IMG/VR virus record: IMGVR_UViG_2703718837_000001
DNA: 49,704 bases
Source of the DNA: a virus
Lineage: Duplodnaviria; Heunggongvirae; Uroviricota; Caudoviricetes
Reading direction: 5' to 3' (one strand)
Shown: positions 1 to 49,704 of the stretch, piece after piece
Layout of the letters: the number at the start of each line of letters is the position of its first letter
How positions within the stretch are numbered: position 1 is the first letter of the stretch
Notes under the pieces: generated by a model
The model's input: the letters and a program-made list of their open reading frames with translations, nothing else
Databases searched by the model: none
Told to the model about the DNA's origin: nothing
Made by a program: the position numbers and the translations under genes

Positions 1-7905: not shown

Positions 7906-9123
7906 ATGCCAACTGAATATGCTCGCGACAACCTTGGTCGCTATCAGACTGATGGATTAAGTGCAAAAGACTTTAACAAGGTCTTCGATCTTATCCGTAA
8001 ACAGCAGCGTCAGAATCGGCGAAACGCGCGACGTACACTCACCCCAAGGATTATGGGGATGCGTAACCGCGAACTTGAGGCATTCCTCAGCCTTGGGAAA
8101 AAGAAAGATGGCACCTACTTTACGCCCGAAGATATACGCAGTTTCAACACCTCAAGGCAGGCTCATAAAACAAAATTCAAGAGCACTGTACCCGGCATTA
8201 CCTATGCTCAGCTGGTGGCGCAATCCACCAGCATTGATATAAAACGCGCTAACAACAAAGTTTCTGATGGCACAGGGATCAAAGCCGCGACATTTCTCGG
8301 GCTAAAACACAACCTTGCATTGATATCTGTTAATGCCTCGGATGAGTCGGTCCACCAGCATCACCGTGTCAGAATTCGATTTGAGGAATGGGATAAAGCC
8401 GTTGAGGATATTGCTGAAGACGGTGCGAAAAAAGCCCGAATAGCTGCCGAACTTTGCAAGGGTCGGGTATCTTTCGACTGTGATTGTGGACGCCATCAAT
8501 ACTGGTACCGCTATATGGCCACAGCTGGTAACTATGCCGTCGCGCCGCCCAAAGAGTATGCATTCCCCAAAGTCCGCAATCCTGATCTGACTGGTGTGGC
8601 CTGCAAACATGTATTGCACGCTATGACGCGTTTTCAGTCTCCCACATGGCACAAGGCCATCATTATTGCCCTGGAAAAAGCAGCTGAACAGGTGGCCTTC
8701 GGCGATGACAAGCGGAAGACAACAACCTATTTCAAAGGCGAACTGGCTAAATCGCTCGCGCGCAACCGGACAACAACGACGGATCAGGCTAAAGCGGCGC
8801 GTGAGTATGAGCTGTATCTGAAATCTCAGGATGCATTAGGCAAAAAACTACGCGCCAAAGATAGCGCCACGGACAACGTTCGCCGGTTGTTAAAAAAAGC
8901 TCGCACCACGGCAAACAGGAAGAATGCCGAACTAAAAGCATCGCGGGTGAGGGAAGCCCAAGCTCGCGCTGAAGCCGACGCTCTCAAAAAAGCCCTGCAA
9001 ACGCAGGCGAACAACCTCATAAAGTTTTTCATGAGCCAGGGAATGGACAAGGCCGCTGCCACCGCGCAGGCGCGAAGCATTCTTGAGACACAAATTAATG
9101 AAGCCCGTAAACGGAAAGGATAA
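7906..9123 (+). CDS. SWIM zinc-finger protein with a basic coiled-coil C-terminus (position of P1 gene 25)
   Basis: 405 aa. CDCGRHQYW...N29...CKHVLH fits CxCxnCxH (SWIM). The C-terminal 120 aa are Lys/Arg/Ala-rich helix. Confidence 0.7.
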   Translation: MPTEYARDNLGRYQTDGLSAKDFNKVFDLIRKQQRQNRRNARRTLTPRIMGMRNRELEAFLSLGKKKDGTYFTPEDIRSFNTSRQAHKTKFKSTVPGITYAQLVAQSTSIDIKRANNKVSDGTGIKAATFLGLKHNLALISVNASDESVHQHHRVRIRFEEWDKAVEDIAEDGAKKARIAAELCKGRVSFDCDCGRHQYWYRYMATAGNYAVAPPKEYAFPKVRNPDLTGVACKHVLHAMTRFQSPTWHKAIIIALEKAAEQVAFGDDKRKTTTYFKGELAKSLARNRTTTTDQAKAAREYELYLKSQDALGKKLRAKDSATDNVRRLLKKARTTANRKNAELKASRVREAQARAEADALKKALQTQANNLIKFFMSQGMDKAAATAQARSILETQINEARKRKG

Positions 9124-12270
<3,147 letters not shown>

Positions 12271-12374
12271 CCAAATTTAAATCTATGAATTACACTAAAG
12301 CAGTATCCACATCAAAAATATATGATTTTTGGGATACAAGTGATAACATTGTTGGGCGTATAGAGGAGCACAAT

Positions 12375-12677
12375 ATGACTAATTATCATTGCATGCCAGA
12401 CCTCAGCCCGGAAGAGATTCGTAAGATCTCTGAAGCAGCCGTGGCGAGTGTCGCTGCAAAAAAAATAGTCACTAACAGCAAGCATATAACTAAAAGTGCA
12501 TCTTTAGCTGGAAAAGTGATGGCTAAACAGGCAAACGTTATCAAGAAACTGTCTGGCACAGGTTCTTCTGCCATTAAAATTAATAAAGCATTTACGGACA
12601 GTGTACTTACGCAAAGCAAAAGTCGAAAATATTTTCAAGAAGCTTTCATACAAGTTCGTAAAACCATCAAGGTTTGA
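12375..12677 (+). CDS. Small protein of unknown function (cargo island)
   Basis: The ORF track gives 12285..12677, but the internal ATG at 12375 has a strong RBS (agaggag, 7 nt upstream). About 100 aa, Lys/Ser/Ala-rich, low GC. Followed by a strong terminator. Confidence 0.5.
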   Translation: MTNYHCMPDLSPEEIRKISEAAVASVAAKKIVTNSKHITKSASLAGKVMAKQANVIKKLSGTGSSAIKINKAFTDSVLTQSKSRKYFQEAFIQVRKTIKV

Positions 12678-12700
12678 TGCTTTCATAAAACATGATTAAT

Positions 12701-12723
12701 GCCCCTTATCGGGGCTTTTTTTT
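12701..12723 (+). terminator. Rho-independent terminator
   Basis: GCCCC-ttatc-GGGGC followed by T8. Confidence 0.85.
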
Positions 12724-12735
12724 GTTTGGTGCGCA

Positions 12736-13437
12736 ATGATTGAACAGCAAAAGCAATGGGTGTTTACTGAATTAGTAAAAGACCCCAATAACATCGAGCA
12801 ACTAATTTCATACACGATTTACAAAGGTTTCAAAAATGAAATAGCCGATAATGCTCGTAAGATGGGCAAGACTGAAGATGAGATCAATGAGGAGTTAGCA
12901 AAATATCACAACTATTGCATTAGTTCTCAAAAGCAATTAGATGTTTTTAGAGATAAAGCTAAAAACACTCTTGACGCTTATATTTTCACCGCTAACCATA
13001 ACATGATGAAACGGTTTAATGCGGAAATTATTAAAATAAAAAACAACTATGATAAAGAACTTGAACTAGCGCAAAAAAAGTTAAAAATTGCCGAAAAAAA
13101 AGCATTAAATAAGCTGTCCAAAGGTGCGGTTCTCTACAGCCAAAAAATTAAAGAGCCAGAGCATCTCTGGGATAAAATCCTTGATTTATTGTGGAGACTT
13201 ATGAAGTTTCTGTTCTCTGGCGTACCTAAACTTTTTGCTACTGCATTTTCTGTTGGTCTAATGTTCACAATTTATACAGCTTTCGACGAAGATGCCACGA
13301 CAGGTTTGAGAAAAGGGCTATATAAAATTGTTGATATGACTGTACCAGGAAAAGATATTCACGAAACCACAGATAATATAACCAATAGTGGCACAGAAAA
13401 AATGTCATCTTCAAATTCCCAAGCGCAGCAAGGATAG
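12736..13437 (+). CDS. Coiled-coil protein with a C-terminal membrane anchor (cargo island; unknown function)
   Basis: 233 aa. The N-terminal 150 aa are helical and Lys/Glu-rich. Hydrophobic stretch LWRLMKFLFSGVPKLFATAFSVGLMFTIYTAF (1-2 TM), then a polar tail. Low GC, weak RBS. Confidence 0.55.
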   Translation: MIEQQKQWVFTELVKDPNNIEQLISYTIYKGFKNEIADNARKMGKTEDEINEELAKYHNYCISSQKQLDVFRDKAKNTLDAYIFTANHNMMKRFNAEIIKIKNNYDKELELAQKKLKIAEKKALNKLSKGAVLYSQKIKEPEHLWDKILDLLWRLMKFLFSGVPKLFATAFSVGLMFTIYTAFDEDATTGLRKGLYKIVDMTVPGKDIHETTDNITNSGTEKMSSSNSQAQQG

Positions 13438-13443
13438 GTGATG

Positions 13444-13872
13444 TTATAAGCCGCGCAGTGATTTCGGCGCGGCAAACGTCTCAATCATCTTTTCCGCGAT
13501 TGCCGACCAGGTGTGACACTGGACCTTTTCAGCATTTTTCACGCGATCAACGCGAGCAATAACCTCATCCCAATCAATCCGCGACTTGATAACCATATGG
13601 TTCACCAAATCCAGGCGATCCGGCGGAAGGCAATCGGGCGGCGTTAATATCAACGCTCCACACATTGCCGCCTCAAGAACAGTTAATCCAAGGCTTTCGG
13701 GATGCGTAACGATAAAAACGTCACTCTTACGCAATTCAGCTGCAAATTCGGTTGCTGGTACCGGCGTCCGTCTGTATGGGGTTACCGATATATTCCCCGG
13801 ATCAATGGTAATCAATCCGTCATCGGTCAACGTTCTGGCCTCATACGGAACGGTCAGACTCTGAAGGTTCAT
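13444..13872 (-). pseudogene. 3' remnant of a GT-B (GT1/GT4-type) glycosyltransferase gene
   Basis: The 142-aa ORF contains only the C-terminal donor-binding region (VFIVTHPESLGLTVLEAAMCGALILTP). The same frame stays open upstream with no start, through the tRNA fragment to about 14072, so the gene is truncated at a recombination junction. Confidence 0.6.
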
Positions 13873-13998
13873 AAGGATACTTAAGGAGTGATCAAAACCA
13901 CTAACATCAAATGCAGCGTGGTCTACAAAAATACGCAGAACATCGTCTGTTTTGGTTTCATCGACGCATGTGCCATACGCCGTACAACTACCAAATAA

Positions 13999-14044
13999 GG
14001 TGTCCCCTACCGGGCTTGAACCGGTGGCTGTGCGATTATGATCC
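13999..14044 (-). tRNA. Truncated tRNA: 3' part only (anticodon-loop region with CAT, T-arm, acceptor 3' strand)
   Basis: Minus strand reads ...GATCATAATCGCACAGCC-ACCGG-TTCAAGC-CCGGT-AGGGGAC-A-CC: canonical T-arm (5-bp stem, TTCAAGC loop) and acceptor strand. No complementary GTCCCCT 5' strand or D-arm upstream, and anticodon-stem pairing fails. P1 carries tRNA genes in this region as I recall. Confidence 0.5.
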
Positions 14045-14168
14045 CTTTGAAAAATAAATGCAGATCTAATAGGTTGTGTTATTTACTCATTGGCACAGAT
14101 TGCCATTACTTATCTAGTTTTAGCCATTTTTACCGCACTTCATCGCTACTAGCCTATGTTTCTTTATG

Positions 14169-15104
14169 TTAGAATGGTACATTGTCATCCATCTCAAAGT
14201 CTGGGGGTGCAACAGATATTCGATGAATTTCATTTCTTTCCATATCCATCATTTGATCCTCCTGCTCCCCATCATCGTACCACGATGAAGTGTCTACCTC
14301 TAAAGCTTCAGATATGACTTCAAATGTTTCAGGAGAGTCTAAGTGAGAAGCCATGTGCAACGTGAACGGATAACTTTCTTCTAGGCTAACCCCATCATTC
14401 CTAGAACCATATTCTTGAGTAACATAGACAGTACCGGAAGCATATATATTGATGTACTCATCATCAATCGACGTGATTCCAAATTCTTCGACTTCAGTGT
14501 AATCTACATACGCATGATTCGCGATAGTCACTAGGTTTTCAGGCATAGAGCTTACCGCCGTGTCAATAACTGCATTTCTAATTTTATCTTCGAGAGTACG
14601 AATTAATTCATCTCTACAAATATGTATACCATTTAGTATTTCTGTAGCGATCTGCAGTATTTGTTTGGCCTTCAGGAAGAACTCTTGAGGTGATGGATGC
14701 ATATATTTCTCTGTTATATGCGTATATTTATTTAAGAAGAAATAAAGCTTAAGCATCTCATCTATTCTTTCATTCGACTCCTCCAGGAACTCTTCCCCCA
14801 AGTACGCATCTGAAATTTTAGCTTGAGAACAGTATTTTAAACGCTGTCTTCTAGATATTTCGTAATGTTCATGTTCTCTCTTATACCACGATGCTTGTAA
14901 TAATTTATCATTCGGAGATTTTTTCTCGATAATATGCTTTATTAGCTCGCGAATTGAAAATGCAAAGTTATGAAAACGTAATGGGTTGCCATGTGATGCA
15001 TAATTTCGCAAACAAGCTGTGAATAATTCTTTTTCAAAATCAGCTTCGAGGTGACTCATAAAATCATTCACAAAATCAAGAGATTGTAGTTTTTTAAGCT
15101 TCAT
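14169..15104 (-). CDS. Orphan 311-aa protein: helical N-domain, beta-rich middle, hyper-acidic linker and an SSB-C-terminal-tip-like end (..PPDFEMDDNVPF)
   Basis: Single long ORF in a very AT-rich segment. The C-terminus is compared from memory with the E. coli SSB tail ..EPPMDFDDDIPF. RNYASH (aa 33-38) resembles an Rx4H motif. No other family recognised. Confidence 0.7.
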   Translation of the reverse strand: MKLKKLQSLDFVNDFMSHLEADFEKELFTACLRNYASHGNPLRFHNFAFSIRELIKHIIEKKSPNDKLLQASWYKREHEHYEISRRQRLKYCSQAKISDAYLGEEFLEESNERIDEMLKLYFFLNKYTHITEKYMHPSPQEFFLKAKQILQIATEILNGIHICRDELIRTLEDKIRNAVIDTAVSSMPENLVTIANHAYVDYTEVEEFGITSIDDEYINIYASGTVYVTQEYGSRNDGVSLEESYPFTLHMASHLDSPETFEVISEALEVDTSSWYDDGEQEDQMMDMERNEIHRISVAPPDFEMDDNVPF

Positions 15105-15927
15105 CGTGTAACCTTATATTCCTGTCTCAGATTTAATATCGGATTCAACCGAATCCTCTTCTTCTAAATTTTAAAGTCGTGTAACATTACAAAATATTCA
15201 AGGTTAAATTGAACATATATCATTGTTATTTAGATGTAAGTATATCTGAGCACTCGTTACAATACCAGAATATTACCATCATTCATCATAAAGTAACTAG
15301 CGAAGGTGTGGCGGAAACGTAAGTAAGTTGTTCTCCAGGTAATTCAATACCTGTTCTTTCTAAATAGCTGCGCGGAATAGTGATCTACTTTCGTCCGCCC
15401 TTGCAGGGCGAGACATTAGGTCGGCGTCCCCTACCTGACCGTGCTGCATCAGGCTTGAGTGTGTTGCCCATATGCAACATACCACACATCAGTAAACGGC
15501 AAGTGTAGTAGTATTAGGCGCAGAAATTTAGTACAGCCCAGAATGCGCCGTAACAATCAATAAACCACTACACCCGCGCCCTGGCTGCAATTCGGTAACA
15601 GGGGATCCCCCCTAGCTTCCAGCGTGATTAGCGCCTTCAGCATGACGGAATATACCCGTAAATACGAGGAACTCTACCCAAAGGCTGTTAAGAACCGGCT
15701 GTTACGCTGAATGAAAAAGGACGTAACAGGTAAGGACGCTGACCAGAAGATGGCCCCTTCTCGTTCATCTGGTTAATCAAACCAGCGCCCTTGCCTGTTA
15801 TGCCTCCTCGTTCCCTAATACACAGACGGGGACAACCCCGTGGTGTCAGGCTTCTTAGGCCGCAACCATCATCAGATCATCGTTTGCATTTACTTTAATG
15901 GTCAGTTTGTGACTGCTCCCCGCCCTG

Positions 15928-17221
15928 TCGGGCGAGGCTTCCCACTTCTCAGGCCACTACCGTCTGTGCGACGGATTTACGCTGGCCTCCATGGGCGGAG
16001 ACGACGAGTCCCGCCGCCTGTAGTTCCAGTATTCCTTTTTGCCGGATGTTGAGTGCCGCATTGATATCGCGGTCGTGCTCTGCTCCACATTCAGGGCATC
16101 GCCAGATGCGTTTATGAAGCGGCATTTCCGGCATTTTGTAACCACAACAATAGCAGGCTTTCGAACTGGCAAACCACTGGTCGAGTTTTACTAGGTGAAC
16201 GCCTTTTTCCGCTGCCTTGTACTCCAGCTTTGTGATGAAGCTATGCCAGCCTGCATCACCTATCGCTCTTGCCAGATTGTGGTTTTTCATCATGTTGGCT
16301 GTTTTCAGCGTCTCGACAATTACCGCTTGGTTTTCGTCAACAATTGCACGAGAGAGCTTGTGTTGAAAATCAGCACGGGCATTAGCCACCCGTTCGTGTA
16401 ACGCTGCCAGACGGATTGTGGCCTTTTTACGATTCGCGCTTCCCTTTTGCTTGCGGGATAAGGCTTTTTGTTTGCGTCGCAGATTACGGCTGGCATTGAT
16501 GAGATGGCGGGGATTTGCAATTTTTACCCCATCAGACTTGATGGCAAAGTGCGATAATCCCATATCTAGGCCAGTAACTGTTGATATCAACGTGGGTTTT
16601 GCCGGAGCTTCCATGCCATCATCACAGAGAATTGAAGCATAGTATTTCCCCGTTGCTGAACAGGTGATAGTGATGCTTTTCAGCTTTCCATGAAGTTCAC
16701 GGTGAAGGCGTGCTTCTATTAGGGACAGTTTTGGGATTTTGATGGCATTATCCAGCACCTTAATCCCGACACAGTGATAGCTCGATTGTTTTCCGTGTTT
16801 ACGTTTAAACGTCGGGAACCGCGCTTTCAGCTTCGGATTAAAAAAGTTGGAAAATGCCACATCAAGATTAATTACCGCCTGTTGCAACGCAATAGAATCA
16901 TATTCTTTAAGCCATCCATACCTGCGGGATTTCTTTGCCACTGCAAGCAGCGGTTTCAGATCGTTACGCGGACTTAAATTTACTCCATGTCGCTGGTAAG
17001 CATGTTTTTTGATGTGAAGAGCTTTGTTGTACGCAAAGCGCACTGCACCGAACTGGGCATTGAGGTACTCTGCCTGTTCTGGTGTCGGGTAAATGCGTAC
17101 TTTTGTTGCTCTTAACATAGTCACCGCTCATTGATACAGGCTTTTTATGCTAACACCGTAATGATTTTTTTAAAGCCCTGTTGGCTTTTCGCCTTATATA
17201 CCCGCCCGCATTAGGCGAGGG
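15928..17221 (-). mobile_element. Minimal IS200/IS605-type (IS1341-like, tnpB-only) element bounded by similar imperfect palindromes; true ends uncertain
   Basis: ccccgccc-tgtc-gggcgagg (15928-15947, just past the tnpB stop) and acccgccc-gcatta-ggcgaggg (17200-17221, upstream of tnpB) share CCGCCC-N4-6-GGCGAGG in the same orientation. A third copy lies at 15394-15413. Confidence 0.45.
15949..17124 (-). CDS. tnpB: TnpB (IS200/IS605-family OrfB, RNA-guided RuvC nuclease), apparently intact
   Basis: 391 aa. N-terminal KVRIYPTPEQ...FGAVRFAYN (OrfB_IS605 helix), RuvC-I GLDMG, RuvC-II VIVETL, zinc ribbon CYCCG...CPECG, RuvC-III HDRDINAALNI. No adjacent tnpA. Confidence 0.9.
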   Translation of the reverse strand: MTMLRATKVRIYPTPEQAEYLNAQFGAVRFAYNKALHIKKHAYQRHGVNLSPRNDLKPLLAVAKKSRRYGWLKEYDSIALQQAVINLDVAFSNFFNPKLKARFPTFKRKHGKQSSYHCVGIKVLDNAIKIPKLSLIEARLHRELHGKLKSITITCSATGKYYASILCDDGMEAPAKPTLISTVTGLDMGLSHFAIKSDGVKIANPRHLINASRNLRRKQKALSRKQKGSANRKKATIRLAALHERVANARADFQHKLSRAIVDENQAVIVETLKTANMMKNHNLARAIGDAGWHSFITKLEYKAAEKGVHLVKLDQWFASSKACYCCGYKMPEMPLHKRIWRCPECGAEHDRDINAALNIRQKGILELQAAGLVVSAHGGQRKSVAQTVVA

Positions 17222-17273
17222 TTTACGGCGTTTTTCGCTAAACCGCCGCAAAGTCGCTAACCATGACGAAACC

Positions 17274-17302
17274 TCTGAAAAAAATGCCCACCCGAAGATG
17301 GG
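17274..17302 (-). terminator. Rho-independent terminator downstream of dmt
   Basis: Minus strand reads GCCCA-tcttcggg-TGGGC followed by T7. Confidence 0.7.
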
Positions 17303-17488
17303 CAAACTGGATGGAAGCTCGTTACGCACTTCGGAGTTGCCTCTTAGGCGCATGGTCAACCTGGCAACTCGGTGGTTTGTCTGGGAGGACTAGGCCCAGC
17401 CATGCTTACCGCCGCGCCTGTCGCGGCTAACAGCTAAATCGCTCTAAAAATCACGATTCATTGATTCGATATTACACTAATAAATTTA

Positions 17489-20400
17489 TTATAGCAATAT
17501 TGCTATAACGTCATGAGCAACACCACGAGTGTCTCCCTTACAAGACACAGAACGTCTGGCAAAAAGAGGTTCCACTCTGAAGCCACTGTCCTGATAAAGT
17601 TCTCTGATGTTTGGCGCGCCACTGTTAGTAATGAGAACCTTTGCACCTCGGCGATGAGCATCCGTCAACAGAGACACCAGGCGTTTTTGCTCTTCAAACT
17701 TAAAGTCATGACCGGAATAGTTCGTGAACCCCTCTGTATTGGGGAGCGGTTCATACGGCGGATCGCAAAAGATGACATCTCCTTCTCCGGCAGCTTCAAT
17801 CACCGCTGCAAAATCACCGCATACAAACTCAGACCGCCCTTCCGCACCGAGGAAGGCTTCCATCTCCTGTAATGGAAAATGCGTAGACTTATACTTCCCA
17901 TACCCGACATTGAACTCACCGGCCTGGTTGTAGCGCGTCAATCCATTAAAACAATGTCGGTTCAGGAACAAAAACGCCGCTGCGCGATGTAAATCATCAT
18001 AGACTTGTTTGTTAAACGCATTCCGTACTGCCAGGAATCCCTCCTGGGTGTTGTAGTCCAGGAAGAAACGATGTGCCAGAGTGATAAGTGAATGCGCCTC
18101 GCGTTGCAGAGTCTTGTAAAAGTTAATCAGGTCAGCATTCACATCATTTAGCAGATTTTCCTGATATCCGGCATTCATGAAGACAGCTCCGCCACCAACG
18201 AAAGGTTCAATCAGGCGCTTCCCTTCTGGCAAATAGCGAAAGATTTGTTCCAGAACACCAAATTTTCCACCAGCCCATTTGAATATGGGCCGTTCGAATT
18301 CTGCCGCTGGTTTAACCTTTCGCTCTTTTGTTTCACTCCCTTCTTTTTGCCGACATGCAGCCTTAGTAATCCGATCGCCAATCCAGCGCATTACTGGTAT
18401 TGCCATACTATTTCCGATCGCTTTGTAACGCGGTCCGTCAGCTGCAAGCATCGCGGCCTCTTCTTCGTTTAAATCAGGATAGTTATTGCGAAGGTATGCT
18501 AGTTCATCTGAAGAAACTTTTTTACGCTTTCCCGTAGGGATCAACGTATGCCAATCAGGAAAACCTTGCAGCCTTTCACATTCGACAGGGGTAAGACGGC
18601 GCATTCTATCGTCGCCGAGCAATACAATTGGTGCTTCATGGTTACATGTCAAAGTTGGTGCCGAATTATCGGTTTTTATCTCAGCCCCTCCTTGCCCATG
18701 TGCCATGGCAATTATGTTTGTATCATCGCAAGATCTGATAGCGATGTTTGAAGTATATCTGGTAGTTTCCTTCCCCTCGCCTCTGCTCGGCGCAATATCC
18801 CGGCGCTCGCCTTCGAACTCAAAAAGTACCGTTGCGGGATCGAGGTCTGTTCGAGCACTTGCGACAACAAACACGCGTCGGCGTCGTTGTGCCACTCCGA
18901 AGTATTGGGCATCAAGGATTCTCCAGGCCACCTTTCGCTGCGGTCCATAAATACAACCACACTGCGGCCACTTTGGAGCATGGCAACCGGTTTTGCCATC
19001 CCACCGCCAGAACGCGTTACTTTTTCCTGATTCAGGTCGATCACCTGGTTCAAATGGCGCATCTTCTCCAGCCAATCCGGCAAGGAAACATCCGAAGGCG
19101 TTATCTGCCGATGACAAGACCCCTGGGACATTTTCCCAGACGATAACGGCTGGTTTGAGAAATGACTCAGCCCGTTTGTCGTCAATTGCATTTGCAAGCT
19201 CCACATACTTTAAAGTTAGCGCGCCACGCTCATCATCAAGCCCACCACGTAATCCAGCGATACTGAATGCCTGACAGTTATGGACCACCGCACCATTGAG
19301 GATATAGGAATGATCACCTTCGACTTCTATGTTGTATACAGTATCTAGGCCTACCGATTTAAACTCTTTGACTGTTCGTAAAAGCATTCCATGAGCCAAT
19401 CTTGATTTACGTGACAATTTCTGCGGGCAGATTGTTACCTGATAATAATTCCGTTGATTTACCACGCGATCCTCAATCACTTTTTTGGGCTCAACTTCAA
19501 TAAAGCTGACCGAAGAAACATAACCACAAGTCTGTGACAACTCCGCAACGCCCCAAGCAAGCGCAGGACTAACACTATTAATTCTAAATCCCGCTTTACC
19601 ACTTGGTGTCCCATCAGTATCAAGATAGCCTTGTAAAAACACATGACGCAATGGATGCGACATCACCCATGCAGGGATACGCTTAGCATGGCTTAACTCG
19701 CCAAAATGTTCATTAAGCCAATTGGCATAACACGTATCATTCAAGGTTACTTTGATGCTCCCTCGGATTTCGCTTGCCACGGAAAATATGTTTTCTGGTA
19801 TGCGGCAATGAAACTTTCTCAATTTCTGGCAATTTATGCCAAAAACAACCGCCTTCTTAGATTTACCTCTCCATCTCCTAATATATCCATCGCCAACATA
19901 AGCGCCCGCAAGATACATAGCCTGTTCTTCAGACAAGAACCGAGAACAAATATCTGGAGATGCAATATTGAAATTAGTTAGAGCACACCATTGATATCCC
20001 GGCATATCACATGCTGCTCGCCATTCCGGTTCAGACAACAACTCTCTCTTAAAATATGTGCCATTTTTCCGGGTGTTTTGGGCTTTCCACCGAACCGCCA
20101 GGAAGGGATGGTCATTGGTTGTTCTTATACCTAAAGGCTGCCCAACGGCATTAAGTAACCCCGTATTAGCTATTTTTGAACCAACTCTTTTTACTTGTTG
20201 TAACCGCCCGAGATGACTGACTACGTAATCGCCAGGGCAAACATCTTCTATTGGTTTATAACCATTTTTACAAAGAACCATATGCCCCGCGGTAAAACAT
20301 GGTGTCCCTCCCACCAGCACATCAGGGGCTTCAATTTCTCCGGCCTGGACTTTTTGGGCGAGTTTTGTCATGTCGCCAAGGTTCGCGACATGGGGCCAGC

Positions 20401-20530
20401 GGTGCGCAAGAACGGCAGAGGGAAAAGGCTCGATTTCAGCAAACCACGCCGGACGCATACCCAACGGTTCCCATGCAATGCTCGCGGCTTCAATTCCACT
20501 GCAAACAGATCCATAGCACAGCTCTCTCAC
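17489..20530 (-). CDS. dmt: Bifunctional DNA methyltransferase Dmt (N-terminal C5-cytosine MTase plus C-terminal Dam-like N6-adenine MTase) interrupted by an intein
   Basis: C5 motifs: I ([11 protein letters not shown]), IV (GGTP/CQAFS, split), VI (ENVPG), VIII (QRRRRVF), X (GNSMAIPV). Dam part: [21 protein letters not shown]. 1013 aa including the 341-aa insertion. Confidence 0.92.
19277..20299 (-). other. Intein (Hint domain plus LAGLIDADG homing endonuclease), Dmt residues 78-418
   Basis: Starts with CFTAGHMV (block A); TNDHPF (block B); [11 protein letters not shown] and [10 protein letters not shown] (two LAGLIDADG motifs); [21 protein letters not shown] followed by Cys (blocks F/G plus the +1 nucleophile). 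Excision recreates GGTPCQAFS. Confidence 0.9.
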
Positions 20531-21453
20531 TGCTTAGCCTCTCCGCCCAGGGCATTTACCAGAGCATCAACCAGGCACGAAATTTCACTGGTTAACAGGA
20601 AGAAATCTGCGTCCAGTCGCTGCGCAACATCTTCACTATCAATATCAGAGTTCTGCTCAAGCAATTCATCCGCAAATTTGACGCTGGTAAGGCTGAAGTT
20701 ATGGTCCAGTGTAAATTTAATGCGGTTCTGCCAGTCGAGTGCCAACTTTGTGACGAGCTTGCCAGCTTCCAGGTGTGTGGAAATTTCATCGCTTCCCAAA
20801 TCCTGCTTTTTCACTCGGGCGATACCGCCATCCTCAAGCACTGCCTTAAGTTCTGCCGCATCCCCCATTTGAAATCCCTGTGGAGCACTACCATCACGTA
20901 CCCAGTCGGTCAGCGTTAATTCAATGGGATTTTCAACACTCAGGGGAACAACAGGAAGAGAACCCAGAGATTTACGCATAAGCGCGAGCATATCCTCTGC
21001 CTGCCGCGCGCTGGCATTGATATAGATACGTTTAGTTGAACCGTCGTAGATCGCCTGGATAACAGAAAACTTTGAAAAAGCCCGTGGCAGAAGAGAATGC
21101 AGAACTTCGTCTTTCAGGGAGTCCTTCTCTATTTTCTTCAGTTTACGCGCTTGTTCTTGCTCAAGTTTTTCAATTTTTTCTTGAATAGCTCGCTGGATAA
21201 CCGGCGGGGGAAGAATTTTTGTTTCGCGCTTTGCTTCAACAAGGATAAAGCCATTTCCATGCATAGCGATCACTTCGGAATTATCACCAAATGGCGATAC
21301 AAAACCGAACTTGGCCATATCCTGGCTACCGCATGGCGTGAATAGGATCATTTTATTTTTATCTTCTAAGTCGGTCAGATCCGCCTCACGAGAAACTTTA
21401 TAAATAGAAATGTTTTTCCAGTGCTTAAACATGTTGTAACCCTTGAATATCAA
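20527..21453 (-). CDS. hrdC: RdgC-family recombination-associated protein (P1 HrdC)
   Basis: Collinear with E. coli RdgC as remembered ([67 protein letters not shown]). The likely true start is Met8 (MFKHWKN). ATGA overlap with the dmt start. Confidence 0.9.
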
Positions 21454-21781
21454 CCACAGAAAGCTCGTCTTTGTAGAAGAAGGTCAGGTTATGGCACCCC
21501 CTCGTTTGAGCGTATGAGCTGGGACCAATTTCGTTCTTCCAGACAAATGGCTTCAGATCCGTACGGCGAAGCATAAAAACGCAATTTGTTCCGCTCTGAT
21601 TCCCAATGAGGCAAAAGCCTTCTTTCACCTTGATAGCCTGCAAGTTGTCGAGTTCACCGCTGGTTACACGGCTATCGAACTCCTTGCGGCTTATTAGCTC
21701 CATCTGCATCTGACGACTCCAAACAAATGCCCATTGAAGGGCGATGGCTGAATGGTACCGAAAACACGATATAAAAAACAA
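21425..21781 (-). CDS. Small protein upstream of hrdC (position of P1 uhr)
   Basis: 118-aa ORF. The internal start at 21709 (MQMELISRK) has GGAG 8 nt upstream and leaves room for the operator/promoter at 21781-21797, so the real product is probably about 95 aa. Confidence 0.55.
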
Positions 21782-21797
21782 TATTTATTAGAGCAAT
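21781..21797 (-). promoter_or_regulatory. C1 operator
   Basis: Reverse complement of atatttattagagcaat = ATTGCTCTAATAAATAT, 16/17 to consensus. Lies between the divergent uhr-hrdC-dmt operon and the PAAR-like operon. Confidence 0.75.
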
Positions 21798-21878
21798 TTT
21801 GTGATAAGTAAACGCCATACAGACCACAAATAACCTAAGTTAAAATAACGAAAATCAGAGCAAATCATTGGTGATGAC

Positions 21879-22163
21879 GTGGCAAGTATTGCAACAAAAG
21901 ACAGCATTTGTTCGGGGCACGGAGGATTCCCATCCAGGCCTCCTGTAGAGAGTGAACCACTACTTAAAGTCAACGGAGTCGAAGTGTTAGTTGATGGTAA
22001 GCAATATGCACAGCATACCGATGGAAACAGTACGCACGGTGGGCAAGCTATATCAACCAGGGCATGGTTTACCGTCAATGGTAAAGGGGTCGTATGCGTT
22101 GGTGACCCTGTTTCATGCGGCTCTACCGTAGCGTCAGGAGACGGCCTAGTTCAGGTAAGTTAG
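21879..22163 (+). CDS. PAAR-like small beta-protein (spike-tip type)
   Basis: 94 aa, GTG start. CSGHGG...VNG...GD...CGS...G...V spacing is typical of PAAR repeat proteins. Confidence 0.55.
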   Translation: MASIATKDSICSGHGGFPSRPPVESEPLLKVNGVEVLVDGKQYAQHTDGNSTHGGQAISTRAWFTVNGKGVVCVGDPVSCGSTVASGDGLVQVS

Positions 22164-22171
22164 GAGATATC

Positions 22172-22960
22172 ATGCTGGAAAAAGACTACCAGTTATCCGC
22201 ATATAAAAAATTGGCCGCAGCCGGTGGGATGAAAACACCTGGTGCCATAACATCGGCACGAAACAGTGCTAACACGGCAAAACAGCTTGCAGAAGAATTG
22301 ATCGGATTAATTCTGGATACAATTGTCTATCCCGACACTATTACCAGCTATGTTTCAACGATCAGAACAACCACAACCGGCTTAACGAACATTGGAGAAC
22401 TGGCAACTAAGCACGCGGACCTGTTGGCTGGTTATGCAGATCTGTCAATGCTGCTTCAACTCGATATTGGTTGGGATGTTTACTGCCGTGCTAATGAGCG
22501 AGAAGTTTCAGAACTGCCGATCTCTATTGCCATTGGTGATGTGAATATTACTAAATCGCTTGAGGACGCTGTTAACGCGCTTAATACATCAAGTTTAGTC
22601 GCTGCTATGGGTGAGATTAACCAGACCCTTAACACTGGCTCAGGAAGCTCGTCAGGCTCTGGTTCAGGCGGCGGCACTGCCATTCCCCCACCAGCACTAA
22701 CAGAAGAGCAAATTGAATCTCTGAAAGTAGCAACTGAACAGTTTGGGGTTGTTTTCAACCAGACAACAGCGCCCACAACTGCGTTACAACAGCAGTATGA
22801 ACGAGCGAATGAAAGCGCCAACGTAGCCATAACTGCTTATAACCATGCTATCGGTACCGCGCTTGCGGAAGCATCAGCAAATAAGGCCAGCACAGCCAGC
22901 GCAGTTGCCGCTTTGGTTCCTTATTCTGTTCTTGATGAATTAAACAAAGCGGCACAGTAA
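22172..22960 (+). CDS. Unknown protein with an internal Gly/Ser linker
   Basis: The ORF track starts at 22115, but ATG 22172 has the RBS taggagatatc. 262 aa, Ala/Thr-rich, with GSGSSSGSGSGGG in the middle. Confidence 0.6.
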   Translation: MLEKDYQLSAYKKLAAAGGMKTPGAITSARNSANTAKQLAEELIGLILDTIVYPDTITSYVSTIRTTTTGLTNIGELATKHADLLAGYADLSMLLQLDIGWDVYCRANEREVSELPISIAIGDVNITKSLEDAVNALNTSSLVAAMGEINQTLNTGSGSSSGSGSGGGTAIPPPALTEEQIESLKVATEQFGVVFNQTTAPTTALQQQYERANESANVAITAYNHAIGTALAEASANKASTASAVAALVPYSVLDELNKAAQ

Positions 22961-22999
22961 CAAAGGACTTCATTGATAATTTTTCTTCAGGAGGAAGAC

Positions 23000-23422
23000 A
23001 TGTCATTCTTTTCTACGTTAAAAACAGCTTTGTCTTTGAAGGAGAAACTTGCTGCTACTGGTGTTCTTGTTCTGATTTGCGCACTTGTTGGTGCTGGGTT
23101 TGCATGGGAACGTCATCAGCTAAAGCAAGCCATGGAGAAAATTGGCAGTCTTGATCAGGCTGTTAAGGAACGTGATAAGTCAATAATGGATCTTAACCAG
23201 GCCATTGAGACGATGAACAAAGCAGAGCAACATTTTCACAGCCAGGAAGTGAAAAATGAATCAGAACAAGCCAAGTATGCTGACAGGCAAATGGAACGAA
23301 AAGCTGAAGTTCAGAAACAACTGGTTGCGGCGGGTAATGTTCGCCAGCGTATTCCTGCTGACACTCAGCGGTTGCTCCGGGAGTCGATCAGCGAATTTAA
23401 CGCCGACGCCGACAAAGGTTAA
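23000..23422 (+). CDS. i-spanin (Rz-like)
   Basis: ATG 23000 follows caggaggaagac. N-terminal TM (AATGVLVLICALVGAGFAW), coiled coil, and VAAGNVRQRIP resembling lambda Rz VAAGRRRLHI. Confidence 0.7.
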   Translation: MSFFSTLKTALSLKEKLAATGVLVLICALVGAGFAWERHQLKQAMEKIGSLDQAVKERDKSIMDLNQAIETMNKAEQHFHSQEVKNESEQAKYADRQMERKAEVQKQLVAAGNVRQRIPADTQRLLRESISEFNADADKG

Positions 23423-23588
23423 CCACCCTGCCCCCAAAAGTGCATTTATGTGCAGGATGCCAGAATTTAGCAGTGAATATTTTGATGATCTGCCAGCCTA
23501 TATCCTTGATACAGAAACGATGCTGATGGGGATTAACAGGAAGAATCGCAACGTTAATGATTACAACCGCGCTATCAGCGGTAACTAA
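23337..23588 (+). CDS. o-spanin lipoprotein (Rz1-like), overlapping the i-spanin gene in another frame
   Basis: MFASVFLLTLSGC lipobox, Pro-rich mature N-terminus. Starts inside the Rz-like gene and ends 166 nt beyond it (overlapped architecture). Probably P1 mlp. Confidence 0.65.
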   Translation: MFASVFLLTLSGCSGSRSANLTPTPTKVNHPAPKSAFMCRMPEFSSEYFDDLPAYILDTETMLMGINRKNRNVNDYNRAISGN

Positions 23589-23599
23589 AAGGGATTTTT

Positions 23600-23992
23600 A
23601 TGTCTGATAAAGTAACAGTAAAGCAAACTATCAACAAAGCGACTTCAATCTACAAAATTGAGCAAATCACTGTTGGCAAGCTAGGATCTGAACAATACCG
23701 TCATGCTTTCGAGCTTGCCGATCAGCTTGGTTTAAAACACCCGGATTGCATCGAGCATGTATTTCCTACCTATGCTGATGAGCAATGTACTCATGTTCTT
23801 ACCGAAGAGGATTTTTTCAGCACTGAAGAACGAGAAGGCGTTGATCGCTGCATTGGTGTGATTTGTTCTTCGGTAAGTGATGAGTTATTCCCTAATGTGC
23901 CTGAATATGGTGGTATTGGATACCAATTCCTGTACGAGGGCGATGAGCTTAAATGTTATGAACATGGTCTTCTTATCGAAAGCGTAGAATAA
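23600..23992 (+). CDS. Unknown protein upstream of the origin (position of P1 upfA)
   Basis: 130-aa ORF with RBS aaaagggatttttATG, followed by a hairpin plus T-run at 24007-24031. Confidence 0.6.
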   Translation: MSDKVTVKQTINKATSIYKIEQITVGKLGSEQYRHAFELADQLGLKHPDCIEHVFPTYADEQCTHVLTEEDFFSTEEREGVDRCIGVICSSVSDELFPNVPEYGGIGYQFLYEGDELKCYEHGLLIESVE

Positions 23993-24033
23993 TACGGTTT
24001 CTTTCCAACCGGCTATGTTGGCCGGTTTTTCAC

Positions 24034-24291
24034 TTATCCACATTATCCACTGGGTAGATCCAATAATTAGGTCCATACAGATCCCAATTAGATCCATATA
24101 GATCCCTGATCGTTGCAGGCCGCGCCACGTCTGGCTTAGAAGTGTATCGCGATGTGTGCTGGAGGGAAAACGATGTGTGCTGGAGGGATAAAAATGTGTG
24201 CTGACGGGTTGCTAATGTGTGCTGGCGGGATATAGGATGTGTGCTGACGGGAAAGCCTGGGTAGTTATCATCACTTATAAAAGCTATCCAC
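24034..24291 (+). promoter_or_regulatory. Plasmid replication origin oriR (DnaA boxes, GATC cluster, incC iterons)
   Basis: Tandem DnaA boxes TTATCCACA/TTATCCACT (24034-24051); five GATC sites within (t/c)AGATCC repeats (24055-24112); five 19-bp iterons; a further CTATCCACA box (24283-24291). Confidence 0.9.
24152..24255 (+). repeat. incC: five direct 19-bp RepA iterons
   Basis: ATGTGTGCTGGAGGGAAAA-type repeats starting at 24152, 24173, 24194, 24215 and 24237 (21-22 bp phasing). Confidence 0.92.
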
Positions 24292-24310
24292 ATAATTCGG
24301 AAAAAGTAAT

Positions 24311-25171
24311 ATGAATCAATCTTTTATCTCCGATATTCTTTACGCAGACATTGAAAGTAAGGCAAAAGAACTAACAGTTAATTCAAACAACACTGTGCAG
24401 CCTGTAGCGTTGATGCGCTTGGGGGTATTCGTGCCGAAGCCATCAAAAAGCAAAGGAGAAAGTAAAGAGATTGATGCCACCAAAGCGTTTTCTCAGTTGG
24501 AGATAGCTAAAGCCGAAGGTTACGATGACATTAAAATCACCGGTCCTCGACTCGATATGGATACTGATTTCAAAACGTGGATCGGTGTCATCTACGCGTT
24601 CAGCAAATACGGCTTGTCTTCAAACACCATCCAGTTATCGTTTCAGGAGTTCGCTAAAGCCTGTGGTTTCCCCTCAAAACGTCTGGATGCGAAACTGCGT
24701 TTAACCATTCATGAATCACTTGGACGCTTGCGTAACAAGGGTATCGCTTTTAAGCGCGGAAAAGATGCTAAAGGCGGCTATCAGACTGGTCTGCTTAAGG
24801 TCGGGCGTTTTGATGCTGACCTTGATCTGATAGAGCTGGAGGCTGATTCGAAGCTGTGGGAGCTGTTCCAGCTTGATTATCGCGTTCTGTTGCAACACCA
24901 CGCCTTGCGTGCCCTTCCGAAGAAAGAAGCTGCACAAGCCATTTACACTTTCATCGAAAGCCTTCCGCAGAACCCGTTGCCGCTATCGTTCGCGCGAATC
25001 CGTGAGCGCCTGGCTTTGCAGTCAGCTGTTGGCGAGCAAAACCGTATCATTAAGAAAGCGATAGAACAGCTTAAAACAATCGGCTATCTCGACTGTTCAA
25101 TTGAGAAGAAAGGCCGGGAAAGTTTTGTAATCGTCCATTCTCGCAATCCAAAGCTGAAACTTCCCGAATAA
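24311..25171 (+). CDS. repA: Plasmid replication initiator RepA (P1 type)
   Basis: 286 aa, MNQSFISDILYADIESKAKELTVNSNN..., recognised as P1 RepA. Flanked by its iteron arrays. Confidence 0.95.
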   Translation: MNQSFISDILYADIESKAKELTVNSNNTVQPVALMRLGVFVPKPSKSKGESKEIDATKAFSQLEIAKAEGYDDIKITGPRLDMDTDFKTWIGVIYAFSKYGLSSNTIQLSFQEFAKACGFPSKRLDAKLRLTIHESLGRLRNKGIAFKRGKDAKGGYQTGLLKVGRFDADLDLIELEADSKLWELFQLDYRVLLQHHALRALPKKEAAQAIYTFIESLPQNPLPLSFARIRERLALQSAVGEQNRIIKKAIEQLKTIGYLDCSIEKKGRESFVIVHSRNPKLKLPE

Positions 25172-25454
25172 GTGTGTGCTGGAGGGCAGCTGCATTCAAA
25201 AAATGTGTGCTGCCGGGAAGGCTTGTCCAATTTCCCGTTTTTGATGTGCGCTGGAGGGGGACGCCCCGCAGTTTGCTCAGACTTTCCCTCCAGCACACAT
25301 CTGTCCATCCGTTTTTCCCTCCAGTGCACATGTAATTCTCTGTCTTTCCCTCCAGCACACATATTTGATACCAGCGATCCCTCCACAGCACATAATTCAA
25401 TGCGACTTCCCTCTATCGCACATTCTGGTCCTGCATCATCCCTCCAGCACACAT
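25171..25454. repeat. incA copy-number control locus: nine 19-bp iterons (3 forward, 6 reverse)
   Basis: Forward copies at 25171, 25203, 25244. Reverse copies (..CCCTCCAGCACACAT) ending at 25300, 25331, 25362, 25393, 25423, 25454. Confidence 0.92.
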
Positions 25455-25564
25455 CTAATAGCCTCATCGCCATTTCTTTACGTGCAATAATTGACGCACG
25501 AATCAAAAAAAGTTGCACGTAGCAGAATCAAACGTACAATTCACTCATACGAAATGATAAGGAG

Positions 25565-26776
25565 ATGATGATGAAACGCGATTACGGCGGTGTTGGCACC
25601 ATAGCTCTTCGTGCAAGCGCATTACTTAAGGCCATGAGTCAGGATATTGAAGATCAGCGCAAAGAGTTCAATCAGACCGAGTATTATCAGACGTTCACTC
25701 GTAACGCTGTGGCAAAGTTGCCGAAGCTGAGCCGCCGCATTGTGGAGCAGGCCATCAAAGAGATGGAAGATGATGGGTACCAGTTCAACAAGAAACAGGT
25801 CGGTAACGTTGAACAGTACGCGCTGACCATCCAGAACGTCATTGATATCTATGCCCACCGTAAGATCCCCAAATATCGCGACATTCACAAATCGCCTTAC
25901 GTTATTTTTGTCGTAAACCTGAAGGGTGGCGTATCCAAAACGGTTTCCACAGTCACGTTGGCGCACGCTCTGCGTGTGCATCAGGATTTACTGCGTCACG
26001 ATCTGCGCATTCTGGTAATTGACCTTGACCCTCAGGCATCCAGCACAATGTTCCTCGACCATACTCACAGTATTGGTTCCATCCTGGAAACCGCCGCGCA
26101 GGCGATGCTGAACGACCTGGACGCGGAGACGCTACGCAAAGAGGTGATTCGTCCGACCATCGTTCCTGGCGTAGACGTGATTCCAGCCTCTATCGACGAT
26201 GGCTTTGTTGCCAGCCAATGGAAAGAGCTGGTTGAAGAGCATCTTCCCGGACAAAATCAGTACGAAATCCTTCGACGCAATATCATTGATCGTGTTGCGG
26301 ATGATTATGACTTTATCTTTATTGATACCGGTCCACACCTGGATCCGTTCCTGCTCAACGGTCTGGCGGCCAGCGATTTGCTGCTTACCCCTACCCCACC
26401 AGCCCAGGTTGACTTCCACTCAACACTGAAATATCTCACCCGTCTGCCAGAAATGCTGGAGCAACTGGAGGAGGAAGGCGTAGAACCGCGTTTGAGCGCC
26501 AGCATTGGTTTTATGTCGAAGATGACCGGCAAGCGCGATCACGAGACATCACACAGCCTTGCGCGTGAGGTTTACGCCAGCAACATTCTGGACTCTTCTC
26601 TGCCTCGTCTGGATGGCTTTGAGCGATGTGGCGAGTCTTTCGACACCGTAATCAGTGCCAACCCGCAATCGTATCCAGGCAGTGCAGAGGCGCTGAAGAA
26701 GGCACGAACCGAGGCCGAGCGTTTCACTAAGGCTGTGTTTGATCGAATTGAGTTTGTTAGGGGTGAGGCGGCATGA
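25565..26776 (+). CDS. parA: Type Ia partition ATPase ParA
   Basis: Walker A NLKGGVSKT, DLDPQ, FIDTGPH, collinear with P1 ParA but diverged (P7-like as I recall). Three consecutive ATGs; the third (25571) is best spaced from GGAG. Confidence 0.92.
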   Translation: MMMKRDYGGVGTIALRASALLKAMSQDIEDQRKEFNQTEYYQTFTRNAVAKLPKLSRRIVEQAIKEMEDDGYQFNKKQVGNVEQYALTIQNVIDIYAHRKIPKYRDIHKSPYVIFVVNLKGGVSKTVSTVTLAHALRVHQDLLRHDLRILVIDLDPQASSTMFLDHTHSIGSILETAAQAMLNDLDAETLRKEVIRPTIVPGVDVIPASIDDGFVASQWKELVEEHLPGQNQYEILRRNIIDRVADDYDFIFIDTGPHLDPFLLNGLAASDLLLTPTPPAQVDFHSTLKYLTRLPEMLEQLEEEGVEPRLSASIGFMSKMTGKRDHETSHSLAREVYASNILDSSLPRLDGFERCGESFDTVISANPQSYPGSAEALKKARTEAERFTKAVFDRIEFVRGEAA

Positions 26777-27738
26777 AAAAAATAGTTTCCCGTGGACGAG
26801 TGCTGGGCAAGAATAGCTCCGAGTTTGCTCGCATGCTTGAAGGCAGTGAAGGCACCAAAACCTTTACCCTAAAATCTGGCCGCCAGGCTAAATTTTTGCT
26901 TACCGTTGTGCTGAGTGGTGAGATTGAGTCGCGCACGTTCGTTGACCCGGCAGTTAACGGCCGCGATCAGTCTCTGCTCACCCCTGAGTCGGTAAGCGAT
27001 ATTTCCCGCACCATTAAATTGCAACAGTTCTTCCCGGCTATCGGCCGTATGGTTGGGGAGCGCATTGAGGTATTGGACGGATCACGTCGCCGCGCTGCGT
27101 GTATCTTCAATGAAACGAAATTTGAGATTCTGGTGACGAAAGATGAGATCAGCCTGGCAGATGCCCGCCAGCTGGCCATTGATATCCAGACAGCCCGCGA
27201 ACACACCCTGCGCGAGCTGGGTAAACGCTTCGAGGTTATGTACGGCAAGAATATGACCAAAGAAGAGATCGCCCGAGCTGAGAACATCTCAAAGGCTAAA
27301 GTGACGCGAGCTTTCCAGGCTGCGGCGGTGCCGGATGAGATGATTGCTGTCTTCCCTGTTGCCAGCGATCTCGCCCTGCCTGATTACCAGTTGCTGCTCC
27401 AGATCTCCGAAGATGCTAACGCTAAAAACGTACCGATTGGAGAACTGGTTGATACGGTGCGCGAGCGAATTGCAGAGACTGAGGGCGCGAAAGAGGATAA
27501 AGCGAAGATACTGGCTATCTTCAAAGCGGAAAGCAAAAGCCTGAAACCTGCGCCGGTTAAATCTGTAGTGGTAGAGAAGCTGCGAGATTTCTCTGACCGA
27601 CGCCAGTACGCACGAAAGAAGACCGATCCGAAAAAACGGGTAGTCGCCTACGAGTTCTCCAGACTCCCATCTGAAGTGCAAACTGAAATTGACGAAGCAA
27701 TAAAAAAAATCATTGAGAAAATGTCCGCAGGAAAATAA
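26773..27738 (+). CDS. parB: Partition centromere-binding protein ParB
   Basis: 321 aa, ATGA overlap with parA. ParB/Spo0J-like core (IEVLDGSRRRAA) and HTH region. Confidence 0.9.
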   Translation: MKKIVSRGRVLGKNSSEFARMLEGSEGTKTFTLKSGRQAKFLLTVVLSGEIESRTFVDPAVNGRDQSLLTPESVSDISRTIKLQQFFPAIGRMVGERIEVLDGSRRRAACIFNETKFEILVTKDEISLADARQLAIDIQTAREHTLRELGKRFEVMYGKNMTKEEIARAENISKAKVTRAFQAAAVPDEMIAVFPVASDLALPDYQLLLQISEDANAKNVPIGELVDTVRERIAETEGAKEDKAKILAIFKAESKSLKPAPVKSVVVEKLRDFSDRRQYARKKTDPKKRVVAYEFSRLPSEVQTEIDEAIKKIIEKMSAGK

Positions 27739-27782
27739 ACCTGCTGGTGGGAGGTGGCGTTAGCCCCTCCCCTGCCTAAAAT

Positions 27783-27865
27783 GTCCCGCACCGATTTCAT
27801 TATTAACATTATGATTTATATATGTTTTTTAGAAAAATTTCAGACTGAAATTCCCACGGTTTAAC
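27783..27865 (+). promoter_or_regulatory. parS centromere (box A heptamers, box B-like hexamers, AT-rich IHF-type spacer)
   Basis: TCCCGCA-cc-GATTTCAT...AT-rich 40 bp...AATTTCAG-a-CTGAAAT-TCCCAC: same layout as remembered P1 parS but different box B letters. Confidence 0.6.
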
Positions 27866-27923
27866 GCCTGTATTACTCGTCCCCACTCCCCGCACAAAAA
27901 AATTAAAAAATTACTTTTCGCGA

Positions 27924-27952
27924 GAAAGTCAACAAGTGACTTTCAATAAAAT
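27924..27952 (+). promoter_or_regulatory. Late-promoter-like element upstream of gene 23
   Basis: GAAAGTCA-acaag-TGACTTTC inverted repeat, then 6 nt after GTGAC a TAAAAT -10 hexamer. Confidence 0.6.
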
Positions 27953-28003
27953 CTCTTCCGAAAAGGGATTCACACAAGTGCCTTGTGTTTAAGGAAGAGT
28001 AAC

Positions 28004-29710
28004 TTGAGTAACTTACGCGAATACCAGAATCGTATTGCAGATATCGCAAAACGCTCTAAAGCTGTGCTTGGCTGGGCAAGTACAGCACAGTTCGGTACTG
28101 ATAACCAATTCATCAAAGATGATGCCGCGCGTGCCGCATCTATCCTTGAAGCTGCACGCAAAGACCCGATTTTTGCAGGTATCTCTGATAATGCCACTGC
28201 TCAAATCGCTACAGCGTGGGCAAGTGCACTGGCTGACTACGCCGCAGCACATAAATCTATGCCGCGTCCGGAAATTCTGGCCTCCTGCCACCAGACGCTG
28301 GAAAACTGCCTGATTGAGTCCACCCGCAATAGCATGGATGCCACTAATAAAGCGATGCTGGAATCCGTCGCAGCAGAGATGATGAGCGTTTCTGACGGTG
28401 TTATGCGTCTGCCTTTATTCCTCGCGATGATCCTGCCTGTTCAGTTGGGGGCAGCTACCGCTGATGCGTGTACCTTCATTCCGGTTACGCGTGACCAGTC
28501 CGACATCTATGAAGTCTTTAACGTGGCAGGTTCCTCTTTTGGTTCTTATGCTGCTGGTGATGTTCTGGACATGCAATCCGTTGGTGTGTACAGCCAGTTA
28601 CGTCGCCGCTATGTGCTGGTGGCAAGCTCCGATGGCACTAGCAAAACCGCAACCTTCAAGATGGAAGACTTCGAAGGCCAGAATGTACCAATCCGAAAAG
28701 GTCGCACTAACATCTACGTTAACCGTATTAAGTCTGTTGTTGATAACGGTTCCGGCAGCCTACTTCACTCGTTTACTAATGCAGCTGGTGAGCAAATCAC
28801 TGTTACCTGCTCTCTGAACTACAACATTGGTCAGATTGCCCTGTCGTTCTCCAAAGCGCCGGATAAAGGCACTGAGATCGCAATTGAGACGGAAATCAAT
28901 ATTGAAGCCGCTCCTGAGCTGATCCCGCTGATCAACCACGAAATGAAGAAATACACCCTGTTCCCAAGCCAGTTCGTTATCGCGGCTGAGCACACGGTAC
29001 AGGCGGCGTATGAAGCACAGCGTGAATTTGGTCTGGACCTGGGTTCCCTACAGTTCCGCACCCTGAAGGAATACCTGTCTCATGAACAGGATATGCTGCG
29101 TCTTCGTATCATGATCTGGCGTACTCTTGCGACCGACACCTTTGACATCGCTCTGCCGGTTAACCAGTCCTTTGATGTATGGGCAACCATCATTCGTGGC
29201 AAATTCCAGACTGTATATCGCGACATTATTGAGCGCGTTAAATCTTCTGGTGCGATGGGGATGTTTGCTGGTGCTGATGCAGCATCTTTCTTCAAACAGT
29301 TGCCGAAGGATTTCTTCCAGCCAGCCGAAGACTATATCCAGACTCCGTATGTTCACTACATCGGTACCCTGTTCGGTAACGTGAAAGTGTACGAAGTACC
29401 TGCTGGTATTTGTAAGAACTTAACGACAGAGAACATTCAGTTCAGCTCGATGGATGTGCTGTGCTACGTCCGTGATGAAAATCCGGGTAAAGCAGGCTTC
29501 GTGACTGGTGATGCTGTCCCGGCCATCCCGTTCCAGCATCCGACCACTCCGGCGCTGGTCAACCGTACCACGCTGTGGGGTTCGGCTATCAACGATATGC
29601 ACCCACGCAACGGCGCTGATTACTTCACTCGTGTAACGCTGACAATGGCCAAAAAAGGCGGGCTTAACTTCATAAGCGGCGACACGATTGATGCCGGTGA
29701 CTCTGAGTAA
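28004..29710 (+). CDS. 23: Major head protein (P1 gene 23)
   Basis: Position next to parS as in P1. Long ORF (track start TTG 27983); TTG 28004 lies 7 nt after the RBS aaggaag. Synteny plus size; sequence family not independently verified. Confidence 0.75.
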   Translation: MSNLREYQNRIADIAKRSKAVLGWASTAQFGTDNQFIKDDAARAASILEAARKDPIFAGISDNATAQIATAWASALADYAAAHKSMPRPEILASCHQTLENCLIESTRNSMDATNKAMLESVAAEMMSVSDGVMRLPLFLAMILPVQLGAATADACTFIPVTRDQSDIYEVFNVAGSSFGSYAAGDVLDMQSVGVYSQLRRRYVLVASSDGTSKTATFKMEDFEGQNVPIRKGRTNIYVNRIKSVVDNGSGSLLHSFTNAAGEQITVTCSLNYNIGQIALSFSKAPDKGTEIAIETEINIEAAPELIPLINHEMKKYTLFPSQFVIAAEHTVQAAYEAQREFGLDLGSLQFRTLKEYLSHEQDMLRLRIMIWRTLATDTFDIALPVNQSFDVWATIIRGKFQTVYRDIIERVKSSGAMGMFAGADAASFFKQLPKDFFQPAEDYIQTPYVHYIGTLFGNVKVYEVPAGICKNLTTENIQFSSMDVLCYVRDENPGKAGFVTGDAVPAIPFQHPTTPALVNRTTLWGSAINDMHPRNGADYFTRVTLTMAKKGGLNFISGDTIDAGDSE

Positions 29711-29770
29711 TCAGGGGAAGTTCTCCGTTTAACATAGCGCCCCCGTGCGGGGCGCATAACAGGGAAAGTT

Positions 29771-31360
29771 ATGTCTCAATATTCAATTCAACAGTCATTA
29801 GGTAATGCATCCGGCGTCGCGGTTAGCCCGATCAATGCCGATGCGACGTTATCTACCGGTGTTGCATTAAATAGCAGCTTGTGGGCTGGTATTGGCGTAT
29901 TTGCGCGTGGCAAGCCGTTTACTGTTCTTGCGGTTACTGAGTCCAATTACGAAGATGTTCTCGGCGAACCGCTGAAGCCGTCTTCCGGCTCACAGTTCGA
30001 ACCAATTCGCCATGTATACGAAGCTATTCAGCAAACGTCTGGTTATGTTGTCCGTGCTGTTCCGGATGATGCGAAGTTCCCGATTATTATGTTCGATGAA
30101 TCAGGCGAACCGGCTTACAGTGCGTTGCCATACGGTTCTGAAATTGAACTTGATAGTGGCGAAGCCTTTGCTATCTACGTTGATGATGGTGATCCGTGTA
30201 TTTCACCTACCCGTGAGTTAACCATCGAAACGGCAACAGCGGACAGCGCGGGTAATGAACGCTTCCTCTTAAAACTGACCCAGACGACTTCGCTCGGCGT
30301 GGTAACGACCCTGGAGACACACACTGTGTCTTTGGCGGAAGAAGCGAAAGATGACATGGGCCGCTTGTGTTATCTGCCTACGGCTCTGGAAGCCCGTTCT
30401 AAATATCTGCGCGCGGTTGTTAATGAAGAGCTGATTTCGACGGCGAAAGTAACAAATAAAAAATCGCTGGCGTTCACTGGCGGTACCAACGGCGATCAGT
30501 CGAACATTTCCACTGCTGCTTACCTGCGTGCGGTGAAAGTGCTGAACAATGCGCCGTACATGTACACCGCTGTTCTCGGCCTGGGTTGCTATGACAATGC
30601 GGCGATCACTGCGTTAGGTAATATCTGTTCTGATCGCCTGATTGATGGCTTCTTTGATGTCAAACCGACATTGACGTACACGGAAGCGATCTCTGCTGTT
30701 GAAGATACCGGTTTACTTGGTACCGATTATGTAAGCTGTGCTGTCTATCATTTCCCGTTCTCCTGCAAAGACAAATGGACCCAATCCCGCGTGGTCTTCG
30801 GTCTGTCTGGCGCGGCGTATGCGGCGAAAGCTCGTGGCGTCAAGAAAAACTCCGATGTCGGCGGTTGGCATTACTCACCGGCTGGTGAAGAACGTGCCGT
30901 CATTGCTCGTGCATCACTTCAGCCGCTGTATCCTGAAGACACCCCGGACGAAGAAGCTATGGTCAAGGGCCGACTCAATAAAGTATCTGTAGGTACTTCG
31001 GGCCAGATGATCATCGATGATGCTTTAACTTGCTGCACGCAGGACAACTATCTGCATTTCCAGCACGTCCCATCCCTGATGAACGCAATCAGCCGTTTCT
31101 TTGTCCAGTTAGCCCGACAGATGAAGCATAACCCGGACGGCATTACTGAGTATGGCCTGACTAAAGGGATGACCAAACTTTTGGATCGCTTTGTCGCCTC
31201 CGGCGCTCTGGTGGCTCCTCGTGATCCTGATGCTGACGGTACAGAACCGTATGTGCTGAAAGTTACGCAGGCGGAATTCGATAAATGGGAAGTAGTCTGG
31301 GCCTGCTGCCCGACTGGCGTAGCCCGTCGTATCCAGGGCGTACCGCTGCTTATTAAGTAA
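29771..31360 (+). CDS. 22: Contractile tail sheath protein (P1 gene 22)
   Basis: 529 aa, directly after 23 as in P1. Size and composition typical of myovirus sheath. Confidence 0.7.
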   Translation: MSQYSIQQSLGNASGVAVSPINADATLSTGVALNSSLWAGIGVFARGKPFTVLAVTESNYEDVLGEPLKPSSGSQFEPIRHVYEAIQQTSGYVVRAVPDDAKFPIIMFDESGEPAYSALPYGSEIELDSGEAFAIYVDDGDPCISPTRELTIETATADSAGNERFLLKLTQTTSLGVVTTLETHTVSLAEEAKDDMGRLCYLPTALEARSKYLRAVVNEELISTAKVTNKKSLAFTGGTNGDQSNISTAAYLRAVKVLNNAPYMYTAVLGLGCYDNAAITALGNICSDRLIDGFFDVKPTLTYTEAISAVEDTGLLGTDYVSCAVYHFPFSCKDKWTQSRVVFGLSGAAYAAKARGVKKNSDVGGWHYSPAGEERAVIARASLQPLYPEDTPDEEAMVKGRLNKVSVGTSGQMIIDDALTCCTQDNYLHFQHVPSLMNAISRFFVQLARQMKHNPDGITEYGLTKGMTKLLDRFVASGALVAPRDPDADGTEPYVLKVTQAEFDKWEVVWACCPTGVARRIQGVPLLIK

Positions 31361-31369
31361 GGGAATACA

Positions 31370-32185
31370 ATGAGCAAAAACTTTTTTCAATCCGGGGCAT
31401 TTTTGGGGAATGGACTGTCCCGTTTCGCTTTGAACTCTGATCCTGTGCAGCTGATGGAGTCTGCCCGAGCAAGCGCCGAACCGCCAACAGATCCGGTTAT
31501 TAATAATAATCCGGAACCGGCGGCACAGACTAACGATAACGTTCCATCTGACCCGGCTCCTGAGCAAATCCTGGAAGGGAAAGACGGTAAAGAATGGACC
31601 GTCGAACAGGCGCACCAGATGATTCTGGAAGCCGCAAATCGAAGTGCTATGCAGAATGCGTTGAGTGATGCGGCCGACGCCGTTTTCGCCTGGGCTGATA
31701 GCGGTGATCTGACTTTCGACTCCCTTGATGGTTTCGTTCAGGCTATCGCTGGTATCTCTGATGACGACGACTCCGAAGTTACAGAAGAACAGGACGATGC
31801 CTATAACGAAGCATGGGCAAATGTTGCTGACTTCCTCGCAGTATGCGGTGTAGATGATGACCTGATCGAAGCACTGGCTGACGATGAAGACGACGACGCA
31901 GCTGCTGATGTTGGTGCCTCTATCGCTGGTTTAGATAGCGACGACCGCGACGAACTGGAAGCGGCGTTTGTTGTTGCTGGCACTTCTGATGAAATGCTGA
32001 CTGAAGCATTTAAGAAGGTTGTTCGTAACGGTGAGATCAAACTCATCCGTAAACGCCTGCGTAAAAAACGTCTGACTGCGGCTCAAAAATCGGCGCTGAA
32101 AAAAGCGCGTCGAAAAGCCCAGACCGGCGCGGCAAAACTTGCCCGCAAAAAGTCAATGAAACTGCGCCGTAAGCGCCTTGGCTAA
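31370..32185 (+). CDS. Hyper-acidic protein with a poly-basic C-terminal tail (position of P1 gene 21)
   Basis: 271 aa. Central DDDDSEVTEEQDD...DDEDDDAAAD; last 50 aa IRKRLRKKRLTAAQKSALKKARRKAQTGAAKLARKKSMKLRRKRLG. Confidence 0.7.
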   Translation: MSKNFFQSGAFLGNGLSRFALNSDPVQLMESARASAEPPTDPVINNNPEPAAQTNDNVPSDPAPEQILEGKDGKEWTVEQAHQMILEAANRSAMQNALSDAADAVFAWADSGDLTFDSLDGFVQAIAGISDDDDSEVTEEQDDAYNEAWANVADFLAVCGVDDDLIEALADDEDDDAAADVGASIAGLDSDDRDELEAAFVVAGTSDEMLTEAFKKVVRNGEIKLIRKRLRKKRLTAAQKSALKKARRKAQTGAAKLARKKSMKLRRKRLG

Positions 32186-32220
32186 AGGAGGAGGCCGGAG
32201 AACTCCGGCCTTTAACTTGA

Positions 32221-32802
32221 ATGGCACCTATTCCTTATGGGGTTTACAGCCAGGCTGACGGTGTATCGCCATTTCTGAAAGTTACTTTAACGAACTCTCA
32301 GTACCAGGTTACCGGATATATCAGCCAGGGGGCGGCAATGAACATGGCCCAGAATTGGGAAGCGCCGTTTACCGGTATGTCCATGGGATCTGTTGCTGGT
32401 GCTTTCAGTGGTTTTGCGCAGGTTGGTACTGAAACAACGTCGGTTGCCCGTTGGAACAGCTTAATGGTTTGGGAAGGGGGAACACCGCCGACTTTCACGC
32501 TGCCAGTAACTTTCATCGCTTTGTTTGACCCATTCACGGAGGTTTCAGGAGCTATCGCCGCATTGTCAGCGATGATTAGCCCGGAACTTAAAGATGCCAG
32601 TATTGGTGGTCGAATCCCGGAGCGTGTGACGCTAAACATTGGTCGCCGGATCAACATCATTGATGTCGCTATCCAGGACATAAGTTTCGATCTCGATGCG
32701 ACCAGGGACAGCAATGGGCATTTCCTGAAAAACACCGTCAACCTCCAGTTGACCGGTTCTTCGATATATAACAGCTCCGATATTGTTCGGGCGTTCCAGT
32801 AA
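32221..32802 (+). CDS. Morphogenesis protein (position of P1 pmgG)
   Basis: 193-aa ORF in the late operon, following a hairpin at 32193-32210. Confidence 0.6.
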   Translation: MAPIPYGVYSQADGVSPFLKVTLTNSQYQVTGYISQGAAMNMAQNWEAPFTGMSMGSVAGAFSGFAQVGTETTSVARWNSLMVWEGGTPPTFTLPVTFIALFDPFTEVSGAIAALSAMISPELKDASIGGRIPERVTLNIGRRINIIDVAIQDISFDLDATRDSNGHFLKNTVNLQLTGSSIYNSSDIVRAFQ

Positions 32803-32813
32803 AAGGATTTTAT

Positions 32814-33323
32814 ATGGGGCACAATAACACTAAGGGAAACCGTAAATTTATTAAGGGCCGCTATACTGCCAACGCGGCCAAAGGCGAACGACTGGTATCT
32901 TCTGAATTCCAGCTCACTTTTGCAGGCCATGAAGATATCAGCGTACTGGTTCGCACGTCGCAAATTCCTGAAATGACCCGCGAGGATGTGGAGGACTATG
33001 GTCCGAATGGTGTGAAGTTCAACCAGCACGGTCCAATCCGTAACTCCGGGGAAATCCAGGTCCAGTGCGTGGAGACTATCGAAGGTGATATTCTTCAGTT
33101 CATTAAAGATCGCATTGCGGCGAAGGACTATGTTGATATCACGATGGCTGCGACCCCTGAATCCAAATCTTCCGGGGTTAACGCCGTGACAAAAGCTGCT
33201 ACAACAATTGAAATGTTGGACTGCAAAATCTACAGTGATGCAATCGACTTTAGTACCGAAGATGTGACTGCCGCTGTGCGTCCGTCACTTCGTATCGTCT
33301 ACAACTGGATTGATTGGGATTAA
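32814..33323 (+). CDS. Structural protein (position of P1 bplB)
   Basis: 169-aa ORF with RBS aaaggattttatATG, followed by terminator aaagctcc-ttcg-ggagctttttt (about 33340-33366). Confidence 0.6.
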   Translation: MGHNNTKGNRKFIKGRYTANAAKGERLVSSEFQLTFAGHEDISVLVRTSQIPEMTREDVEDYGPNGVKFNQHGPIRNSGEIQVQCVETIEGDILQFIKDRIAAKDYVDITMAATPESKSSGVNAVTKAATTIEMLDCKIYSDAIDFSTEDVTAAVRPSLRIVYNWIDWD

Positions 33324-33406
33324 GAGTCATCCCTTGTATTTTAAAGCTCCTTCGGGAGCTTTTTTGTGCTTAAATCATGTCAATATAGCGAAATTTTGAG
33401 CATATT

Positions 33407-33703
33407 ATGGAAATTGATTTTTCATACTCTCCTGAAACGATAGAACGAAGATTCGAAATAATTGGATGCAAAACTATTTCCGAGGAGCATTATTGGATTC
33501 TCTATGATGCCAATACATGGTTATGTGCCTTAGCAGAATGTCAGCCATCGTTATGTGTAGGGGAGGGGGCTTTTCGACATAAGGTGCTGGCTACACTTGA
33601 AGTGAACACGTTACGATATTGGTGTGTAGAAATACTTAGTGATAACAAAGAATTGCACTTATTATTGCTGAATAAGTGTGCTTCTCTGCGCAGAAAAGCA
33701 TGA
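33407..33703 (+). CDS. Small Cys-rich protein (position of P1 pmgF)
   Basis: 98-aa ORF, low GC, followed by a 13-bp-stem hairpin plus T-run (33831-33868). Confidence 0.5.
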   Translation: MEIDFSYSPETIERRFEIIGCKTISEEHYWILYDANTWLCALAECQPSLCVGEGAFRHKVLATLEVNTLRYWCVEILSDNKELHLLLLNKCASLRRKA

Positions 33704-33868
33704 GAAAACCCAACCGCTCTCCCGGAATTATCAGAAGAATATGTGCGGAAAGTTATAGCTAGCTATTGAAAAGCTAAAGTAGATCGGTTAGATTTGCATT
33801 ACTCATCTACCATGTGTAGAAAGAGCGATCGAACCCGATACATAGCAATATGTGTCGGGTTCAGCTTT

Positions 33869-34333
33869 TTATGTCCCAAGTGCTCTTTTTCTGCTTTGTT
33901 TGAGTGTTCTGATTTTACTGTCATAGGTTACAACATAGGCTGTTTTGAGAAGCCAATAGTCTCTACGTGCGGATAGCACAACAACGTAGTTTTCACACTC
34001 ATTCCAGATTACCCACTCTTCAGTTGGTCCTCGTCTTTCAGACCAACATGATATATCGCAATGGTTATAATTCCTTATCATATGCGCGATCCAGCGAATT
34101 CGCTTGCACCGTTCAAGATCGGGTATACGTTCTTCTTCTTTTTTTCCCTCTGATACTAAATGCCAAAATCCGAACTCTTTCCCATCATATTCCGGTGAAT
34201 AACGTAATCGAACAGGGAGACCCTTAAACGTTATATTAGAGATTAAAATGTCTTCTCTGACAATATCATATACATCGTCTATATACTCTTGCCAACTTCC
34301 ATTGAAGTACAATAAATCTGGCATTTGAAGCAT
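33869..34333 (-). CDS. Unknown protein, translationally coupled partner of the DUF3800-like gene (position of P1 rlfB)
   Basis: The track ORF starts at 34348, but ATG 34333 overlaps the upstream TGA by 1 nt (cgcTGATGctt). About 154 aa. Motif CKRIRWIAHMIRN...YVVVLSARRDYWLLKTAYVV. Confidence 0.6.
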   Translation of the reverse strand: MLQMPDLLYFNGSWQEYIDDVYDIVREDILISNITFKGLPVRLRYSPEYDGKEFGFWHLVSEGKKEEERIPDLERCKRIRWIAHMIRNYNHCDISCWSERRGPTEEWVIWNECENYVVVLSARRDYWLLKTAYVVTYDSKIRTLKQSRKRALGT

Positions 34334-35037
34334 CAGCGAGCCTCCCACACGAAAATATTAAATTTACTTTCTGTTGGAAGAGTGCTTTTTAGTAACTCCC
34401 TGTTTGTATGTGATTTTATCCTGTTTATGACTTGGATTTTTCCCGCGTTGCTATTCATTCCTCGATGAACGTAGCCTAATGCACCAATGAAAAGATCCGT
34501 TAGCTGCAATTGTTGCACTTCATGAGATCGTATATGTTGAATTCTGTTTATCGACTCATGATTGTAATCATAGCGATCATTGTGAAGAACCCCTCTTAAT
34601 TTCTCAATTTTTTCAATACCTAAAGTATCTTTTATATCTAGGTAGATATTGTATGTGTTGTTACTTTCTATTATGTTTTTTAAGACATAAAAAAACATCT
34701 TATAATAGAAAGTATTATGATCTTGATGGAATCGAGCATGGTCCAGTTGCTCTTTATCAGGAACAACAACACCTCTAAAGCGCAATGCTGGGTTGCTGAA
34801 GAAGTAATCTACGACATCTAAGTAAAATTCAACTTTGGACGCAGATACTTTAGTCCACTTGATTTCGAAATCAGGTTTTAGATTGTGTTTTAATTTTAAT
34901 TCCTTGATGTCTCTAGCAATTTTTTTTGTGATAGTACCAGGACACCAAAGCGCACCCAATACCATGACTTTATTATGATCATTTAGTAGGTGACAGGATT
35001 CATCGCAGAATACATTAAATGTTCTTCGGTTCAACAT
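34333..35037 (-). CDS. DUF3800-like protein (position of P1 rlfA)
   Basis: 234 aa. N-terminal FNVFCDESCH (the DES signature I associate with DUF3800) and C-terminal QLQLTDLFIGALGY. About 33% GC. Confidence 0.6.
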   Translation of the reverse strand: MLNRRTFNVFCDESCHLLNDHNKVMVLGALWCPGTITKKIARDIKELKLKHNLKPDFEIKWTKVSASKVEFYLDVVDYFFSNPALRFRGVVVPDKEQLDHARFHQDHNTFYYKMFFYVLKNIIESNNTYNIYLDIKDTLGIEKIEKLRGVLHNDRYDYNHESINRIQHIRSHEVQQLQLTDLFIGALGYVHRGMNSNAGKIQVINRIKSHTNRELLKSTLPTESKFNIFVWEAR

Positions 35038-35185
35038 GTTAACTCCACTTATTGTTAGGTAGAATTGTCCGTTAGTTGTTTATTAATTGCAATAATGGGA
35101 CGTCCAGTTTTGGCAACTGTGTCCTCTTACCAAGACGCCTATGAGTTTGCCTCATGGCAAACTAGAAGTGTTGAAAGCATGCATG

Positions 35186-35202
35186 GTTCTAATTAGAGCA
35201 AT
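35186..35202 (-). promoter_or_regulatory. C1-operator-like half-conserved site between repL and the DUF3800-like pair
   Basis: Reverse complement = ATTGCTCTAATTAGAAC: the first 11 nt are identical to the operator consensus, the rest diverges. Confidence 0.4.
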
Positions 35203-35205
35203 TCA

Positions 35206-36051
35206 TTAACCTCTGAATCCTGCCGGTATACCCCATTGTTCGTTATCTTTATTTTTGGCTAAAACCGCATTAAGAGCTTCGTTTACCGTCATGCAATGCG
35301 GCAGATTATCGAAGTTTGATACCCCGCCAATATCAGGAGAACGCTTGTTCTTCAGGTAAGCATATTTCCGCGCTGCCGCCTCTACTTTCTGCTTGAACTC
35401 ATGTTTTTGAGCGCGTTTTTTGGATAACCGCAGATTGTCAGCCTTTGCTTTTGCCTCAGCGATCCATGAAGTCAATTTTTTGAGTCTGGTCGTTCCGGCA
35501 CCGCCGGAAACTGATCTTTTTGTTTTTTTAACTTGTGACTTCTTATTCTTTATTGCCACGTCATCCTGACAGGGGGAGGGGGTATCATTTTGACATGGGG
35601 GTGTGGATAAAAAATTAAATAAAGCCAATGTCTTAGCGAGAACAGCTTTAACCTTGGTTGCCGCTGAAGAGATCTTTAATTTGCTTTCAATCAGCGCATT
35701 TTTGGCTTGTTGTGCGAAGGCCAAAAAGGATGGTGTAAACCGGTACAGGTTAGCGCGACGTTCACGGTGATCGCCGATAACAATCTCTACAGACAGGATT
35801 CCTTTGTTTACAGCTTCACGGAATGCACGAACGACGGTTGATTGGCTATAACCAGTTTCTGCCGCGATCAGGCGGTGAGGCTTGTGAATGAAGTATTCAC
35901 TGGTTGTTGCCGCGAGATTTGCACATTGCGACAGGATATGCCCGGCGCTACGGGATAGACCGGAGTGTGTTACAAAGCAGGCCAATTCATAGCCAGAAAA
36001 AGTAAAATCGCTCATCGTTATACAGCTCAGGAAAGTGACTTTAGCCAGCAT
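35206..36051 (-). CDS. repL: Lytic replication initiator RepL (oriL expected inside the gene)
   Basis: 281-aa ORF directly downstream of kilA, as in the P1 kilA-repL operon. HTH-like STVVRAFREAVNKGIL. Confidence 0.8.
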   Translation of the reverse strand: MLAKVTFLSCITMSDFTFSGYELACFVTHSGLSRSAGHILSQCANLAATTSEYFIHKPHRLIAAETGYSQSTVVRAFREAVNKGILSVEIVIGDHRERRANLYRFTPSFLAFAQQAKNALIESKLKISSAATKVKAVLAKTLALFNFLSTPPCQNDTPSPCQDDVAIKNKKSQVKKTKRSVSGGAGTTRLKKLTSWIAEAKAKADNLRLSKKRAQKHEFKQKVEAAARKYAYLKNKRSPDIGGVSNFDNLPHCMTVNEALNAVLAKNKDNEQWGIPAGFRG

Positions 36052-36080
36052 TACAATGCTGGTGGTTCTTACTACGTCTG

Positions 36081-36881
36081 TTAGTGCGTTGCCGCGACAG
36101 GTACCAGCACACCAGCATCAAGCAATCGCTTCATCAGCCACTGCTGACCTTTGCCGGTTATACGAGTCGTGAAAGAAATCCTGCTTCCATTGCTTGTATC
36201 GATCACGGTTTCTTTAAGGGTGAAATACCCACGGGATATGTATTCTTGTTTGGGGACGTTCCTGCGTTCACCGGTTGCGATCAGAATTCCGTTATCACGC
36301 AACCAGGTGAAGAGATAGTTTTGGCCCAGGCCGAGCACTTTGGCATAGTTGCCGATTAGAACCCCGCTGGCGGTAGCAACGCGTTCGGCGAATTCGACTT
36401 TAGGTGCATCCATCAGCATTTTTTGCTCCAGCCGTTGCTTTTGCTCTGCCAGGTCAGCAGCCAAACGGAGAGCTTCTGGGAGACTCTGCGGAATAGCAGG
36501 TTGTAATCTTCCAGCTCGATAGTCGATAAATGTCTGGTTTACCTTCAGCCGAAACGCGGGAGAAATCCAACCTGCGTACTCCACTGCGAGCAATTCATGG
36601 GCAAAAGTGCCGCCGCCACGGCCTTCGAACGAAACTATGCAATTCTGCATAGTTTCTTTTTCAAGCTCTTCGATGAGCTGTTTAGCTGACAGCGTTCTTA
36701 GCCATTGAGCTGGCGCTTTATGGGCACCGAGTCCGCTCGCTCTGTGTAGAGCATTAAGGTTGTAACGGCCAGCGCGGTCGGTCGTAATTTCAACACCACA
36801 AATAACGGGCAGAGTGGTTGAAGGATCGACATTTTGATGAAGGTTTGATATATTCATATCCGCATTGAATGTTTGTTGCAT
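36081..36881 (-). CDS. kilA: KilA (KilA-N domain plus KilAC/ANT C-terminal domain)
   Basis: 266 aa. KilA-N signature (YNLNALHRASG...PAQWLR). The C-terminal 135 aa are paralogous to the Ant C-terminus. Confidence 0.85.
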   Translation of the reverse strand: MQQTFNADMNISNLHQNVDPSTTLPVICGVEITTDRAGRYNLNALHRASGLGAHKAPAQWLRTLSAKQLIEELEKETMQNCIVSFEGRGGGTFAHELLAVEYAGWISPAFRLKVNQTFIDYRAGRLQPAIPQSLPEALRLAADLAEQKQRLEQKMLMDAPKVEFAERVATASGVLIGNYAKVLGLGQNYLFTWLRDNGILIATGERRNVPKQEYISRGYFTLKETVIDTSNGSRISFTTRITGKGQQWLMKRLLDAGVLVPVAATH

Positions 36882-36951
36882 TTTTTCTCCAAATTTGCAT
36901 CAACCTTCAATCACCAGCTCGAAATGGTGATTTCTTTGTACTCAGAAAACA

Positions 36952-36968
36952 AAAATTATTAGAGCAAA
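36952..36968 (-). promoter_or_regulatory. C1 operator Op53-equivalent at the kilA-repL promoter
   Basis: Reverse complement = TTTGCTCTAATAATTTT, about 70 nt upstream of the kilA ATG. Confidence 0.7.
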
Positions 36969-37012
36969 TTTTTCTGACTCGATCCAGATCGGGTTGGTCG
37001 ATCTGCTCAGAA

Positions 37013-37041
37013 ACCTGCCAGTTCGCTGGCAGGTTTTTTTG
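37013..37041 (+). terminator. Plus-strand rho-independent terminator (fits the antisense transcript reported for the P1 P53 region)
   Basis: AACCTGCCAG-ttcg-CTGGCAGGTT followed by a T-run. No plus-strand gene ends here. Confidence 0.65.
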
Positions 37042-37080
37042 TATAAGGCGTTTTTCAATGTGGATTTGTGGCTGGCTAAA

Positions 37081-37112
37081 ACGAAAAAGGCCACAGGTTT
37101 TACCCTGTGGCC
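37081..37112 (-). terminator. Minus-strand rho-independent terminator after the 38-aa ORF (and ant read-through)
   Basis: Minus strand: GGCCACAGG-gtaaaa-CCTGTGGCC followed by TTTTTCGTTTT. Confidence 0.7.
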
Positions 37113-37166
37113 TGTTCGGGCGCAACGCGCTGCTGTTACACTGCGAACTAACGCCCTTCAATATTG

Positions 37167-37283
37167 TTATGCAATGTGGAGAAGTGAGGCAATCACTGAT
37201 GCCAACACAGAACTTGAAGCTCCGATGATGACAGGAACAATGATGTTGGTCACAATCCACTTGCAAGCTTTTTGAAGAGTCAT
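37167..37283 (-). CDS. 38-aa hydrophobic peptide (candidate type I toxin / small membrane protein)
   Basis: Hand-found ORF: MTLQKACKWIVTNIIVPVIIGASSSVLASVIASLLHIA*. GGAG 8 nt upstream, single predicted TM, own terminator 55 nt downstream. Below the ORF-track size cut-off. Confidence 0.45.
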   Translation of the reverse strand: MTLQKACKWIVTNIIVPVIIGASSSVLASVIASLLHIA

Positions 37284-37342
37284 TACGAAGCTCCGCATAC
37301 TTGCAACAGCAACTGCTTGCGGCTATCCTCTTGTTGTTCAGA

Positions 37343-37386
37343 CATAAGGAATGCCCTCGCTGGTTGCCTCCATGCAACGTTGTGGC
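37343..37386 (+). terminator. Plus-strand terminator antisense to the 5' leader of the 38-aa ORF (candidate antisense sRNA 3' end)
   Basis: CCCTCGC...(inner GTTGC-ctccat-GCAAC)...GCGAGGG followed by T6. Confidence 0.55.
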
Positions 37387-37521
37387 GAGGGTTTTTTCTG
37401 TCTGGAGGCTACGCATCCAGGAGTTCATAACCCCCGCATAACGTTGCGCCTCCCCTGAAAAACAGGGTTGGGCATATCGTACACATGCCTGTAATTTATG
37501 GCAAATCCTGGTCTGAATACG

Positions 37522-38535
37522 TTAAGACAAGGACGCCACTGGTTTTAACAAACCAGCATCAAGTAGCTTGCGAGTTAACCACTGCTGGCCTTTACCCGTT
37601 AATTGGGGCGTCAGCCGTATCTGGTAGCCATTTTCATCATCCAGCACCACTTCTTTCACCGTGAAATACCCGGCGTTGATGTACTGTTGGCGCGGTACGT
37701 TTTTGCGCGCTCCAAAAGCCATGAGAATGCCATTCTGGCGCAACCATGAGAAAAGGGCGTTTTGCTTAAGTCCAACGACCTTTGCAAAGTTCCCGATCAG
37801 GATTCCATTGGCCACTGATACCCGGTCGGCAAAATCGACTTTAGGGGCTGCGGCCACCAGCTGCTGTTCCAACTGCATTTTCTGTTCTGCCAACTCGGCA
37901 GCCAGGCGTAGAGCTTCTGGTAATGTTTGGGGGATCGATGGGGCAGGGGAGTTTGCCTGCTGCAATTCTTCCAGTTTGTCGATCAGCGAACGGCGGACCG
38001 CTTTCGATTCGCGCGCGGCGACTCGCAGGGCTTGTTTGTAGGTCATGGTTATAATATCTATTTCTGCGCCGTTTTTTTGACCTACGAAAATTTCGTAGGT
38101 TTCTCCTTCAAGCTCATCCTTAACTCTGGCAATGAAATCATTGTTGCGAACTGGTTTTTCGCTACATAATTTCCGTGCCTCATTGACCATCTTCAACAAT
38201 GTTTGGCTGTCGATTGTGTCTCCGGTGTTGGGGATGACATTCAGGGCTGGTGCTGGTTTTTCAACATTTAAATTATTACCGGTCATTCTATGTGCCTCCT
38301 TTCTCATTTCTGCTGCCACTGTTGCGTAACGTAGACGTCCTTGTTCAATCAAATAATCCCTGATCTCGGCTATCAGTAGCCTGTTGATCACAGCCTTATC
38401 TGTTCGGGTATAAAAACGTCTGGTTATCATGAAATAGTTGGCAATTGCGCCGGGGATCTCCCGTGTCGGCATACAGGTTGTATGCAAAGCGATCGCTTCG
38501 GCTATTTCATTACGGGTGACGAGAGGTTTTTTCAT
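37522..38535 (-). CDS. ant: Antirepressor Ant (immI)
   Basis: 337 aa, directly after icd with a 4-nt overlap. C-terminal KilAC domain (PEALRLAAELAEQK...GKGQQWL). Confidence 0.85.
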   Translation of the reverse strand: MKKPLVTRNEIAEAIALHTTCMPTREIPGAIANYFMITRRFYTRTDKAVINRLLIAEIRDYLIEQGRLRYATVAAEMRKEAHRMTGNNLNVEKPAPALNVIPNTGDTIDSQTLLKMVNEARKLCSEKPVRNNDFIARVKDELEGETYEIFVGQKNGAEIDIITMTYKQALRVAARESKAVRRSLIDKLEELQQANSPAPSIPQTLPEALRLAAELAEQKMQLEQQLVAAAPKVDFADRVSVANGILIGNFAKVVGLKQNALFSWLRQNGILMAFGARKNVPRQQYINAGYFTVKEVVLDDENGYQIRLTPQLTGKGQQWLTRKLLDAGLLKPVASLS

Positions 38536-38753
38536 AAAACCCCCTGAACGTCGGCAGAGAAGGGGAGGTTCCAGTAACTAAGTGAATTGCGCGAGTTAGT
38601 CGAAAAACGGGCAGTAAAAATGCAGGGGCCATCAGGCAATTGAGAGCGTGCTTCGTCTTCTGTTGCTGCGATGACGAAGTGATAGTGGTGTTTTTTACAG
38701 GAATAGAAACGCCAGATGAATTCAGGGCGTGCGCAAGGATTGGCATTAACCAT
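38532..38753 (-). CDS. icd: Icd (cell-division interference protein, immI)
   Basis: 73-aa ORF overlapping the ant start, the size and position recalled for P1 icd. Preceded by the c4 target sequences. Confidence 0.75.
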   Translation of the reverse strand: MVNANPCARPEFIWRFYSCKKHHYHFVIAATEDEARSQLPDGPCIFTARFSTNSRNSLSYWNLPFSADVQGVL

Positions 38754-38809
38754 AGTTACGGCCTCACAATCAGGTTTAACAACCTGCTACCCGCTGCTAA
38801 ACAGGTGGC

Positions 38810-38890
38810 AGGACGTGACGGGGTTAGCAGACTGGCGATTGTGAAACCAGCAGGCCGAAGCCTCCCCATCACGCCCCACCATAATTTGGG
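38810..38890 (-). ncRNA. c4: c4 antisense repressor RNA (approximate bounds)
   Basis: Stem GTGACGGGG/CCCCATCAC (38815-38871, plus-strand letters) enclosing GTTAGCAG (38823-30) and AGCAGG (38849-54). These are complementary to CCTGCT (38783-88) and GCTGCTAAAC (38793-802) just upstream of icd, and to a second GCTGCTAAAC at 38962-71. Confidence 0.5.
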
Positions 38891-39067
38891 CGTAACGCGG
38901 TTTTACGGACACAAAAATACCGCAATATCGGATATCTGCGGCTGTCCGCACAATCATTCAGGCTGCTAAACCCGGTCGCAGAATTTGCTACGACGGCGAA
39001 ACTATAAGCCTGAACGATTAAAAGGTCAATATGATGCGAAAAGATAGCATTCGCGACTTAAAAATAC

Positions 39068-39084
39068 AAATTTATTAGAGCAGG
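39068..39084 (-). promoter_or_regulatory. C1 operator Op51-equivalent at the immI promoter
   Basis: Reverse complement = CCTGCTCTAATAAATTT (15/17), upstream of c4-icd-ant. Confidence 0.7.
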
Positions 39085-39374
39085 TGAGTGTCGTGCAATA
39101 GATGTATTATTTGTGATGAAAAATAATGCAGAGGGATATTGTTACTTTAAGATGGATATCAATAATCGATACATAAATTAAGTTAGCAATAAACTATTAA
39201 CTTAAGAAATAATGCAGATGGTGAACTTATCTCTGACTTTTCAGCTATACACAATAAGTTAGGGATAGCTTATAAAAAGTTGATTAATTGATATAAGTCA
39301 ATGGGAGTATTCTTGTTTACTTTCCGTTCTCGTGGTAACTTCTCGCCGGTTTTTGTTTTTCTGGGATGATTCTT

Positions 39375-39887
39375 ATGTCTAAAAAGTATACTTTATGCGC
39401 TCTTGTTGTATCTGCAATTCTTCTTTCTGGGTGTCAATCTAGCGGTGCTGATTATGCTGCCGATGTTTATGATACCGCTCAATTGAATTCGAAGCAGGAA
39501 ACAAAGACAGTCAATATTATCTCTGTGCTTCCAGCTAAAGTGAAAGTTGATAATAAAGCTAATAAAGAAGCGGCACAGACATTTGGTGCGGTACTGGGAG
39601 CTGTTGCTGGGGGCGTTGCCGGTTATAATGTTAAAGGCACATCGACACTGGGTGCTGTAGCTGGCGGTACTGGTGGTGCGGCTCTTGGTGCAGCGACTGG
39701 TTCTTTGGTTAGTGATAAAACAATTGTTGAAGGTGTTTCACTGACTTATAAAGAAGGAACTAAGGTGTTCACTTCAACTCAAGTTGGTAAAGCATGCCAG
39801 TTTACAACGGGGCTTGCTGTGCTTATTTCAACTAAAGATAATGAAACTCGAATTCAGCCAAATGCTACTTGTCCAGAAAAGAAATAA
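39375..39887 (+). CDS. SlyB-like outer-membrane lipoprotein (glycine-zipper)
   Basis: MSKKYTLCALVVSAILLSGC lipobox (the track start at 39366 adds MIL). ADVYDTAQLNSKQETKTVNII parallels SlyB GDVYTASEAKQVQNVSYGTIV. Gly-zipper GAVLGAVAGGVAGY...GAVAGGTGGAALGAATG. Confidence 0.75.
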   Translation: MSKKYTLCALVVSAILLSGCQSSGADYAADVYDTAQLNSKQETKTVNIISVLPAKVKVDNKANKEAAQTFGAVLGAVAGGVAGYNVKGTSTLGAVAGGTGGAALGAATGSLVSDKTIVEGVSLTYKEGTKVFTSTQVGKACQFTTGLAVLISTKDNETRIQPNATCPEKK

Positions 39888-39890
39888 TTT

Positions 39891-40430
39891 ATGAATAAAA
39901 TTATTTTATTTCTAATCTTTTCTACGTTTAGTGTAGGCACTGCCTTGGCTAACTCGTTGCAAAGTCAAATTGCTGCTATTGCTCAAGCGGAAAATGAAGG
40001 GCGAGCTAAAGAGCAGCAAGCTGAGGATGCCAGAAAAGAACTTATTCGCCAACAAGCACAAGCTGAACGTATTAGAAGAGAAAAAGCAGCATCTGCCGCT
40101 GCTGCACGCGAAAAACAGCGTGTTGCTGCAGAAAATGAACGTAGAGCGAAACGAGAAGCCGAGCTAGCAAATGACAAGAAGCGAGATCAAGCTTATGAGG
40201 ATGAGCTTCGCAAGCTGCAACTCGAAAGCATGAAACTCGAACTGCAAGCAAAAGCGGCTCGTGTCCAGCGAGAAAACGATTTTATAGAGCAGGAGTTGAA
40301 GGAGAGAGCAGCTAAGACAGATGTAATTCAGTCTGAGGCTGATGCAAATAGAAATATTTCTACAGGAAGTAAAGATTTACTGCAAAGCGAAGGAAAAGCT
40401 AGAGAGAAGAAAGCTAGCAGTTGGTGGTAG
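39891..40430 (+). CDS. Secreted charged coiled-coil protein (TolA-like composition)
   Basis: Signal peptide MNKIILFLIFSTFSVGTALA, then 150 aa of A/E/K/R/Q helix, ending KKASSWW. Starts 4 nt after the lipoprotein stop. Confidence 0.65.
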   Translation: MNKIILFLIFSTFSVGTALANSLQSQIAAIAQAENEGRAKEQQAEDARKELIRQQAQAERIRREKAASAAAAREKQRVAAENERRAKREAELANDKKRDQAYEDELRKLQLESMKLELQAKAARVQRENDFIEQELKERAAKTDVIQSEADANRNISTGSKDLLQSEGKAREKKASSWW

Positions 40431-40454
40431 TAATCACTACGATTGCGAGCATAC

Positions 40455-40469
40455 TGTCACAAATGACAA

Positions 40470-40479
<10 letters not shown>
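40455..40479 (+). promoter_or_regulatory. Late-promoter-like element for the pmgC-tub-pmgB-sit operon
   Basis: TGTCA-caaa-TGACA inverted repeat, then 6 nt after ATGAC a TAGAAT -10 hexamer. Confidence 0.55.
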
Positions 40480-41077
<598 letters not shown>

Positions 41078-41087
41078 GGGAGCTGAT

Positions 41088-41699
41088 ATGGGGCTTAATG
41101 TTGCTTCAGTAAAGTCTTATGTATCTTCGGCATTAACGACGACATTATTTGGCTCCGGCGTTGGTGAGCGGGAAGTTGGTAAGCTGACGTCAATCATCAT
41201 GAACAAAATGTTGTTCGCGCAAGGATGGCAGTTCTCTGTCGAAGTTGATGGACTGGAGGGGGCAGACTTCTTTGCCAAAGATATTACCTACCACGATTAC
41301 AGTATCGAATATGAAACGATTAAAATCGGCGGAGGGAATATCCTTCAACCAACGGAGCGTTCGCCTGGGCAGATAACAATGATGGTCAGGGATACCGTTG
41401 ATGGCCTCGTTTTGGACTGGTTTAAGACGGCAAAAAGTCGGGTGATTAATCCAGACGGTACCGGGAATATACCGTCTAAATATTTGCTCAATGTGCGTAT
41501 TTATCGGTTGCTGTCTTCCGGCTTAACCAAACTGGAAAATGAGATGACTGTATTCCCTGTCACTACCGGCGATGTCACCTATGCGCGGGATCAGGTTACG
41601 GAATTTAAGTCATTCCCAATGACCTTCGCATTGCACAGCACGTTTAACCAATCCTCAAGTTCTTTGGCTTCCCTTCTGGGCTTTAGTTTTTCTCTTTGA
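41088..41699 (+). CDS. tub: Tail tube protein (position of P1 tub)
   Basis: 203-aa ORF two genes upstream of the tape-measure-like sit; synteny with the remembered order tub-pmgB-sit. Confidence 0.6.
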   Translation: MGLNVASVKSYVSSALTTTLFGSGVGEREVGKLTSIIMNKMLFAQGWQFSVEVDGLEGADFFAKDITYHDYSIEYETIKIGGGNILQPTERSPGQITMMVRDTVDGLVLDWFKTAKSRVINPDGTGNIPSKYLLNVRIYRLLSSGLTKLENEMTVFPVTTGDVTYARDQVTEFKSFPMTFALHSTFNQSSSSLASLLGFSFSL

Positions 41700-41713
41700 A
41701 TTAAGGAGCAAGG

Positions 41714-42595
41714 ATGCTTTTACCCCTTTTCCCGTTACCATCGCGGCCAACTGAATTGATCCAGTTTCGTCAACCAAATATTGCTGATGCGATGCGTTTC
41801 AACTCGATAACACCGGAGGAACAAGAACAACAGACAACGGCGTATTTAAAAGCCTTGCTGGCTGAACCCGCGAAACATGACCCCCTGACATGGACGGCGC
41901 AGGACCGGATTACCGCGTTATGGTGGATATTTACCGGCTCCCGTGAAACACCGGTCGAGACATTCACCTACACCTGTAAACATTGCGGTAAAGAGCATTA
42001 TTACGATTGCGATATGAATGCTCTGGCTGAAGATATTCAGGTCCTGGAAGTGGAACCGTTCATTGACGATATTGAGGTGTCTGTAGAGGGAGTGCCTTAT
42101 CAATGGCGTATCGTGCCGCTTGATGGTTGGGCAATGGAAATGCTGGAGATGCGCCGTGCAGCATTGCCACCTGAAGACGACGCGGAATTCAAAGAAGCGA
42201 TCGTTGATTTGCGTTTTTGGGAATTCGCTTATCAGTGTGAGCTTTATAACGATGTTAGTGGTACTCGTGAAGATCAGGCTGAGCGTCGTTATGAAACGAT
42301 TAAACGGATGGCCATTGATACTGAATTTATGAAGCTGGCGGCACACATCCGACTGGCTCATGAAAAGCTCGAACATGGTTTACCGTGCTACATCGATAAA
42401 GGTGAAATGCGTCTTCGTCTCCCGCCGCACAAATGCCCAAACCAGGATCAAAAGGAGTCCACAGAGGGTGCGTATACCCGTCTGTGGGTGCCCTTTCGGG
42501 CTACCGACTTCATTCCACAGGTGGGGATTGAAAAGCTATCAGACCTTAGTGTCCAACCTGGTTTTGTATGGGGGTATACCGATTCAGGACGCTGA
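41714..42595 (+). CDS. Tail assembly chaperone candidate (position of P1 pmgB)
   Basis: 293-aa ORF immediately upstream of sit. Its 3' end overlaps an alternative-frame extension reaching 42665 (see findings). Confidence 0.6.
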   Translation: MLLPLFPLPSRPTELIQFRQPNIADAMRFNSITPEEQEQQTTAYLKALLAEPAKHDPLTWTAQDRITALWWIFTGSRETPVETFTYTCKHCGKEHYYDCDMNALAEDIQVLEVEPFIDDIEVSVEGVPYQWRIVPLDGWAMEMLEMRRAALPPEDDAEFKEAIVDLRFWEFAYQCELYNDVSGTREDQAERRYETIKRMAIDTEFMKLAAHIRLAHEKLEHGLPCYIDKGEMRLRLPPHKCPNQDQKESTEGAYTRLWVPFRATDFIPQVGIEKLSDLSVQPGFVWGYTDSGR

Positions 42596-42676
42596 AAGGC
42601 TTACTGAATCCTATGCGTTTTTCCTGTTGGAGAAACTGGAAGAAAAACTTAAACCGAAACGGTAGGCGATAAGATC

Positions 42677-45600
42677 ATGGAAAGAAAAAACGCCAACATT
42701 GACGATGTGATAAGGACAGTTGAAACCGCCAGCGCAAAAGAGCTGGAAGAGCTTGCTGGTATCCGGGAAGCTGTTGAAGATTTGAAAGGTGGGCGAGTTG
42801 CAACTGTTGATCCTGTCTCTCGCAGTGTGTCGGCATTAAATCGCACAATCGAAAATTCCCGGCCAGACTTTGTGGCCAATGCGCCATCAGTGGACCCTAT
42901 TGTTGAGGCAATGAAACGGCTTAATTTAGGGGACGTTTCTCGTGTAGTTCAGGAGGATGTTGCTCTACAGGAACCGCAGGCCAAATCAACTACGCGAAAG
43001 GGTAAAAAACGACGCAGGAAGGCTATACCAGAGGATGTAAAGGCACAACGGACCGAAGCAGCCGAACACGCTCGCGAAATGTTCGGTCAAAAAGGCGGTG
43101 CGCAAAAAAGCCAAAACCAACGCGATGCGCGTGGTCGTTTTATTGGAAAGTCAGGGAGTAAGGCCGCAGCGGAAGATGCCCGTGCTGAACGTGCTGAAAA
43201 GGCCAGGCGCAAAGAGGATGATGAGCGTCTAAATGCTGAATCAGGTTTATTAAAAAAACTGTCAAAAGTAGCTGAAGGCATAGGTAACCCTTCAGAGACA
43301 CGTGCCGTCGATGCGTTAGGTTATGCCGTTGCTGGTCCATTGTGGGCAGCAGGGAAGGAGCTTGGCGGGATATCAAAAGAAGTTGGTGGATCGCTTAATG
43401 GTGCCAGAAAGTCTATTGCCGATGTGATTCGTGGCAATGACGATAACAGCCGTAAAAAAGGTTTTTTTAGGCGTAAATCGCAAAGTAGTGCCGATGTCGT
43501 TCAGGTTAACACTCAAAAACGGACGGTTCAGGAACTTCAGGATCAGACCAGCGAAATTAAAGAGGGCAATGATAAGATTCTCAGCGCCCTTGAGCAGATA
43601 GCCAAAAACACCGGGAAAAAGAAGGGCGGCTTGCTGTCCAAATTATTTAGCCTGTTAGGGAAGGGGGCCGGAGGCGTCGCGTCGTTATTAATGGGGCGTG
43701 GCATGCTGAAAAAAGCGGGAGCACTCGCTTTTGGCGCTCTGGGGGCAAAGAGACTCGTAGGAATGCTACGCGGTGGGGGCAAGAAGACTCTCGCCCATGA
43801 AGGCGGAGATTTGGCTGCCCGGGCAGCAGGTAAACTTGGATTAAAGGCAGTTGGTAAAGGGGCGTTACGCGCAATTCCCCTAGTCGGCACAGTGGCTGGA
43901 GGTATTTATGATGCGGTAACCGGTTGGAATGATACAGAAGCGCAACGTCGAGCGTTTGGGCTTAAATCAGGACAAGATCCATCATTCCAGCAAAAAGCCG
44001 CTTATACGTTAGCTAATGTTCTTGATATGGGGGGACTGGTATCTGGTATTAGCAGCGCCATTGGTGAGGTTCTCAAATCACTTGGATTTGAGGATATCGG
44101 CAATATGTTGCAATCATTTTCGACGGAAAGTATTGCCCAGGCCATTGATAGTGGGATTACCAACTTAGAAACATATATTTCTAACCTTGGCGACACGATT
44201 TCTACCAAGTTCGATGATTACACAGCAAAGATTGGTGATGCTGTTTCAGCATGGTTTAGCGATACATCTAATAAGCTGCTTGAAAAGCTGGATGCCATCA
44301 AAGACTTCTTTACTGTCGATAACCTGAAACAGGTTTTCAGTGATGCAATTGATAGTGCAATTGACTTCATTAAGAACCCAGGGAAACACATTAAAGAGGC
44401 GGCTGGTAATATTTGGGATGGGGTTAAAAATTTACCCGGTAAAGCATTAGATGCAGCGGTTGATGCCGTTAAAAATACCCCTGCGGCAATGATTGTATCA
44501 AAAATACCCAATCCGATCGGCGAGGCTAATGCAAAAGAAATCACTCCAGAGTTAAAAGCTCCGGTTAATAGCCACCAGGAGACATCTGATTCTAAAACTG
44601 AATCCGATGCTAAACAGACTAATATTGCTACCCGCGTGATAAATGCGGCACTGGACACGGCGAAAGATAGCAATAAAACAGTTAAAGAAACTGCCAATCA
44701 GATTATCAATGCAAATGCCGTAGAAACGGGCAATAGCGCGGTGCGGAAAATTGATTCAGCTATTGGTCAAAATAGCTCGTCATCATCGTCGCTTAATACC
44801 ACTGGCACCAGGAATGACATTCAGAAAGCTGCGGATACTTACAACAATGGCAACTTAGATGTAAAAGTCGGAAGTCTTGGCGCTGAAGGTAAGGCAAATC
44901 TCGATAAGTTGGCTCCGTATTTTGCCGAACTAGAGAATAAATACGGTCTTCCAGAAGGCACTCTTTACGCGATTGCTGCAACTGAATCTGGTGGTAATCC
45001 GTATGCAAAATCCCAAACCGGTGCTCTGGGGATGTTTCAGTTCACGGGGATTGCTCGTGAAGAGACTGGCTTAGCTGAAGGTGAATCGTTTGATCCTGTG
45101 AAATCGGCAGAAGCTGCGGCTCTTCTCATGAGCAAGTATCTGAAGCAAGCCAATGGAGACTTAAACGAGGCCATCACTGCATATAATGCTGGGTTTGGCA
45201 CTATTAATAAGTGGAAAAAAGGCACAGGTGACTTATCGAAAGAAAACCGTGAGTACGCGATCAAGGTCAATACTCATCGTGCTCGCTATTTAGGTGGTGA
45301 AATCTATACACCTGGAGCAGGAGCACAGGGTGGGGCGCAATATGGAGTGAGGGGACCACTGCCTGATAACGCTGTTATCGATCAGTCTACTGGCCTGGCG
45401 TTTACCCTTGGTGATAGCCCGTTTGAGAAAGGCGGTCTGGTCGACAAAATCGGCAATGCTGTTGGCGTTAACGATCTGGTCAACAAATTCATGAATGGCC
45501 GGGGGATGCGTCGGGAAGTCGTTCAGGGAACGCTCGAAGAACGTGCACGAGGGAAGGGGACTGCAACAGCAGCTGGCAATGTGTACGTTGATACTCCGAT

Positions 45601-46069
45601 GCCAGTTGAGGAGGCGCGTCCGGTGGCCAGCAACTCAAGTTACTTTGACCAACTCGGTGCACAAATGGGGATTGATGGGCTGTATGACAAACTCATTAAT
45701 ACCCGGGGAATGCGCTCAAATAATTCTCCTCAACCAGCTTCCACGTCCCAGATGACGACTGTCGCCAACGATTTGCAGCAACCAACCGGTCGTATGCAGA
45801 TAGACGGGCAGGTTATTAGTGACCTTGGCGGTTCCGGTGCCAAGCCGACAATGCAGTTGGCTGATAATACCGTTTCACTTGATGGTGAAACGAAGCGGCT
45901 GTTTGCGCAGATGACCTCATTGCTTGCCAGGATTGAAGAGCACACCAAAGACTCGGCGAAAGGCCAGGGAACTGTCGTAAAGGTCAGCACGCCTCAGCCG
46001 GGCGTTATGCGCACGGTACCACTGTCAATTGATGATCCGTTGATGAATGACTACGCGAGAGTTGATTGA
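42677..46069 (+). CDS. sit: Sit: tape-measure-like structural injection protein with a lytic transglycosylase domain
   Basis: 1130 aa. Long Ala/Gly/Lys-rich helical N-part. SLT motif LYAIAATESGGNPYAKSQTGALGMFQF...AYNAG (catalytic Glu in TES). Confidence 0.9.
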   Translation: MERKNANIDDVIRTVETASAKELEELAGIREAVEDLKGGRVATVDPVSRSVSALNRTIENSRPDFVANAPSVDPIVEAMKRLNLGDVSRVVQEDVALQEPQAKSTTRKGKKRRRKAIPEDVKAQRTEAAEHAREMFGQKGGAQKSQNQRDARGRFIGKSGSKAAAEDARAERAEKARRKEDDERLNAESGLLKKLSKVAEGIGNPSETRAVDALGYAVAGPLWAAGKELGGISKEVGGSLNGARKSIADVIRGNDDNSRKKGFFRRKSQSSADVVQVNTQKRTVQELQDQTSEIKEGNDKILSALEQIAKNTGKKKGGLLSKLFSLLGKGAGGVASLLMGRGMLKKAGALAFGALGAKRLVGMLRGGGKKTLAHEGGDLAARAAGKLGLKAVGKGALRAIPLVGTVAGGIYDAVTGWNDTEAQRRAFGLKSGQDPSFQQKAAYTLANVLDMGGLVSGISSAIGEVLKSLGFEDIGNMLQSFSTESIAQAIDSGITNLETYISNLGDTISTKFDDYTAKIGDAVSAWFSDTSNKLLEKLDAIKDFFTVDNLKQVFSDAIDSAIDFIKNPGKHIKEAAGNIWDGVKNLPGKALDAAVDAVKNTPAAMIVSKIPNPIGEANAKEITPELKAPVNSHQETSDSKTESDAKQTNIATRVINAALDTAKDSNKTVKETANQIINANAVETGNSAVRKIDSAIGQNSSSSSSLNTTGTRNDIQKAADTYNNGNLDVKVGSLGAEGKANLDKLAPYFAELENKYGLPEGTLYAIAATESGGNPYAKSQTGALGMFQFTGIAREETGLAEGESFDPVKSAEAAALLMSKYLKQANGDLNEAITAYNAGFGTINKWKKGTGDLSKENREYAIKVNTHRARYLGGEIYTPGAGAQGGAQYGVRGPLPDNAVIDQSTGLAFTLGDSPFEKGGLVDKIGNAVGVNDLVNKFMNGRGMRREVVQGTLEERARGKGTATAAGNVYVDTPMPVEEARPVASNSSYFDQLGAQMGIDGLYDKLINTRGMRSNNSPQPASTSQMTTVANDLQQPTGRMQIDGQVISDLGGSGAKPTMQLADNTVSLDGETKRLFAQMTSLLARIEEHTKDSAKGQGTVVKVSTPQPGVMRTVPLSIDDPLMNDYARVD

Positions 46070-46425
46070 TGGCCAACAATAACGAAATTGATCCTTTGCT
46101 GACGCTGGAGTTATCCGGCGTAAAAACGTATGAGTCCCAGGAGGAGGCCTGGGGCGCTCGTTTATATGAGTGGCTAAACACTTATCAGGGTGAGGTATAC
46201 GGAGATCCGTCATGGGGCAATGTTTTACCGCAGTTTAAACACGAACCGACCAACTTGTCGCATGTTCAAATTGCGGTTGAGGCAATGCTGTTGCAAAAAC
46301 TGACGGTAGATTTACCTGACATACCGATTTCTGGCTTGTCAGTAGCCGAGGGAGATGCTTTTGATAAGTTGAAAATATCCATTCGTATCAGGGATATAAC
46401 TATCACACAGGACGTGGTGCTATGA
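46066..46425 (+). CDS. Baseplate wedge protein, gpW/gp25-like (position of P1 pmgA)
   Basis: 119 aa, ATGA overlap with sit. Size and position typical of gp25/W. Confidence 0.6.
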   Translation: MMANNNEIDPLLTLELSGVKTYESQEEAWGARLYEWLNTYQGEVYGDPSWGNVLPQFKHEPTNLSHVQIAVEAMLLQKLTVDLPDIPISGLSVAEGDAFDKLKISIRIRDITITQDVVL

Positions 46426-47855
46426 GTAAAACAACACCGACTAAAGACAGTATTCGTGCAGAGTTTGAAGAGCTTGTCGAGAAAGATTCATTCTGGTCGA
46501 AGTTTGTCGGCTCTCAATTTGTCTCGATGCTGACATTGTTTATTACCCAGATTGTCTACAGGTGCTTTCAGTATGCCGATGCGGCGCTGGCTGAAGGCTT
46601 TATATCGACCGCGACGCGGCGTTCCTCTATCCTGGCAGCGGCAGAAACGAATAGTTACGTTGGTACCAAGCCAACACCGTCATCGGGGATGATTGAGATC
46701 ACCGCCACAAGTGAAGATGCCCCAGCGGTAATCCCCAAAAACATGCCTTTAATATCTGACGACCAGTACCCTTACATGACTATGGATGTATGCAGGTTGG
46801 TTGACGGCACCGGTACGGTAGAAGTGGCACAGTTGGAAATCCAGGAGGTGACATATACCGTTACGGCAGCCAAAGAATTTCTGGAAGTCGTGTTATCAAA
46901 GGCTCTCACTGCTGTCTGCTATAAGCTGGAAGTATTCGTGACGACCGATGGTAAGACCACGCAGTGGTCTTCCAGCACTATGTTCCGGTTAGCCGGTAGT
47001 AAAAGCCAGGTCTACGTTGAGTTTTATAAACCATCCGAGCAGTTGGGGGTTCGATTCGGTGATGGGCTAATTGGGCAAATACCGCCAGAAGGCTCGACCA
47101 TTACACTTAAGGTATGGTGCACCAACGGAGATATAACCTTGGTTGCTGGCCAAAATCTGACGCCTGTCGATTCTGCGGCTAATTTAGCTAATTTGATTTC
47201 AGTTAAGACAACGACACCCATAACCGCAGGTACCGATGCCGAAACAACGGAGATCACACGTAATCGTGCACAATATTACCTTGCCTATGATGATCAGGTC
47301 GTATGGGGCGGGGACTATACGTATTTTCTGGTGCGTAACATCCCGGGACTGTCCTGGGTAAAGGCATGGGGCGAAGGCCAGCAAGAGAAATTAGATGGTG
47401 CTTATAATGTTCGGAATATCAATAAGATATTTATTTCAGGATGGCATCCAAACAAAAGCCAGTCAGAGCTTGAAGAAATGATCCTGGCTGCTTTTAAGAA
47501 GGTGCCGAATGAGTTGAACAAGAAATTCTCGTATAAAGAGGTCAGAAAACTACCCTTTAAGATCACCATCACTGGGCGGATATCGGCAAGCCTGACCATT
47601 GAGAACGTGACCGATGAGCTGAAGTCGGCACTGGAAACAAAATTTGGGCGCGACTCAACTTTCTTTGATCCGAACCGCGTCGGAAAGTACATCCTGATTA
47701 AGAAAAAAGACGTTTGGGCGTTTATCGAAACGCTGGGTTATTTCCGCGACTTTTATCTGGAATTTGTCGAGTGGAATGAGTCCAACGGCTTTTACGATTT
47801 CGTCTATCTGGATACAGAAAACTCCACCTTTAATATTTCGTATGAGGATGAGTGA
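46422..47855 (+). CDS. bplA: Baseplate J-like protein (P1 bplA position)
   Basis: 477 aa, ATGA overlap on both sides. Follows the W-like gene as in the P2/Mu W-J order. Confidence 0.65.
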   Translation: MSKTTPTKDSIRAEFEELVEKDSFWSKFVGSQFVSMLTLFITQIVYRCFQYADAALAEGFISTATRRSSILAAAETNSYVGTKPTPSSGMIEITATSEDAPAVIPKNMPLISDDQYPYMTMDVCRLVDGTGTVEVAQLEIQEVTYTVTAAKEFLEVVLSKALTAVCYKLEVFVTTDGKTTQWSSSTMFRLAGSKSQVYVEFYKPSEQLGVRFGDGLIGQIPPEGSTITLKVWCTNGDITLVAGQNLTPVDSAANLANLISVKTTTPITAGTDAETTEITRNRAQYYLAYDDQVVWGGDYTYFLVRNIPGLSWVKAWGEGQQEKLDGAYNVRNINKIFISGWHPNKSQSELEEMILAAFKKVPNELNKKFSYKEVRKLPFKITITGRISASLTIENVTDELKSALETKFGRDSTFFDPNRVGKYILIKKKDVWAFIETLGYFRDFYLEFVEWNESNGFYDFVYLDTENSTFNISYEDE

Positions 47856-48691
47856 TGCAGCGTTCCTGGTTTAATAACCGGCTTACATCAGCTAAGCAAA
47901 AGTCATTGCTCTATAAATCATTGGCTGATTTGGTTCAGTCAATGATGGACACCTTTGTTGACCCATGGTTGGAGCGAATTACCAACCGGAAGTCTATTTT
48001 CTCCATGAGCAAGGAAGATCTGGAGACTAGGACAAATGAACTTGGCCAGTTCTTTACTATCAGAACCTCGAACTCATCTTCCGTTCCGATGTTGTTACAA
48101 CAGCGGTTTGATGAGATCCATTTTAAGGGTACTGAACGCCCTATAAACCAGACAATTTATCGCGAATTTAACGGTATATCGGTTTTATGGGATCCCATAT
48201 ATGCTCCGGTGGACTTTGAACGTCATCCCTATGGCACGGTCCTGATTCCAGAAAGCACACTGGAAACCACCGGCGGCACATTCGGCGAGATGTTTCTGAC
48301 TTCCAGAGGAATGATCAGTATTCCCATAAACGACCTGGCCCGGACAATGGGTATTACTGGAACGATAGATCAGTCCGCAATTACAGAAGAAATTCTCAGA
48401 AAGTTTAATCAGTTCGTAAAGCCTCTACTACCACTGCATATAGTGTTTGATGGGCTTACGCTCTATTTGTCGGTTGTTGTAAATGAACAGGCCGACATGA
48501 TCACTTTGAATGAGATTTCTGATACCGAAAAAGCATTCTGCTGGTTTGAAACTTCGGATACAACTTCGCTTACAGGAGTTACGTCGATTAGCGCCCCGAT
48601 CACCGCAACGCCGGGCGGCACTATTGTGAAAGCGACACCTACGTTTGATCGCACCCGCGCAGATGATTTGTTGCTGGATAGCGATGCCTGA
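47852..48691 (+). CDS. Baseplate/tail-fibre-attachment protein (position of P1 gene 16)
   Basis: 279-aa ORF, coupled start. Followed by the GC-rich hairpin at 48695-48719. Confidence 0.6.
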   Translation: MMQRSWFNNRLTSAKQKSLLYKSLADLVQSMMDTFVDPWLERITNRKSIFSMSKEDLETRTNELGQFFTIRTSNSSSVPMLLQQRFDEIHFKGTERPINQTIYREFNGISVLWDPIYAPVDFERHPYGTVLIPESTLETTGGTFGEMFLTSRGMISIPINDLARTMGITGTIDQSAITEEILRKFNQFVKPLLPLHIVFDGLTLYLSVVVNEQADMITLNEISDTEKAFCWFETSDTTSLTGVTSISAPITATPGGTIVKATPTFDRTRADDLLLDSDA

Positions 48692-48769
48692 CAATCACCC
48701 CGTCCGCAGGGCGGGGTGACAAGTTACTTCTCTTACAATGTGGTTCCACAACGTTGATTAAGGAAAATC

Positions 48770-49204
48770 ATGTCTGACGTCTCAACAAACCTCTATAAGA
48801 GTCAGTTGTTGGACTATTACTATCAGCGGCGCGCTGAATCGTCCATTAACAAAGGCTCTCGATTTTTAATCAGCAAGGCCGTTTTCGGTACCAGTTCGCT
48901 GGTTACTAAGAAAGGAGATGGCACTTATGAGATTGGAGAACTGCCAAAGGCTTTCGATCTGGCAGAACTGACCAGTCAATTTTGCACCATCAACCTCGTG
49001 CCAACCTACTCAGGTGGGACAATTACTGTCCGAATGGACCTTGATCAAAGCCAGTTGCAGGAAGGGAAAAACTACCCATTCAACACTCTGGTTGTTCTGG
49101 ATAACGAGAACAAGCCAATCGCCATTATTTGTGTCCAGGAAGACTCGCTGTATGTGGGCAAAACATATACCGCAGTTATGGCCATAAACACGACTACAGC
49201 ATAA
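48770..49204 (+). CDS. R: Tail fibre-associated protein R
   Basis: 144-aa ORF immediately upstream of S, as in P1. RBS aaggaaaatcATG. Confidence 0.65.
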   Translation: MSDVSTNLYKSQLLDYYYQRRAESSINKGSRFLISKAVFGTSSLVTKKGDGTYEIGELPKAFDLAELTSQFCTINLVPTYSGGTITVRMDLDQSQLQEGKNYPFNTLVVLDNENKPIAIICVQEDSLYVGKTYTAVMAINTTTA

Positions 49205-49215
49205 GGATATGCTTG

Positions 49216-49704
49216 ATGAATGACGTTACAGTTGTCACATCGGTTACTTACCCATCACCCGAGTCGTTGGCTCTGGTGGCTGATGTGCAATACCACGAAC
49301 CATATCTGTCAGCCGCGCTAAACCGAAAATTCAGGGGAATTGTTGATCCTGGATTTTATGCCGGTTTCTTGCCTAAGCCTGGTGGTGGGATGAACCTGTT
49401 AATCACCTCAGTGGATGGTGATAAAACCGCTGGCGCGGCGTCAGTGGATGTAGGTGAATTCTACCAGGTAACTATTCAGCACCGTAAGGATATTTCTCTT
49501 GCACTTAGCGCAGGTAAGAAATATGCAATTGTTCTGAAGGGAAGATACCTCCTTGGAGAAGATACCTATCAGGTGAATATCGCGTCACATATTTATGCGG
49601 CCGAATTTGTTGCCAGAACCTATACCGATTCATATCAGTTAGGAGATGGGGAGCTGCTTGTTTGTACGGTGAATATCCCTGCTGGTTGGATTTGCCCCTA
49701 TATT
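49216..49704 (+). CDS. S: Tail fibre protein S, N-terminal constant part (partial, continues past the window end)
   Basis: ATG 49216, MNDVTVVTSVTYPSPESLALVADVQYHEPYLSAALNRKFRGIVDPGFYAGF..., open to the window end (163 codons). Recognised as the P1 S N-terminus. Confidence 0.75.
   Translation, partial: MNDVTVVTSVTYPSPESLALVADVQYHEPYLSAALNRKFRGIVDPGFYAGFLPKPGGGMNLLITSVDGDKTAGAASVDVGEFYQVTIQHRKDISLALSAGKKYAIVLKGRYLLGEDTYQVNIASHIYAAEFVARTYTDSYQLGDGELLVCTVNIPAGWICPYI

Follow-up and report, generated by a model that had tools for sequence, protein, structure and literature searches.

The interval between gene 5 and dmt most probably represents the ban-operon region of phage P1, reworked by at least four independent events, one of which would be the integration of a 186-type phage into the tRNA gene trnI. 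It occupies positions 12271-17488 of the window, i.e., the whole analysed stretch of 49,704 nt (IMG/VR record IMGVR_UViG_2703718837_000001). We infer the order of the events from present-day variants, which recombination between lineages could have reshuffled.

In the P1 reference (NC_005856), dbn, ban, trnI, tciC/B/A, upl, plp, trnT, trnA, a dicF-like region and Pban/Oban are annotated between gene 5 and dmt. The earlier note had this gene map right, and comparison with P1 and P7 bears out the conserved flanks and the loss or truncation of the canonical P1 content. However, its statement that none of the listed P1 genes is recognisable does not hold: 1175 of the 5218 nt still derive from P1 and keep its order and orientation, namely the 3' parts of dbn and trnI, the ban leader, and the dicF-like region with Pban (17238-17488). 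The left flank, the baseplate gene 5 (11638-12270, plus strand), shares 99% identity with P1 and P7 as far as 12251, where P1 homology stops 19 nt short of the stop codon. The right flank, dmt (17489-20530, minus strand), is split by a 340-aa intein (19277-20296). Next to it, the dicF-like region, so named by match to the P1 annotation, and Pban (17238-17498, minus strand) show 95% identity to P1 and contain a terminator-like hairpin at 17285-17304. At Pban, a bivalent C1 operator (17471-17498) consists of the sites 17471-17487 and 17482-17498, with one or two mismatches. No tRNA genes were detected across the whole window. Segment-wise GC contents agree with the proposed low-GC inserts, as the imported parts range from 0.35 to 0.40 (0.365 for a 311-aa gene discussed below) versus 0.49-0.50 in the backbone.

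The leftmost insert is a two-gene cassette of 1199 nt (12252-13450, plus strand; GC 0.359), which stands in place of 75 nt of P1. ORF1 (12375-12677, plus strand) encodes 100 aa; its frame is open from 12285, the real start being 12375. It is followed by an intrinsic terminator (12701-12723), composed of the hairpin GCCCCTTATCGGGGC (listed at 12701-12715) and eight T residues, and by ORF2 (12736-13437, plus strand). The 233-aa product of ORF2, a putative membrane protein, has a helical N-terminal domain and a long helix, as well as a segment that is hydrophobic and TM-like. Two low-GC ORFs of these sizes, separated by a terminator, had been noticed at these very positions. They match phrog_34496 and phrog_25194, respectively, while searches of Pfam and NCBIfam gave no match and PADLOC no firm one.

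The ORF1-ORF2 pair recurs with its intergenic hairpin, at 44-52% amino acid identity, 3' of the gene 5 homologue in the divergent P1-like elements L091 and L093; the pair is also present in a Dickeya conjugative element (L092). Overall, the ORF1-terminator-ORF2 layout is kept at approximately 45-50% protein identity in four contexts. Since divergent P1-like relatives carry the cassette at the same position, it was probably acquired by recombination with such a relative, replacing the 75 bp between gene 5 and dbn. A direct donor was not found, the nearest outside relatives being about 50% identical. Among 482 PLSDB plasmids with the gene 6/5 flank, 17 possess the cassette, and in E. albertii CP043248 (L103) it lies beside an intact dbn-ban-trnI-tci region.

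The cassette is followed by a pseudogene fragment of dbn, the P1 glycosyltransferase gene (13444-13959, minus strand), whose 3' 509 nt (13451-13959) correspond to P1 L002 2328-2836 at 95% identity. Its ORF of 142 aa from the first ATG at 13872 represents the C-terminal part, which is matched by Pfam Glycos_transf_1 and by phrog_2518 at positions 190-330 of 332. For this C-terminal ORF (13444-13872, minus strand), the earlier note had rightly seen a frame that remains open through a tRNA 3' half. At the junction 13960-13961, P1 L002 2837-4930 is absent, a stretch that covers the dbn 5' half, ban in full and most of the spacer between ban and trnI. The adjoining segment 13962-14041 (minus strand) aligns to P1 L002 4931-5010 with 87.5% identity and is composed of the 3' 44 nt of trnI, from anticodon loop to acceptor end, and 36 nt from the P1 spacer that lies beyond it. 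We propose that a separate deletion removed ban and the dbn 5' half; the same junction is found in three further plasmids (L100, L101 and L102). On a broader scale, ban is not itself variable: out of 80 P1-like loci sampled, 76 keep it together with dbn and trnI. As the trnI fragment departs from P1 trnI at several positions (87.5% identity over 80 nt) and the ban leader reaches only 82% identity with P1, a diverged P1-like lineage, and not P1 itself, may have contributed part of the segment.

The tRNA remnant had been regarded as a recombination scar. Our alignments instead point to a hybrid attR, left by integration of a 186-like phage into P1 trnI. The attB-derived half would be 13962-14041 (minus strand), with P1-type bases after TCATAATCGC, and the phage arm 14042-14168 (minus strand), which is 186-like with decayed Int arm-type sites. 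The arm is 81% identical to a 186-like prophage of Klebsiella aerogenes (L007), where its counterpart is the region from the nuclease gene to the tRNA-Ile core; the attP region annotated in phage 186 is matched as well. From 13999 to 15377, the window matches the end of such 186-like prophages at 81% identity, the int 3' end included. In the alignment, the prophages show the arm, CTCATAATCGC and then a non-P1 tRNA-Ile 3' half, whereas the window shows the same arm, TCATAATCGC, and then the P1-type trnI 3' half with P1 spacer. The switch from phage type to P1 type falls within the 10-nt TCATAATCGC of the anticodon loop. For phage 186 (NC_001317), attP is annotated as containing a truncated tRNA-Ile common to ileY, with the predicted crossover at the int-proximal end of the core. 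Both ileY and ileX are integration sites of phage 186 (PMC3448106), and the P1 annotation gives trnI 89% identity to ileX. Along this line, a 186-type (P2-like) temperate phage would have integrated, via its tyrosine integrase, into the P1 tRNA-Ile2 gene trnI, which as a homologue of ileX/ileY could serve as attB. The integration itself we infer from a single junction and an integrase remnant.

This remnant (15122-15564, minus strand) is a 186/P2-type tyrosine integrase pseudogene, found by tblastn with the integrases of L007, L008 and L010 (E = 3e-17) and matching the phage 186 int gene as well. Integrase residues of about 260-333 map to 15122-15372 and residues 252-263 to 15529-15564, with stop codons and a frameshift; in NZ_CP020936, RefSeq annotates a 'site-specific integrase' at the same place. 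It is interrupted by a 172-nt element (15360-15531) with 31-nt imperfect terminal inverted repeats (15360-15390 and 15501-15531), which shares approximately 75-78% identity with the region between intA and yfjH in E. coli K-12. A wider query yielded 610 chromosomal matches, most of the intA-yfjH type and usually one per genome. Next, 15574-15908 (minus strand) is a remnant of the P1 ban-operon leader (P1 L002 6683-7052), sharing 82% identity with P1 and 88% with phage D6. The junction 15573/15574 marks what was presumably the loss of the remaining 186-like prophage, the trnI 5' half, tciCBA, upl, plp, trnT and trnA. After such a later deletion, the hybrid attR, a single intact cargo gene and part of an integrase gene, now decaying, would have remained. 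About 840 nt (15105-15948) had been described as structured non-coding DNA. The region is made up of the integrase remnant, the inverted-repeat element, the P1 leader and an IS end; its fold z-scores are -3.4 and -2.6, but an Rfam search returned no family at threshold.

Alternatively, the tRNA fragment and truncated genes might be scars of illegitimate or IS-mediated recombination, the nuclease gene having come from another mobile element. IS activity in the region, with IS21 and IS3 insertions in sister plasmids, fits this explanation, as does the outcome of our PLSDB search, which revealed neither a P1-like plasmid with an intact 186-like prophage nor one with the complementary attL junction. 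We nevertheless consider it highly improbable, as the switch inside the 10-nt segment coincides with the annotated crossover region of phage 186 and the integrase remnant lies on the expected side.

The last insert is a tnpB-only element of the IS200/IS605 family (15909-17237, minus strand; 1329 bp), consisting of a right end (15909-15948), tnpB (15949-17124) and a left end (17125-17237). The solo tnpB reported earlier is confirmed, with no tnpA. The 40-nt right end holds the hairpin CGCCCGACAGGGCG. The element is inserted precisely at P1 L002 7052/7053 (empty site GCGGCGGTTTAG|AAACTGACC) without target duplication and sits 3' of TTTAG in the ban leader, where it presumably integrated; a second, independent copy (L005) shares its ends and is flanked by TTCAG. 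TnpB matches ISDra2 TnpB (8BF8/8EXA) over its full length (E = 3e-79), possesses the catalytic D, E and D motifs and matches NCBIfam guided_TnpB. Guided by the flank AAACTGACCATTAAAG, it would be expected to cut IS-free P1 relatives at this site.

Variant plasmids reveal these components alone or in partial combination. The nuclease module, found in 24 of the 482 PLSDB plasmids with the gene 6/5 flank, occurs together with the ban deletion in AP024520 and CP057257 (L100, L101), which have neither cassette nor IS, and in CP057803 (L102), which has the IS. Among 67 P1-like loci from IMG/VR, the trnI-leader slot shows about 20 configurations, including two TerB/TciA types, a 137-aa protein, IS21 insertions, the nuclease, and an SPFH lipoprotein paired with a membrane protein of 78 aa. 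This sustains the view of a site of accessory-gene turnover, but not the single 5.2-kb mosaic island that had been proposed to replace the P1 ban/tRNA/tci segment. A swap in one step would accord with the 12 best PLSDB matches, which carry the full arrangement at ≥99% identity, and with the listing of the identical nuclease protein for 583 assembly-collection blocks, most of them on contigs of 20-200 kb. Against it stand the separate components with identical junctions (L100-L103) and the P1 sequence interleaved in P1 order, which render it extremely unlikely.

Between attR and the integrase remnant lies the intact cargo gene (14169-15104, minus strand), a predicted nuclease of 311 aa with matches to Pfam pP_pnuc_1 and pP_pnuc_2 and to PADLOC Aga_Nuclease. 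It ends in DFEMDDNVPF: a disordered acidic tail with DDNVPF (14172-14189) at its end resembles the C-terminal tip of SSB, in line with the SSB-tip orphan of the earlier note. In all 14 orthologues examined, the tail ends in an acidic stretch followed by F (PF in 12); as in SSB, the tip is conserved and the linker varies. Neither Foldseek nor sequence searches against the PDB gave a significant result. The protein has an NTF2-like C-terminal domain and an R33-N-Y-A-S-H38 motif (RNxxxH), in which R33, N34 and further residues are invariant and H38 is ≥90% conserved; based on this motif, it is probably a HEPN-type RNase.

Long-form orthologues directly follow cI-int at the ends of 186-like prophages of Klebsiella, Enterobacter and Yersinia, with gaps of 1-17 nt. 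A tail-less form of 277 aa resides in chromosomal defence islands outside prophages, adjoining DSR1 and PD-Lambda-1 and near CBASS, a Schlafen-domain protein and SieB. The int-att interval is a minor defence hotspot of P2-like phages (PMC13586616). A defence role, suggested earlier for the presumed island as a whole, is plausible for this one cargo gene; its product would most likely be a prophage-borne toxin for abortive infection or defence, encoded by a single gene, and the SSB-like tip might dock the protein onto, or gate it through, SSB-tail-binding proteins. The gene is downstream of the C1-repressed Pban, so its expression would need read-through or a further promoter; a search for its promoter gave no convincing candidate.

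Conversely, the protein could serve the carrier phage in anti-defence or host takeover, its tip acting either as a decoy that titrates SSB-tail binders (ExoI, RecQ, PriA and others) or to recruit the nuclease to replication forks in lytic growth. The gene is co-oriented with Pban, and inducible expression is therefore possible; the conserved tip and variable linker also suit this reading. We regard it as rather unlikely, however, since 186-like prophages place the gene in the lysogenic operon cI-int, the tail-less form occurs in defence islands, and a defence hotspot has been described for the int-att slot. It is very unlikely that the whole interval is decaying debris without selected function, riding on a successful plasmid lineage. 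Such a view could point to dbn, trnI and int as pseudogene fragments, to the loss of ban and three tRNA genes, and to nearly identical carrier plasmids, which imply little time for decay. Yet the nuclease gene is intact, with a dN/dS of 0.06 versus an orthologue at 81% DNA identity, its tail motif is conserved across genera, and the layout of the ORF1-ORF2 cassette is retained in divergent contexts. The cargo gene is under purifying selection and is the part of the interval that looks selected.

The favoured history, integration into trnI followed by deletion, closely parallels phage 186. Its att core likewise is the tRNA-Ile2 3' half from the anticodon loop, with an arm bearing Int-type sites, int reads towards att, and a cargo slot lies between the two. 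In contrast to 186, the putative attB is a tRNA gene of another phage, int is now a pseudogene in a deleted prophage, and the cargo is the 311-aa predicted nuclease instead of Orf69. Defence hotspots of P2-like phages (PMC9122126, PMC13586616) similarly place a lone accessory gene between integrase and att of 186-like prophages, and the cargo varies by prophage, e.g., L099 has a protein of 487 aa and L107 an Abi_C protein beside the nuclease; the 311-aa gene, however, is a predicted defence gene only and is stranded within another mobile element.

The names pP_pnuc_1/2 apparently derive from the three-gene pPIWI-RE system of an RE-fold gene, DinG helicase and pPIWI-RE (PMC3702460). Strong Pfam matches to both domains and the PADLOC Aga_Nuclease match link the cargo protein to it. 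In none of ten contexts, however, is a DinG helicase or PIWI gene nearby, the protein has no zinc ribbon, the fold search recovers no restriction-endonuclease fold although the Pfam name implies an RE-type partner of pPIWI-RE, and the long form adds the SSB-like tail. The HEPN RNase toxins known from toxin-antitoxin and abortive-infection systems (such as RnlA/LsoA and AbiV; PMC3710099, PMC8266594) differ in that the 311-aa protein has no sequence-level match to HEPN families, carries its motif near the N-terminus and has no evident antitoxin-like neighbour. With ISDra2-type TnpB elements, the IS shares insertion 3' of a pentanucleotide without duplication and a subterminal right-end hairpin, but it has no tnpA and a TTYAG instead of a TTGAT flank.

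Finally, the tci slot has already been published as a variable region, tciABC being 'highly variable region 7' of P1-like phage-plasmids (PMC9603915). The position in the ban operon, the replacement of tciABC by other cargo and the low GC of the inserts are the same here. In contrast, the turnover in this element also affects ban, dbn and three tRNA genes, and a likely mechanism can be read from the sequence: phage integration into trnI, then deletion.

The interval between gene 5 and dmt (12271-17488) is an already known variable region that has been remodelled by four ordinary processes, which would comprise cassette exchange, site-specific phage integration with subsequent deletion, a second deletion, and insertion of an IS. 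Judged by its sequence, the window is a P1/P7-like phage-plasmid. The segment 11000-19000 aligns from end to end, at 99.3% identity, with an IncY plasmid from E. coli ETEC1737 (CP122779) and is covered to at least 98% in about a dozen further plasmids, while P1, P7 and their relatives in the GenBank phage collection cover only 46-48% of it. The arrangement is already present in many deposited plasmids, where the cargo genes besides tnpB are labelled only as hypothetical proteins. The lineage is common among E. coli of animals and humans, and 583 blocks of the assembly collection list the nuclease protein discussed below in identical form.

The earlier note had described the interval as a single 5.2-kb island replacing the P1 genes, with nothing of P1 recognisable in it. 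Its P1 map was correct: the annotated P1 genome contains dbn, ban, trnI, tciC, tciB, tciA, upl, plp, trnT, trnA, a dicF-like region, and Pban with a bivalent C1 operator, and according to its annotation P7 has the same order between gene 5 and dmt, details aside. The claim that P1 had vanished is wrong, however, as 1,175 of the 5,218 nt are P1 remnants that keep P1 order and orientation. They were located by local blastn of the window against the P1 locus (L002). Genes 6 and 5 (11000-12251, L002 1001-2252; 99% identity) are followed by the 3' half of dbn (13451-13959, L002 2328-2836; 95%), by a spacer of 36 nt with the 3' 44 nt of trnI (13962-14041, L002 4931-5010; 87.5%), by the leader of the ban operon (15574-15908, L002 6683-7052; 82%), and by the dicF-like region, Pban and dmt (from 17238, L002 7053 onwards; 95%). 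The flanks, i.e., gene 6/gene 5 on one side and dmt with Pban and Oban on the other, are 95-99% identical to both P1 and P7, and the bivalent C1 operator is kept at 17471-17487 and 17482-17498. Between gene 5 and dmt, blastn against P1 revealed no homology to ban, and ARAGORN predicted no tRNA gene in the whole window, trnI surviving only as the 44-nt 3' fragment. The plasmid lineage dispenses with Ban helicase as well as with the three tRNA genes of P1.

All open reading frames named in the earlier note were found in their places, and the GC content of the inserted parts is low, with 0.359 for 12252-13450, 0.365 for the gene of 311 codons and 0.346 for the stretch after that gene; P1-derived parts range from 0.49 to 0.51. 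Elsewhere in the window, the C1 operator consensus has six more matches with 1-3 mismatches (in 3757-3822, 7430-7446, 21781-21797, 36952-36968, and 39068-39084), at a chance expectation of 0.39 for all matches. These additional matches are consistent with an immunity network of the P1 type.

Whether the inserted parts arrived together can be read from related plasmids. We fetched four sister configurations and compared them with the window. AP024520 and CP057257 contain the dbn remnant, the identical ban deletion junction, the trnI fragment, the nuclease module and the leader, and are devoid of both the IS and the two-ORF cassette. CP057803 shows the same arrangement plus the IS. In E. albertii CP043248, the cassette lies beside an intact dbn-ban-trnI-tci region. 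As the components occur apart in these variant plasmids, exchange of the island in one step is rejected, and with it the single island of the earlier note: its features are real and its conclusion broadly reasonable, but the unit was wrong. Among the 482 PLSDB plasmids with the gene 6/5 flank, 24 (~5%) carry the nuclease module, 17 the cassette, and 12 the whole arrangement. dbn, ban and trnI are all kept in 76 of 80 P1-like loci from IMG/VR, where the slot between trnI and the leader exists in about 20 configurations. Eight highly variable regions have been described in P1-like phage-plasmids, and the tci slot is among them (PMC9603915).

One of the events is the insertion of the IS. Window positions 15908 and 17238 correspond to adjacent bases in P1, and the 1,329-bp insertion lies exactly at this site, between GCGGCGGTTTAG and AAACTGACCATT on the P1 minus strand, with no bases duplicated. 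An independent copy in another phage-plasmid is 91.7% identical, has the same ends and is placed after TTCAG; a 38-nt solo right end is seen elsewhere. The element terminates in ...GGAGCAGTCAC on the right, where a hairpin is present, and in C(G/A)AAAAA on the left. Its TnpB contains the HTH, OrfB_IS605 and zinc-ribbon (TNB) domains (Pfam, NCBIfam), scores above the NCBIfam cut-off for guided_TnpB, aligns over its full length to structures of ISDra2 TnpB (E = 3e-79) and, in alignment to TnpB of the ISDra2 type, retains the D, E and D motifs of RuvC as GLDMG, VETL and HDRDINAA. By these characters the element is classified as an ordinary tnpB-only IS200/IS605 element.

By established TnpB biology, the guide is taken from the flank, and elements of this family are expected to encode an omega-RNA that spans the tnpB 3' end and the adjoining right end. 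Here, the guide would be AAACTGACCATTAAAG, immediately outside the right end of the IS (15889-15908). In every IS-free P1 this sequence follows TTTAG, and joined to the TTTAG at the left end (17238-17242) it restores the empty site of canonical P1 and P7. Since the putative guide matches the IS-free site, TnpB, if active, would be expected to cleave P1 relatives that lack the IS at this site, so that co-resident P1 relatives would be cut or would become targets of homing.

Next to the insertion site, the leader of the ban operon attracted attention as a possible tmRNA gene. In a scan of 11500-18500 against Rfam with E up to 1, only sub-threshold tmRNA matches were obtained. The model tmRNA_permuted scored 29.9 bits at 15855-15946 on the minus strand and 24.1 bits in P1 itself (L002 6999-7103), at a gathering score of 47, and the P1 leader holds a reading frame resembling a tmRNA tag, AAUGCAAACGAUGAUCUGAUGAUGGUUGCGGCCUAA, which encodes ANDDLMMVAA followed by a stop. 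ARAGORN was negative for tmRNA at the leader, and for tRNA and tmRNA genes in the window and in the prophage ends introduced below. Because this weak match is also present in P1, we reject a tmRNA gene and treat the similarity as a curiosity of the P1 leader rather than an RNA gene.

At the other end of the region, directly after gene 5, lies the two-ORF cassette (12252-13450, plus strand). Homologues of ORF1 align from residue 31 of the longer frame, so that ORF1 is assigned to 12375-12677 with 100 aa. The terminator noticed previously between the two plus-strand ORFs is present at 12701-12715, where the hairpin GCCCCTTATCGGGGC is followed by eight T. ORF2 has, besides its conserved helical N-domain, a long helix as well as a hydrophobic segment (FSGVPKLFATAFS...). 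At 44-52% protein identity the pair recurs in P1-like elements of Klebsiella and E. coli, where it directly follows the gene-5 homologue, and also beside ccdAB and ardC in a conjugative element of Dickeya; in all these relatives a GC-rich hairpin with a T-run separates both genes. The divergent E. coli element (L093, 7001-12727) combines the cassette with a 137-aa ORF, has no ban, and its dmt product of 1,095 aa includes an intein, and the Klebsiella element (L091, 7001-13320) has the cassette, three small ORFs, DnaB, a 232-aa ORF and a Dmt of 836 aa.

Searches of ORF1 and ORF2 against Pfam, NCBIfam and PADLOC gave weak matches only, to PDC-M64B/C and LeoBC (E about 0.004-0.009). A profile search of the cassette ORFs in 1.84 billion representatives yielded 211 clusters, and the 150 matches listed are all shorter than about 270 aa; ten spot-checked distant members were without a Pfam family. 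An AF2 model from the cassette is all-helical and found no fold match. Because the layout of small protein, terminator and membrane protein is conserved, it suggests, speculatively, a pair whose stoichiometry is controlled, and exclusion or a toxin-antitoxin arrangement are equally speculative candidates for its function.

The central part of the region is probably explained by a second temperate phage. In chromosomes of Klebsiella, Enterobacter and Yersinia, long-form genes of the nuclease lie directly after cI-int at the extreme end of prophages related to phage 186. Window 13999-15377 is 81% identical at the DNA level to such a prophage end from Klebsiella aerogenes (L007), and the match runs past the nuclease gene (14169-15104, minus strand) on both sides. 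Upstream of the gene, tblastn detects an integrase remnant, with the last 74 residues at 15122-15372 (E = 3e-17), broken by two stop codons and a frameshift, and a further 12 residues at 15529-15564; in a sister plasmid, RefSeq independently annotates an integrase at the same place. Downstream, the prophage order is nuclease, an arm of 125 nt, and then CTCATAATCGCTTGGTCGCTGGTTCAAGTCCAGCAGGGGCCACCA, the 3' half of a tRNA-Ile gene. An alignment of the window with the prophages and P1 across the tRNA-Ile core reveals that the window shares the prophage arm (81% identical to L007), continues after TCATAATCGC with trnI sequence of the P1 type, and passes into the P1 spacer. The hybrid junction at 13962-14168 thus has the 3' half of tRNA-Ile2 as its core, and the switch from phage-type to target-type sequence coincides with the crossover region annotated in phage 186, whose predicted crossover lies at the int-proximal end of the tRNA-Ile core. 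The annotation of phage 186 shows the same layout, int, a small ORF, sites for Int, IHF and Apl, and a truncated tRNA-Ile noted as "in common with attB ... 3' end of ileY". ileY and ileX are known integration sites of this phage (PMC3448106), and P1 trnI is annotated as 89% identical to ileX.

The earlier note had recorded here a glycosyltransferase fragment fused in frame to a tRNA remnant as a scar of recombination. The frame is indeed open upstream through the 3' half of the tRNA, without a start codon there, and the tRNA remnant is a real feature; what is new is that the "scar" is read as an attR of the 186 type within P1. These sequence relationships are most simply read as the integration of a 186-like phage into P1 trnI, which it would have taken as its attachment site. 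A later deletion would then have extended from inside int across the prophage and the other att junction to L002 6682, carrying off tciCBA, upl, plp, trnT and trnA. The complementary attL is absent from the window, that prophage end being deleted. In PLSDB no P1-like plasmid with an intact 186-like prophage was found; the one large match, CP058189, has chromosomal-type genes (DnaJ, T6SS Hcp) and no P1 genes and is not the intermediate. Among complete E. coli genomes no closer chromosomal donor of the nuclease module was found, only integrase/tRNA-Ile fragments and a 172-nt element being matched.

This element (15360-15531), which interrupts the integrase remnant, has imperfect inverted ends of 31 nt. 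In E. coli K-12 it is matched, at ~75-78% identity, by an unannotated stretch between intA and yfjH adjacent to ssrA/CP4-57, and the element accounts for most of 610 chromosomal matches to a wider query, usually with one copy per genome. The surrounding stretch 15105-15573 folds better than shuffled sequence (z = -3.4), and no Rfam family corresponds to the element.

A further insertion is found in the adjoining gene. Dmt (17489-20530, minus strand) has 1,013 aa here due to a 340-aa intein (19277-20296, minus strand) composed of Hint and a LAGLIDADG homing endonuclease, which is placed at the catalytic cysteine of the C5-methyltransferase motif (GGTP|C...HN|CQAFS). It is absent from P1, P7 and the best-matching plasmid CP122779 and present in 133 of the 482 P1-like plasmids of PLSDB, with at least 99% identity in 129 of these. 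In one full-text search of the literature, no description of this intein turned up.

Between int and att, 186-like prophages harbour cargo that varies with the host: the nuclease and two small ORFs in Enterobacter (L010 10001-11755), the nuclease followed by an Abi_C protein in Yersinia (L107 3363-5478), and a 487-aa protein without family match in E. coli SEV4 (L099 1162-3930). The base-by-base comparison provides a view of a phage-plasmid accessory region being rebuilt, in which one temperate phage would have integrated at a tRNA gene belonging to another and a stranded "moron" would have outlived the deletion of its carrier. It points to a route for prophage cargo between unrelated mobile elements.

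The surviving cargo is a conserved, uncharacterised predicted nuclease with an SSB-like tail, recognised here for the first time as such. In Pfam, the protein hits both pP_pnuc_1 and pP_pnuc_2 ("predicted pPIWI-associating nuclease"), with E about 1e-34 for either family, and in PADLOC it hits Aga_Nuclease with 2e-62. The database search separates its homologues into two length classes, 308-316 aa in Enterobacterales and 277 aa in other Gammaproteobacteria, the latter terminating at ...DTSSWYE without a tail. In the long class, the tails of 14 orthologues consist of an acidic, variable linker ending in DDNVPF, DESTPF, DDSPPF, DDDAPF, DDDMPF, DEEIPF and similar. The C-terminal tip of SSB reads acidic ...D-D-D-I-P-F. 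The tail of the 311-aa protein, PPDFEMDDNVPF, fits this pattern, its acidic run leading through a hydrophobic residue to a terminal Pro-Phe, and its gene is the sole ORF in the window with such a tip. The AF2 model is confident (pLDDT 85.8) and comprises a helical domain, a domain with a three-stranded curved sheet, and a tail disordered from residue 294 (pLDDT <50 for residues 294-311); neither Foldseek nor sequence searches of the PDB gave a significant match. R33 and N34 never vary among 40 sequences, and H38 is conserved in at least 90%. Together they make up R-N-Y-A-S-H, the classical HEPN motif with the pattern Rx4-6H.

The 277-aa form occurs as a stand-alone gene in defence islands (L006 10001-16512; L105; L106). 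In P. aeruginosa it adjoins DSR1 (1,277 aa) and PD-Lambda-1, and in Shewanella it lies near CBASS (SMODS plus SLATT), a Schlafen/AlbA_2-domain protein, a KAP NTPase, SieB and H-NS genes. The int-att interval has been reported as a minor defence hotspot of P2-like phages (PMC13586616). Against the Klebsiella orthologue dN/dS is 0.06. Upstream of the gene no convincing promoter was found, promoter-like sites being fewer than in shuffled sequence. Based on the tail-less form in defence islands, the hotspot, the low dN/dS and the HEPN motif, we favour the interpretation as a prophage-borne single-gene defence toxin, probably an RNase with a presumed enzymatic activity. We likewise favour that the SSB-like tip would tie the protein to the SSB interactome, with a presumptive trigger and a presumptive part for the tail. 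A more far-reaching joint reading, which we consider rather doubtful, combines a new single-gene abortive-infection system of 186-like prophages, i.e., an HEPN-type RNase with an NTF2-like domain switched via a mimic of the SSB tip, with the cassette as a separate exclusion or toxin-antitoxin-like module, which would be common to P1-like phage-plasmids and conjugative elements. On this doubtful reading the tail would dock the protein onto the SSB interactome or SSB itself, and the toxin would be released or activated when a phage replicates or when one of its proteins competes for the tails of SSB. The region offers two uncharacterised, testable candidates, the predicted nuclease with the SSB-like tail and the conserved two-gene membrane cassette.

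The name of the Pfam families raises the possibility that the 311-aa clade belongs to the pPIWI-RE triad (PMC3702460). In that system a nuclease, a DinG-type helicase and the pPIWI-RE gene follow one another in one operon, and the nuclease combines a helical domain, a zinc ribbon and a restriction-endonuclease fold. The 311-aa protein departs from this combination, and its gene lacks both partners: neither a DinG helicase nor a PIWI gene was found in the window, in L006-L010 or in L105-L108, the prophage and island contexts examined. Membership is therefore rejected, and we place the clade outside the pPIWI-RE triad.

Follow-up and report, generated by a model that had tools for sequence, protein, structure and literature searches.

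[quoted passage not shown]

The C-terminal tail resembles that of SSB

The open reading frame starts with ATG and its product ends in ...APPDFEMDDNVPF (...SSWYDDGEQEDQMMDMERNEIHRISVAPPDFEMDDNVPF), with the features listed in Table 1. SSB of E. coli K-12 (NC_000913.3) ends in ...APAAPSNEPPMDFDDDIPF, with the closing stretch PPMDFDDDIPF, as the original prediction had given it, and direct comparison bears out the resemblance. Pro-Pro, Asp-Phe and an acidic run occur in both tails, each of which closes with a hydrophobic residue, Pro and Phe. The last six residues, DDNVPF against DDDIPF in SSB, have 4 of 6 in common and show V in place of I, a conservative change. Of the stop-to-stop segments in the window that reach 60 aa, 293 in number, this ORF alone has an ending of the form [DE][DE]xxPF.

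Table 1 Features of the gene and its surroundings, with positions in the window
Feature	Position	Strand	Basis or remark
Whole gene, pP_pnuc-family protein with SSB-tip tail	14169..15104, stop codon included	(-)	ORF list, Pfam, PADLOC, PHROG
N-terminal helical domain, aa 1-195, pP_pnuc_1 and connecting helices	14520..15104	(-)	
C-terminal beta-rich domain, aa 196-277, pP_pnuc_2	14274..14519	(-)	Stops at ...DTSSWY, the end of tail-less relatives
Acidic, variable, disordered linker, aa 278-305, DGEQEDQMMDMERNEIHRISVAPPDFEM	14190..14273	(-)	Beyond Pfam and PADLOC profiles; low pLDDT
SSB-Ct-like tip, aa 306-311, DDNVPF-COOH	14172..14189	(-)	Direct SSB comparison, positional conservation, convergent tips
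AT-rich upstream region	15105..15380	(-)	Sequence; GC 32-34%; weak promoter match only
P1 Pban promoter and C1 operator (Op72), 3' end of dmt	17469..17514	(-), strand of the gene	97% identity to annotated P1 region

Structure prediction with AlphaFold2 (monomer) gave a body of two confident domains, a helical one of ~195 aa followed by a beta-rich one of ~80 aa, in close agreement with the ~190 and ~80 aa expected from the sequence. Across the linker, where a weak helix is predicted at 280-293, pLDDT drops from 74 and ends below 50; residues 295-311 all lie below 50, indicating a predicted disordered tail. The acidic, flexible segment noted before the tip is present as described, the tail containing 2 K/R against 11 D/E (pI 4.05). 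The beta-rich domain is itself very acidic (1 K/R against 18 D/E, pI 4.05), as is the protein as a whole (pI 4.8).

Phage T7 offers a precedent for such a tail outside SSB, since its DNA polymerase is the docking site for the tails of both the gp4 helicase-primase and the gp2.5 SSB, which are alike in being acidic and in having Phe as the last residue, so that a non-SSB enzyme uses an SSB-like, aromatic-ended tail at the same docking site as SSB. The T7 case lies within one phage replisome, whereas the present protein copies the host tip and is predicted to be a defence effector carried by mobile elements. Other readings of the C-terminus fit poorly on general grounds: the tip does not match a beta-clamp-binding motif of the QL[SD]LF type, and a C-terminal degron or an OMP-type YxF signal would be out of place in a cytoplasmic protein lacking a signal peptide.

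In SSB, the C-terminal hexapeptide DDDIPF is a hub for partner binding (PMC5872125). This peptide (...MDFDDDIPF) recruits ExoI, RecQ, PriA, chi, RecO and UDG as well as phage Red-beta and RecT, the latter two reading the last 7-9 residues of host SSB (bioRxiv 10.1101/2020.04.14.041095). Like it, the present protein has a disordered acidic tail with a D-D-D-(I/L)-P-F-like tip, ending in (D/E)(D/E)x-hydrophobic-Pro-Phe-COOH, with Pro-Pro and Asp-Phe upstream. In line with the original prediction, and unlike SSB, the carrier of the tip is not an OB-fold ssDNA-binding protein; structure prediction and fold comparison found no N-terminal OB-fold domain. The likeness is one of the peptide only, and not of SSB family membership.

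The body belongs to the predicted pPIWI-associating nuclease family

The protein had been described as an orphan, which does not hold, as its body is a full-length member of a known family. It matches Pfam PF18165 (pP_pnuc_1; E = 1.8e-34, 118.7 bits against a cutoff of 26.3, profile positions 2-132 of 133) and PF18166 (pP_pnuc_2; E = 2.1e-33, 115.5 bits against a cutoff of 25, positions 4-122 of 122), both above gathering scores, in order and near full length, together covering residues 17-277. It also matches the PADLOC model Aga_Nuclease (PDLC02413; E = 2.3e-62, model positions 5-267, i.e. 263 of 267) and phrog_29508 (PHROG 29508; E = 6.9e-92). The Pfam and PADLOC profiles end at aa 276-277 and the PHROG profile reaches aa 285; because all family models stop near residue 277-285, the tail appears as an add-on to the family body.

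The family is named 'predicted pPIWI-associating nuclease', a name that one RefSeq record already carries, and comprises about 770 representatives, mostly of about 277 aa and ending ...DTSSWYE; a second profile search for homologs returned mostly proteins already found. A search of the literature found no experimental characterisation of the PF18165 and PF18166 family, and its nuclease activity is a prediction. The statement that no described family has this layout stands in part: the body family is known, and the combination of this body with an SSB tip was not found described in the literature searched.

Like other members, the protein has the two-domain body with conserved R43, R52-E53, W73, R85, T128-H129, G233-S234 and D237. 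The N-terminal domain is near neutral overall, with a basic stretch at aa 31-100, a region marked by the family-wide conserved R43, R52-E53, W73, R85, R88 and T128-H129; this is the candidate active or nucleic-acid-binding site. In the beta-rich domain the conserved residues are H197, G224, G233-S234, D237, P246 and D271..W275. Across both domains, R43, R52, R85, H129, H197 and D237 are compatible with catalysis or ligand binding. Unlike what the family models describe, the protein has an additional 34-aa acidic tail with an SSB-like tip, which most members lack, and no Argonaute nearby.

Structure comparison of the body returned weak fold matches, and a profile search of the body against all PDB sequences found no solved structure. 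The original prediction had pointed to RNYASH as an Rx4H-like motif. R33 and H38 vary in distant members, so RNYASH is not a genuine HEPN Rx4-6H catalytic motif; with no Pfam match to HEPN, no conserved Rx4-6H motif and weak fold similarity, we regard it as a resemblance only and rejected a HEPN RNase with RNYASH as its catalytic motif. The protein differs in this from the HEPN RNases RnlA, LsoA, the AbiA C-terminal domain, Csx1 and Agap-HEPN, and identity with Agap-HEPN was rejected, the catalytic R262/H267 of that protein lying near its C-terminus in a different layout (PMC11162769). The best-studied model of a pAgo-linked nuclease is bAgaN, the nuclease of the long-B pAgo BPAN systems, which is auto-inhibited and causes abortive infection once activated (PMC10620215, PMC13535254). 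Like the present protein it has two domains and a comparable size, and it is an effector associated with Argonaute. However, bAgaN is a PD-(D/E)XK DNase (RecB-like, with a D-EVK motif; PMC10620215) and the D...(D/E)xK motif is absent from the body studied here, which places the two in different families.

The tip is conserved in one clade and recurs in separate branches

In a tree built from the body alone, the tailed proteins form one Enterobacterales clade, in which a variable acidic linker of 30-40 aa leads to a conserved tip (tail about 34 aa), while tail-less relatives stop exactly at ...DTSSWYE. Since most family members have no tail, it is dispensable for the core activity. Among 16 tailed lineages the linker has diverged almost completely and is unalignable. 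At the tip, the terminal F is kept in 16 of 16, the preceding P in 13 of 16, and D/E at positions -4 and -5 in 15 of 16 each. The ending [DE][DE]xxPF was found in 13 of these 16 divergent lineages, compared with 0.04% of composition-preserving shuffles of the same tails. Conservation at this level despite the divergence of the linker exceeds chance, indicating from the sequence comparison that the tip is under selection. The match to SSB is not complete within the clade: position -2 is usually small or polar (T/A/S) where SSB has Ile (I/L among SSBs), and the Asp of SSB at position -3 is often replaced by S or N, so the affinity for SSB-tip pockets may be below that of SSB itself.

SSB-like tips also recur in separate branches of the family. 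Two Yersinia enterocolitica proteins (P0128 and P0276) have a non-homologous, weakly acidic tail of 70 aa that ends ...EFLDNDIPF, and further tips occur in separate parts of the tree (P0176, ...NNFDDDVPF; P0204, ...ADNEPF; P0188, ...KESPF). Outside the clade, 10 of 23 tails end in Phe, against a Phe content of 5%. The independent gain of similar tips by unrelated branches suggests that this peptide probably functions in docking or as bait. When tips were compared with the SSB tip of the host, co-variation was supportive in Enterobacterales, including the independent Yersinia branch, and unsupportive or uninformative in Paenibacillus, where the tails close with ...LYPEF or ...TQYF, a terminal Phe being absent from one close variant. 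Because the Paenibacillus tails are unlike a DDDLPF-type tip, an acidic tail closed by an aromatic residue may be what characterises these proteins more generally. Acidic tails in distant branches end in an aromatic residue without Pro (...KEADF, ...DVVDF, ...PEEF, ...ISEF, ...DEEY), and several more distant tails are acidic with no aromatic end.

Homologs lie in defence contexts without an Argonaute neighbour

Homologs are found repeatedly in defence islands or in prophage defence hotspots. In P2/186-like prophages, three lineages (89%, 60% and 55% identity) have the gene directly after int in the cI-int arm, and the P2 cI-int (int-att) interval has been listed as a minor P2 defence hotspot (PMC13586616). 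Other homolog loci adjoin CBASS, Schlafen, a KAP NTPase and SieB; AbiH, HNH and nSTAND; Gabija, BrxR and Wadjet; or a relaxase, Mrr and nSTAND. The genes are solitary, with no conserved neighbour: among 63 large neighbours of 32 loci there was no recurrent partner gene, an integrase being the commonest. We scanned for an Argonaute in the window, in 12 loci with precomputed Pfam annotation and among the 63 large neighbours of the 32 genome loci, the last judged from the top 25 families listed. No PIWI domain was present in the large ORFs of the window, and no PIWI-domain neighbour was found in the ~45 loci examined, which include members at 25-31% identity. A hidden Argonaute or conserved partner gene was accordingly discarded for the window and these loci.

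The gene occupies the place of ban in a P1-like locus

The gene is rare cargo on a P1-like phage-plasmid. The P1 interval between gene 5 and dmt contains dbn, ban, trnI, tciCBA, upl, plp, trnT and trnA, which confirms the cargo hotspot stated for this position. The corresponding interval of the window contains two AT-rich unknown genes, a remnant of dbn, the present gene and the TnpB predicted beside it, and the gene stands in place of ban, the P1 replicative helicase gene. The truncated tRNA that had also been proposed was not detected, as neither ARAGORN nor Rfam found a tRNA or tRNA remnant beside the gene. The gene is AT-rich, as described, with a GC content of 32-41% against about 48-54% in its flanks. 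A Shine-Dalgarno-like AAGG lies 8 nt upstream of the ATG, and the upstream region, in which the one weak consensus promoter match overlaps the start codon, is probably the gene's own promoter region. The gene also lies in the former C1-repressed ban operon, on the same strand and downstream of Pban, and it may for this reason be expressed in lytic growth rather than in lysogeny; Pban is a possible additional, C1-repressed source of transcription, which would read through TnpB into the gene. Among 50,697 deposited phage genomes, megablast and tblastn found the gene in none.

A proposed docking effector and its alternatives

We tentatively take as the best explanation, at slightly less than even odds, that the gene encodes a single-gene defence-type effector with an SSB-tip docking peptide. 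The gene would be solitary mobile-element cargo of the PF18165 and PF18166 family, working in this branch without an Argonaute and probably by abortive infection. In the Enterobacterales clade the protein is extended by about 34 aa, a disordered acidic tail whose last six residues, (D/E)(D/E)xxPF-COOH, imitate the SSB tip. The terminal Phe and carboxylate, with the acidic flank, would enter the sites of hydrophobic pocket plus basic rim with which replication, repair and recombination proteins read the SSB tip. Docking of the SSB tip itself is lost on removal of the terminal Phe or on a change of the Pro before it, as in ssb-113 (P176S). On the host side, ExoI, RecQ, PriA and chi exemplify the SSB-interacting proteins that could be partners; phage candidates are known readers of the tip such as the Red-beta/RecT annealases, or polymerases that recognise SSB-like tails. 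Docking could target the effector to places where ssDNA is being metabolised, or it could activate the effector when an invader brings an SSB-tip reader. In a wider form of this second possibility, solitary mobile-element immune effectors would have repeatedly evolved a copy of the host SSB tip as molecular bait, and annealases of the Red-beta/RecT type, polymerases or helicase loaders, which invading phages or plasmids bring and which depend on reading the SSB tip, would bind the fake tip and thereby release or recruit the effector; we consider this general version unlikely. SSB is present at more than 2,000 tetramers per cell (bioRxiv 664532). Competition with thousands of SSB tails per cell is a consideration that counts against docking (bioRxiv 664532).

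Among the functions first offered for this protein, namely anti-defence, replication takeover or a defence effector tethered to SSB clients, the contexts favour the last, because homologs occupy prophage slots that are expressed in lysogeny as well as defence islands. A decoy or hijacker would instead soak up or redirect ExoI, RecQ, PriA, chi and UDG so as to protect or favour P1 DNA, and its body would be no nuclease but an acidic scaffold or a mimic of DNA. The position of the gene downstream of the conserved, C1-repressed Pban, where it replaces ban and could be lytically expressed, would suit this, as would the strong acidity of the protein, which recalls DNA-mimic anti-restriction proteins, and the predicted status of its nuclease activity. 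Yet the settings of the homologs are defence islands on chromosomes and, within P2-like prophages, the lysogenic cI-int arm, rather than early or leading regions; PADLOC models the family as an Argonaute-associated effector; and absence from the deposited phage genomes is unexpected for a general phage counter-defence gene. The more than 2,000 SSB tetramers in a cell also make decoy activity and replication takeover less likely, as very high expression would be needed to titrate the partners of that many tetramers (bioRxiv 664532), and we regard the decoy as quite improbable. More improbable still, to the point of being hardly credible, is an Argonaute accessory that acts in trans with a pAgo encoded elsewhere in the host and whose tail is unrelated to SSB. 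The family name and the PADLOC model do imply pAgo linkage of some members, but the PIWI-free neighbourhoods described above speak against it, and the spread of the gene across genera on P1-like plasmids, P2-like prophages and ICEs fits an autonomous module.

The acidic tails of SSB, T7 gp2.5 and T4 gp32 bind their own DNA-binding clefts, and the tail studied here might likewise be a self-inhibiting pseudo-substrate that mimics single-stranded nucleic acid and folds onto the basic Arg/His surface of its own N-terminal domain. The effector would then be off until a trigger or the real substrate displaces the tail, and the likeness to SSB would be convergent chemistry with no SSB partner. The distant acidic tails that lack the Pro or the aromatic end agree with this, as does the basic stretch at aa 31-100 with its conserved R43, R52, R85 and R88, in a domain that also holds the family-wide H129; moreover, an intramolecular contact would be effective at low affinity and free of competition with cellular SSB. 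Against it, AlphaFold2 leaves the tail undocked (pLDDT below 50 at 295-311), most relatives do without a tail, and the bodies are no more basic when a tail is attached (mean net charge -20, and -18 in tail-less bodies), which is weak evidence. The conserved Pro at -1 and the Yersinia DNDIPF on an unrelated, non-acidic linker argue for specific SSB-type recognition rather than a generic polyanion, and we judge self-inhibition somewhat unlikely.

Implications for the family

Genome maintenance in bacteria has the SSB tip as its central docking peptide, on which both host and phage proteins rely, and the literature searched held no report of a copy in a non-SSB protein, least of all in a protein of defence islands. 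If the tip of the docking effector works, mobile-element immunity would tap the SSB hub, whether to locate invader DNA that is replicating or recombining or to detect hub readers that the invader brings. A working tip would also give a first mechanistic handle on the uncharacterised 'pPIWI-associating nuclease' family, which would be shown to act mostly without an Argonaute. The question is directly testable, as a natural series exists of tail-less relatives, tailed relatives and an unrelated linker with the same tip. If the bait reading is true, hub-peptide mimicry rather than recognition of a pathogen molecule would be a new principle of immune sensing, and SSB-tip readers would be a general weak point of invaders.

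The SSB-like tail and its family

The gene of interest encodes a 311-aa protein that begins MKLKKL and ends ...DTSSWYDDGEQEDQMMDMERNEIHRISVAPPDFEMDDNVPF. The original prediction had called this protein an orphan, which did not survive profile searches: Pfam PF18165 (pP_pnuc_1) matched residues 17-152 (E = 1.8e-34) and PF18166 (pP_pnuc_2) residues 163-276 (E = 2.1e-33), both named 'predicted pPIWI-associating nuclease', PADLOC Aga_Nuclease matched residues 17-277 (E = 2.3e-62), and phrog_29508, whose function is not annotated, matched residues 1-285. NCBIfam held no model for the protein. Every profile stops at about residue 277-285, placing the last ~34 residues outside the family as defined. 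Nuclease activity of the body (the family domains, up to about residue 277) is only predicted. AlphaFold2, run on a 50-sequence alignment, gave a model (mean pLDDT 86) with a helical domain at about residues 1-195, a domain of four long strands at 197-263 plus a short helix, and a disordered tail in which confidence drops below 50 from residue 295 on. The OB fold of the bacterial single-strand DNA-binding protein (SSB) is absent, so the protein is not an SSB, in line with the original prediction. Polar residues conserved across the family are E24, R43, R52-E53, W73, R85, R88, T128-H129, H197, G233-S234, D237, and D271. RNYASH, proposed as an Rx4H-like motif, is conserved within the close clade and not family-wide, and its reading as a HEPN catalytic motif was ruled out on that ground. 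Charge is close to neutral over the N-terminal domain, in which residues 31-100 form a basic stretch, and the C-terminal domain and tail are both strongly acidic (pI 4.05 each). One distant subclade (P0135, P0139, P0144, and P0162) bears the opposite appendage on the same body, an Arg/Lys-rich, strongly basic N-terminal extension of ~40 aa (e.g., MSIQRKRKIARRRKIEGKIRR...) and no acidic C-terminal tail.

E. coli K-12 SSB, read from ssb in NC_000913.3, ends ...APAAPSNEPPMDFDDDIPF, in agreement with the tail given in the original prediction. Aligned at the C-terminus, DDNVPF of the query faces DDDIPF of SSB, with Pro-Pro and Asp-Phe preceding both, a near-copy as described. Of the window's 293 stop-to-stop segments of 60 aa or more, this ORF alone ends in [DE][DE]xxPF. 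Relatives of 277 aa from Pseudomonas, Shewanella, Vreelandella, Aliivibrio, Providencia, and marine Gammaproteobacteria (44-58% identity) end exactly ...DTSSWYE; those of 305-316 aa from E. coli, Salmonella, Klebsiella, Pantoea, Yersinia, Enterobacter, Ewingella, and Edwardsiella (55-100% identity) have an acidic extension past ...DTSSWY. The tailed proteins form a single clade in a body-only tree, which points to one tail gain in the Enterobacterales lineage. When 16 lineages of this clade were aligned from the C-terminus, Phe occupied the terminal position (0) in all 16, Pro position -1 in 13, and Asp or Glu positions -4 and -5 in 15 each, while positions -2, -3, and those further upstream varied. 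The original prediction had left conservation of the tip to be checked, and the full [DE][DE]xxPF-COOH ending was kept in 13 of the 16 lineages, compared to 0.04% of composition-preserving shuffles of these tails. The tail changes faster than the body (~69% identity between the window and Klebsiella, against 89% for the whole protein), and yet the tip is kept. Short linear docking motifs typically show this pattern, an invariant end peptide on a disordered segment that evolves quickly, and such a motif is suggested here.

An exhaustive profile search yielded 772 representatives at 50% clustering, most of them tail-less and 270-290 aa long. Distant tailed members are scattered over six or more separate positions of an approximate neighbour-joining tree, and tails elsewhere in the family end ...SSNNFDDDVPF (P0176), ...EFLDNDIPF (P0128), ...FDNDDLDF (P0203), ...PADNEPF (P0204), ...FLKESPF (P0188), ...KEADF (P0217), and ...PDVVDF (P0192). 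Phe ends 10 of the 23 non-clade tails and makes up 5% of tail residues (binomial 6e-8, kinship ignored). The 70-aa tail of P0128/P0276 from Yersinia enterocolitica is weakly acidic, unrelated in sequence to that of the query, and ends DNDIPF; this pairing of an Enterobacterales host and a different linker with the same SSB-type tip argues for recognition of that particular tip. Paenibacillus tails end ...LYPEF or ...TQYF, one close variant not being Phe-ended, and several other family tails, though acidic, lack an aromatic residue at the end. The strict SSB-type tip may be one particular form of a more widespread trait, an acidic tail with an aromatic end. Together, these proteins show that the SSB-like tip is under selection and has arisen more than once.

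Genomic context

The window originates from an E. coli P1-like (IncY) phage-plasmid. The P1 interval between baseplate gene 5 and dmt carries dbn, ban, trnI, tciCBA, upl, plp, trnT, trnA, a dicF-like region, and the C1-controlled Pban, bearing out the claimed ban/tRNA/tci hotspot; ban (the replicative helicase), trnI, tciABC, upl, plp, trnT, and trnA are absent from this interval in the window. Retention of Pban and its C1 operator on the same strand places the gene of interest inside the former ban operon; its transcription may start at Pban or in its own AT-rich upstream region. A TnpB element adjoins the gene, as claimed; the truncated tRNA also claimed there was not found, no tRNA or tRNA fragment being detected. 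The gene is indeed AT-rich (32-41% GC against about 48-54% nearby).

Features of the gene 5-dmt interval in the window
Feature	Position	Strand	Remarks
AT-rich cargo gene	12285-12677	+	33-40% GC; no Pfam match; just past baseplate gene 5
AT-rich cargo gene, 233 aa	12736-13437	+	33-40% GC; no Pfam match; just past baseplate gene 5
dbn 3' remnant, glycosyltransferase	13444-13872	-	only 3' part of P1 dbn left
Gene of interest	14169..15104	-	between dbn remnant and TnpB
TnpB	15949-17124	-	OrfB_IS605, Cas12f-like TNB, HTH; flanks to about 15380 and 17380
Pban and C1 operator	~17469-17514	same as gene of interest	97% identity to P1
dmt homolog	17489-20530	-	1013 aa

The two AT-rich genes may be further defence-type cargo of the same hotspot; the 233-aa product has a C-terminal segment that is hydrophobic, and its PADLOC matches, to PDC-M64B/C and LeoBC, are faint (E ~0.004-0.009). 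The phage-plasmid apparently lacks a DnaB-like helicase of its own at this locus. TnpB, which has no TnpA beside it, has been inserted in the stretch from dmt/Pban to the gene of interest, and the GC-rich 15380-15948 on its 3' side probably contains its guide (omega/re) RNA; the only Rfam match there, 'tmRNA_permuted' at 15855-15946, scored 29.9 bits, below the gathering score of 47. The dmt homolog exceeds the 754 aa found in P1 and a near-identical plasmid, and its extra part, which matches Hint_2, LAGLIDADG_3, and Intein_splicing and interrupts a C5-methyltransferase motif between GGTPC and QAFSIAG, appears to be an intein that carries a homing endonuclease, set within a bifunctional Dam/Dcm-like methyltransferase.

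The gene is rare, being present in 18 of 5,426 complete E. coli genomes (plasmid-borne in 17), in ~24 PLSDB plasmids at roughly 99% identity, and in none of 50,697 deposited phage genomes. An IS3-family transposase splits the copy on the E. coli PLSDB plasmid NZ_CP101271.1 (84% covered, in two places), which is a natural knockout allele. Tailed genes of Klebsiella (89%), Enterobacter (60%), and another enterobacterium (55%) lie directly downstream of int, on the cI-int arm and at the very edge of P2/186-like prophages, and the P2 int-att interval is a recognised minor defence hotspot (PMC13586616). In the P2-like prophage of Enterobacter ludwigii (locus L008), two small unannotated ORFs (97 and 109 aa) lie between the tailed homolog and ogr (7977-8755); in locus L012 (positions 1-552) a GmrSD-type restriction enzyme occupies the same prophage arm, and several cargo slots of these prophages are filled at once. 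Tail-less Shewanella genes are found among CBASS, Schlafen, KAP NTPase, AAA_15/21, and SieB genes, the Pseudomonas gene at a prophage end, and the Yersinia gene on a conjugative element beside AbiH, an HNH protein, and an nSTAND NTPase. P0204 has an integrase on one side and Gabija, BrxR, and Wadjet on the other, and P0192 lies on a mobilisable element with Mrr and nSTAND. The 63 large neighbours at 32 further genome loci included no recurrent partner, integrases being the commonest. Genes of this family branch stand alone, move with mobile elements, and come to rest in defence hotspots, a context that gives the label 'defence-type effector' by association only.

Possible roles of the tail

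The terminal Phe and preceding Pro of the C-terminal docking tip of SSB (SSB-Ct) are critical, ssb-113 being P176S. A non-SSB enzyme borrowing an SSB-like tail is found in T7 gp4 and gp2.5, which act within one replisome and are the nearest precedent for the tail of the query. SSB recruits partners via the SSB-Ct hexapeptide DDDIPF (PMC5872125), and the last 7-9 residues of host SSB are read by phage Red-beta and RecT (bioRxiv 10.1101/2020.04.14.041095). We tentatively favour a reading in which the tip binds proteins that normally read that of SSB, so docking the effector; this would either bring it to sites of ssDNA metabolism or activate it once an invader's SSB-tip reader appears.

The tails of SSB, gp2.5, and gp32 are self-inhibiting nucleic-acid mimics that cover the protein's own basic site, and the tail of the query could act likewise, its likeness to SSB being convergent chemistry. 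This is a less probable account, as the conserved Pro, the Yersinia convergence, and the absence of charge compensation lean against it, and it could be combined with docking. A decoy or takeover of the SSB interactome, as originally proposed, fits the ban-operon position and the acidity of the protein; the defence-island contexts and the abundance of SSB, at over 2,000 tetramers in each cell (bioRxiv 664532), are hard to square with it, and we consider it distinctly unlikely. By sequence the protein is a member of PF18165+PF18166, but the Argonaute association behind the family name was not seen: no Argonaute adjoined any relative examined and no PIWI domain was found in the window's large ORFs. 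The protein also differs from the characterised pAgo partners bAgaN, a PD-(D/E)XK protein (PMC10620215, PMC13535254), and Agap-HEPN (PMC11162769). An Argonaute partner acting in trans is highly improbable.

Full-text literature searches, with most subscription journals outside their scope, turned up no description of an SSB-Ct-like tip on a protein from a defence context. The family itself is already known, though uncharacterised. The earlier observation of the tip is confirmed and strengthened by the evolutionary evidence. A link of this protein to the SSB interactome is plausible and now open to direct testing.

Follow-up and report, generated by a model that had tools for sequence, protein, structure and literature searches.

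The locus lies in a 49,704-nucleotide stretch of Caudoviricetes DNA, which was analysed whole and is called the window here. It contains an insertion sequence, a nuclease gene and the DNA between them:

14169-15104, minus strand: pP_pnuc nuclease gene, 311 aa
15105-15191, minus strand: AT-rich leader of the downstream pP_pnuc nuclease gene
15192-15372, minus strand: remnant of a P2-type tyrosine integrase, C-terminal part (pseudogene)
15357-15531, minus strand: conserved non-coding block of about 185 nt, which includes the third palindrome (15395-15412)
15909-17237, minus strand: element of the ISEc46 family (IS200/IS605), 1329 bp, tnpB only
15920-15936: right-end hairpin of the IS
15949-17124 by ORF (15949-17118 in RefSeq), minus strand: tnpB
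17202-17219: left-end hairpin of the IS

The product of tnpB contains the domains OrfB_IS605, Cas12f1-like TNB and HTH_OrfB_IS605. The element lacks tnpA, is inserted after TTTAG and is flanked by no target duplication. The neighbouring 311-aa gene, which an earlier sequence-only reading of the locus had taken for an orphan, carries the nuclease domains pP_pnuc_1 and pP_pnuc_2. The intervening DNA was described there as ORF-free and hairpin-dense. The former is correct in essence, with ORFs of 41 and 42 aa only inside the stretch, although a 70-aa GTG ORF at 15840-16052 (plus strand) spans the end of tnpB. Folding by minimum free energy is above chance, but moderately only: for 15574-15908 the z-score, which takes no account of pseudoknots, is -1.9 on the minus strand and -2.7 on the plus strand, and 15350-15573 has a z-score of -2.0. 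At values of only about -2, thermodynamics by itself would have missed the region. Each of the six hairpins listed in that reading was located in the sequence:

15462-15479: TGTTGC/GCAACA
15517-15548: GGCGCA/TGCGCC
15701-15727: GTTACG/CGTAAC
15742-15772: ACCAGAAGATG/CATCTGGT
15769-15785: CTGGTT/AACCAG
15826-15841: ACGGGG/CCCCGT

The top-size inverted repeat pairs 15724-15741 with 15783-15800 (18 nt, 89% complementary). Three palindromes of the form CCGCCC-N-GGCGAG in the same orientation had also been noted, with coordinates a few bases off, and are indeed present. A search of the 49.7-kb window for CCGCCC-N3-7-GGCGAG gives exactly three sites, always on the plus strand (15395-15412, 15920-15936 and 17202-17219), whereas 0.01 occurrences are expected by chance and none of 100 shuffles reached three. 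This excess, and the position of the stretch directly 3' of tnpB on the tnpB strand, would fit a stretch that prolongs the right end or the omega-RNA of the TnpB element, or that is a PATE-like rider on it with palindromes as its limits. The origin of the DNA makes this very improbable. Homology between IS copies, compared as had been proposed, stops at 15909. In the three copies used (L129, L130 and L131; two lie on plasmids, and one is a chromosomal ISEc46 copy that has tnpA) the right end reads ...GGGCGGGGAGCAGTCAC (...GCAGTCAC), which corresponds to window position 15909, and these independent copies have identical right and left termini with unrelated DNA beyond. An IS ending at about 15900 with an unconserved remainder had been foreseen as the outcome that would count against a special role of the stretch; the IS does stop there, but the remainder is strongly conserved. 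The whole stretch is uninterrupted in the IS-free plasmid pE189-1, as is 15574-15908 in phage P1. Both are continuous over the insertion point (GCGGCGGTTTGG/AAACTGACC in pE189-1, GCGGCGGTTTAG/AAACTGACC in P1), so that the IS-free alleles already refute an IS-centred origin, and the distribution of the stretch tracks the P1 backbone. Homologues of the third palindrome in Salmonella SGI4 and a Citrobacter plasmid (TTGCCC..GGGCTG and TTGCCC..AGACTG) depart from the IS-end pattern; at a chance expectation of 0.01, that copy is not fully explained.

Alignment with the IS-free alleles shows the stretch to be native DNA of a P1-like phage-plasmid and not IS DNA. By the rules of the IS200/IS605 family, the first 16-20 nt or so past the end, from 15908 downwards, would serve as the omega-RNA guide of this copy, and the putative guide, AAACUGACCAUUAAAG, agrees with the uninterrupted P1 allele. 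The likeness to a TnpB omega-RNA or IS right end is confined to these nucleotides past 15909, which occupy the guide position, whereas the remaining stretch is absent from other IS copies and older than the insertion. 'Empty' DNA beside a TnpB gene need not be IS DNA.

By its matches, the part nearest the nuclease gene (15105-15573) is unrelated mosaic DNA, composed of the integrase remnant and the 185-nt block. The remnant matches the 3' end of intact integrase genes at 74-79% DNA identity, and RefSeq annotates a pseudogene at 15260-15372 in identical plasmids. The block of about 185 nt is common to SGI4 and the Citrobacter plasmid p6_A. One weak promoter-like site (15112..15083) is found in the leader of the nuclease gene. 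That the stretch might be a 5' UTR or regulatory RNA of the 311-aa gene is suggested by its location directly upstream on the same strand; it is highly unlikely, given that the gene-adjacent DNA is this mosaic sequence and that in P1 and other phages tRNAs or other genes come after the conserved part. The independent structured RNA envisaged in the sequence-only reading is thus borne out as a conserved structured RNA, but one which belongs to the upstream ban-operon leader and not to the neighbouring gene. The features of this leader are:

15574-15707, minus strand: P1 ban-leader module with closing stem GCGUAACAG (15699-15707)/CUGUUACCG (15593-15601)
15724-15800, minus strand: 'bracket' stem (15783-15800 paired to 15724-15741) around an insert of 41 nt that contains two small hairpins
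17285-17304, minus strand: hairpin UGCCCAUCUUCGGGUGGGCA resembling an intrinsic terminator, with U7 after it, where the P1 'dicF-like region' ends
17305-17430, minus strand: counterpart of the annotated 'dicF-like region' of the P1 ban leader
17469-17500, no strand assigned: palindromic site, counterpart of the divalent P1 C1 operator (Op72) with the promoters P1ban/P2ban; overlaps the dmt stop codon

On the basis of homology, 15574-15908 and 17238-17500 are the C1-controlled leader of the ban operon of P1-like phage-plasmids. The leader is 95.8% identical to P1 68672-69292 over 620 nt, P1 homology stops at about 15574, and synteny is preserved (dmt, C1 operator/Pban, dicF-like region, stretch). 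The order of elements is dmt stop, Op72/Pban, dicF-like region, terminator, structured RNAs and tRNA genes, the last in P1. The P1 annotation holds dmt, Op72/Pban and the dicF-like region and is blank from there to trnA. The 'bracket' stem matches CAACAGGUAAGAGCA...UGCUCUUUCCGUUG stems which lie 3' of the tag module described below in many phages. Comparison with the uninterrupted alleles shows that the tnpB-only IS landed within the non-coding leader of the C1-repressed ban operon and split a conserved RNA module, the pieces of which are:

17238-17276, minus strand: 5' 'clamp' domain AGAGGUUUCGUCAUGGUUAGCGACUUUGCGGCGGUUUAG, antisense to E. coli tmRNA nt 68-81 and 87-104
15888-15908, minus strand: linker AAACUGACCAUUAAAGUAAAU, ending in a resume-codon context (A-U-A at -6 to -4)
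15855-15887, minus strand: tag frame GCA AAC GAT GAT CTG ATG ATG GTT GCG GCC TAA, encoding ANDDLMMVAA and stop
15801-15854, minus strand: remains of two H-type pseudoknots of the tag module

In its general form the module consists of (a) a 5' domain of about 40 nt, colinear antisense to host tmRNA nt 68-81 and 87-106, (b) a linker of about 20 nt with AUAAAU at its end, (c) a GCA-started ORF of 10 codons plus stop, ending in Ala-Ala (Val-Ala in three lineages), and (d) two H-type pseudoknots 3' of the tag with strong covariation. All 18 distinct tag sequences have 10 codons and a stop, the final two codons exist in four alleles each, which differ at the wobble position, and the A-U-A resume context is conserved. 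The GCA frame has a pN/pS ratio of 0.36, against 0.96 and 1.69 for the two alternative frames. These patterns indicate that the tag ORF is under purifying selection at the codon level. Reading it as a small protein was rejected: AUG and Shine-Dalgarno sequences are missing, an in-frame UAG lies eight codons upstream, and pN/pS is near 1 in the overlapping AUG frame. In pseudoknot A, 96.2% of cells are paired and both sides change in 7 of 9 pairs; its covariation score of 0.713 compares with 0.309 in shuffles, was reached by 0 of 500 shuffles, and stands against at most 0.24 in slid controls. Pseudoknot B has at least five compensatory arm variants per helix.

The tag region resembles tmRNA (ssrA; RF00023, permuted RF01849-51, RF04321) in several respects: the resume codon GCA follows A-U-A at -6 to -4, the 10-codon tag starts with AND(D/N) (ANE in HK620) and ends in Ala-Ala or Val-Ala plus stop, the stop codon usually lies within a hairpin loop, and H-type pseudoknots follow 3' of the tag. 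In the Rfam scan, which had been suggested earlier for the stretch, tmRNA families were the only matches in every homologue, at 15-34 bits, tag-centred and all below threshold. The best-scoring model was tmRNA_permuted (RF04321), with top scores of 22.9-33.5 bits against a threshold of 47; RF00023, RF01849 and RF01850 scored lower. However, the module differs from tmRNA in having neither acceptor stem, T-arm, G3-U70 nor CCA, in having two pseudoknots instead of four (PK1 is absent), and in a 5' end that is antisense to tmRNA and not tRNA-like. No Rfam tmRNA match extends over a tRNA-like domain, ARAGORN found no tmRNA in the window, pE189-1, P1 or five other phages, and a custom scan for a T-arm with complementary acceptor strand gave matches at chance level only. 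A complete one-piece or permuted tmRNA was rejected, as no tRNA-like domain was found by ARAGORN, Rfam or the custom search. Without such a domain classical tmRNA function in cis is impossible, and lacking acceptor stem, T-arm and CCA the module is not expected to be alanylated. Three further candidates for parts of a tRNA-like domain were discarded. The P1 dicF-like region (CUGGG-N9-CCCAG-ACAAACC-ACC) as an acceptor piece can pair with the candidate 5' strand at only 5 of 7 positions, has no G-U pair, has a 9-nt loop and is missing from most carriers; the hairpin CUGGUUCGAUUAACCAG of pE189-1 as a T-arm has a loop C that is not kept in P1 or the window; and the 5' domain as a tRNA-like 5' half (GGGUUUU-C-GUCAUGGUUAGCGAC versus GGGGCUG-A-UUCUGGAUUCGAC) is by BLAST and alignment the reverse complement of ssrA nt 68-106.

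The module could alternatively be the coding piece of a true split phage tmRNA, with the acceptor (tRNA-like) piece elsewhere in each phage genome. It is often located beside tRNA genes or tRNA-like fragments, among them, in ECBP1, an odd tRNA-like gene that lies about 110 nt upstream, and inserts bearing a T-arm in Magnus, L035 and L026. This alternative is improbable: no partner with a complementary acceptor strand, G3-U70 or CCA was found, the window is free of any tRNA-like gene, and the P1 stretch examined holds three ordinary tRNAs and nothing else (ARAGORN). A split tmRNA would also leave the antisense match to host tmRNA unexplained, and a survey of RefSeq viruses found ssrA in mycobacteriophages only (PMC4131195). 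Two-piece permuted tmRNAs of Alphaproteobacteria, Betaproteobacteria and Cyanobacteria do resemble the module in that the message RNA is separate from (part of) the tRNA-like domain and base-paired to it. However, their pieces come from one permuted gene and are joined via acceptor and P2 helices, whereas the proposed partner of the module is the complete host tmRNA, paired at its message region. The mycobacteriophage DS6A, like the carriers of the module, has a partial tmRNA, consisting of the tRNA-like domain (TLD) only and thought to interfere with host trans-translation (PMC4131195, PMC11915505). The two are mirror images, DS6A keeping the tRNA-like domain without a tag and the module a tag without the tRNA-like domain.

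Among 50,697 phage records, 711 match the module, 184 of them at a coverage of 80% or more; it also has matches in 754 of 5426 E. coli genomes. Among the matches it is annotated as 'hypothetical protein' or not at all. Carriers include P1, P7, D6, HK620, Ackermannviridae, Felixounavirus, Gamaleyavirus, Drexlerviridae and other phages, and belong to at least six unrelated virus families, strictly lytic phages included. In HK620 the module is placed between pR'/qut and the late terminator, and in Akira and Felix-O1-like phages consensus sigma-70 promoters adjoin its 5' end. Of the tmRNA surveys, that of 2014 lists mycobacteriophage and phage G tmRNAs only, and that of 2025 lists 79 phage sequences without names. 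The tag strings occur in no paper, and nothing relevant on tmRNA-like, ssrA-like or antisense-to-tmRNA phage RNAs was found, in the open-access full text; a P1vir transcriptome preprint does not treat the region. The module is apparently a conserved, widespread phage RNA that has so far gone undescribed.

The copy in the window carries a 35-nt deletion (junction at about 15834/15835) which merges both pseudoknots into the hairpin 15826-15841, a change of CGGGG to CGAGG in pseudoknot B at about 15808, and, in clamp block A, two substituted positions when compared with P1, and the IS separates its clamp from its tag template. Judged by these lesions it is a decaying copy and probably non-functional. 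Some phages integrate at ssrA, and such phages handle ssrA DNA; with the evident decay of the window's own copy, this would suit a module that is a functionless piece of host ssrA which phages have taken up and rearranged. The compensatory pseudoknot changes, the purifying selection on the tag, the modules' own promoters and the occurrence in 711 phage records of at least six unrelated families, strictly lytic phages among them, make such an inert relic improbable.

The 5' domain faces the PK1 3' strand, the resume codon and tag codons 1-6 of host tmRNA. In local alignments to the reverse complement of E. coli ssrA, the domains of 8 of 12 lineages score above 300 of 300 shuffles; the sense control is no better than shuffles. 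Predicted duplexes with ssrA nt 60-115 have energies of -28 to -36 kcal/mol in the nine lineages with block C (z -3.1 to -6.6) and of about -15 kcal/mol in L035, pAh6-C and the FelixO1-like type. Paired with the element's own message, the 5' domains reach -9 to -22 kcal/mol. The predicted pairing is colinear and conserved and exceeds both shuffles and self-pairing. The paired host positions are identical across 13 lineages; the gap at nt 80-86 is filled by the Felix-O1-like, L035 and pAh6-C types, in most lineages the pairing is interrupted by mismatches, G-G at host G74 and A-A near A93, block A/B of Ackermannviridae contains an insertion of 6 nt, and blocks B and C are divergent in pAh6-C (Aeromonas) and L035. 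A scan of 185,579 genomes for exact 18-mers, aimed at co-variation of the clamp with host tmRNAs, gave matches at chance level only. The clamp could also be what evolution has left of an inverted duplication of ssrA and not a working antisense sequence. It is similar to phage antisense sRNAs such as DicF and P1 C4 (the latter present in the window at 38801-38886) in that short blocks complementary to an RNA target are invariant across lineages while the spacers vary. It is dissimilar in its putative target, tmRNA, and in its fusion to pseudoknots and a tag template that can be translated.

Taken together, the locus is a native P1-like leader split by an IS, and the module, present here as a decayed copy, is probably a tag-template RNA that clamps tmRNA and substitutes or blocks the host tag. 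We infer that the RNA clamps the host tmRNA and replaces or blocks its tag template. The module RNA would be transcribed together with the phage leader, and the clamp would bind the message region of host tmRNA, which is single-stranded, and would mask its resume codon. As the clamp would tether the phage resume signal and tag ORF beside host PK1, ribosomes that host Ala-tmRNA/SmpB has rescued would continue translation on the phage template, and ANDENYALAA would be swapped for a phage tag without the SspB-binding ENY motif. The minimum effect would be that host tagging is blocked. We know of no precedent for a template held by base pairing alone. Accordance with a pure antisense inhibitor, which blocks tmRNA or triggers its cleavage by RNase III and whose tag ORF and pseudoknots form an untranslated scaffold or decoy (S1, SmpB, RNase R), is seen in the strong, conserved complementarity to the tmRNA message and the missing tRNA-like domain. 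Such an inhibitor is nevertheless rather unlikely in view of the codon-level signature of the tag, namely a fixed length of 10 codons, Ala-Ala codons that vary at the wobble position only, a pN/pS of 0.36 confined to the GCA frame, and the conserved A-U-A resume context. The full form of the clamped-template reading is more tentative, a possibility short of an even chance: many enterobacterial phages, lytic and temperate, and P1-type phage-plasmids may encode a 'tmRNA hijacker', with a clamp of about 35 nt and its own resume codon and 10-codon tag, that places a phage tag onto stalled proteins via host Ala-tmRNA/SmpB.

If true, the hijacker would form a two-piece tmRNA that is a hybrid of host and phage, and the proteolytic fate of rescued proteins would be altered during infection. 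If the module works as proposed, a single small RNA reprograms or disables the main bacterial pathway of ribosome rescue and protein tagging; no such mechanism for a phage RNA was found in the open-access full-text literature. According to old observations, several phages depend on or interact with tmRNA, for which the module would then account. It would represent a third kind of phage-borne tmRNA relative, tag-only, beside the complete and TLD-only forms, and a natural design for redirecting tmRNA tagging. The carriers include the classical laboratory phages P1 and HK620 and hundreds of phages that are therapeutic candidates, in which the locus has been left blank.

The ORF-free DNA at 15105-15948 of the window, between tnpB and a 311-aa gene, is far from empty: it holds a damaged copy of a phage RNA that is widespread, lacks annotation and, by the logic of its sequence, points to the host tmRNA. 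On sequence grounds the replicon is a P1-like phage-plasmid, since the P1 immunity RNAs C4 and a1/b1, found at 38801-39007, are joined by tail and baseplate genes, a dmt-rdgC block and identity to ~95-130-kb E. coli plasmids. All features under discussion lie on the minus strand.

Features of the window (coordinates, strand, description)
14169-15104, minus, ORF of the 311-aa gene
~15192-15372, minus, 3'-end remnant of a P2-type integrase gene, from sequence match
15357-15531, minus, ~185-nt non-coding block, ~80% to Salmonella SGI4 and a Citrobacter plasmid
15724-15741 with 15783-15800, minus, bracket stem enclosing the ACCAGAAGATG/CATCTGGT and CTGGTT/AACCAG hairpins
15855-15887, minus, tag ORF, ANDDLMMVAA and stop, from a permissive Rfam match and the reading frame
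15909-17237, minus, IS element, 1329 bp, bounded by comparison with three other copies
15949-17124, minus, tnpB ORF
17489-20530, minus, dmt ORF
38801-38886, minus, C4 antisense RNA, 69.6 bits, P1 immI region
38955-39007, minus, a1/b1 targets of C4, 54.6 bits, P1 immI region

The 311-aa "orphan" gene carries pP_pnuc_1 (E 1.8e-34) and pP_pnuc_2 (E 2.1e-33) domains, those of a predicted pPIWI-associated nuclease. No Argonaute/PIWI gene was noted adjoining it, and on this phage-plasmid the nuclease may act on its own, in defence or anti-defence. The Dmt methyltransferase has 1013 aa (P1 gene: 2265 nt, ~754 codons), with Hint and LAGLIDADG domains between the N-terminus and the C5/N6 methylase domains; the arrangement suggests an intein bearing a homing endonuclease. 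In the IS-free plasmid relative pE189-1 the dmt allele is longer still (3288 nt). A truncated glycosyltransferase at 13444-13872 (minus strand) is a frameshifted pseudogene according to the annotation of the identical plasmids. Together with the integrase scrap, this gene marks the point where tail genes give way to the ban leader as a dumping ground for foreign DNA.

A sequence-only reading had linked the stretch to the IS through an IS-end palindrome. Its observations were reproduced: CCGCCC-N3-7-GGCGAG occurs three times (15395-15412, 15920-15936, 17202-17219; 0.01 expected), all six named hairpins are present, and the only ORFs within the stretch are of 41-42 aa, plus one of 70 aa running into tnpB. 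The strongest inverted repeat pairs 15724-15741 with 15783-15800. The folding energy is only ~2 standard deviations better than that of shuffles, and by this measure alone the stretch would be unremarkable. An IS-only query matched 841 E. coli records, and three copies in unrelated contexts were compared (one on a 281-kb plasmid, one on an IncI1 plasmid, the third a chromosomal copy of ISEc46 that has tnpA). The right end of all three reads ...GCCTCGCCCGACAGGGCGGGGAGCAGTCAC, with complete divergence beyond. The left end, C(G/A)AAAA..CCCTCGCC, is common to the window copy and the two plasmid copies; the chromosomal copy has tnpA on its left side, and similarity starts only ~70 nt in. This comparison, which the earlier reading had proposed, ends the element at 15909, where the copies diverge completely. 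In pE189-1, 15105-15908 is fused directly to 17238 onwards, GCGGCGGTTTGG joining AAACTGACC. From the copies' ends and this junction it follows that the IS stops at about 15900, as the first half of the reading's own refuting condition had foreseen; its IS-related interpretation is refuted, the IS-free allele itself carrying 15105-15908. A target duplication is absent from the window copy, which is inserted after TTTAG; the plasmid copies follow AATCAG, and these flanks suggest T(T/C)AG as the motif. By IS200/IS605 rules, the omega-RNA guide of the window tnpB copy is predicted to be AAACUGACCAUUAAAG..., from 15888-15908. The same sequence adjoins TTTAG in every IS-free P1-type ban leader, so TnpB could cleave IS-free P1 phages and plasmids, whether incoming or co-resident; such cutting, if real, would give homing or exclusion.

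The flanking DNA (15574-15908 and 17238-17500) matches phage P1 68672-69292 at ~96%. P1 is annotated there, in order, with the dmt stop, the divalent C1 operator Op72 with P1ban/P2ban, a "dicF-like region", ~450 nt without annotation, trnA, trnT and later ban; the match and this order identify the C1-controlled ban operon leader. A terminator-like hairpin at 17285-17304 closes the dicF-like part. Similarity to P1 stops at ~15574, and 15105-15573 is different DNA with two recognisable pieces, the integrase remnant and the ~185-nt block. Relatives of the block (L132 2501-2674, L133 2501-2675) lie near ArdC, DUF1281 and methylase genes in Salmonella SGI4 and near integrase and Fic genes in a Citrobacter plasmid island. 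It has several hairpins, with some differences apparently compensatory, and no Rfam match was found for 15357-15531. The third palindrome falls inside this block and is also present in IS-free pE189-1, and its homologues (TTGCCC-TGCAA-GGGCTG, TTGCCC-TGCAA-AGACTG) depart from the IS-end pattern; the resemblance of the third palindrome to the IS ends is therefore not owed to this IS. The palindrome was a red herring, and it is slightly uncomfortable that the chance expectation of 0.01 leaves it not fully explained.

A permissive Rfam scan, also among the checks proposed earlier, gave one notable match, 29.9 bits to tmRNA_permuted at 15855-15946 (minus strand). It rests on UAAAU GCA AAC GAU GAU CUG AUG AUG GUU GCG GCC UAA, encoding ANDDLMMVAA where the E. 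coli tmRNA tag is ANDENYALAA. The pE189-1 tag differs at two bases, both synonymous. Several features support decoding of the tag. Among 26 aligned elements there are 18 different tag sequences, every one of 10 codons and a stop; they include ANDDLMMVAA, ANDDVVLMAA, ANDDLMLMAA, ANDDVILMAA, ANDNEFKVAA, ANDDLMLAAA, ANDNVFLAVA, ANDDQFLAVA and, in HK620, ANEEMYLAVA. The wobble position of each of the last two codons has four alleles, and pN/pS is 0.36 in the GCA frame versus 0.96 and 1.69 in the others. The ORF lacks both an AUG and a Shine-Dalgarno sequence, and eight codons 5' of it the frame is closed by a UAG. Bases -6 to -4 of GCA are A-U-A; E. coli tmRNA has the same bases there, and its U85 and A86 influence which frame is chosen. 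The stop codon was usually seen within a small hairpin loop, and two H-type pseudoknots follow. In pseudoknot A (alignment A3), 96.2% of cells are paired, both sides have changed in 7 of 9 pairs, and covariation is 0.713 against 0.309 when shuffled (0/500 reach it; slid controls, 0.10-0.24). In pseudoknot B, compensatory arms include CGCAGA/TCTGTG, CGGAGT/ACTCTG, CATGGA/TCCGTG, CGCATT/GATGTG and CGTACT/GGTATG for helix one, and TCCCCG/CGGGGA, GCCCTG/CAGGGC, GCCCAC/GTGGGC and CCTCA/TGAGG for the other helix. Two more hairpin-bounded modules of the P1 leader lie 3' of the pseudoknots: the bracket stem and a domain closed by 15593-15601/15699-15707. The bracket stem recurs 3' of the tag module in many phages (CAACAGGUAAGAGCA...UGCUCUUUCCGUUG), with compensatory variants in P1 (GGUAAGGGCG/CGUCCUUUCC) and L035 (GGUAAGGCAA/UUGCCUUUCC) and widely differing inserts, some with T-arm-like hairpins. 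The pattern CAACAGGUAAGAGCAUU, a variable 40-90-nt insert and AGUGCUCUUUCCGUUGUGG(UGAA) is seen in tRNA regions of unrelated phages (L007 ~1650-1830, L008 ~1660-1740, L024, L035, L058; window 15724-15800), with some inserts tRNA-like and bearing good T-arms; it is reminiscent of small-RNA cassettes or of a system of processing stems.

Distant BLAST finds the module in phages of very different kinds, each time where nothing is annotated and in many cases beside tRNA genes. Carriers include Ackermannviridae (Magnus, phiEa2809), Gamaleyavirus (ECBP1, Bp4), Drexlerviridae (CS01), Akira, lambdoid HK620, Felix-O1-like phages, and P1, P7 and D6. A 182-nt Akira query matched 711 of 50,697 phage records (184 at >=80% of query length), and an L058 query matched 754 of 5426 complete E. 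coli genomes, with no feature or a "hypothetical protein" beneath. The window holds one copy. In P1 the module lies downstream of Pban. In HK620 (L224 1490-1670) it falls after pR'/qut and before the late terminator tQ, within a short leader transcript; the equivalent lambda leader is made constitutively, so HK620 lysogens may express the module. In lytic phages the module has promoters of its own, and in Akira and Felix-O1-like phages a consensus sigma-70 promoter stands directly 5' of it, from which the RNA is expected to start at about AGUUUUCG. This genomic context fits a leader RNA.

The 5' domain was considered as half of a tRNA-like domain; this was rejected on comparison with E. coli K-12 ssrA, which was recognised in L135 from its canonical ends and lies immediately 5' of CP4-57/intA. 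The domain consists of three blocks and reads as the reverse complement of ssrA nt 68-106.

Blocks of the 5' domain (clamp) and their ssrA complements
Block A, UAGUUUUCGUC, complementary to nt 96-106 (GACGAAAACUA, tag codons 3-6)
Block B, GUU(A)GCGAC, complementary to nt 87-95 (GUCGCAAAC, resume codon within)
Block C, UUUGCGG(G/C)UUUUUA, complementary to nt 68-81 (PK1 3' strand and A-rich linker)

Local alignment to the ssrA reverse complement exceeded 300 of 300 shuffles for P1, Akira, CS01, Magnus, L024, L058, L070 and the Felix-O1-like type; sense-strand scores equalled the shuffle mean. Predicted duplexes with ssrA nt 60-115 reach -28 to -36 kcal/mol (z -3.1 to -6.6) in the nine block-C lineages and about -15 kcal/mol in L035, the Aeromonas phage lineage pAh6-C and the Felix-O1-like type; against the message of their own element the same domains are predicted to reach no more than -9 to -22 kcal/mol. 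The same tmRNA positions are covered throughout a 13-lineage map, and L035, pAh6-C and Felix-O1-like types also cover nt 80-86. The blocks are nearly invariant and the spacers vary in length and sequence, as a fixed target in trans predicts and in contrast to the co-varying pseudoknot stems.

The window copy, by comparison of alleles, shows four kinds of damage. The IS separates clamp (...GGUUUAG, 17238-17276) from linker (AAACUGACC..., 15908 downwards), precisely at their boundary. Block A reads AGAGGUUUCGUC versus P1 AGGGUUUUCGUC. A 35-nt deletion (P1 ATGAGTCGTCCCCCGTCAAAAAATCGACCGCAGAG) has cost pseudoknot A its 3' half and pseudoknot B its 5' arm, thereby giving the ACGGGG..CCCCGT hairpin at 15826-15841 noticed in the sequence-only reading. 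CGGGG has become CGAGG in pseudoknot B. The tag ORF is intact. The IS-bearing allele occurs in 17 E. coli records at >=80% of query.

ARAGORN runs on the window, pE189-1, P1 and five other phages yielded no tmRNA, no Rfam match to the module homologues covers a tRNA-like domain, and a custom scan for a T-arm and then a complementary acceptor strand gave chance-level matches only. At the module locus every homologue is sub-threshold to tmRNA families and matches no other family. Since the module fails the defining test, that of a tRNA-like domain, it is not classed as a tmRNA, though it is tmRNA-derived. The RNA of mycobacteriophage DS6A has only the tRNA-like domain, and the module is its mirror image; two-piece tmRNAs differ in that the proposed partner here is the complete host tmRNA. 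An exhaustive search of RefSeq viruses reported ssrA in mycobacteriophages only (PMC4131195), and published ssrA-search pipelines evidently missed the module. The P1 GenBank record annotates only the "dicF-like region". No description of the module was found in the open-access literature (an older remark in the P1 genome paper is possible), nor did any of five tag strings, or any relevant tmRNA-like or antisense RNA of phages, turn up there; the module is absent from tmRNA surveys and databases. In ECBP1 (L005 1310-1381), ~110 nt upstream of the module, lies an odd tRNA-like gene. An acceptor stem and a good T-arm are present, one long arm takes the place of the D and anticodon arms, and CCA is missing. 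The ARAGORN call is tRNA-Ala(CGC), and the Rfam score is just 26 bits, to tRNA-Sec. The gene may encode a partner RNA, but complementarity between it and the module was not detected. Many IMG/VR viral contigs (e.g. L014, L029, L045, L052) have tmRNA genes that look complete, starting for example with GGGG(C/U)GAAAUAGGAUCGAC, followed by UAAAU-GCA-AAC-GA, the resume context of the enterobacterial module; they could help trace its origin.

The module consists of a clamp, a linker with the resume context, a tag ORF, a stop and two pseudoknots, and is conserved and complementary to tmRNA; this anatomy and the relationship to tmRNA are held with high confidence. That the clamp acts as an antisense is somewhat favoured. 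A tag swap is put forward tentatively. The module RNA would pair with the single-stranded message region of host tmRNA and mask the host resume codon; the surrogate template would thereby be tethered beside PK1, and rescue by host Ala-tmRNA/SmpB would continue on the phage tag. At the clamp-bound positions phage tags read GAU GAU... versus host GAC GAA AAC UAC, a difference that would avoid self-pairing of the module. Pure inhibition of tmRNA or its cleavage by RNase III, a simpler variant, agrees with the clamp but does not fit the codon-level signature of the tag ORF. The tag-swap model would explain jointly the missing tRNA-like domain, the peptide-level selection and phage tags unlike the host tag exactly at the clamp site. 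In ssrA-tag recognition, SspB uses the ENY motif. The phage tags are without ENY and mostly keep a C-terminal Ala-Ala, so the fate of the tagged proteins could change.

Follow-up and report, generated by a model that had tools for sequence, protein, structure and literature searches.

The systems closest to the locus in this report are ISEc46, IS608, and ISDra2. Full-length copies of ISEc46 are 1763 bp long and lie in E. coli chromosomes, e.g., NZ_CP123963. IS608 of Helicobacter pylori inserts 3' of a tetranucleotide without duplicating it and has subterminal hairpins at both ends, and the choice of target by its TnpA is tied to the tetranucleotide 5' of the foot of the LE hairpin. ISDra2 of Deinococcus radiodurans (PDB 8exa, 8h1j, and 8bf8) encodes a TnpB nuclease, and its published omega-RNA layout of four stems and a pseudoknot (PMC10097598) was used here for comparison.

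The element described here is, on the evidence of its sequence, a derivative of ISEc46 with an internal deletion and with both ends retained. The original prediction had offered a choice between a non-autonomous IS1341-type element and a domesticated nuclease. The former holds, in the form of a tnpB-only IS200/IS605 element with both ends kept and one internal deletion, and we consider it very probable that this is a non-autonomous, trans-mobilizable ISEc46 derivative with a TnpB retention/homing module rather than a domesticated gene. It is an ordinary mobile element, and identical copies are already in RefSeq as RNA-guided endonuclease. What is added for the ISEc46 family is the exact ends, the T-Y-A-G target/TAM, an omega-RNA model, the natural covariation of LE guide and target, and the recognition of one old lineage without tnpA that is still spreading. 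Nothing specific on the biology of ISEc46, on TnpB in phage-plasmids, or on tmRNA-like genes of phages turned up in literature searches. Feature coordinates are collected in Table 1; "the window" denotes the whole stretch of DNA analyzed (49.7 kb).

Table 1. Positions of the element, its parts, and its immediate context in the window
Feature	Coordinates	Strand	Remarks
Whole element, tnpA-deleted, ISEc46 family of IS200/IS605	15909..17237	-	1329 bp; from the P1 empty site and the RCS47 ISEc46 copy
Target/TAM TTTAG, core TTAG	17238..17242	-	Directly 5' of LE; T-Y-A-G at independent sites
LE subterminal imperfect hairpin	17200..17226	-	Arms 17220-17213 and 17207-17200; read from sequence
Intrinsic terminator, P1 "dicF-like" region	17285..17304	-	About 45 nt upstream of LE; context, outside the element
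Deletion junction, ...ATCATTACG joined to GTGTTAGC	17149..17165	-	Break between 17157 and 17156; tnpA-less and full-length copies aligned
tnpB CDS	15949..17118	-	389 aa from ATG at 17118; ORF reaches GTG at 17124
Predicted omega-RNA scaffold	15909..16019	-	37-sequence alignment, covariation; layout as in published ISDra2 omega-RNA
Predicted guide AAACTGACCATTAAAG, 16 nt	15893..15908	-	Just outside RE; by analogy with ISDra2; 20 nt if extended to 15889

Ends, target, and context of the insertion

The boundaries were set from the P1 empty site (L001, between 2870 and 2871) together with the ISEc46 copy of RCS47. The LE begins CGAAAAACGCC at 17237 and the RE finishes ...GGGGAGCAGTCAC at 15909; the tnpB reading frame was correctly delimited in the original prediction, but the full element is larger than this ORF. 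In P1, ...GGTTTAG is followed directly by AAACTG..., and the occupied site has the same two sequences on either side of the element, with no target-site duplication at its ends. IS200/IS605 elements insert 3' of a defined tetra- or pentanucleotide that is not duplicated, and they have imperfect subterminal palindromes at both ends but no terminal inverted repeats; the element shows both features. It lies in the ban-operon leader of a P1-like phage-plasmid, a region under C1 control, where it stands 3' of TTTAG and a strong terminator sits just upstream of it.

At each of the 28 independent insertions, the window included, the 5' flank ends in T-Y-A-G. The LE hairpin has the arms CCTCGCCT and GGGCGGGT, matching the RE arms CCTCGCCC and GGGCGGGG, and in 37 homologues pairing of the RE hairpin is 99%. 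A guide tetranucleotide, TAAA (17225-17222), precedes the LE hairpin. Its second base tracks the target, being A with TTAG at 15/15 sites (window counted) and G with TCAG at 10/11; since this covariation is also seen in tnpA-less copies, TnpA-mediated insertion in trans is implied.

The insertion splits a conserved, unannotated gene of P1-like phage-plasmids for a tmRNA-tag-like RNA, in which 10 codons specify an ssrA-like tag, ANDDLMMVAA. This RNA occurs in at least five phage families, in lambdoid HK633, and in P1-like phages, and it is spread over many families of enterobacterial phages. Rfam searches over 14800-17800 gave sub-threshold tmRNA matches in the flank only. No tRNA-like domain was found by ARAGORN at default settings; at relaxed thresholds the tRNA-like domains were mutually inconsistent, and most members lack a canonical T-arm. 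No description of a phage RNA with a 10-codon ssrA-like tag was found in the searchable literature. We considered whether the predicted guide could also target unrelated phages that carry this block and rejected the idea: what they have in common is limited to the TAM and the initial ~10 nt, with 12/16 as the best match, so cleavage there is unlikely. The splitting of this RNA could matter more than the TnpB element itself.

Loss of tnpA and relation to ISEc46

The Y1 (HUH) TnpA that an IS200/IS605 element would encode is missing from the window copy. As the original prediction had it, no tnpA lies within the window (tblastn with the ISEc46 TnpA as query; best E, 0.9), and because full-length relatives carry tnpA between the LE and tnpB, the copy is a non-autonomous derivative. 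The missing part is an ISEc46 segment of ~430 bp with the divergent tnpA, lost at the break between 17157 and 17156; element positions 1-86 and 82-1329 match NZ_CP123963 (L003) on either side of its tnpA. The junction, which reads TAGCATAAAAA where full-length ISEc46 has TAAAATAAAAG, is common to all tnpA-less copies (6/6 examined). These sister copies are found at many sites, and the flank differs from site to site.

Apart from this deletion the likeness to ISEc46 is close. Nucleotide identity is 88% over LE positions 1-86 and 81% from tnpB through the RE, the 81-88% range referring to copies annotated as ISEc46 (RCS47) or lying next to an ISEc46-family tnpA (NZ_CP123963), and the TnpB proteins are 88% identical at the amino acid level. 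The RE terminus is identical, and the TTAG-type target and hairpin arms are alike. The LE hairpin of the window differs by two substitutions at the stem ends, which might weaken recognition by TnpA. Of 5426 complete E. coli genomes, 450 (8%) have the ISEc46 tnpA, whose product is WP_000064874.1, in the chromosome; the gene was plasmid-borne at 5/485 places.

TnpB and the predicted omega-RNA

Counted from its first GTG, the ORF (15949..17124, minus strand) has 391 aa, while RefSeq starts identical copies at the ATG (WP_039022915.1). It contains the Pfam domains HTH_OrfB_IS605, OrfB_IS605, and Cas12f1-like_TNB, each above its cut-off, and scores 347 bits against NCBIfam guided_TnpB (cut-off, 100). 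The RuvC motifs named in the original prediction are all present, with GLDMG at 185, VIVETL at 268, and HDRDINAALN at 350 in GTG numbering, and so is the zinc ribbon (CxxC...CxxC), with CYCCG at 324 and CPECG at 343. In ISDra2 TnpB the corresponding motifs are GVDVG, GTEHL, and HDRD, whose D191, E278, and D361 we take to be the catalytic residues. D187, E271, and D353 of the window protein align with these three (8bf8/8exa/8h1j; E=3e-79), giving the split RuvC D-E-D triad and zinc ribbon expected of a TnpB nuclease. The ORF is intact and annotated as protein coding in 18/18 occupied plasmids; pHYEC7-mcr1 is an example of a carrier. With a dN/dS of 0.06-0.16 against eight relatives, pairs of tnpA-less copies included, tnpB is an intact ORF evolving under purifying selection. 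A consensus promoter scan found none upstream of tnpB; a sub-threshold candidate at the deletion junction, with TTTAAA at 17174-17169 and the extended -10 TGTTAGCAT at 17155-17147, is possible.

The last ~111 nt of the element form a predicted omega-RNA that is supported by covariation. In the alignment (A1, 37 sequences), 97.6-97.8% of the cells were paired, compared to 36-55% in slid controls, and 13 pairs showed compensatory changes, with 0/500 shuffles reaching as high; the 3' 17 nt of the alignment were fixed by the way the sequences were collected and carry no covariation information. Stem 1 pairs -111..-105 with -97..-91, Stem 2 pairs -87..-83 with -37..-33, Stem 3a pairs -79..-73 with -49..-44, Stem 3b pairs -66..-62 with -56..-52, and Stem 4 is the RE hairpin (15937-15918). 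The pseudoknot joins GAC (-102..-100) to GUC (-5..-3) and is 99% paired. A long-range helix proposed by RNAalifold (columns 22-26 with 189-193) was dropped because both of its sides are invariant, and the ISDra2-type pseudoknot was used. All of the helices are kept in the window copy, and no Rfam omega-RNA family matched 14800-17800 at E values up to 1.

A structured omega-RNA that overlaps the 3' end of tnpB and ends at the RE is what a TnpB nuclease would be expected to have. Since the RE is only 40 nt beyond the tnpB stop, most of the scaffold lies inside the tnpB 3' end; the original prediction placed an omega-RNA at the right end, spanning the end of the gene, as we do, but its reach of 100-200 nt downstream was too far. 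The predicted guide is identical to the sequence after TTTAG in P1 and most empty-site plasmids, and TAM and guide stand in the right order at the empty site. We infer that TnpB reads TTAG as its TAM.

Occupancy, proposed mechanism, and comparison with known systems

Among the 471 PLSDB records with the locus, 453 have the empty site and 18 (3.8%) are occupied. Over the 50-nt junction, 424 of the empty-site matches are at least 99% identical, and the perfect TAM-plus-guide target is also present in P1, P7, and SJ46. Because the predicted target is present, uninterrupted, in about 96% of related P1-like plasmids, the element offers a ready-made natural setting in which competition between phage-plasmids through TnpB could be tested. 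The PLSDB copies with at least 99% identity are every one at this single site, so no recent transposition is evident in the sub-lineage. All 18 occupied plasmids have the same non-P1 left flank, and empty-site relatives with this flank type are only 92-95% identical. The comparison of these two groups gave no support for homing into other P1-like backbones: given the common flank we see no sign that the element spread into canonical P1 backbones, and together with the 3.8% occupancy this flank leaves no homing drive in the comparative data. The best explanation is that the element inserted once into a P1-like (IncY) phage-plasmid lineage and was then inherited with that backbone. One divergent element (94%) at the same site (L186) was considered as an independent second insertion and rejected; its LE positions 1-112 are identical and its interior resembles another variant (97.7% to L004), which fits recombination between copies.

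Canonical-context P1-like alleles in IMG/VR comprise 12 variant and 37 canonical contigs, which vary only at the final base of the TAM and at positions 3-7 of the target; one further variant differs upstream of the TAM as well. The TAM/seed polymorphisms in some P1-like alleles include TTTAT, TTTAC, AAACCG, and AACCCG.

The mechanism that we propose draws on established TnpB/TnpA biology from ISDra2, IS608, and Geobacillus IS605-family work. The tnpB mRNA would be processed to an omega-RNA of ~111-116 nt plus the 16-nt guide, and the TnpB-omega-RNA complex would cut DNA in which TTAG is followed by AAACTGACCATTAAAG, i.e., a site that the element has left or never entered. Repair by recombination with an occupied copy would then restore or copy the element. 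The occupied site would be immune because the element parts the TAM from the target and the RE ends in TCAC. Transposition to new sites would require TnpA in trans, most plausibly from a chromosomal full-length ISEc46. Empty-site targeting of this kind, which the original prediction had directed at competing P1-like elements, fits the sequences as a generic TnpB mechanism, since the predicted guide matches the 453 empty PLSDB sites.

That the same cleavage has been co-opted, so that TnpB-omega-RNA acts on incoming or co-resident uninterrupted P1-like elements in superinfection exclusion, incompatibility, or homing, is unlikely. The perfect target in 453/471 related plasmids and in P1, P7, and SJ46, the purifying selection on tnpB without a linked tnpA, and the confinement of IMG/VR allele variation to those few TAM and target positions all point that way, but cleavage of empty sites is a default by-product of any TnpB element, so no new function is needed, and frequent trans-mobilization explains the selection equally well. 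Both ends of the element are intact and show no decay, occupancy is low and tied to the non-P1 left flank, and the TAM/seed positions, which also vary between unrelated phage families that carry this RNA element, may simply be free of constraint. An element inside a block conserved in nearly all P1-like phage-plasmids could turn TnpB against rivals; we nevertheless give little credence to a standing RNA-guided weapon that excludes or homing-converts them, with the TAM/seed polymorphisms as escape variants. Domestication was the other reading in the original prediction, and it is not supported: TldR-like genes have an inactivated RuvC, lost ends, and a fixed host target, whereas here the triad, LE, RE, TAM context, and omega-RNA are intact and sister copies lie at many sites.

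The absence of tnpA in cis, the lack of recent transposition in the sub-lineage, the two LE hairpin substitutions, and the want of a clear promoter in the consensus scan would suit a dead relic, stranded without transposase and with a non-functional TnpB and omega-RNA. We regard this as very unlikely, given an ORF intact in 18/18 occupied plasmids, an intact triad and zinc ribbon, a dN/dS of 0.06-0.16, and the preservation of every omega-RNA helix. PADLOC models for Cas12f and Cas12u match the protein (E down to 1e-61), as they would a type V (Cas12f/V-U-like) CRISPR effector, but these matches reflect known TnpB-Cas12 homology, and scores are far higher with the NCBIfam models IS200_TnpB and guided_TnpB. 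Within ~2.5 kb there are neither direct repeats nor an array, no direct-repeat family was found in 13500-19000, no further cas gene was noticed in the ORFs up to ~3 kb away, and the protein is flanked by IS200/IS605 ends; such an effector is extremely unlikely here.

As a probable trans-mobilizable ISEc46 derivative, the element can be set beside several known systems. It shares with ISDra2 the D/E/D residues and zinc ribbon, and its predicted omega-RNA likewise has four stems and a pseudoknot (in ISDra2, -5..-3 with about -103) at nearly equal distances from the 3' end; it differs in its T-Y-A-G target (TTTAG, compared to TTGAT for ISDra2), in having no tnpA, and in that its activity is predicted. 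As in IS608, the target tetranucleotide covaries with the one that precedes the foot of the LE hairpin, A going with T and G with C, although the IS608 target is TTAC rather than of the TTAG type and the window copy encodes no TnpA. Like TldR and other nuclease-dead TnpB derivatives, it has a TnpB homologue without a linked transposase, but its RuvC triad and both transposon ends are intact and its guide is taken from the flank instead of matching a fixed target in the host. The tnpB-only architecture is shared with the IS1341 group, but this element arose from a tnpA-plus-tnpB element by one internal deletion and is not ancestrally tnpB-only. Its relatives include PATE-like mini-elements of 46-47 bp, which have a single LE/RE hybrid hairpin and are also flanked by TTAG or TCAG.

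Ends, origin and target choice of the element

In a megablast comparison with phages, the middle of the region proved to be related to the ISEc46 copy in phage RCS47, and the flanks matched P1. Alignment of the window, P1 and RCS47 gave the uninterrupted P1 site as ...GCGGCGGTTTAG/AAACTGACCATTAAAG... (slash, insertion point) and the occupied site as ...GCGGCGGTTTAG[CGAAAAACGCC ... GGGGAGCAGTCAC]AAACTGACCATTAAAG..., so that the ends of the element are unambiguous. The ends mapped in this way show neither a target duplication nor terminal inverted repeats; LE carries an imperfect hairpin with arms CCTCGCCT and GGGCGGGT, and RE has nearly the same arms, CCTCGCCC and GGGCGGGG. An end structure of this kind, with hairpins near the ends, is a hallmark of the IS200/IS605 family. 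In P1, the insertion point falls within the C1-repressed ban operon leader, upstream of tRNA genes; the terminator belonging to the annotated “dicF-like region” is ~45 nt before it.

Full-length ISEc46 on E. coli chromosomes is 1763 bp long, with a divergent tnpA between LE and tnpB, as in NZ_CP123963 (L003), where tnpA is annotated as an ISEc46-family transposase. Positions 1 to 86 of the element match this chromosome directly before tnpA and positions 82 to 1329 directly after it; therefore, a stretch of ~430 bp with the whole of tnpA is absent. The deletion junction, ATCATTACG/GTGTTAGC, and adjoining derived bases are common to all six tnpA-less copies aligned (those of the window and RCS47 and four others, found on plasmids, a chromosome and viral contigs), which indicates, on sequence grounds, that the tnpA-less form has a single origin and diversified later; dS reaches 1.25 in this lineage. 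The element family occurs in 802 of 5,426 complete E. coli genomes and ISEc46 tnpA in 450, nearly always on the chromosome, so a trans-acting transposase is often available.

Sister tnpA-less copies, 90 to 93% identical, adjoin leading-region-type plasmid genes: psiB/psiA and ardA for one plasmid copy (L005), antirestriction genes for the plasmid matches H39-H45, and a plasmid-like segment with antirestriction and parB genes for a chromosomal copy (L004). This location fits the single-strand DNA preference of the IS family.

Public genome and viral collections were searched with the terminal 17-mer of RE; because chance alone would give about 70 matches in the genome collection, a match was kept only if it was preceded by a TnpB homologue or had a recognizable LE. 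The copies fall into size classes of ~1763 bp (tnpA and tnpB), 1329 to 1337 bp (tnpB only), and 46 to 47 bp (mini-elements with one hybrid LE/RE hairpin). T-Y-A-G ends the 5' flank in 28/28 independent sites, and T versus C in the target covaries with the tetranucleotide that abuts the LE hairpin foot on its 5' side: TAAA accompanies a TTAG target in 15/15 sites (the window is included in both counts), and AGAA or TGAA accompanies TCAG in 10 of 11. IS608 TnpA uses DNA-guided target choice, and the pairing of LE guide and target in the ISEc46 family is of the same kind. The covariation also holds in the tnpA-less copies, which implies that they were inserted by TnpA supplied in trans.

The mini-elements, carried by viral and genome contigs (L182, L177, L174, L161, L140, L139, L138, L129, L131, L079, L017/L168, L115, and L067), fuse the 5' part of LE to the 3' part of RE between TTAG or TCAG flanks; in form they resemble PATE/MITE-like derivatives of this family. 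L131 has two copies at different sites.

TnpB and the predicted omega-RNA

The TnpB open reading frame was confirmed; identical RefSeq proteins begin at ATG 17118 and have 389 aa (WP_039022915.1). In profile searches, it scores far over the curated cut-offs of three Pfam TnpB domains and of NCBIfam guided_TnpB, and ISDra2 TnpB structures align to nearly the whole of it (E=3e-79). Its GLD187MG, VIVE271TL, and HDRD353 lie opposite the ISDra2 motifs GVDVG, GTEHL, and HDRD, which contain catalytic D191, E278, and D361, and the zinc ribbon has both of its CxxC pairs, in agreement with the original prediction of an intact nuclease. The predicted lack of a nearby TnpA was also confirmed for the ISEc46 type, since tblastn over the 49.7-kb window with ISEc46 TnpA found none (best E, 0.9). 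The dN/dS of tnpB is 0.06 to 0.16, both among tnpA-less copies and against full-length copies, a substitution pattern indicating that TnpB function is maintained without a linked transposase.

The last 170 nt were aligned across 37 distinct relatives with TnpB 40 to 99% identical. RNAalifold gave nested helices with compensatory changes in 13 pairs; 97.6 to 97.8% of cells are paired under this structure, 0 of 500 shuffled alignments scored as high, and pairing fell to 36 to 55% when the partners were shifted by 1 to 3 columns. The 3' 17 nt, fixed by the way the relatives were collected, are uninformative, and the covarying stems are all upstream. The layout matches that of the ISDra2 omega-RNA almost position for position (PMC10097598). 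An omega-RNA had been expected to span the 3' end of tnpB and ~100 to 200 nt downstream; instead, ~70 nt of the predicted scaffold lie within the coding sequence and only 40 nt past the stop codon.

The 17-nt terminus shared by RE and omega-RNA, GGGCGGGGAGCAGTCAC, is identical downstream of TnpB homologues with 28 to 50% protein identity in a Micrarchaeota MAG (L083), a Haladaptatus plasmid (L072), L135, L155, L159/L163, and others, archaeal contigs among them, counting only matches with TnpB upstream against ~70 expected by chance in the collection. Stem 4 and the pseudoknot strand would thus be under very strong constraint.

Features of the element and its surroundings (negative positions are counted from the RE end; ISDra2 positions from PMC10097598)
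Feature	Position	Strand	Remarks
Element	15909-17237	-	1329 bp
TnpB ORF	15949-17124	-	
Predicted omega-RNA scaffold	~15909-16019 (or to 16024)		From helix positions
Predicted guide	15908-15893 (or to 15889)		Flank
Stem 1	-111..-105 with -97..-91		ISDra2 -116..-111 with -91..-86
Pseudoknot	Stem-1 loop GAC (-102..-100) with GUC (-5..-3)		ISDra2 -105..-103 with -5..-3
Stem 2	-87..-83 with -37..-33		ISDra2 -84..-81 with -35..-32
Stem 3a	-79..-73 with -49..-44		ISDra2 -77..-71 with -48..-42
Stem 3b	-66..-62 with -56..-52		ISDra2 -70..-49, unresolved in structure
Stem 4	-29..-22 with -17..-10		Tetraloop; ISDra2 tetraloop -20..-17
Conserved block	15574-15908 + 17238-17284		Also P1 (L001) 2446-2915, L188-L196, L197 onwards
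Tag-like ORF	15855-15887	-	10 codons, ANDDLMMVAA-stop
dmt	17489-20530	-	1013 aa vs 754 aa in P1 and pHYEC7
Intein in dmt	19277-20299	-	341 aa, Hint_2 + LAGLIDADG_3; CFTAGH...VVHN
Solo nuclease ORF	14169-15104	-	Both “pPIWI-associating nuclease” Pfam domains; PADLOC Aga_Nuclease E=2e-62

The tmRNA-tag-like RNA split by the insertion and neighboring genes

The predicted guide comes from a flank that belongs to a block conserved across P1, P7, D6, and SJ46. The ISEc46 derivative splits this block 21 nt upstream of a resume-like codon, where GCAAACGATGATCTGATGATGGTTGCGGCCTAA, 21 nt downstream of the insertion point, encodes a tag-like peptide, ANDDLMMVAA-stop, compared to ANDENYALAA for the E. coli ssrA tag. 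The Rfam permuted-tmRNA model (tmRNA_permuted) matches the block below threshold (24 to 33 bits; cut-off, 47), and the leader is highly structured (z=-3.2 for the 470-nt P1 fold). Sensitive blastn with the P1 leader found the same block in 258 phage records, always in unannotated gaps, from at least five phage families (carriers include Drexlerviridae, Schitoviridae, Ackermannviridae, and Deseoctovirus), lambdoid HK633, and P1-like phages. In IMG/VR, a pattern scan for the block gave at least 120 matches. Among the matches listed, 129 instances have 18 different tags, all of exactly ten codons and beginning A-N-D/E, 17 of the 18 ending in A, with the same peptide arising from up to six nucleotide variants; this constant form, together with the synonymous variants, suggests that the tag is translated. 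A hairpin and pseudoknot directly after the stop codon covary between classes, as read from the alignment. ARAGORN found no tRNA-like domain in the block at default settings and inconsistent ones when relaxed, and a canonical T-arm is absent near most block members. The only carriers of tmRNA genes listed in an exhaustive 2014 survey were mycobacteriophages and Bacillus phage G (PMC4131195), and our literature searches found no description of this phage RNA, which may deserve separate study.

The copy in the window is probably defunct, because it is split by the IS, a 36-nt leader piece (ATGAGTCGTCCCCCGTCAAAAAATCGACCGCAGAG in P1) is deleted at about 15826-15841, and similarity to P1 ends at 15574, the 3' part of the RNA and the tRNA genes having been replaced. 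ARAGORN found no tRNA genes in the whole window; tRNA-Asn and tRNA-Thr directly follow the leader in P1, P7, D6, and SJ46.

In dmt, the intein immediately precedes the catalytic Cys in the C5-methyltransferase motif (GGTP/CQAFS), and plasmid NZ_CP020936 (L186) has the same intein-bearing allele. The solo nuclease ORF, with no adjoining Argonaute-sized ORF, lies within a segment substituted for the P1 tRNA/plp/upl/tci region.

Mechanism, occupancy and alternatives

The empty site consists of the predicted TAM (TTTAG) and then, directly, the predicted guide sequence. This arrangement, the ends, hairpins, target, omega-RNA structure, and intact nuclease are established by the comparisons here, and the remaining steps follow published TnpB work. 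By this analogy, the tnpB mRNA would be processed into omega-RNA, TnpB would cut DNA carrying the TAM and a guide match, and recombinational repair off an occupied copy would restore or spread the element. An occupied site would be safe because the element parts the TAM from the target and RE ends in TCAC.

PLSDB has 471 records with the locus, 453 with an uninterrupted junction and 18 occupied, so the predicted target is abundant among relatives; with a 50-nt empty-junction query, 424 of 470 PLSDB matches were at ≥99% identity. All 18 occupied plasmids have a non-P1 left flank in common, their closest empty-site relatives are only 92 to 95% identical, and no copy ≥99% identical was found at any other site in PLSDB. 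No drive by the element is apparent in these comparative data.

The copy in NZ_CP020936 (4710-6038) is at the same site as that in the window, with ~99% identical flanks and identical LE positions 1 to 112; its interior falls to 94.4% identity and most resembles the L004 variant (97.7%). A second independent insertion was rejected on the combination of identical LE and flanks with a divergent, L004-like interior, a pattern indicative of recombination or gene conversion among ISEc46-derived copies. Among the IMG/VR matches listed, P1-like empty-site alleles with the canonical upstream context (37 canonical copies) vary only at the last TAM base (TTTAT, three; TTTAC, one) and target positions 3 to 7 (AAACCG, four; AACCCG, four; AAACTGG, one), and one more TTTAT allele differs as well in the sequence before the TAM. 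Such variants could be escape from TnpB, or they could simply mark unconstrained RNA positions, given that the same positions vary between phage families.

TnpB may have been co-opted for phage-plasmid competition, but no observation here calls for that reading. Purifying selection on tnpB, together with the intact RNA and protein features, makes a dead relic unlikely. A CRISPR effector is excluded, as the PADLOC Cas12f matches come from homology alone and no direct-repeat array was found in 13500-19000; a TldR-type domesticated regulator is likewise excluded by the intact RuvC triad and ends. The original prediction had offered a non-autonomous IS1341-type element or a domesticated nuclease; the former stands, as a tnpA-less ISEc46 derivative that has kept its ends, and TldR-type domestication does not.

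Identical copies on IncY plasmids, pHYEC7-mcr1 among them, carry the RefSeq label “RNA-guided endonuclease TnpB family protein,” and the sister copy in the RCS47 record is already annotated ISEc46. An element of this type, with this mechanism, is textbook knowledge, to which the predicted TAM, the omega-RNA model, the guide/target covariation, and the single-origin tnpA-less lineage are incremental additions.

What the first reader, a model, noticed from the sequence alone, without database searches (positions are those of the whole stretch)
19277..20299. LAGLIDADG intein inserted exactly at the catalytic Cys of the C5-methyltransferase half of Dmt
Dmt reads ..DVLVGGTP|CFTAGHMV..(341 aa)..GAVVHN|CQAFSIAG... 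Deleting residues 78-418 restores the canonical motif IV GGTPCQAFS. The insert carries Hint blocks A, B, F and G and two LAGLIDADG motifs. The +1 nucleophile for splicing is the methyltransferase's own catalytic cysteine, so cytosine methylation by this Dam-Dcm fusion is strictly splicing-dependent. Redox or temperature control of splicing would therefore gate the enzyme. The homing endonuclease should also attack intein-less dmt alleles of co-resident P1-like elements, which may act as an incompatibility or competition weapon.
Basis: partly seen in the sequence, partly recalled or inferred. Interest (0 to 1): 0.7.

Follow-up and report, generated by a model that had tools for sequence, protein, structure and literature searches.

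The report
Homing intein splitting P1-like Dmt methyltransferase
The DNA methyltransferase gene of this P1-like phage-plasmid is interrupted, exactly at the catalytic cysteine of its cytosine-methylase half, by a genuine self-splicing, self-spreading protein element (an intein), which is a real but ordinary kind of selfish element that nobody seems to have annotated here.

Summary
The 1013-aa ORF at 17489..20530 (-) is a P1-family Dmt, with a C5-cytosine MTase half followed by a Dam half. It carries a precise 341-aa in-frame insert (19277..20299) between Pro77 and the motif IV cysteine. Phage P7 Dam (672 aa) is the exact insert-free counterpart.

The insert has every sequence hallmark of a class-1 intein: Cys1, TxxH, blocks F and G ending in HN, and a +1 Cys. 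It also has two LAGLIDADG motifs with their acidic residues. Its AlphaFold model (pLDDT 91.6) matches PI-SceI and other homing-endonuclease inteins. The +1 Cys aligns with M.HhaI Cys81.

The intein is 99% or more identical in 133 plasmids and in 152 of 5426 complete E. coli genomes, about 31% of dmt alleles. It occurs in three specificity-domain backgrounds and 18 N-extein haplotypes. Its diversity is 3-8 times lower than that of its flanks, and a roughly 280-bp block of linked flanking markers is centred on the insertion point. This fits homing with co-conversion.

Homologous inteins occupy the same site in C5-MTases of many phyla. Splicing, cleavage, redox gating and a "weapon" role are untested. 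Verdict: a new, unannotated member of a known kind, of moderate interest.

The parts
17489..20530 (-). dmt ORF, the 1013-aa precursor: N-extein, intein and C-extein. GTG start overlapping the hrdC/rdgC stop.
20300..20530 (-). N-extein, aa 1-77. Holds C5-MTase motif I ([10 protein letters not shown], 20480-20509) and the first half of motif IV (VLVGGTP, 20300-20320). The -1 residue is Pro77.
19277..20299 (-). Intein, aa 78-418 (341 aa, 38.3 kDa): a Hint splicing domain with a nested LAGLIDADG endonuclease domain.
20261..20299 (-). Intein block A ([13 protein letters not shown]). Cys78 is the Cys1 nucleophile.
   Evidence: C1, F2, A4 and G5 are invariant in 10 homologs of 29-52% identity
20099..20131 (-). 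Intein block B ([11 protein letters not shown]), with T138 and H141 forming TxxH.
   Evidence: T61 and H64 (intein numbering) are invariant
19883..19915 (-). LAGLIDADG motif 1 ([11 protein letters not shown]), acidic residue D214.
   Evidence: G132, D137 and G138 are invariant; aligned to the PI-PkoII motif
19607..19639 (-). LAGLIDADG motif 2 ([11 protein letters not shown]), acidic residue D306.
   Evidence: G224 and G230 are invariant and D229 is present in at least 90%; Pfam LAGLIDADG_3
19298..19345 (-). Intein block F ([16 protein letters not shown]).
   Evidence: V321, N323, V326 and D329 are invariant; TIGR01443
19274..19297 (-). Intein block G plus the +1 residue (NGAVVHN|C). Asn418 is the cyclising residue. 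Cys419 is both the +1 nucleophile and the MTase catalytic Cys.
17492..19276 (-). C-extein, aa 419-1013. Holds the rest of the C5-MTase (motif IV CQAFS, VI ENV, VIII QRRRR, IX, X), a variable specificity region, and the Dam domain (aa 747-1010, DPPY at 17753-17764).
18501..18519 (-). Sequence identical to the late promoter LPdam2 predicted in phage P7. It lies downstream of the intein and upstream of the Dam domain, so it could allow Dam expression independent of the intein.
   Evidence: annotation-based prediction, not tested

Best explanation
This is a canonical class-1 intein with a nested LAGLIDADG homing endonuclease. It is inserted between Pro77 and the catalytic cysteine of motif IV in the C5-cytosine methyltransferase half of a P1-family Dmt (C5-MTase + Dam fusion).

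Shown here:
- The insert is precise and in frame.
- It has all the splicing-block residues and both endonuclease motifs.
- It is predicted to fold like PI-SceI-type inteins.
- The +1 Cys is the homolog of M.HhaI Cys81.
- The element is patchily distributed among otherwise mosaic dmt alleles.
- Its diversity is very low, and a short block of linked flanking markers is centred on the insertion point.

Inferred:
- After translation of the 113-kDa precursor, Cys78 makes the thioester at the Pro77-Cys78 bond.
- Cys419 attacks that thioester, and Asn418 cyclises.
- A 74.6-kDa Dmt with a restored GGTPCQAFS loop is released, together with a free 38.3-kDa intein.
- When an intein-plus and an intein-less P1-like genome meet in one cell, the free intein cuts the uninterrupted GGTP|CQAFS coding sequence. 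Repair from the intein-plus copy then copies the intein and about 100-150 bp of each flank into the empty allele.
- Only the cytosine-methylase activity needs splicing. The Dam half is probably independent of it.
For: A precise 341-aa gap against P7 Dam and P1 Dmt restores GGTPCQAFS.

Pfam and NCBIfam give Hint_2, LAGLIDADG_3, Intein_splicing and TIGR01443 matches.

Ten same-site homologs of 29-52% identity keep C1, T61/H64, D137, K206, N323, D329 and N341 invariant, D229 in at least 90% of them, and the +1 Cys in all.

The AF2 model has pLDDT 91.6 and pTM 0.89. Foldseek top hits are PI-SceI (E 3e-17), the TliVMA intein, PI-PfuI and PI-PkoII, followed by I-DmoI and I-SceI. A profile search hits PI-PkoII and PI-SceI.

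In the M.HhaI alignment, [12 protein letters not shown] matches AGFPCQAFSISG, so the +1 Cys corresponds to HhaI residue 81.

Prevalence: 133 PLSDB plasmids, of which 129 are at least 99% identical; 152 of 5426 complete E. coli genomes, against 493 genomes that carry dmt.

The intein sits in three variable-region backgrounds and 18 N-extein haplotypes among 30 loci, and 27 of those 30 keep an intact full-length ORF.

Nucleotide diversity is 0.0052 in the intein, against 0.044 in the N-extein and 0.015 in the C-extein of the same alleles.

Polymorphisms are 13 synonymous and 13 nonsynonymous over 227 and 796 sites, giving pN/pS of about 0.28. There is no stop codon in 19 copies.

Marker association with intein presence is 1.0 at position -1 and 0.6-0.8 from about -120 to +160. 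It falls to background beyond -231 and +250.

Intein GC is 42.8%, against 56.7% and 48.8% in the flanks.

Homologous inteins occupy the same P|C, D|C or E|C position of PF00145 methyltransferases in more than 30 species of several phyla.
Against: There is no experimental evidence of splicing or cleavage for this element.

The -1 residue is proline. Proline at -1 blocks or strongly impairs most inteins tested (PMC6486613), so splicing could be slow or incomplete.

Background recombination among P1-like elements is high, since intein-less alleles are mosaic too. Mosaicism and the linked block therefore do not prove endonuclease activity.

C5-methylation by Dmt has never been demonstrated according to the P1 and P7 annotations ('perhaps'). 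Selection for a spliced product is therefore assumed, not shown.

The ORF must stay open through the intein anyway for the downstream Dam domain to be translated. That weakens 'intact ORF' as evidence for splicing.
Confidence: 0.85

Rival explanations
1. The intein is splicing-competent but its endonuclease is no longer active. The element persists and moves between dmt alleles only through the frequent general homologous recombination among P1-like phage-plasmids.
For: Intein-less alleles are themselves highly mosaic, so recombination alone can place a segment in many backgrounds. One homolog (P0009) has DTNG in place of DTDG in motif 2, which shows that endonuclease decay occurs in this family. 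Window residue D277 replaces a Gly that is at least 90% conserved.
Against: Both LAGLIDADG acidic residues and the invariant Lys are intact. pN/pS is about 0.28, with nonsynonymous changes not concentrated in the endonuclease domain. Intein diversity is 3-8 times lower than that of the flanks. The association block is sharply centred on the insertion point, as expected from break-initiated gene conversion.
Confidence: 0.12
2. The insert does not splice efficiently, or at all, in vivo. It acts as a permanent disruption of a dispensable C5-MTase half, while the Dam half remains functional, either in the precursor or from an internal start.
For: Pro at -1 is unfavourable for most tested inteins. 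C5 activity of Dmt is unproven. A predicted internal late promoter and a Met with a Shine-Dalgarno-like GAGG lie upstream of the Dam domain. In Mannheimia, a homologous intein survives next to a truncated C-extein.
Against: All splicing residues are conserved across homologs of 29-52% identity that also have Pro at -1. All C5-MTase motifs in the exteins of intein-plus alleles remain intact, and 27 of 30 ORFs are complete. Purifying selection acts on the intein.
Confidence: 0.08
3. The intein has been domesticated as a conditional switch, for example through a Cys1-Cys+1 disulfide or temperature sensitivity. The switch times cytosine methylation to a stage of the P1 life cycle.
For: Both splice-junction nucleophiles are cysteines, and the intein has 11 Cys. 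Insertion in the catalytic loop makes activity all-or-none. Nothing further supports this.
Against: The patchy 31% distribution, with intein-less alleles of the same elements thriving, argues for a selfish element rather than a required regulator. No data bear on conditionality.
Confidence: 0.05

Closest known systems
Actinobacteriophage DNA-methylase inteins (Kelley et al. 2016, PMC5050341; Gosselin et al. 2023, PMC9957025; 2025 survey, bioRxiv 10.1101/2025.01.02.630785)
   Same: These are LAGLIDADG-containing class-1 inteins inside phage DNA methyltransferase genes. They have a patchy distribution and show evidence of transfer between divergent alleles. The 2025 survey lists both N-6/N-4 (PF01555) and C-5 (IPR001525) methylases as intein hosts.
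   Different: The characterised cases are N4/N6 methylases of actinophages. Here the host is a C5-MTase + Dam fusion of an enterobacterial P1-like phage-plasmid, and the insertion point is the motif IV catalytic Cys. No paper found mentions an intein in P1-family dmt.
PI-SceI (yeast VMA1 intein) and archaeal homing-endonuclease inteins (TliVMA, PI-PfuI, PI-PkoII)
   Same: They share the two-domain architecture of a Hint splicing domain with a nested double-LAGLIDADG endonuclease. They are the best structural and profile matches. They too are inserted at a conserved catalytic site of the host enzyme.
   Different: Sequence identity is only 11-17%. This intein is more compact (341 aa against 454-537 aa). 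The host protein and taxon differ, and the -1 residue is Pro.
Same-site inteins in other bacterial C5-MTases (e.g. Metarhizobium album L007, Mannheimia haemolytica P0011, Pseudoscardovia suis L013, Arthrobacter cryoconiti L032)
   Same: They are homologous inteins (27-52% identity) at the identical position, immediately before the motif IV Cys of PF00145 enzymes. The closest ones also sit in exteins homologous to Dmt.
   Different: They are annotated only as 'Hint domain-containing' or 'DOD-type homing endonuclease' proteins. Their hosts lack the Dam fusion. Some are decayed (L042 has 6 stop codons; P0011 has a truncated C-extein).
Homing and marker exclusion by phage intron or free-standing endonucleases (T-even and SPO1/SP82 systems; recalled from general knowledge, not checked here)
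   Same: The proposed behaviour is the same: during mixed infection the endonuclease cuts the competitor's empty allele, and the element plus linked flanking markers are over-inherited.
   Different: Those elements act at the RNA-intron or intergenic level. Here the element is removed at the protein level, and the carrier is a plasmid-prophage.

Membership tests
Class-1 intein (Hint/HINT superfamily) | N-terminal nucleophile (Cys/Ser) at intein position 1 (block A) | tested here: met
   Cys78. C1, F2, A4 and G5 are invariant in 10 homologs.
Class-1 intein (Hint/HINT superfamily) | Block B TxxH | tested here: met
   T138-N-D-H141. T61 and H64 are invariant.
Class-1 intein (Hint/HINT superfamily) | Blocks F and G ending in His-Asn, followed by a Cys/Ser/Thr +1 extein residue | tested here: met
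   [14 protein letters not shown]...NGAVVHN|C. TIGR01443 scores 28.8 bits against a cut-off of 15.6. N341 is invariant.
Class-1 intein (Hint/HINT superfamily) | Hint fold | tested here: met
   AF2 pLDDT 91.6. Foldseek probability 1.0 to PI-SceI, TliVMA, PI-PfuI and the Prp8 and gp41-1 mini-inteins. This is a predicted structure, not a solved one.
Class-1 intein (Hint/HINT superfamily) | In-frame insertion in a conserved host motif, with homologs that lack it and read through the motif | tested here: met
   P7 Dam and P1 Dmt read GGTPCQAFS / WGTPCQAFS. 65 intein-less IMG/VR alleles do the same. Pfam PF00145 is contiguous after in-silico splicing.
Class-1 intein (Hint/HINT superfamily) | Autocatalytic protein splicing that yields ligated exteins and free intein | not testable with these tools
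   This needs expression with SDS-PAGE or mass spectrometry. Caveat: Pro at -1 impairs most tested inteins.
LAGLIDADG (dodecapeptide) homing endonuclease | Two LAGLIDADG motifs, each with a conserved acidic residue | tested here: met
   [11 protein letters not shown] (D214) and [11 protein letters not shown] (D306). PF14528 scores 32.6-36.5 bits. Conservation is shown.
LAGLIDADG (dodecapeptide) homing endonuclease | Alpha-beta-beta-alpha-beta-beta-alpha pseudo-dimer fold | tested here: met
   Foldseek hits to I-DmoI, I-SceI and I-OnuI over the central domain. The secondary-structure order is given.
LAGLIDADG (dodecapeptide) homing endonuclease | Site-specific cleavage of the intein-less allele, and homing | tested here: inconclusive
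   Only indirect evidence exists: patchy distribution, three TRD backgrounds, low intein diversity, and a linkage block centred on the site. Recombination alone is not excluded.
C5-cytosine DNA methyltransferase (PF00145), the host protein | Motif IV Pro-Cys catalytic dipeptide, plus motifs I, VI (ENV), VIII (QxRxR), IX and X | tested here: met
   All are present in the exteins. The +1 Cys aligns with M.HhaI residue 81. PF00145 scores 127 bits after splicing.
C5-cytosine DNA methyltransferase (PF00145), the host protein | Demonstrated 5-methylcytosine formation | not testable with these tools
   The P1 and P7 records say 'perhaps'. No paper was found that shows it.

The most novel reading that the evidence does not exclude
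This widespread family of C5-MTase motif IV inteins, including the P1-like one, is naturally adapted to splice with proline at the -1 position, a context that defeats most characterised inteins. In P1-like elements its two-cysteine junction might additionally make cytosine methylation conditional on the redox or physiological state of the cell. The intein would then be both a selfish element and a post-translational switch, and a useful tool for 'traceless' splicing at Pro-Cys junctions.
Probability: 0.12. Interest if true: 0.6.

Novelty: new member of a known kind. Interest (0 to 1): 0.4.

Why it matters
P1 is one of the classic model phages, and P1-like phage-plasmids are now followed closely as carriers of resistance genes. 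Yet about a third of their dmt genes in complete E. coli genomes carry a mobile intein that public annotation calls simply a 'Dam family methyltransferase', and that no searchable paper mentions.

The intein explains the 1013-aa and 1095-aa 'long' Dmt proteins. It is a ready-made marker of recombination between co-infecting P1-like elements. It also offers a tractable system, because a laboratory P1 stock (OP279344) carries it, for studying intein homing in E. coli.

It shows as well that the catalytic Cys of C5-methyltransferases is a recurrent intein target across phyla, with an unusual native Pro at -1 that could interest protein engineers.

It does not change how we understand inteins. Insertion at an active-site nucleophile is their usual habit.

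Tried and rejected
(1) Chance or misalignment. Rejected because the gap against P7 and P1 is exact and the domain scores exceed curated cut-offs.

(2) An intron or other non-protein insertion. Rejected because the insert is in frame with no stop codon in 19-30 copies and has the full set of intein blocks.

(3) 'Already described'. Nine literature searches were run, using intein with P1-like, dmt, RCS47, phage-plasmid, cytosine methyltransferase and cytosine-specific. None found a mention for P1-family dmt. The library excludes most subscription journals and intein databases, so prior notice cannot be ruled out.

(4) Identifying the donor of the intein. The nearest non-P1 relatives are only 47-52% identical, so the source remains unknown.

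(5) Counting the intein-plus fraction in IMG/VR. This was not possible because only the best 80 of 398 matching stretches are returned. The E. coli complete-genome counts were used instead.

(6) Looking for genomes that stably hold both intein-plus and intein-less dmt, which would be a test of endonuclease activity. The search tools list only a sample of rows, so this was not done.

(7) The rest of the window was inspected only as far as needed for context.
Full report
**What is there**

The window encodes a 1013-aa ORF on the minus strand (17489..20530, GTG start overlapping the stop of an rdgC/hrdC homolog). Pfam and NCBIfam find a C5-cytosine methyltransferase (PF00145) in the N-terminal two thirds and a Dam-type N6-adenine methyltransferase (PF02086, TIGR00571) at residues ~747-1010. 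In between they find Hint_2, LAGLIDADG_3, Intein_splicing and the intein C-terminal signature TIGR01443.

The gene is 95-98% identical at DNA level to dmt/dam of P1-family phages. The exact protein is WP_061359691.1 of E. coli, named only 'Dam family site-specific DNA-(adenine-N6)-methyltransferase'.

**Checking the observation**

I aligned the protein with four relatives: phage P7 Dam (672 aa), P1 Dmt (754 aa), RCS47 Dmt (1095 aa) and the Dmt of a laboratory P1 stock, OP279344 (1013 aa).
- Residues 78-418 form a single clean insertion between Pro77 and Cys419.
- P7 and P1 lack the insertion and read GGTPCQAFS / WGTPCQAFS straight through.
- After in-silico excision the PF00145 match becomes contiguous across motif IV, and the score rises from 106.5 to 127.4 bits.
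- phmmer against the PDB aligns [12 protein letters not shown] with AGFPCQAFSISG of M.HhaI. This places the +1 Cys at HhaI position 81, which is the catalytic nucleophile of that enzyme (established knowledge).

**Is the insert an intein?**

All defining sequence features are present:
- Cys1 in block A (CFTAGH).
- TxxH in block B (T138, H141).
- Block F ([14 protein letters not shown]).
- Block G ending in His-Asn, followed by Cys.
- Two dodecapeptide motifs with their acidic residues ([11 protein letters not shown] with D214; [11 protein letters not shown] with D306).

A protein search found relatives of the insert at 47-52% and ~30% identity, nearly all with PF00145 domains around them. In an alignment of ten such inserts, C1, T61, H64, D137, K206, N323, D329 and N341 are invariant, and D229 is kept in at least 90%.

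An AlphaFold2 model built on that alignment is confident (pLDDT 91.6, pTM 0.89). Its best PDB matches are PI-SceI, the TliVMA and PhoVMA inteins, PI-PfuI and PI-PkoII. These are followed by the free-standing LAGLIDADG enzymes I-DmoI and I-SceI and by mini-inteins. A profile search of PDB sequences agrees. Autocatalytic splicing and DNA cleavage cannot be tested with these tools.

**Distribution and evidence of mobility**

The intein DNA occurs in:
- 133 PLSDB plasmids, 129 of them at least 99% identical. The hosts are Escherichia, Salmonella and Shigella, and almost all are non-mobilizable plasmids of P1-like size.
- 152 of 5426 complete E. coli genomes. The dmt N-terminal region is found in 493 genomes, so roughly 31% of dmt alleles carry the intein.

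In loci fetched from IMG/VR and GTDB genomes I found the following.
- The intein sits in three different variable (specificity) region backgrounds and in 18 N-extein haplotypes among 30 loci.
- 27 of those 30 loci have an intact full-length ORF.
- Nucleotide diversity among intein-plus alleles is 0.0052 in the intein, against 0.044 in the N-extein and 0.015 in the first 480 nt of the C-extein.
- Intein polymorphisms are 13 synonymous and 13 nonsynonymous over 227 and 796 sites (pN/pS about 0.28), with no stop codon in 19 copies.
- The only site that separates all intein-plus from all intein-less alleles is the last base of the N-extein: CCA in 29 of 29 against CCT in 61 of 61.
- Marker association with intein presence is 0.6-0.8 from about -120 to +160 and falls to background beyond -231 and +250.
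- Intein-plus alleles carry flank variants never seen in the intein-less sample. The window itself has a minority junction haplotype (CTGGTGGGAGGGACACCA), shared by 6 of 29 intein-plus loci and by no intein-less locus.
- The intein is more AT-rich (42.8% GC) than either flank.

Together this is the pattern expected from a recently spreading homing element with short co-conversion tracts. However, the high background recombination among P1-like elements means it is not proof of endonuclease activity.

**Wider family**

A scan of one genome per species found homologous inteins (27-48% identity) immediately before the motif IV cysteine in many lineages. The junctions read xxP|CQ, SPD|C(K/T)HFS or SP(E/S)|CT. 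The hosts include Proteobacteria, Firmicutes, Actinobacteria, Chloroflexota and Bacteroidota.

Six in-silico-spliced hosts covering all junction types are PF00145 proteins. A second insertion site, after ENV of motif VI, also exists (L031, L055). The catalytic Cys of C5-methyltransferases is thus a recurrent intein 'allele' site, and the P1-like intein is one branch of it.

**Mechanism, with what is shown and what is inferred**

Shown: the anatomy, fold, conservation, catalytic identity of the +1 Cys, and the population pattern.

Inferred from the established class-1 intein pathway:
1. Cys78 performs an N-S acyl shift at the Pro77-Cys78 bond.
2. Cys419 carries out trans-thioesterification.
3. 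Asn418 cyclises.
4. An S-N shift restores GGTPCQAFS.

Because the intein separates Pro and Cys of the catalytic loop, cytosine methylation should need splicing.

The Dam domain lies about 330 residues downstream. The internal late promoter annotated in P7 (LPdam2) is identical here at 18501-18519, with a Met preceded by GAGG shortly after it. GATC methylation, the activity P1 needs for packaging (PMC12707154), is therefore probably independent of the intein.

One caveat is that the native -1 residue is proline. Most tested inteins do not tolerate this (PMC6486613). Either this family is adapted to it or splicing is slow.

Over-inheritance of the intein and linked markers in mixed infections is the ordinary consequence of homing.

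**Comparison with the known**

Inteins in phage DNA methylases are documented for actinobacteriophages. Those cases are N4/N6 methylases (PMC5050341; PMC9957025). A 2025 survey lists C-5 methylases (IPR001525) among intein hosts. Insertion at catalytic residues is typical of inteins.

I found no paper that mentions an intein in P1-family dmt. Database names do not flag it either. Only fragments are called 'Hint domain-containing' or 'LAGLIDADG family homing endonuclease'. I therefore rate it a new, unannotated member of a known kind.

**Verdict**

This is a real, well-supported intein. Interest is moderate (0.4). The setting is notable: a classic model phage family, a third of alleles affected, and a lab stock that carries the element. 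The Pro(-1) junction is unusual. In concept, though, this is standard intein biology.

Noticed in passing
window 15909-17237 (ORF 15949..17124, - strand): A ~1.33-kb insertion relative to P1, P7 and OP279344 lies just downstream of dmt. It encodes a 391-aa TnpB-type protein (OrfB_IS605, Cas12f1-like TNB and HTH domains), so it looks like an IS200/IS605-family element.
   Followed up: partly
window 14169..15104 (- strand) and the region downstream of dmt: A 311-aa ORF matches both 'pPIWI-associating nuclease' domains (pP_pnuc_1 and pP_pnuc_2). None of the neighbouring ORFs scanned has an Argonaute-type match. The tRNA-Asn and tRNA-Thr genes that follow dmt in P1, P7 and RCS47 are absent: ARAGORN finds no tRNA anywhere in the window.
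   Followed up: partly
window ~18600-18790 (variable region of dmt); loci L085-L164: The region between the conserved C5-MTase core and motif IX comes in at least six length classes among P1-like elements. The distance from C-extein start to Dam segment is 988, 1111, 1234, 1243, 1393 or 1558 nt. This suggests swapping of target-recognition domains. The window has the short P7-type.
   Followed up: partly
window 18501-18519 (- strand): This sequence is identical to the late promoter LPdam2 predicted in P7. It lies inside dmt, upstream of the Dam domain. Met694 downstream is preceded by GAGG. A Dam-only product independent of the intein is therefore possible.
   Followed up: partly
L031 3001-4020, L055 3001-4029: Homologous inteins occupy a second site in C5-methyltransferases, right after ENV of motif VI (WENV|CGA...), in genes whose motif IV PC is uninterrupted.
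   Followed up: partly
P0011 (Mannheimia haemolytica, 439 aa, seen on 578 contigs); L042 3001-3860: These are decay states of the same intein allele. In Mannheimia an intact intein is followed by a truncated, frameshifted C-extein (CQSDKGG...). In a Ruminococcus MAG the intein itself has 6 stop codons.
   Followed up: no
L004 (AF234172, reference P1 c1-100 mod749::IS5), dmt codon 74: The reference P1 Dmt reads VWGTPCQAF (Trp74) in motif IV, where every other allele examined has Gly. It is a singleton haplotype among 65 intein-less alleles. It might impair the C5-MTase of the reference lab strain.
   Followed up: no
L001 (OP279344.1, 'P1 del res del mod'): A laboratory P1 stock used in Argonaute studies carries the intein in a short-TRD dmt (1013 aa), unlike the reference P1 genome. 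This makes it a convenient experimental system.
   Followed up: partly
window 20300-20302 (Pro77 codon CCA) and 20303-20317: The -1 residue is proline. Its third base (A) is the only nucleotide that perfectly distinguishes intein-plus from intein-less alleles (T). The window also has four extra synonymous differences within 16 nt upstream, a minority flank haplotype seen only in intein-plus alleles.
   Followed up: yes
NZ_CP012497.1 and NZ_CP015229.1 (E. coli 06-00048): One strain carries the intein both on a plasmid and in the chromosome. Five chromosomal copies exist among complete E. coli genomes.
   Followed up: no

What the first reader, a model, noticed from the sequence alone, without database searches (positions are those of the whole stretch)
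33869..35202. Translationally coupled DUF3800-like plus 154-aa pair downstream of repL, preceded by a half C1 operator
The two ORFs overlap by one nucleotide (TGATG), have about 33% GC against about 48% in the flanks, and occupy the slot P1 calls rlfA-rlfB (function unknown). The first begins FNVFCDESCH, the D-E-S signature I associate with DUF3800. The second carries CKRIRWIAHMIRN...YVVVLSARRDYWLLKTAYVV, which recalls small toxin/nuclease-like folds. An 11/17 C1-operator-like site (ATTGCTCTAAT..) lies between repL and the pair, so expression may be tied to derepression or lytic replication. A two-gene, horizontally acquired, coupled module next to a lytic replicon is a plausible uncharacterised conflict system (abortive infection, exclusion of competing replicons, or a replication accessory).
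Basis: partly seen in the sequence, partly recalled or inferred. Interest (0 to 1): 0.6.

Follow-up and report, generated by a model that had tools for sequence, protein, structure and literature searches.

The report
P1 rlfA-rlfB: candidate two-nuclease defence cassette
The two overlapping genes are phage P1's long-annotated but unstudied rlfA-rlfB pair: an RNase H-like enzyme plus a small toxin-like partner that travel together across many bacterial phyla, often inside restriction-modification operons, so they are probably a mobile conflict or defence module and not a replication function.

Summary
Two minus-strand ORFs, 34333-35037 (234 aa) and 33869-34333 (154 aa), overlap in TGATG. Their GC is 35% and 39% against 46-51% in the flanks. 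They are P1 rlfA/rlfB (P7 rapA/rapB) at 98.5% nucleotide identity. The upstream site is P1's annotated C1 operator Orlf/Op55.

Both proteins match PADLOC's untested candidate system PDC-M04 (1e-95 and 2e-52). The pair is obligate: 80/80 genome loci found through RlfA have RlfB directly downstream, and 29/29 viral loci found through RlfB have RlfA directly upstream. The gene junction overlaps in 93 of 106 loci. Many copies lie between the methylase/specificity and restriction genes of Type I or Type III RM systems. RepL is absent from all non-P1 loci. Only 98 of 680 matching P1-like plasmids carry the pair, and P1 does not need it for growth.

Verdict: accessory conflict cargo, already catalogued as a candidate, with its mechanism untested. 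Moderate interest.

The parts
34333..35037 (-). rlfA (P7 rapA): 234-aa DUF3800 protein with a type-2 RNase H-like fold; stop codon included
33869..34333 (-). rlfB (P7 rapB): 154-aa partner protein with no Pfam family; C-terminal half is RelE/colicin-D-like at fold level; stop codon included
34331..34335 (-). TGATG stop/start overlap that couples rlfB translation to rlfA
   Evidence: Sequence. The junction overlaps in 93 of 106 homologous loci and is never more than 14 nt apart.
34341..34346 (-). GGGAGG Shine-Dalgarno for rlfB, inside the rlfA coding end
   Evidence: Read from the sequence.
35064..35092 (-). Predicted sigma-70 promoter PrlfA (TTGCAA-17-GACAAT)
   Evidence: P1 GenBank annotation transferred by coordinates and the window sequence. 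A TTGCAA/TTGCAC/TTGAAC element at the same distance is shared with the Klebsiella and Biostraticola chromosomal homologues. It was not reported by the consensus scan. Prediction only.
35186..35202 (-). C1 operator-like site (P1 Orlf / Op55), 12/17 to consensus; only the 11-mer at 35192-35202 is conserved backbone
   Evidence: Homology with P1-like plasmids that carry other cargo resumes at 35192.
33831..33862 (.). 14-bp-stem hairpin between the convergent rlfB and pmgF genes; likely a shared terminator
   Evidence: I6.
33367..35191 (.). Variable low-GC cargo slot of P1-like phage-plasmids (pmgF-rlfB-rlfA here)
   Evidence: 680 plasmid records match the flanks, but only 98 cover at least 80% of the query. 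Alternative cargo includes hokD, an N-acetyltransferase and Ail/Lom. GC of the slot is 0.374. It is 'variable region 5' in PMC9603915.

Best explanation
rlfA-rlfB is a self-contained, horizontally mobile two-protein nuclease cassette (PADLOC candidate PDC-M04). P1-like phage-plasmids carry it as optional cargo in a variable slot next to repL. Its most likely role is conflict between mobile elements, meaning anti-phage or anti-plasmid defence of the lysogen, rather than replication.

RlfA is a metal-dependent nuclease with a type-2 RNase H fold and an intact set of four acidic residues. I infer that it acts on, or senses, RNA:DNA hybrids or a related structured nucleic acid. RlfB is made in fixed proportion through translational coupling. 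I infer that it binds RlfA and supplies a RelE/colicin-D-like RNase, or a regulatory activity, built around invariant His, Glu and Arg residues. Activation by an invader would then degrade nucleic acid or arrest translation.

Shown here: gene identity, folds, conserved residues, obligate pairing, conserved coupling, restriction-modification (RM) embedding and independence from RepL. Inferred: complex formation, substrates, trigger and phenotype.
For: - PADLOC PDC-M04A/B matches at 1e-95 and 2e-52. PDC systems are candidates derived from genes embedded in BREX, DISARM and Type I RM (10.1101/2024.01.29.577857).
- Independent check on 31 genome loci. The two nearest upstream ORFs include 13 HsdS and 10 HsdM. 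The two nearest downstream ORFs include 8 ResIII and 5 HSDR_N. GmrSD, KwaB, nSTAND3 and AIPR also occur.
- Explicit architectures: HsdS-A-B-HsdR (L007, L014), Mod-A-B-Res (L050, L078) and DUF1156 MTase-A-B-PLD helicase (L046).
- Obligate pairing in 80/80 and 29/29 loci. The junction overlaps in 93/106 loci.
- The A and B identity matrices are correlated (r 0.545, Mantel p 0.001). One in-frame A-B fusion exists (P0348).
- The pair is cargo: low GC, present in 98 of 680 matching P1-like plasmids and in 121 of 5426 complete E. coli genomes. Knock-down of either gene leaves P1 viable (PMC10695390).
- DUF3800 is the effector of type VII retrons and is linked to Cas12a2/a3 loci (PMC7736814, PMC10910872).
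Against: - No phenotype has been reported. PDC-M04 is explicitly untested, and no paper in the library mentions it.
- In Enterobacterales the pair is not in defence islands. In Klebsiella it sits between sugar-utilisation genes and symE.
- In P1 it lies downstream of the C1-repressed kilA-repL operon with no detectable terminator in between. It is reported as induced early in infection along with repL (10.64898/2025.12.28.696737). That is not the expression pattern expected of a lysogen-protecting gene unless PrlfA is active in lysogens.
- A large P1-type phage-plasmid defence survey did not list it.
Confidence: 0.5

Rival explanations
1. Toxin-antitoxin-like addiction module. RlfB is a RelE-fold toxin neutralised by the upstream, co-translated RlfA. 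The pair stabilises whatever carries it (the P1 plasmid or an RM operon) by post-segregational killing, and any phage defence is secondary.
For: - Gene order and coupling are typical of type II TA operons.
- Alternative cargo in the same P1 slot includes the type I toxin hokD. The Klebsiella copy sits next to symE.
- Three of the 80 genome loci have a frameshifted or split RlfB beside an intact RlfA (L019, L059, L068).
Against: - RlfA is a 234-aa enzyme with an invariant catalytic set and is more conserved than RlfB (mean pairwise identity 56% vs 38%). This is the opposite of a labile DNA-binding antitoxin.
- No HTH or other DNA-binding domain was found.
- One E. coli plasmid (L118) has RlfA frameshifted near its C-terminus beside an intact RlfB.
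- The split-B loci were retrieved through RlfA, so that asymmetry is biased.
- P1 already has phd-doc (own knowledge).
Confidence: 0.2
2. Counter-defence or lytic-cycle helper for P1. The pair is expressed with kilA-repL after C1 derepression, and the RNase H-like enzyme destroys host RNA:DNA-based immunity (for example retron msDNA or guide RNAs) or competing replicons.
For: - It lies directly downstream of repL with no terminator detected in between.
- A C1 operator remnant sits at the junction.
- Early induction together with repL is reported in P1vir infection.
Against: - The family is overwhelmingly cellular: 1860 clusters at 50% identity.
- It is often embedded in RM operons, on the defence side.
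- RlfB is found in only 9 of 50,697 phage records, 8 of them P1/P7-like.
- The operator 11-mer is a backbone feature that is also present with other cargo.
Confidence: 0.08
3. Lytic-replication accessory, as the names 'replication-linked function' and 'replication protein' imply. RlfA would process R-loops or primers at the transcription-activated oriL inside repL.
For: - Position next to repL/oriL and the P1 annotation 'possibly associated with lytic replication'.
- An RNase H fold could in principle process an RNA primer, by analogy with ColE1 (own knowledge).
Against: - RepL is absent within ±10 kb of all 80 genome loci and of the 15 non-P1 viral loci.
- 582 of the 680 matching P1-like plasmids keep repL but lack the pair.
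- rlfA and rlfB are scored non-essential by CRISPRi in P1 (PMC10695390).
- P1-based PAC vectors carry the repL region without rlfA, according to the notes in the P1 record.
Confidence: 0.05

Closest known systems
Phage P1 rlfA-rlfB / phage P7 rapA-rapB
   Same: The same genes: 98.5% nucleotide identity over 33600-35300, with the same order, the same overlap and the same flanking repL, Orlf operator and pmgF.
   Different: Nothing structural differs. The published annotation ('possibly associated with lytic replication'; RefSeq 'replication protein') is not supported by the comparative data here.
PADLOC phage defence candidate PDC-M04 (two-gene, untested)
   Same: Both proteins hit the PDC-M04A and PDC-M04B models nearly end to end (1e-95 and 2e-52). 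The genes are adjacent on the same strand. Homologues are embedded in RM systems, as in the discovery logic for PDC systems.
   Different: Here the cassette stands alone on a phage-plasmid and is not embedded in an RM, BREX or DISARM operon. No member of the family has a demonstrated phenotype.
Type 2 RNase H (RNase HII / H2A / HIII)
   Different: Sequence identity is 7-13%, and there is no Pfam RNase_HII match. RlfA has an extra invariant Cys/His cluster (C11, C15, H16, C32) and an obligate small partner. The substrate is unknown.
DUF3800 effectors of type VII retrons and TPR-DUF3800 proteins of Cas12a2/a3 loci
   Same: The same Pfam domain, used as an accessory or effector nuclease in immune loci (PMC7736814, PMC10910872, PMC13594972).
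   Different: RlfA has no RT, TPR or CRISPR partner. It has DEDD, not the DEED reported for retron VII, and it keeps the QxxD glutamine. None of the Rfam DUF3800-associated RNA motifs was found in the window or in 20 related loci.
RelE/ParE-BECR fold RNase toxins (RelE, YafQ, HigB, YoeB, MqsR, BrnT, colicin D, CdiA-CT)
PrrC anticodon nuclease embedded in the EcoprrI Type I RM locus (own knowledge: Kaufmann and colleagues)
   Same: An RNase-type module inserted between the genes of an RM operon. PrrC is the paradigm of a second-line defence released when a phage disables restriction.
   Different: There is no homology. PrrC is a single ABC-ATPase-like protein. Whether RlfAB interacts with RM enzymes is unknown, and the P1 and Klebsiella copies work without an adjacent RM system.

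Membership tests
DUF3800 (PF12686) | Profile match above Pfam's gathering score | tested here: met
   54.2 bits against a cut-off of 21, E 3.5e-14, covering profile positions 1-148 of 149.
DUF3800 (PF12686) | N-terminal DE motif and C-terminal QxxD motif | tested here: met
   D12-E13 in FCDESCH and Q178-L-T-D181. All are invariant in 55 homologues. The motif definition is quoted in PMC7736814.
PADLOC PDC-M04 | Both component models matched by adjacent same-strand genes | tested here: met
   PDC-M04A 1e-95 (residues 5-233) and PDC-M04B 2.2e-52 (residues 3-150). The genes overlap by 1 nt.
PADLOC PDC-M04 | Protects against phage | not testable with these tools
   PDC systems are described as 145 untested candidates. 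No paper mentions PDC-M04.
Type 2 RNase H | RNase H fold with RNase HII-type topology | tested here: met
Type 2 RNase H | Four catalytic carboxylates superposable on DEDD | tested here: inconclusive
   Invariant D12, E13, D134/D137 and D181 lie on the topologically expected elements. Model coordinates could not be superposed here.
Type 2 RNase H | Sequence-family membership (Pfam RNase_HII) and cleavage of RNA:DNA hybrids | tested here: not met
   No RNase_HII hit at E up to 1 and no PDB sequence hit. Activity cannot be tested here.
RelE/ParE-BECR toxin superfamily | Fold similarity | tested here: inconclusive
RelE/ParE-BECR toxin superfamily | Profile-level sequence similarity | tested here: not met
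   No Pfam, NCBIfam or PDB profile hit for the full protein or for the C-terminal domain.
Type II toxin-antitoxin module | Small labile antitoxin with a DNA-binding domain that neutralises a more conserved toxin | tested here: not met
   The upstream protein is a 234-aa enzyme with no DNA-binding domain, and it is more conserved than RlfB (56% vs 38% mean pairwise identity).
Type II toxin-antitoxin module | Toxicity of one partner, relieved by the other | not testable with these tools
   This needs expression experiments.
P1 C1 operator | 17-bp asymmetric consensus ATTGCTCTAATAAATTT | tested here: inconclusive
   12/17 matches with the first 11 exact. It falls outside the 3-or-fewer-mismatch set of 8 sites in the window. 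The 11-mer is far above chance. The site is annotated as Orlf/Op55 in P1. C1 binding cannot be tested here.
P1 lytic replicon (repL/oriL) accessory | Co-inheritance with repL and a requirement for lytic growth | tested here: not met
   RepL is absent from 95 non-P1 loci. The pair is absent from 582 of 680 matching P1-like plasmids. It is non-essential by CRISPRi (PMC10695390).

The most novel reading that the evidence does not exclude
RlfAB may be a genuine, mechanistically new immune module. An RNase H2-like enzyme would read out RNA:DNA hybrids or replication intermediates of an invader and control, or cooperate with, a RelE/colicin-D-like RNase. In many phyla it would serve as a second line of defence wired into Type I and Type III RM operons, analogous to PrrC. 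The classic P1 'replication-linked' genes would then be a prophage-borne copy of it. This would also give the first function to the DUF3800 domain that recurs in retron VII and Cas12a2/a3 loci.
Probability: 0.35. Interest if true: 0.7.

Novelty: already known. Interest (0 to 1): 0.42.

Why it matters
P1 is one of the most tractable phage-plasmids, and rlfA/rlfB have carried an unsupported 'replication' label since the genome paper. That label has spread into RefSeq ('replication protein', 'oxidoreductase') and PHROGs.

Three points together turn a vague annotation into a cheap, testable hypothesis in a model system. The pair is the PADLOC candidate PDC-M04. It combines an RNase H2-like enzyme with a toxin-like partner. 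It is embedded in Type I and Type III RM operons across phyla.

A positive result would assign a function to DUF3800, a domain that recurs in retron and CRISPR loci and beside eleven orphan RNA motifs. A negative result would remove a candidate from defence catalogues.

Tried and rejected
- Rfam scan of window 33000-37000 at E up to 10, and of 20 related loci at gathering score. No DUF3800-associated RNA motif or other relevant family was found.
- NCBIfam: no hit for either protein.
- PDB sequence searches with the RlfA and RlfB profiles, and with an RlfB C-terminal-domain profile. Only noise was returned.
- Pfam on 18 RlfB C-terminal domains at E up to 10: noise.
- Foldseek of RlfB against PDB: nothing significant. 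The afdb50 library was not available.
- Search for terminal direct or inverted repeats that would mark the cassette as a transposon-like unit: none flank it.
- The 20-bp hairpin inside rlfA (34662-34714, z = -4.6) was tested as a possible conserved RNA element. It is confined to the P1-type allele (median z -0.36 over 94 homologues), so I rejected it as a family feature.
- The 30-bp palindrome over the predicted -35 (35087-35116) is not conserved in the enterobacterial homologues.
- Literature: no paper mentions PDC-M04. The P1 genome paper (PMC523184) and one 2026 preprint that mentions DUF3800 could not be opened. An Op55 search gave nothing useful.
- The asymmetry of gene decay (split B with intact A) is not used as evidence for toxin status. 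Retrieval was biased, and a counter-example exists (L118).

Full report
**What is there.**
On the minus strand, ORF-A (34333-35037, 234 aa) and ORF-B (33869-34333, 154 aa) overlap by one base in TGATG. A GGGAGG ribosome-binding site for ORF-B lies inside the end of ORF-A. GC is 34.8% for A and 38.9% for B. RepL is 45.5%, bplB 48.2% and the left 5 kb 50.6%.

The stretch 33600-35300 is 98.5% identical to P1 rlfA-rlfB and P7 rapA-rapB. The P1 record annotates both genes as 'possibly associated with lytic replication'. It also annotates a predicted promoter PrlfA and, at the position matching window 35186-35202, the 'monovalent C1-controlled operator Orlf; former Op55'. The site matches the C1 consensus at 12 of 17 positions, and the first 11 bases are exact. 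That 11-mer occurs four times in the window against 0.04 expected.

**The proteins.**

RlfB matches nothing in Pfam or NCBIfam. PHROGs calls it 'replication protein' and RefSeq calls its homologues 'oxidoreductase'. Neither label has a visible basis. Its model is confident (pLDDT 90.6). It has an N-terminal helical part that carries an invariant FWH motif. A C-terminal helix-helix-four-strand-helix unit follows.

**Is it a unit?**
Yes. A scan of one genome per species with the RlfA profile returned 583 confirmed matches. In the best 80, which span Bacteroidota, Nitrospirota, Chloroflexota, Desulfobacterota, Acidobacteriota, Cyanobacteria, Planctomycetota and Gammaproteobacteria, an RlfB homologue lies immediately downstream on the same strand in 80 of 80 loci. 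Three of those RlfB copies are frameshifted. A scan of viral contigs with the RlfB profile returned 29 loci, and all have RlfA immediately upstream.

The stop/start junction overlaps in 93 of 106 loci, most often as ATGA or TAATG/TGATG, and is never more than 14 nt apart. The pairwise identity matrices of A and B are correlated (r 0.545, Mantel p 0.001). A is the slower-evolving partner, at 56% against 38% mean identity. One representative protein is an in-frame fusion of the RlfA C-terminus to RlfB. The RlfB family has 1860 clusters at 50% identity, and almost all members are 150-190 aa stand-alone proteins.

**Context.**
Both proteins hit PADLOC's PDC-M04A/B models (1e-95 and 2e-52). PDC systems are 145 untested candidates nominated because they are embedded in BREX, DISARM or Type I RM operons. 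No paper in the library mentions PDC-M04.

I re-tested the association on 31 loci that have at least 6 kb on both sides. Among the two nearest upstream ORFs, 13 are HsdS and 10 are HsdM. Among the two nearest downstream ORFs, 8 carry ResIII and 5 carry HSDR_N. Eco57I/MmeI-type methylases, GmrSD, KwaB, nSTAND3 and AIPR also occur.

Five loci checked explicitly read as follows:
- HsdS-RlfA-RlfB-HsdR in two loci (L007, L014).
- Mod-RlfA-RlfB-Res in two loci (L050, L078).
- DUF1156 methylase-RlfA-RlfB-PLD helicase in one locus (L046).

In Enterobacterales the pair stands alone instead. In Klebsiella chromosomes it lies between sugar-utilisation genes and symE.

**The P1 slot.**
Of 680 P1-like plasmid records that match 33300-36100, only 98 cover at least 80% of the query. 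The rest lose homology between about 33366 and 35192 and carry other cargo there: hokD with an 81-aa ORF, an N-acetyltransferase, or Ail/Lom. This agrees with 'variable region 5' of P1-like elements (PMC9603915).

The right-hand breakpoint falls inside the operator. The 11-mer ATTGCTCTAAT follows the repL stop codon in every variant examined, while the remaining six bases differ with the cargo and never match the consensus. The 'half operator' is thus a backbone relic at the cargo boundary and is not part of the cassette. It lies about 95 nt upstream of the predicted -35, so it cannot occlude PrlfA.

No minus-strand terminator is detected between repL and rlfA, so read-through from the C1-controlled kilA-repL operon is possible. 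A -35-like TTGCAA about 50 nt upstream of the start codon is shared with the Klebsiella and Biostraticola homologues, which hints at a promoter that travels with the cassette. A P1vir transcriptome preprint groups rlfA/B with early-induced replication genes.

**Against a replication role.**
- RepL is absent within 10 kb of all 80 genome loci and of the 15 non-P1 viral loci.
- RlfB occurs in only 9 of 50,697 phage records, 8 of them P1/P7-like.
- 121 of 5426 complete E. coli genomes carry the pair, almost always on plasmids.
- CRISPRi knock-down of rlfA or rlfB leaves P1 viable (PMC10695390).

**Mechanism: what is shown and what is inferred.**
Shown:
- a conserved, translationally coupled pair;
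- an RNase H2-type fold with four invariant acidic residues;
- a fast-evolving partner with a toxin-like C-terminal domain;
- recurrent insertion between the modification and restriction genes of RM systems;
- cargo status in P1.

Inferred: the two proteins form a complex; RlfA cleaves or senses RNA:DNA hybrids or a related structure; RlfB supplies or regulates an RNase activity; and the outcome is exclusion of invading phages or plasmids.

I put 0.5 on the defence/conflict reading, 0.2 on a TA-like addiction module, 0.08 on a P1 counter-defence or lytic helper, and 0.05 on the replication accessory. The remainder is left open. The TA reading is weakened because RlfA is a conserved enzyme rather than a labile repressor, and because one plasmid has a damaged rlfA next to an intact rlfB.

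**Novelty and verdict.**
The genes are P1's own rlfA/rlfB, and the family is already in PADLOC as an untested candidate. As an object it is therefore already known.

Three things appear to be unreported in the searchable literature:
- the link between P1 rlfAB and PDC-M04;
- the structural pairing of an RNase H2-like enzyme with a RelE-like partner;
- embedding in Type III as well as Type I RM operons.

Interest is moderate: a cheap experiment in a classic system could give DUF3800 its first function.

Noticed in passing
window 35186-35202 and 33366-35192: The right boundary of the variable cargo slot falls inside the C1 operator Orlf/Op55. The 11-mer ATTGCTCTAAT next to the repL stop codon is kept in P1-like plasmids with rlfAB, hokD or N-acetyltransferase cargo. 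The other six bases change with the cargo and never match the consensus.
   Followed up: yes
L115, L116, L117 (slot equivalent to window 33367-35191): Alternative cargo in the same slot of P1-like plasmids includes the type I toxin hokD with an 81-aa ORF, a 210-aa N-acetyltransferase, and Ail/Lom. The slot seems to collect small toxin or accessory modules.
   Followed up: partly
window 34662-34714 (-), inside rlfA: A hairpin with a stem of about 20 bp (13-nt perfect arms plus an 8-bp extension) lies in the coding sequence. MFE is -16 kcal/mol and z = -4.6. It is present only in the P1-type allele and is not conserved in 94 homologues (median z -0.36).
   Followed up: yes
window 35087-35116: An imperfect 30-bp palindrome centred on GACGTC overlaps the -35 of the predicted rlfA promoter. 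It is not conserved upstream of the Klebsiella or Biostraticola homologues.
   Followed up: partly
RlfB homologues P0002, P0007, P0153 etc.; phrog_16230; NC_005856: RlfB homologues are named 'oxidoreductase' in NCBI records and 'replication protein' in RefSeq P1/P7 and PHROGs. In many E. coli RefSeq records the gene is not annotated at all. No evidence supports either name.
   Followed up: partly
window 33831-33862: A 14-bp-stem hairpin sits between the convergent rlfB and pmgF genes, with a T-run on the plus-strand side. It is probably a shared or bidirectional terminator.
   Followed up: no
RlfA residues C11, C15, H16, C32 (window about 34942-35007): An invariant or near-invariant Cys/His cluster surrounds the catalytic D12-E13 pair. 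This could be a structural or second metal site that canonical RNase HII lacks.
   Followed up: no
window 3757-3822, 7430-7446, 17471-17498, 21781-21797, 36952-36968, 39068-39084: Eight good C1-operator matches (3 or fewer mismatches; 0.39 expected) lie elsewhere in the window, including two closely spaced or overlapping inverted pairs. This is consistent with a complete P1/P7-type immunity circuit.
   Followed up: no
L119 (E. coli contig ACAMSG010000070.1): In this P1-like element rlfA is truncated after about residue 157 and rlfB is gone. A CNF1-family toxin gene (ToxA_N/CNF1 domains) lies next to the break. This may be the cnf3-carrying P1 clade described in 10.1101/2025.09.12.675607.
   Followed up: no
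L074 65-140: A group II intron domain (Rfam RF00029, 63 bits) lies directly upstream of the rlfA homologue in a Bacteroidales contig.
   Followed up: no
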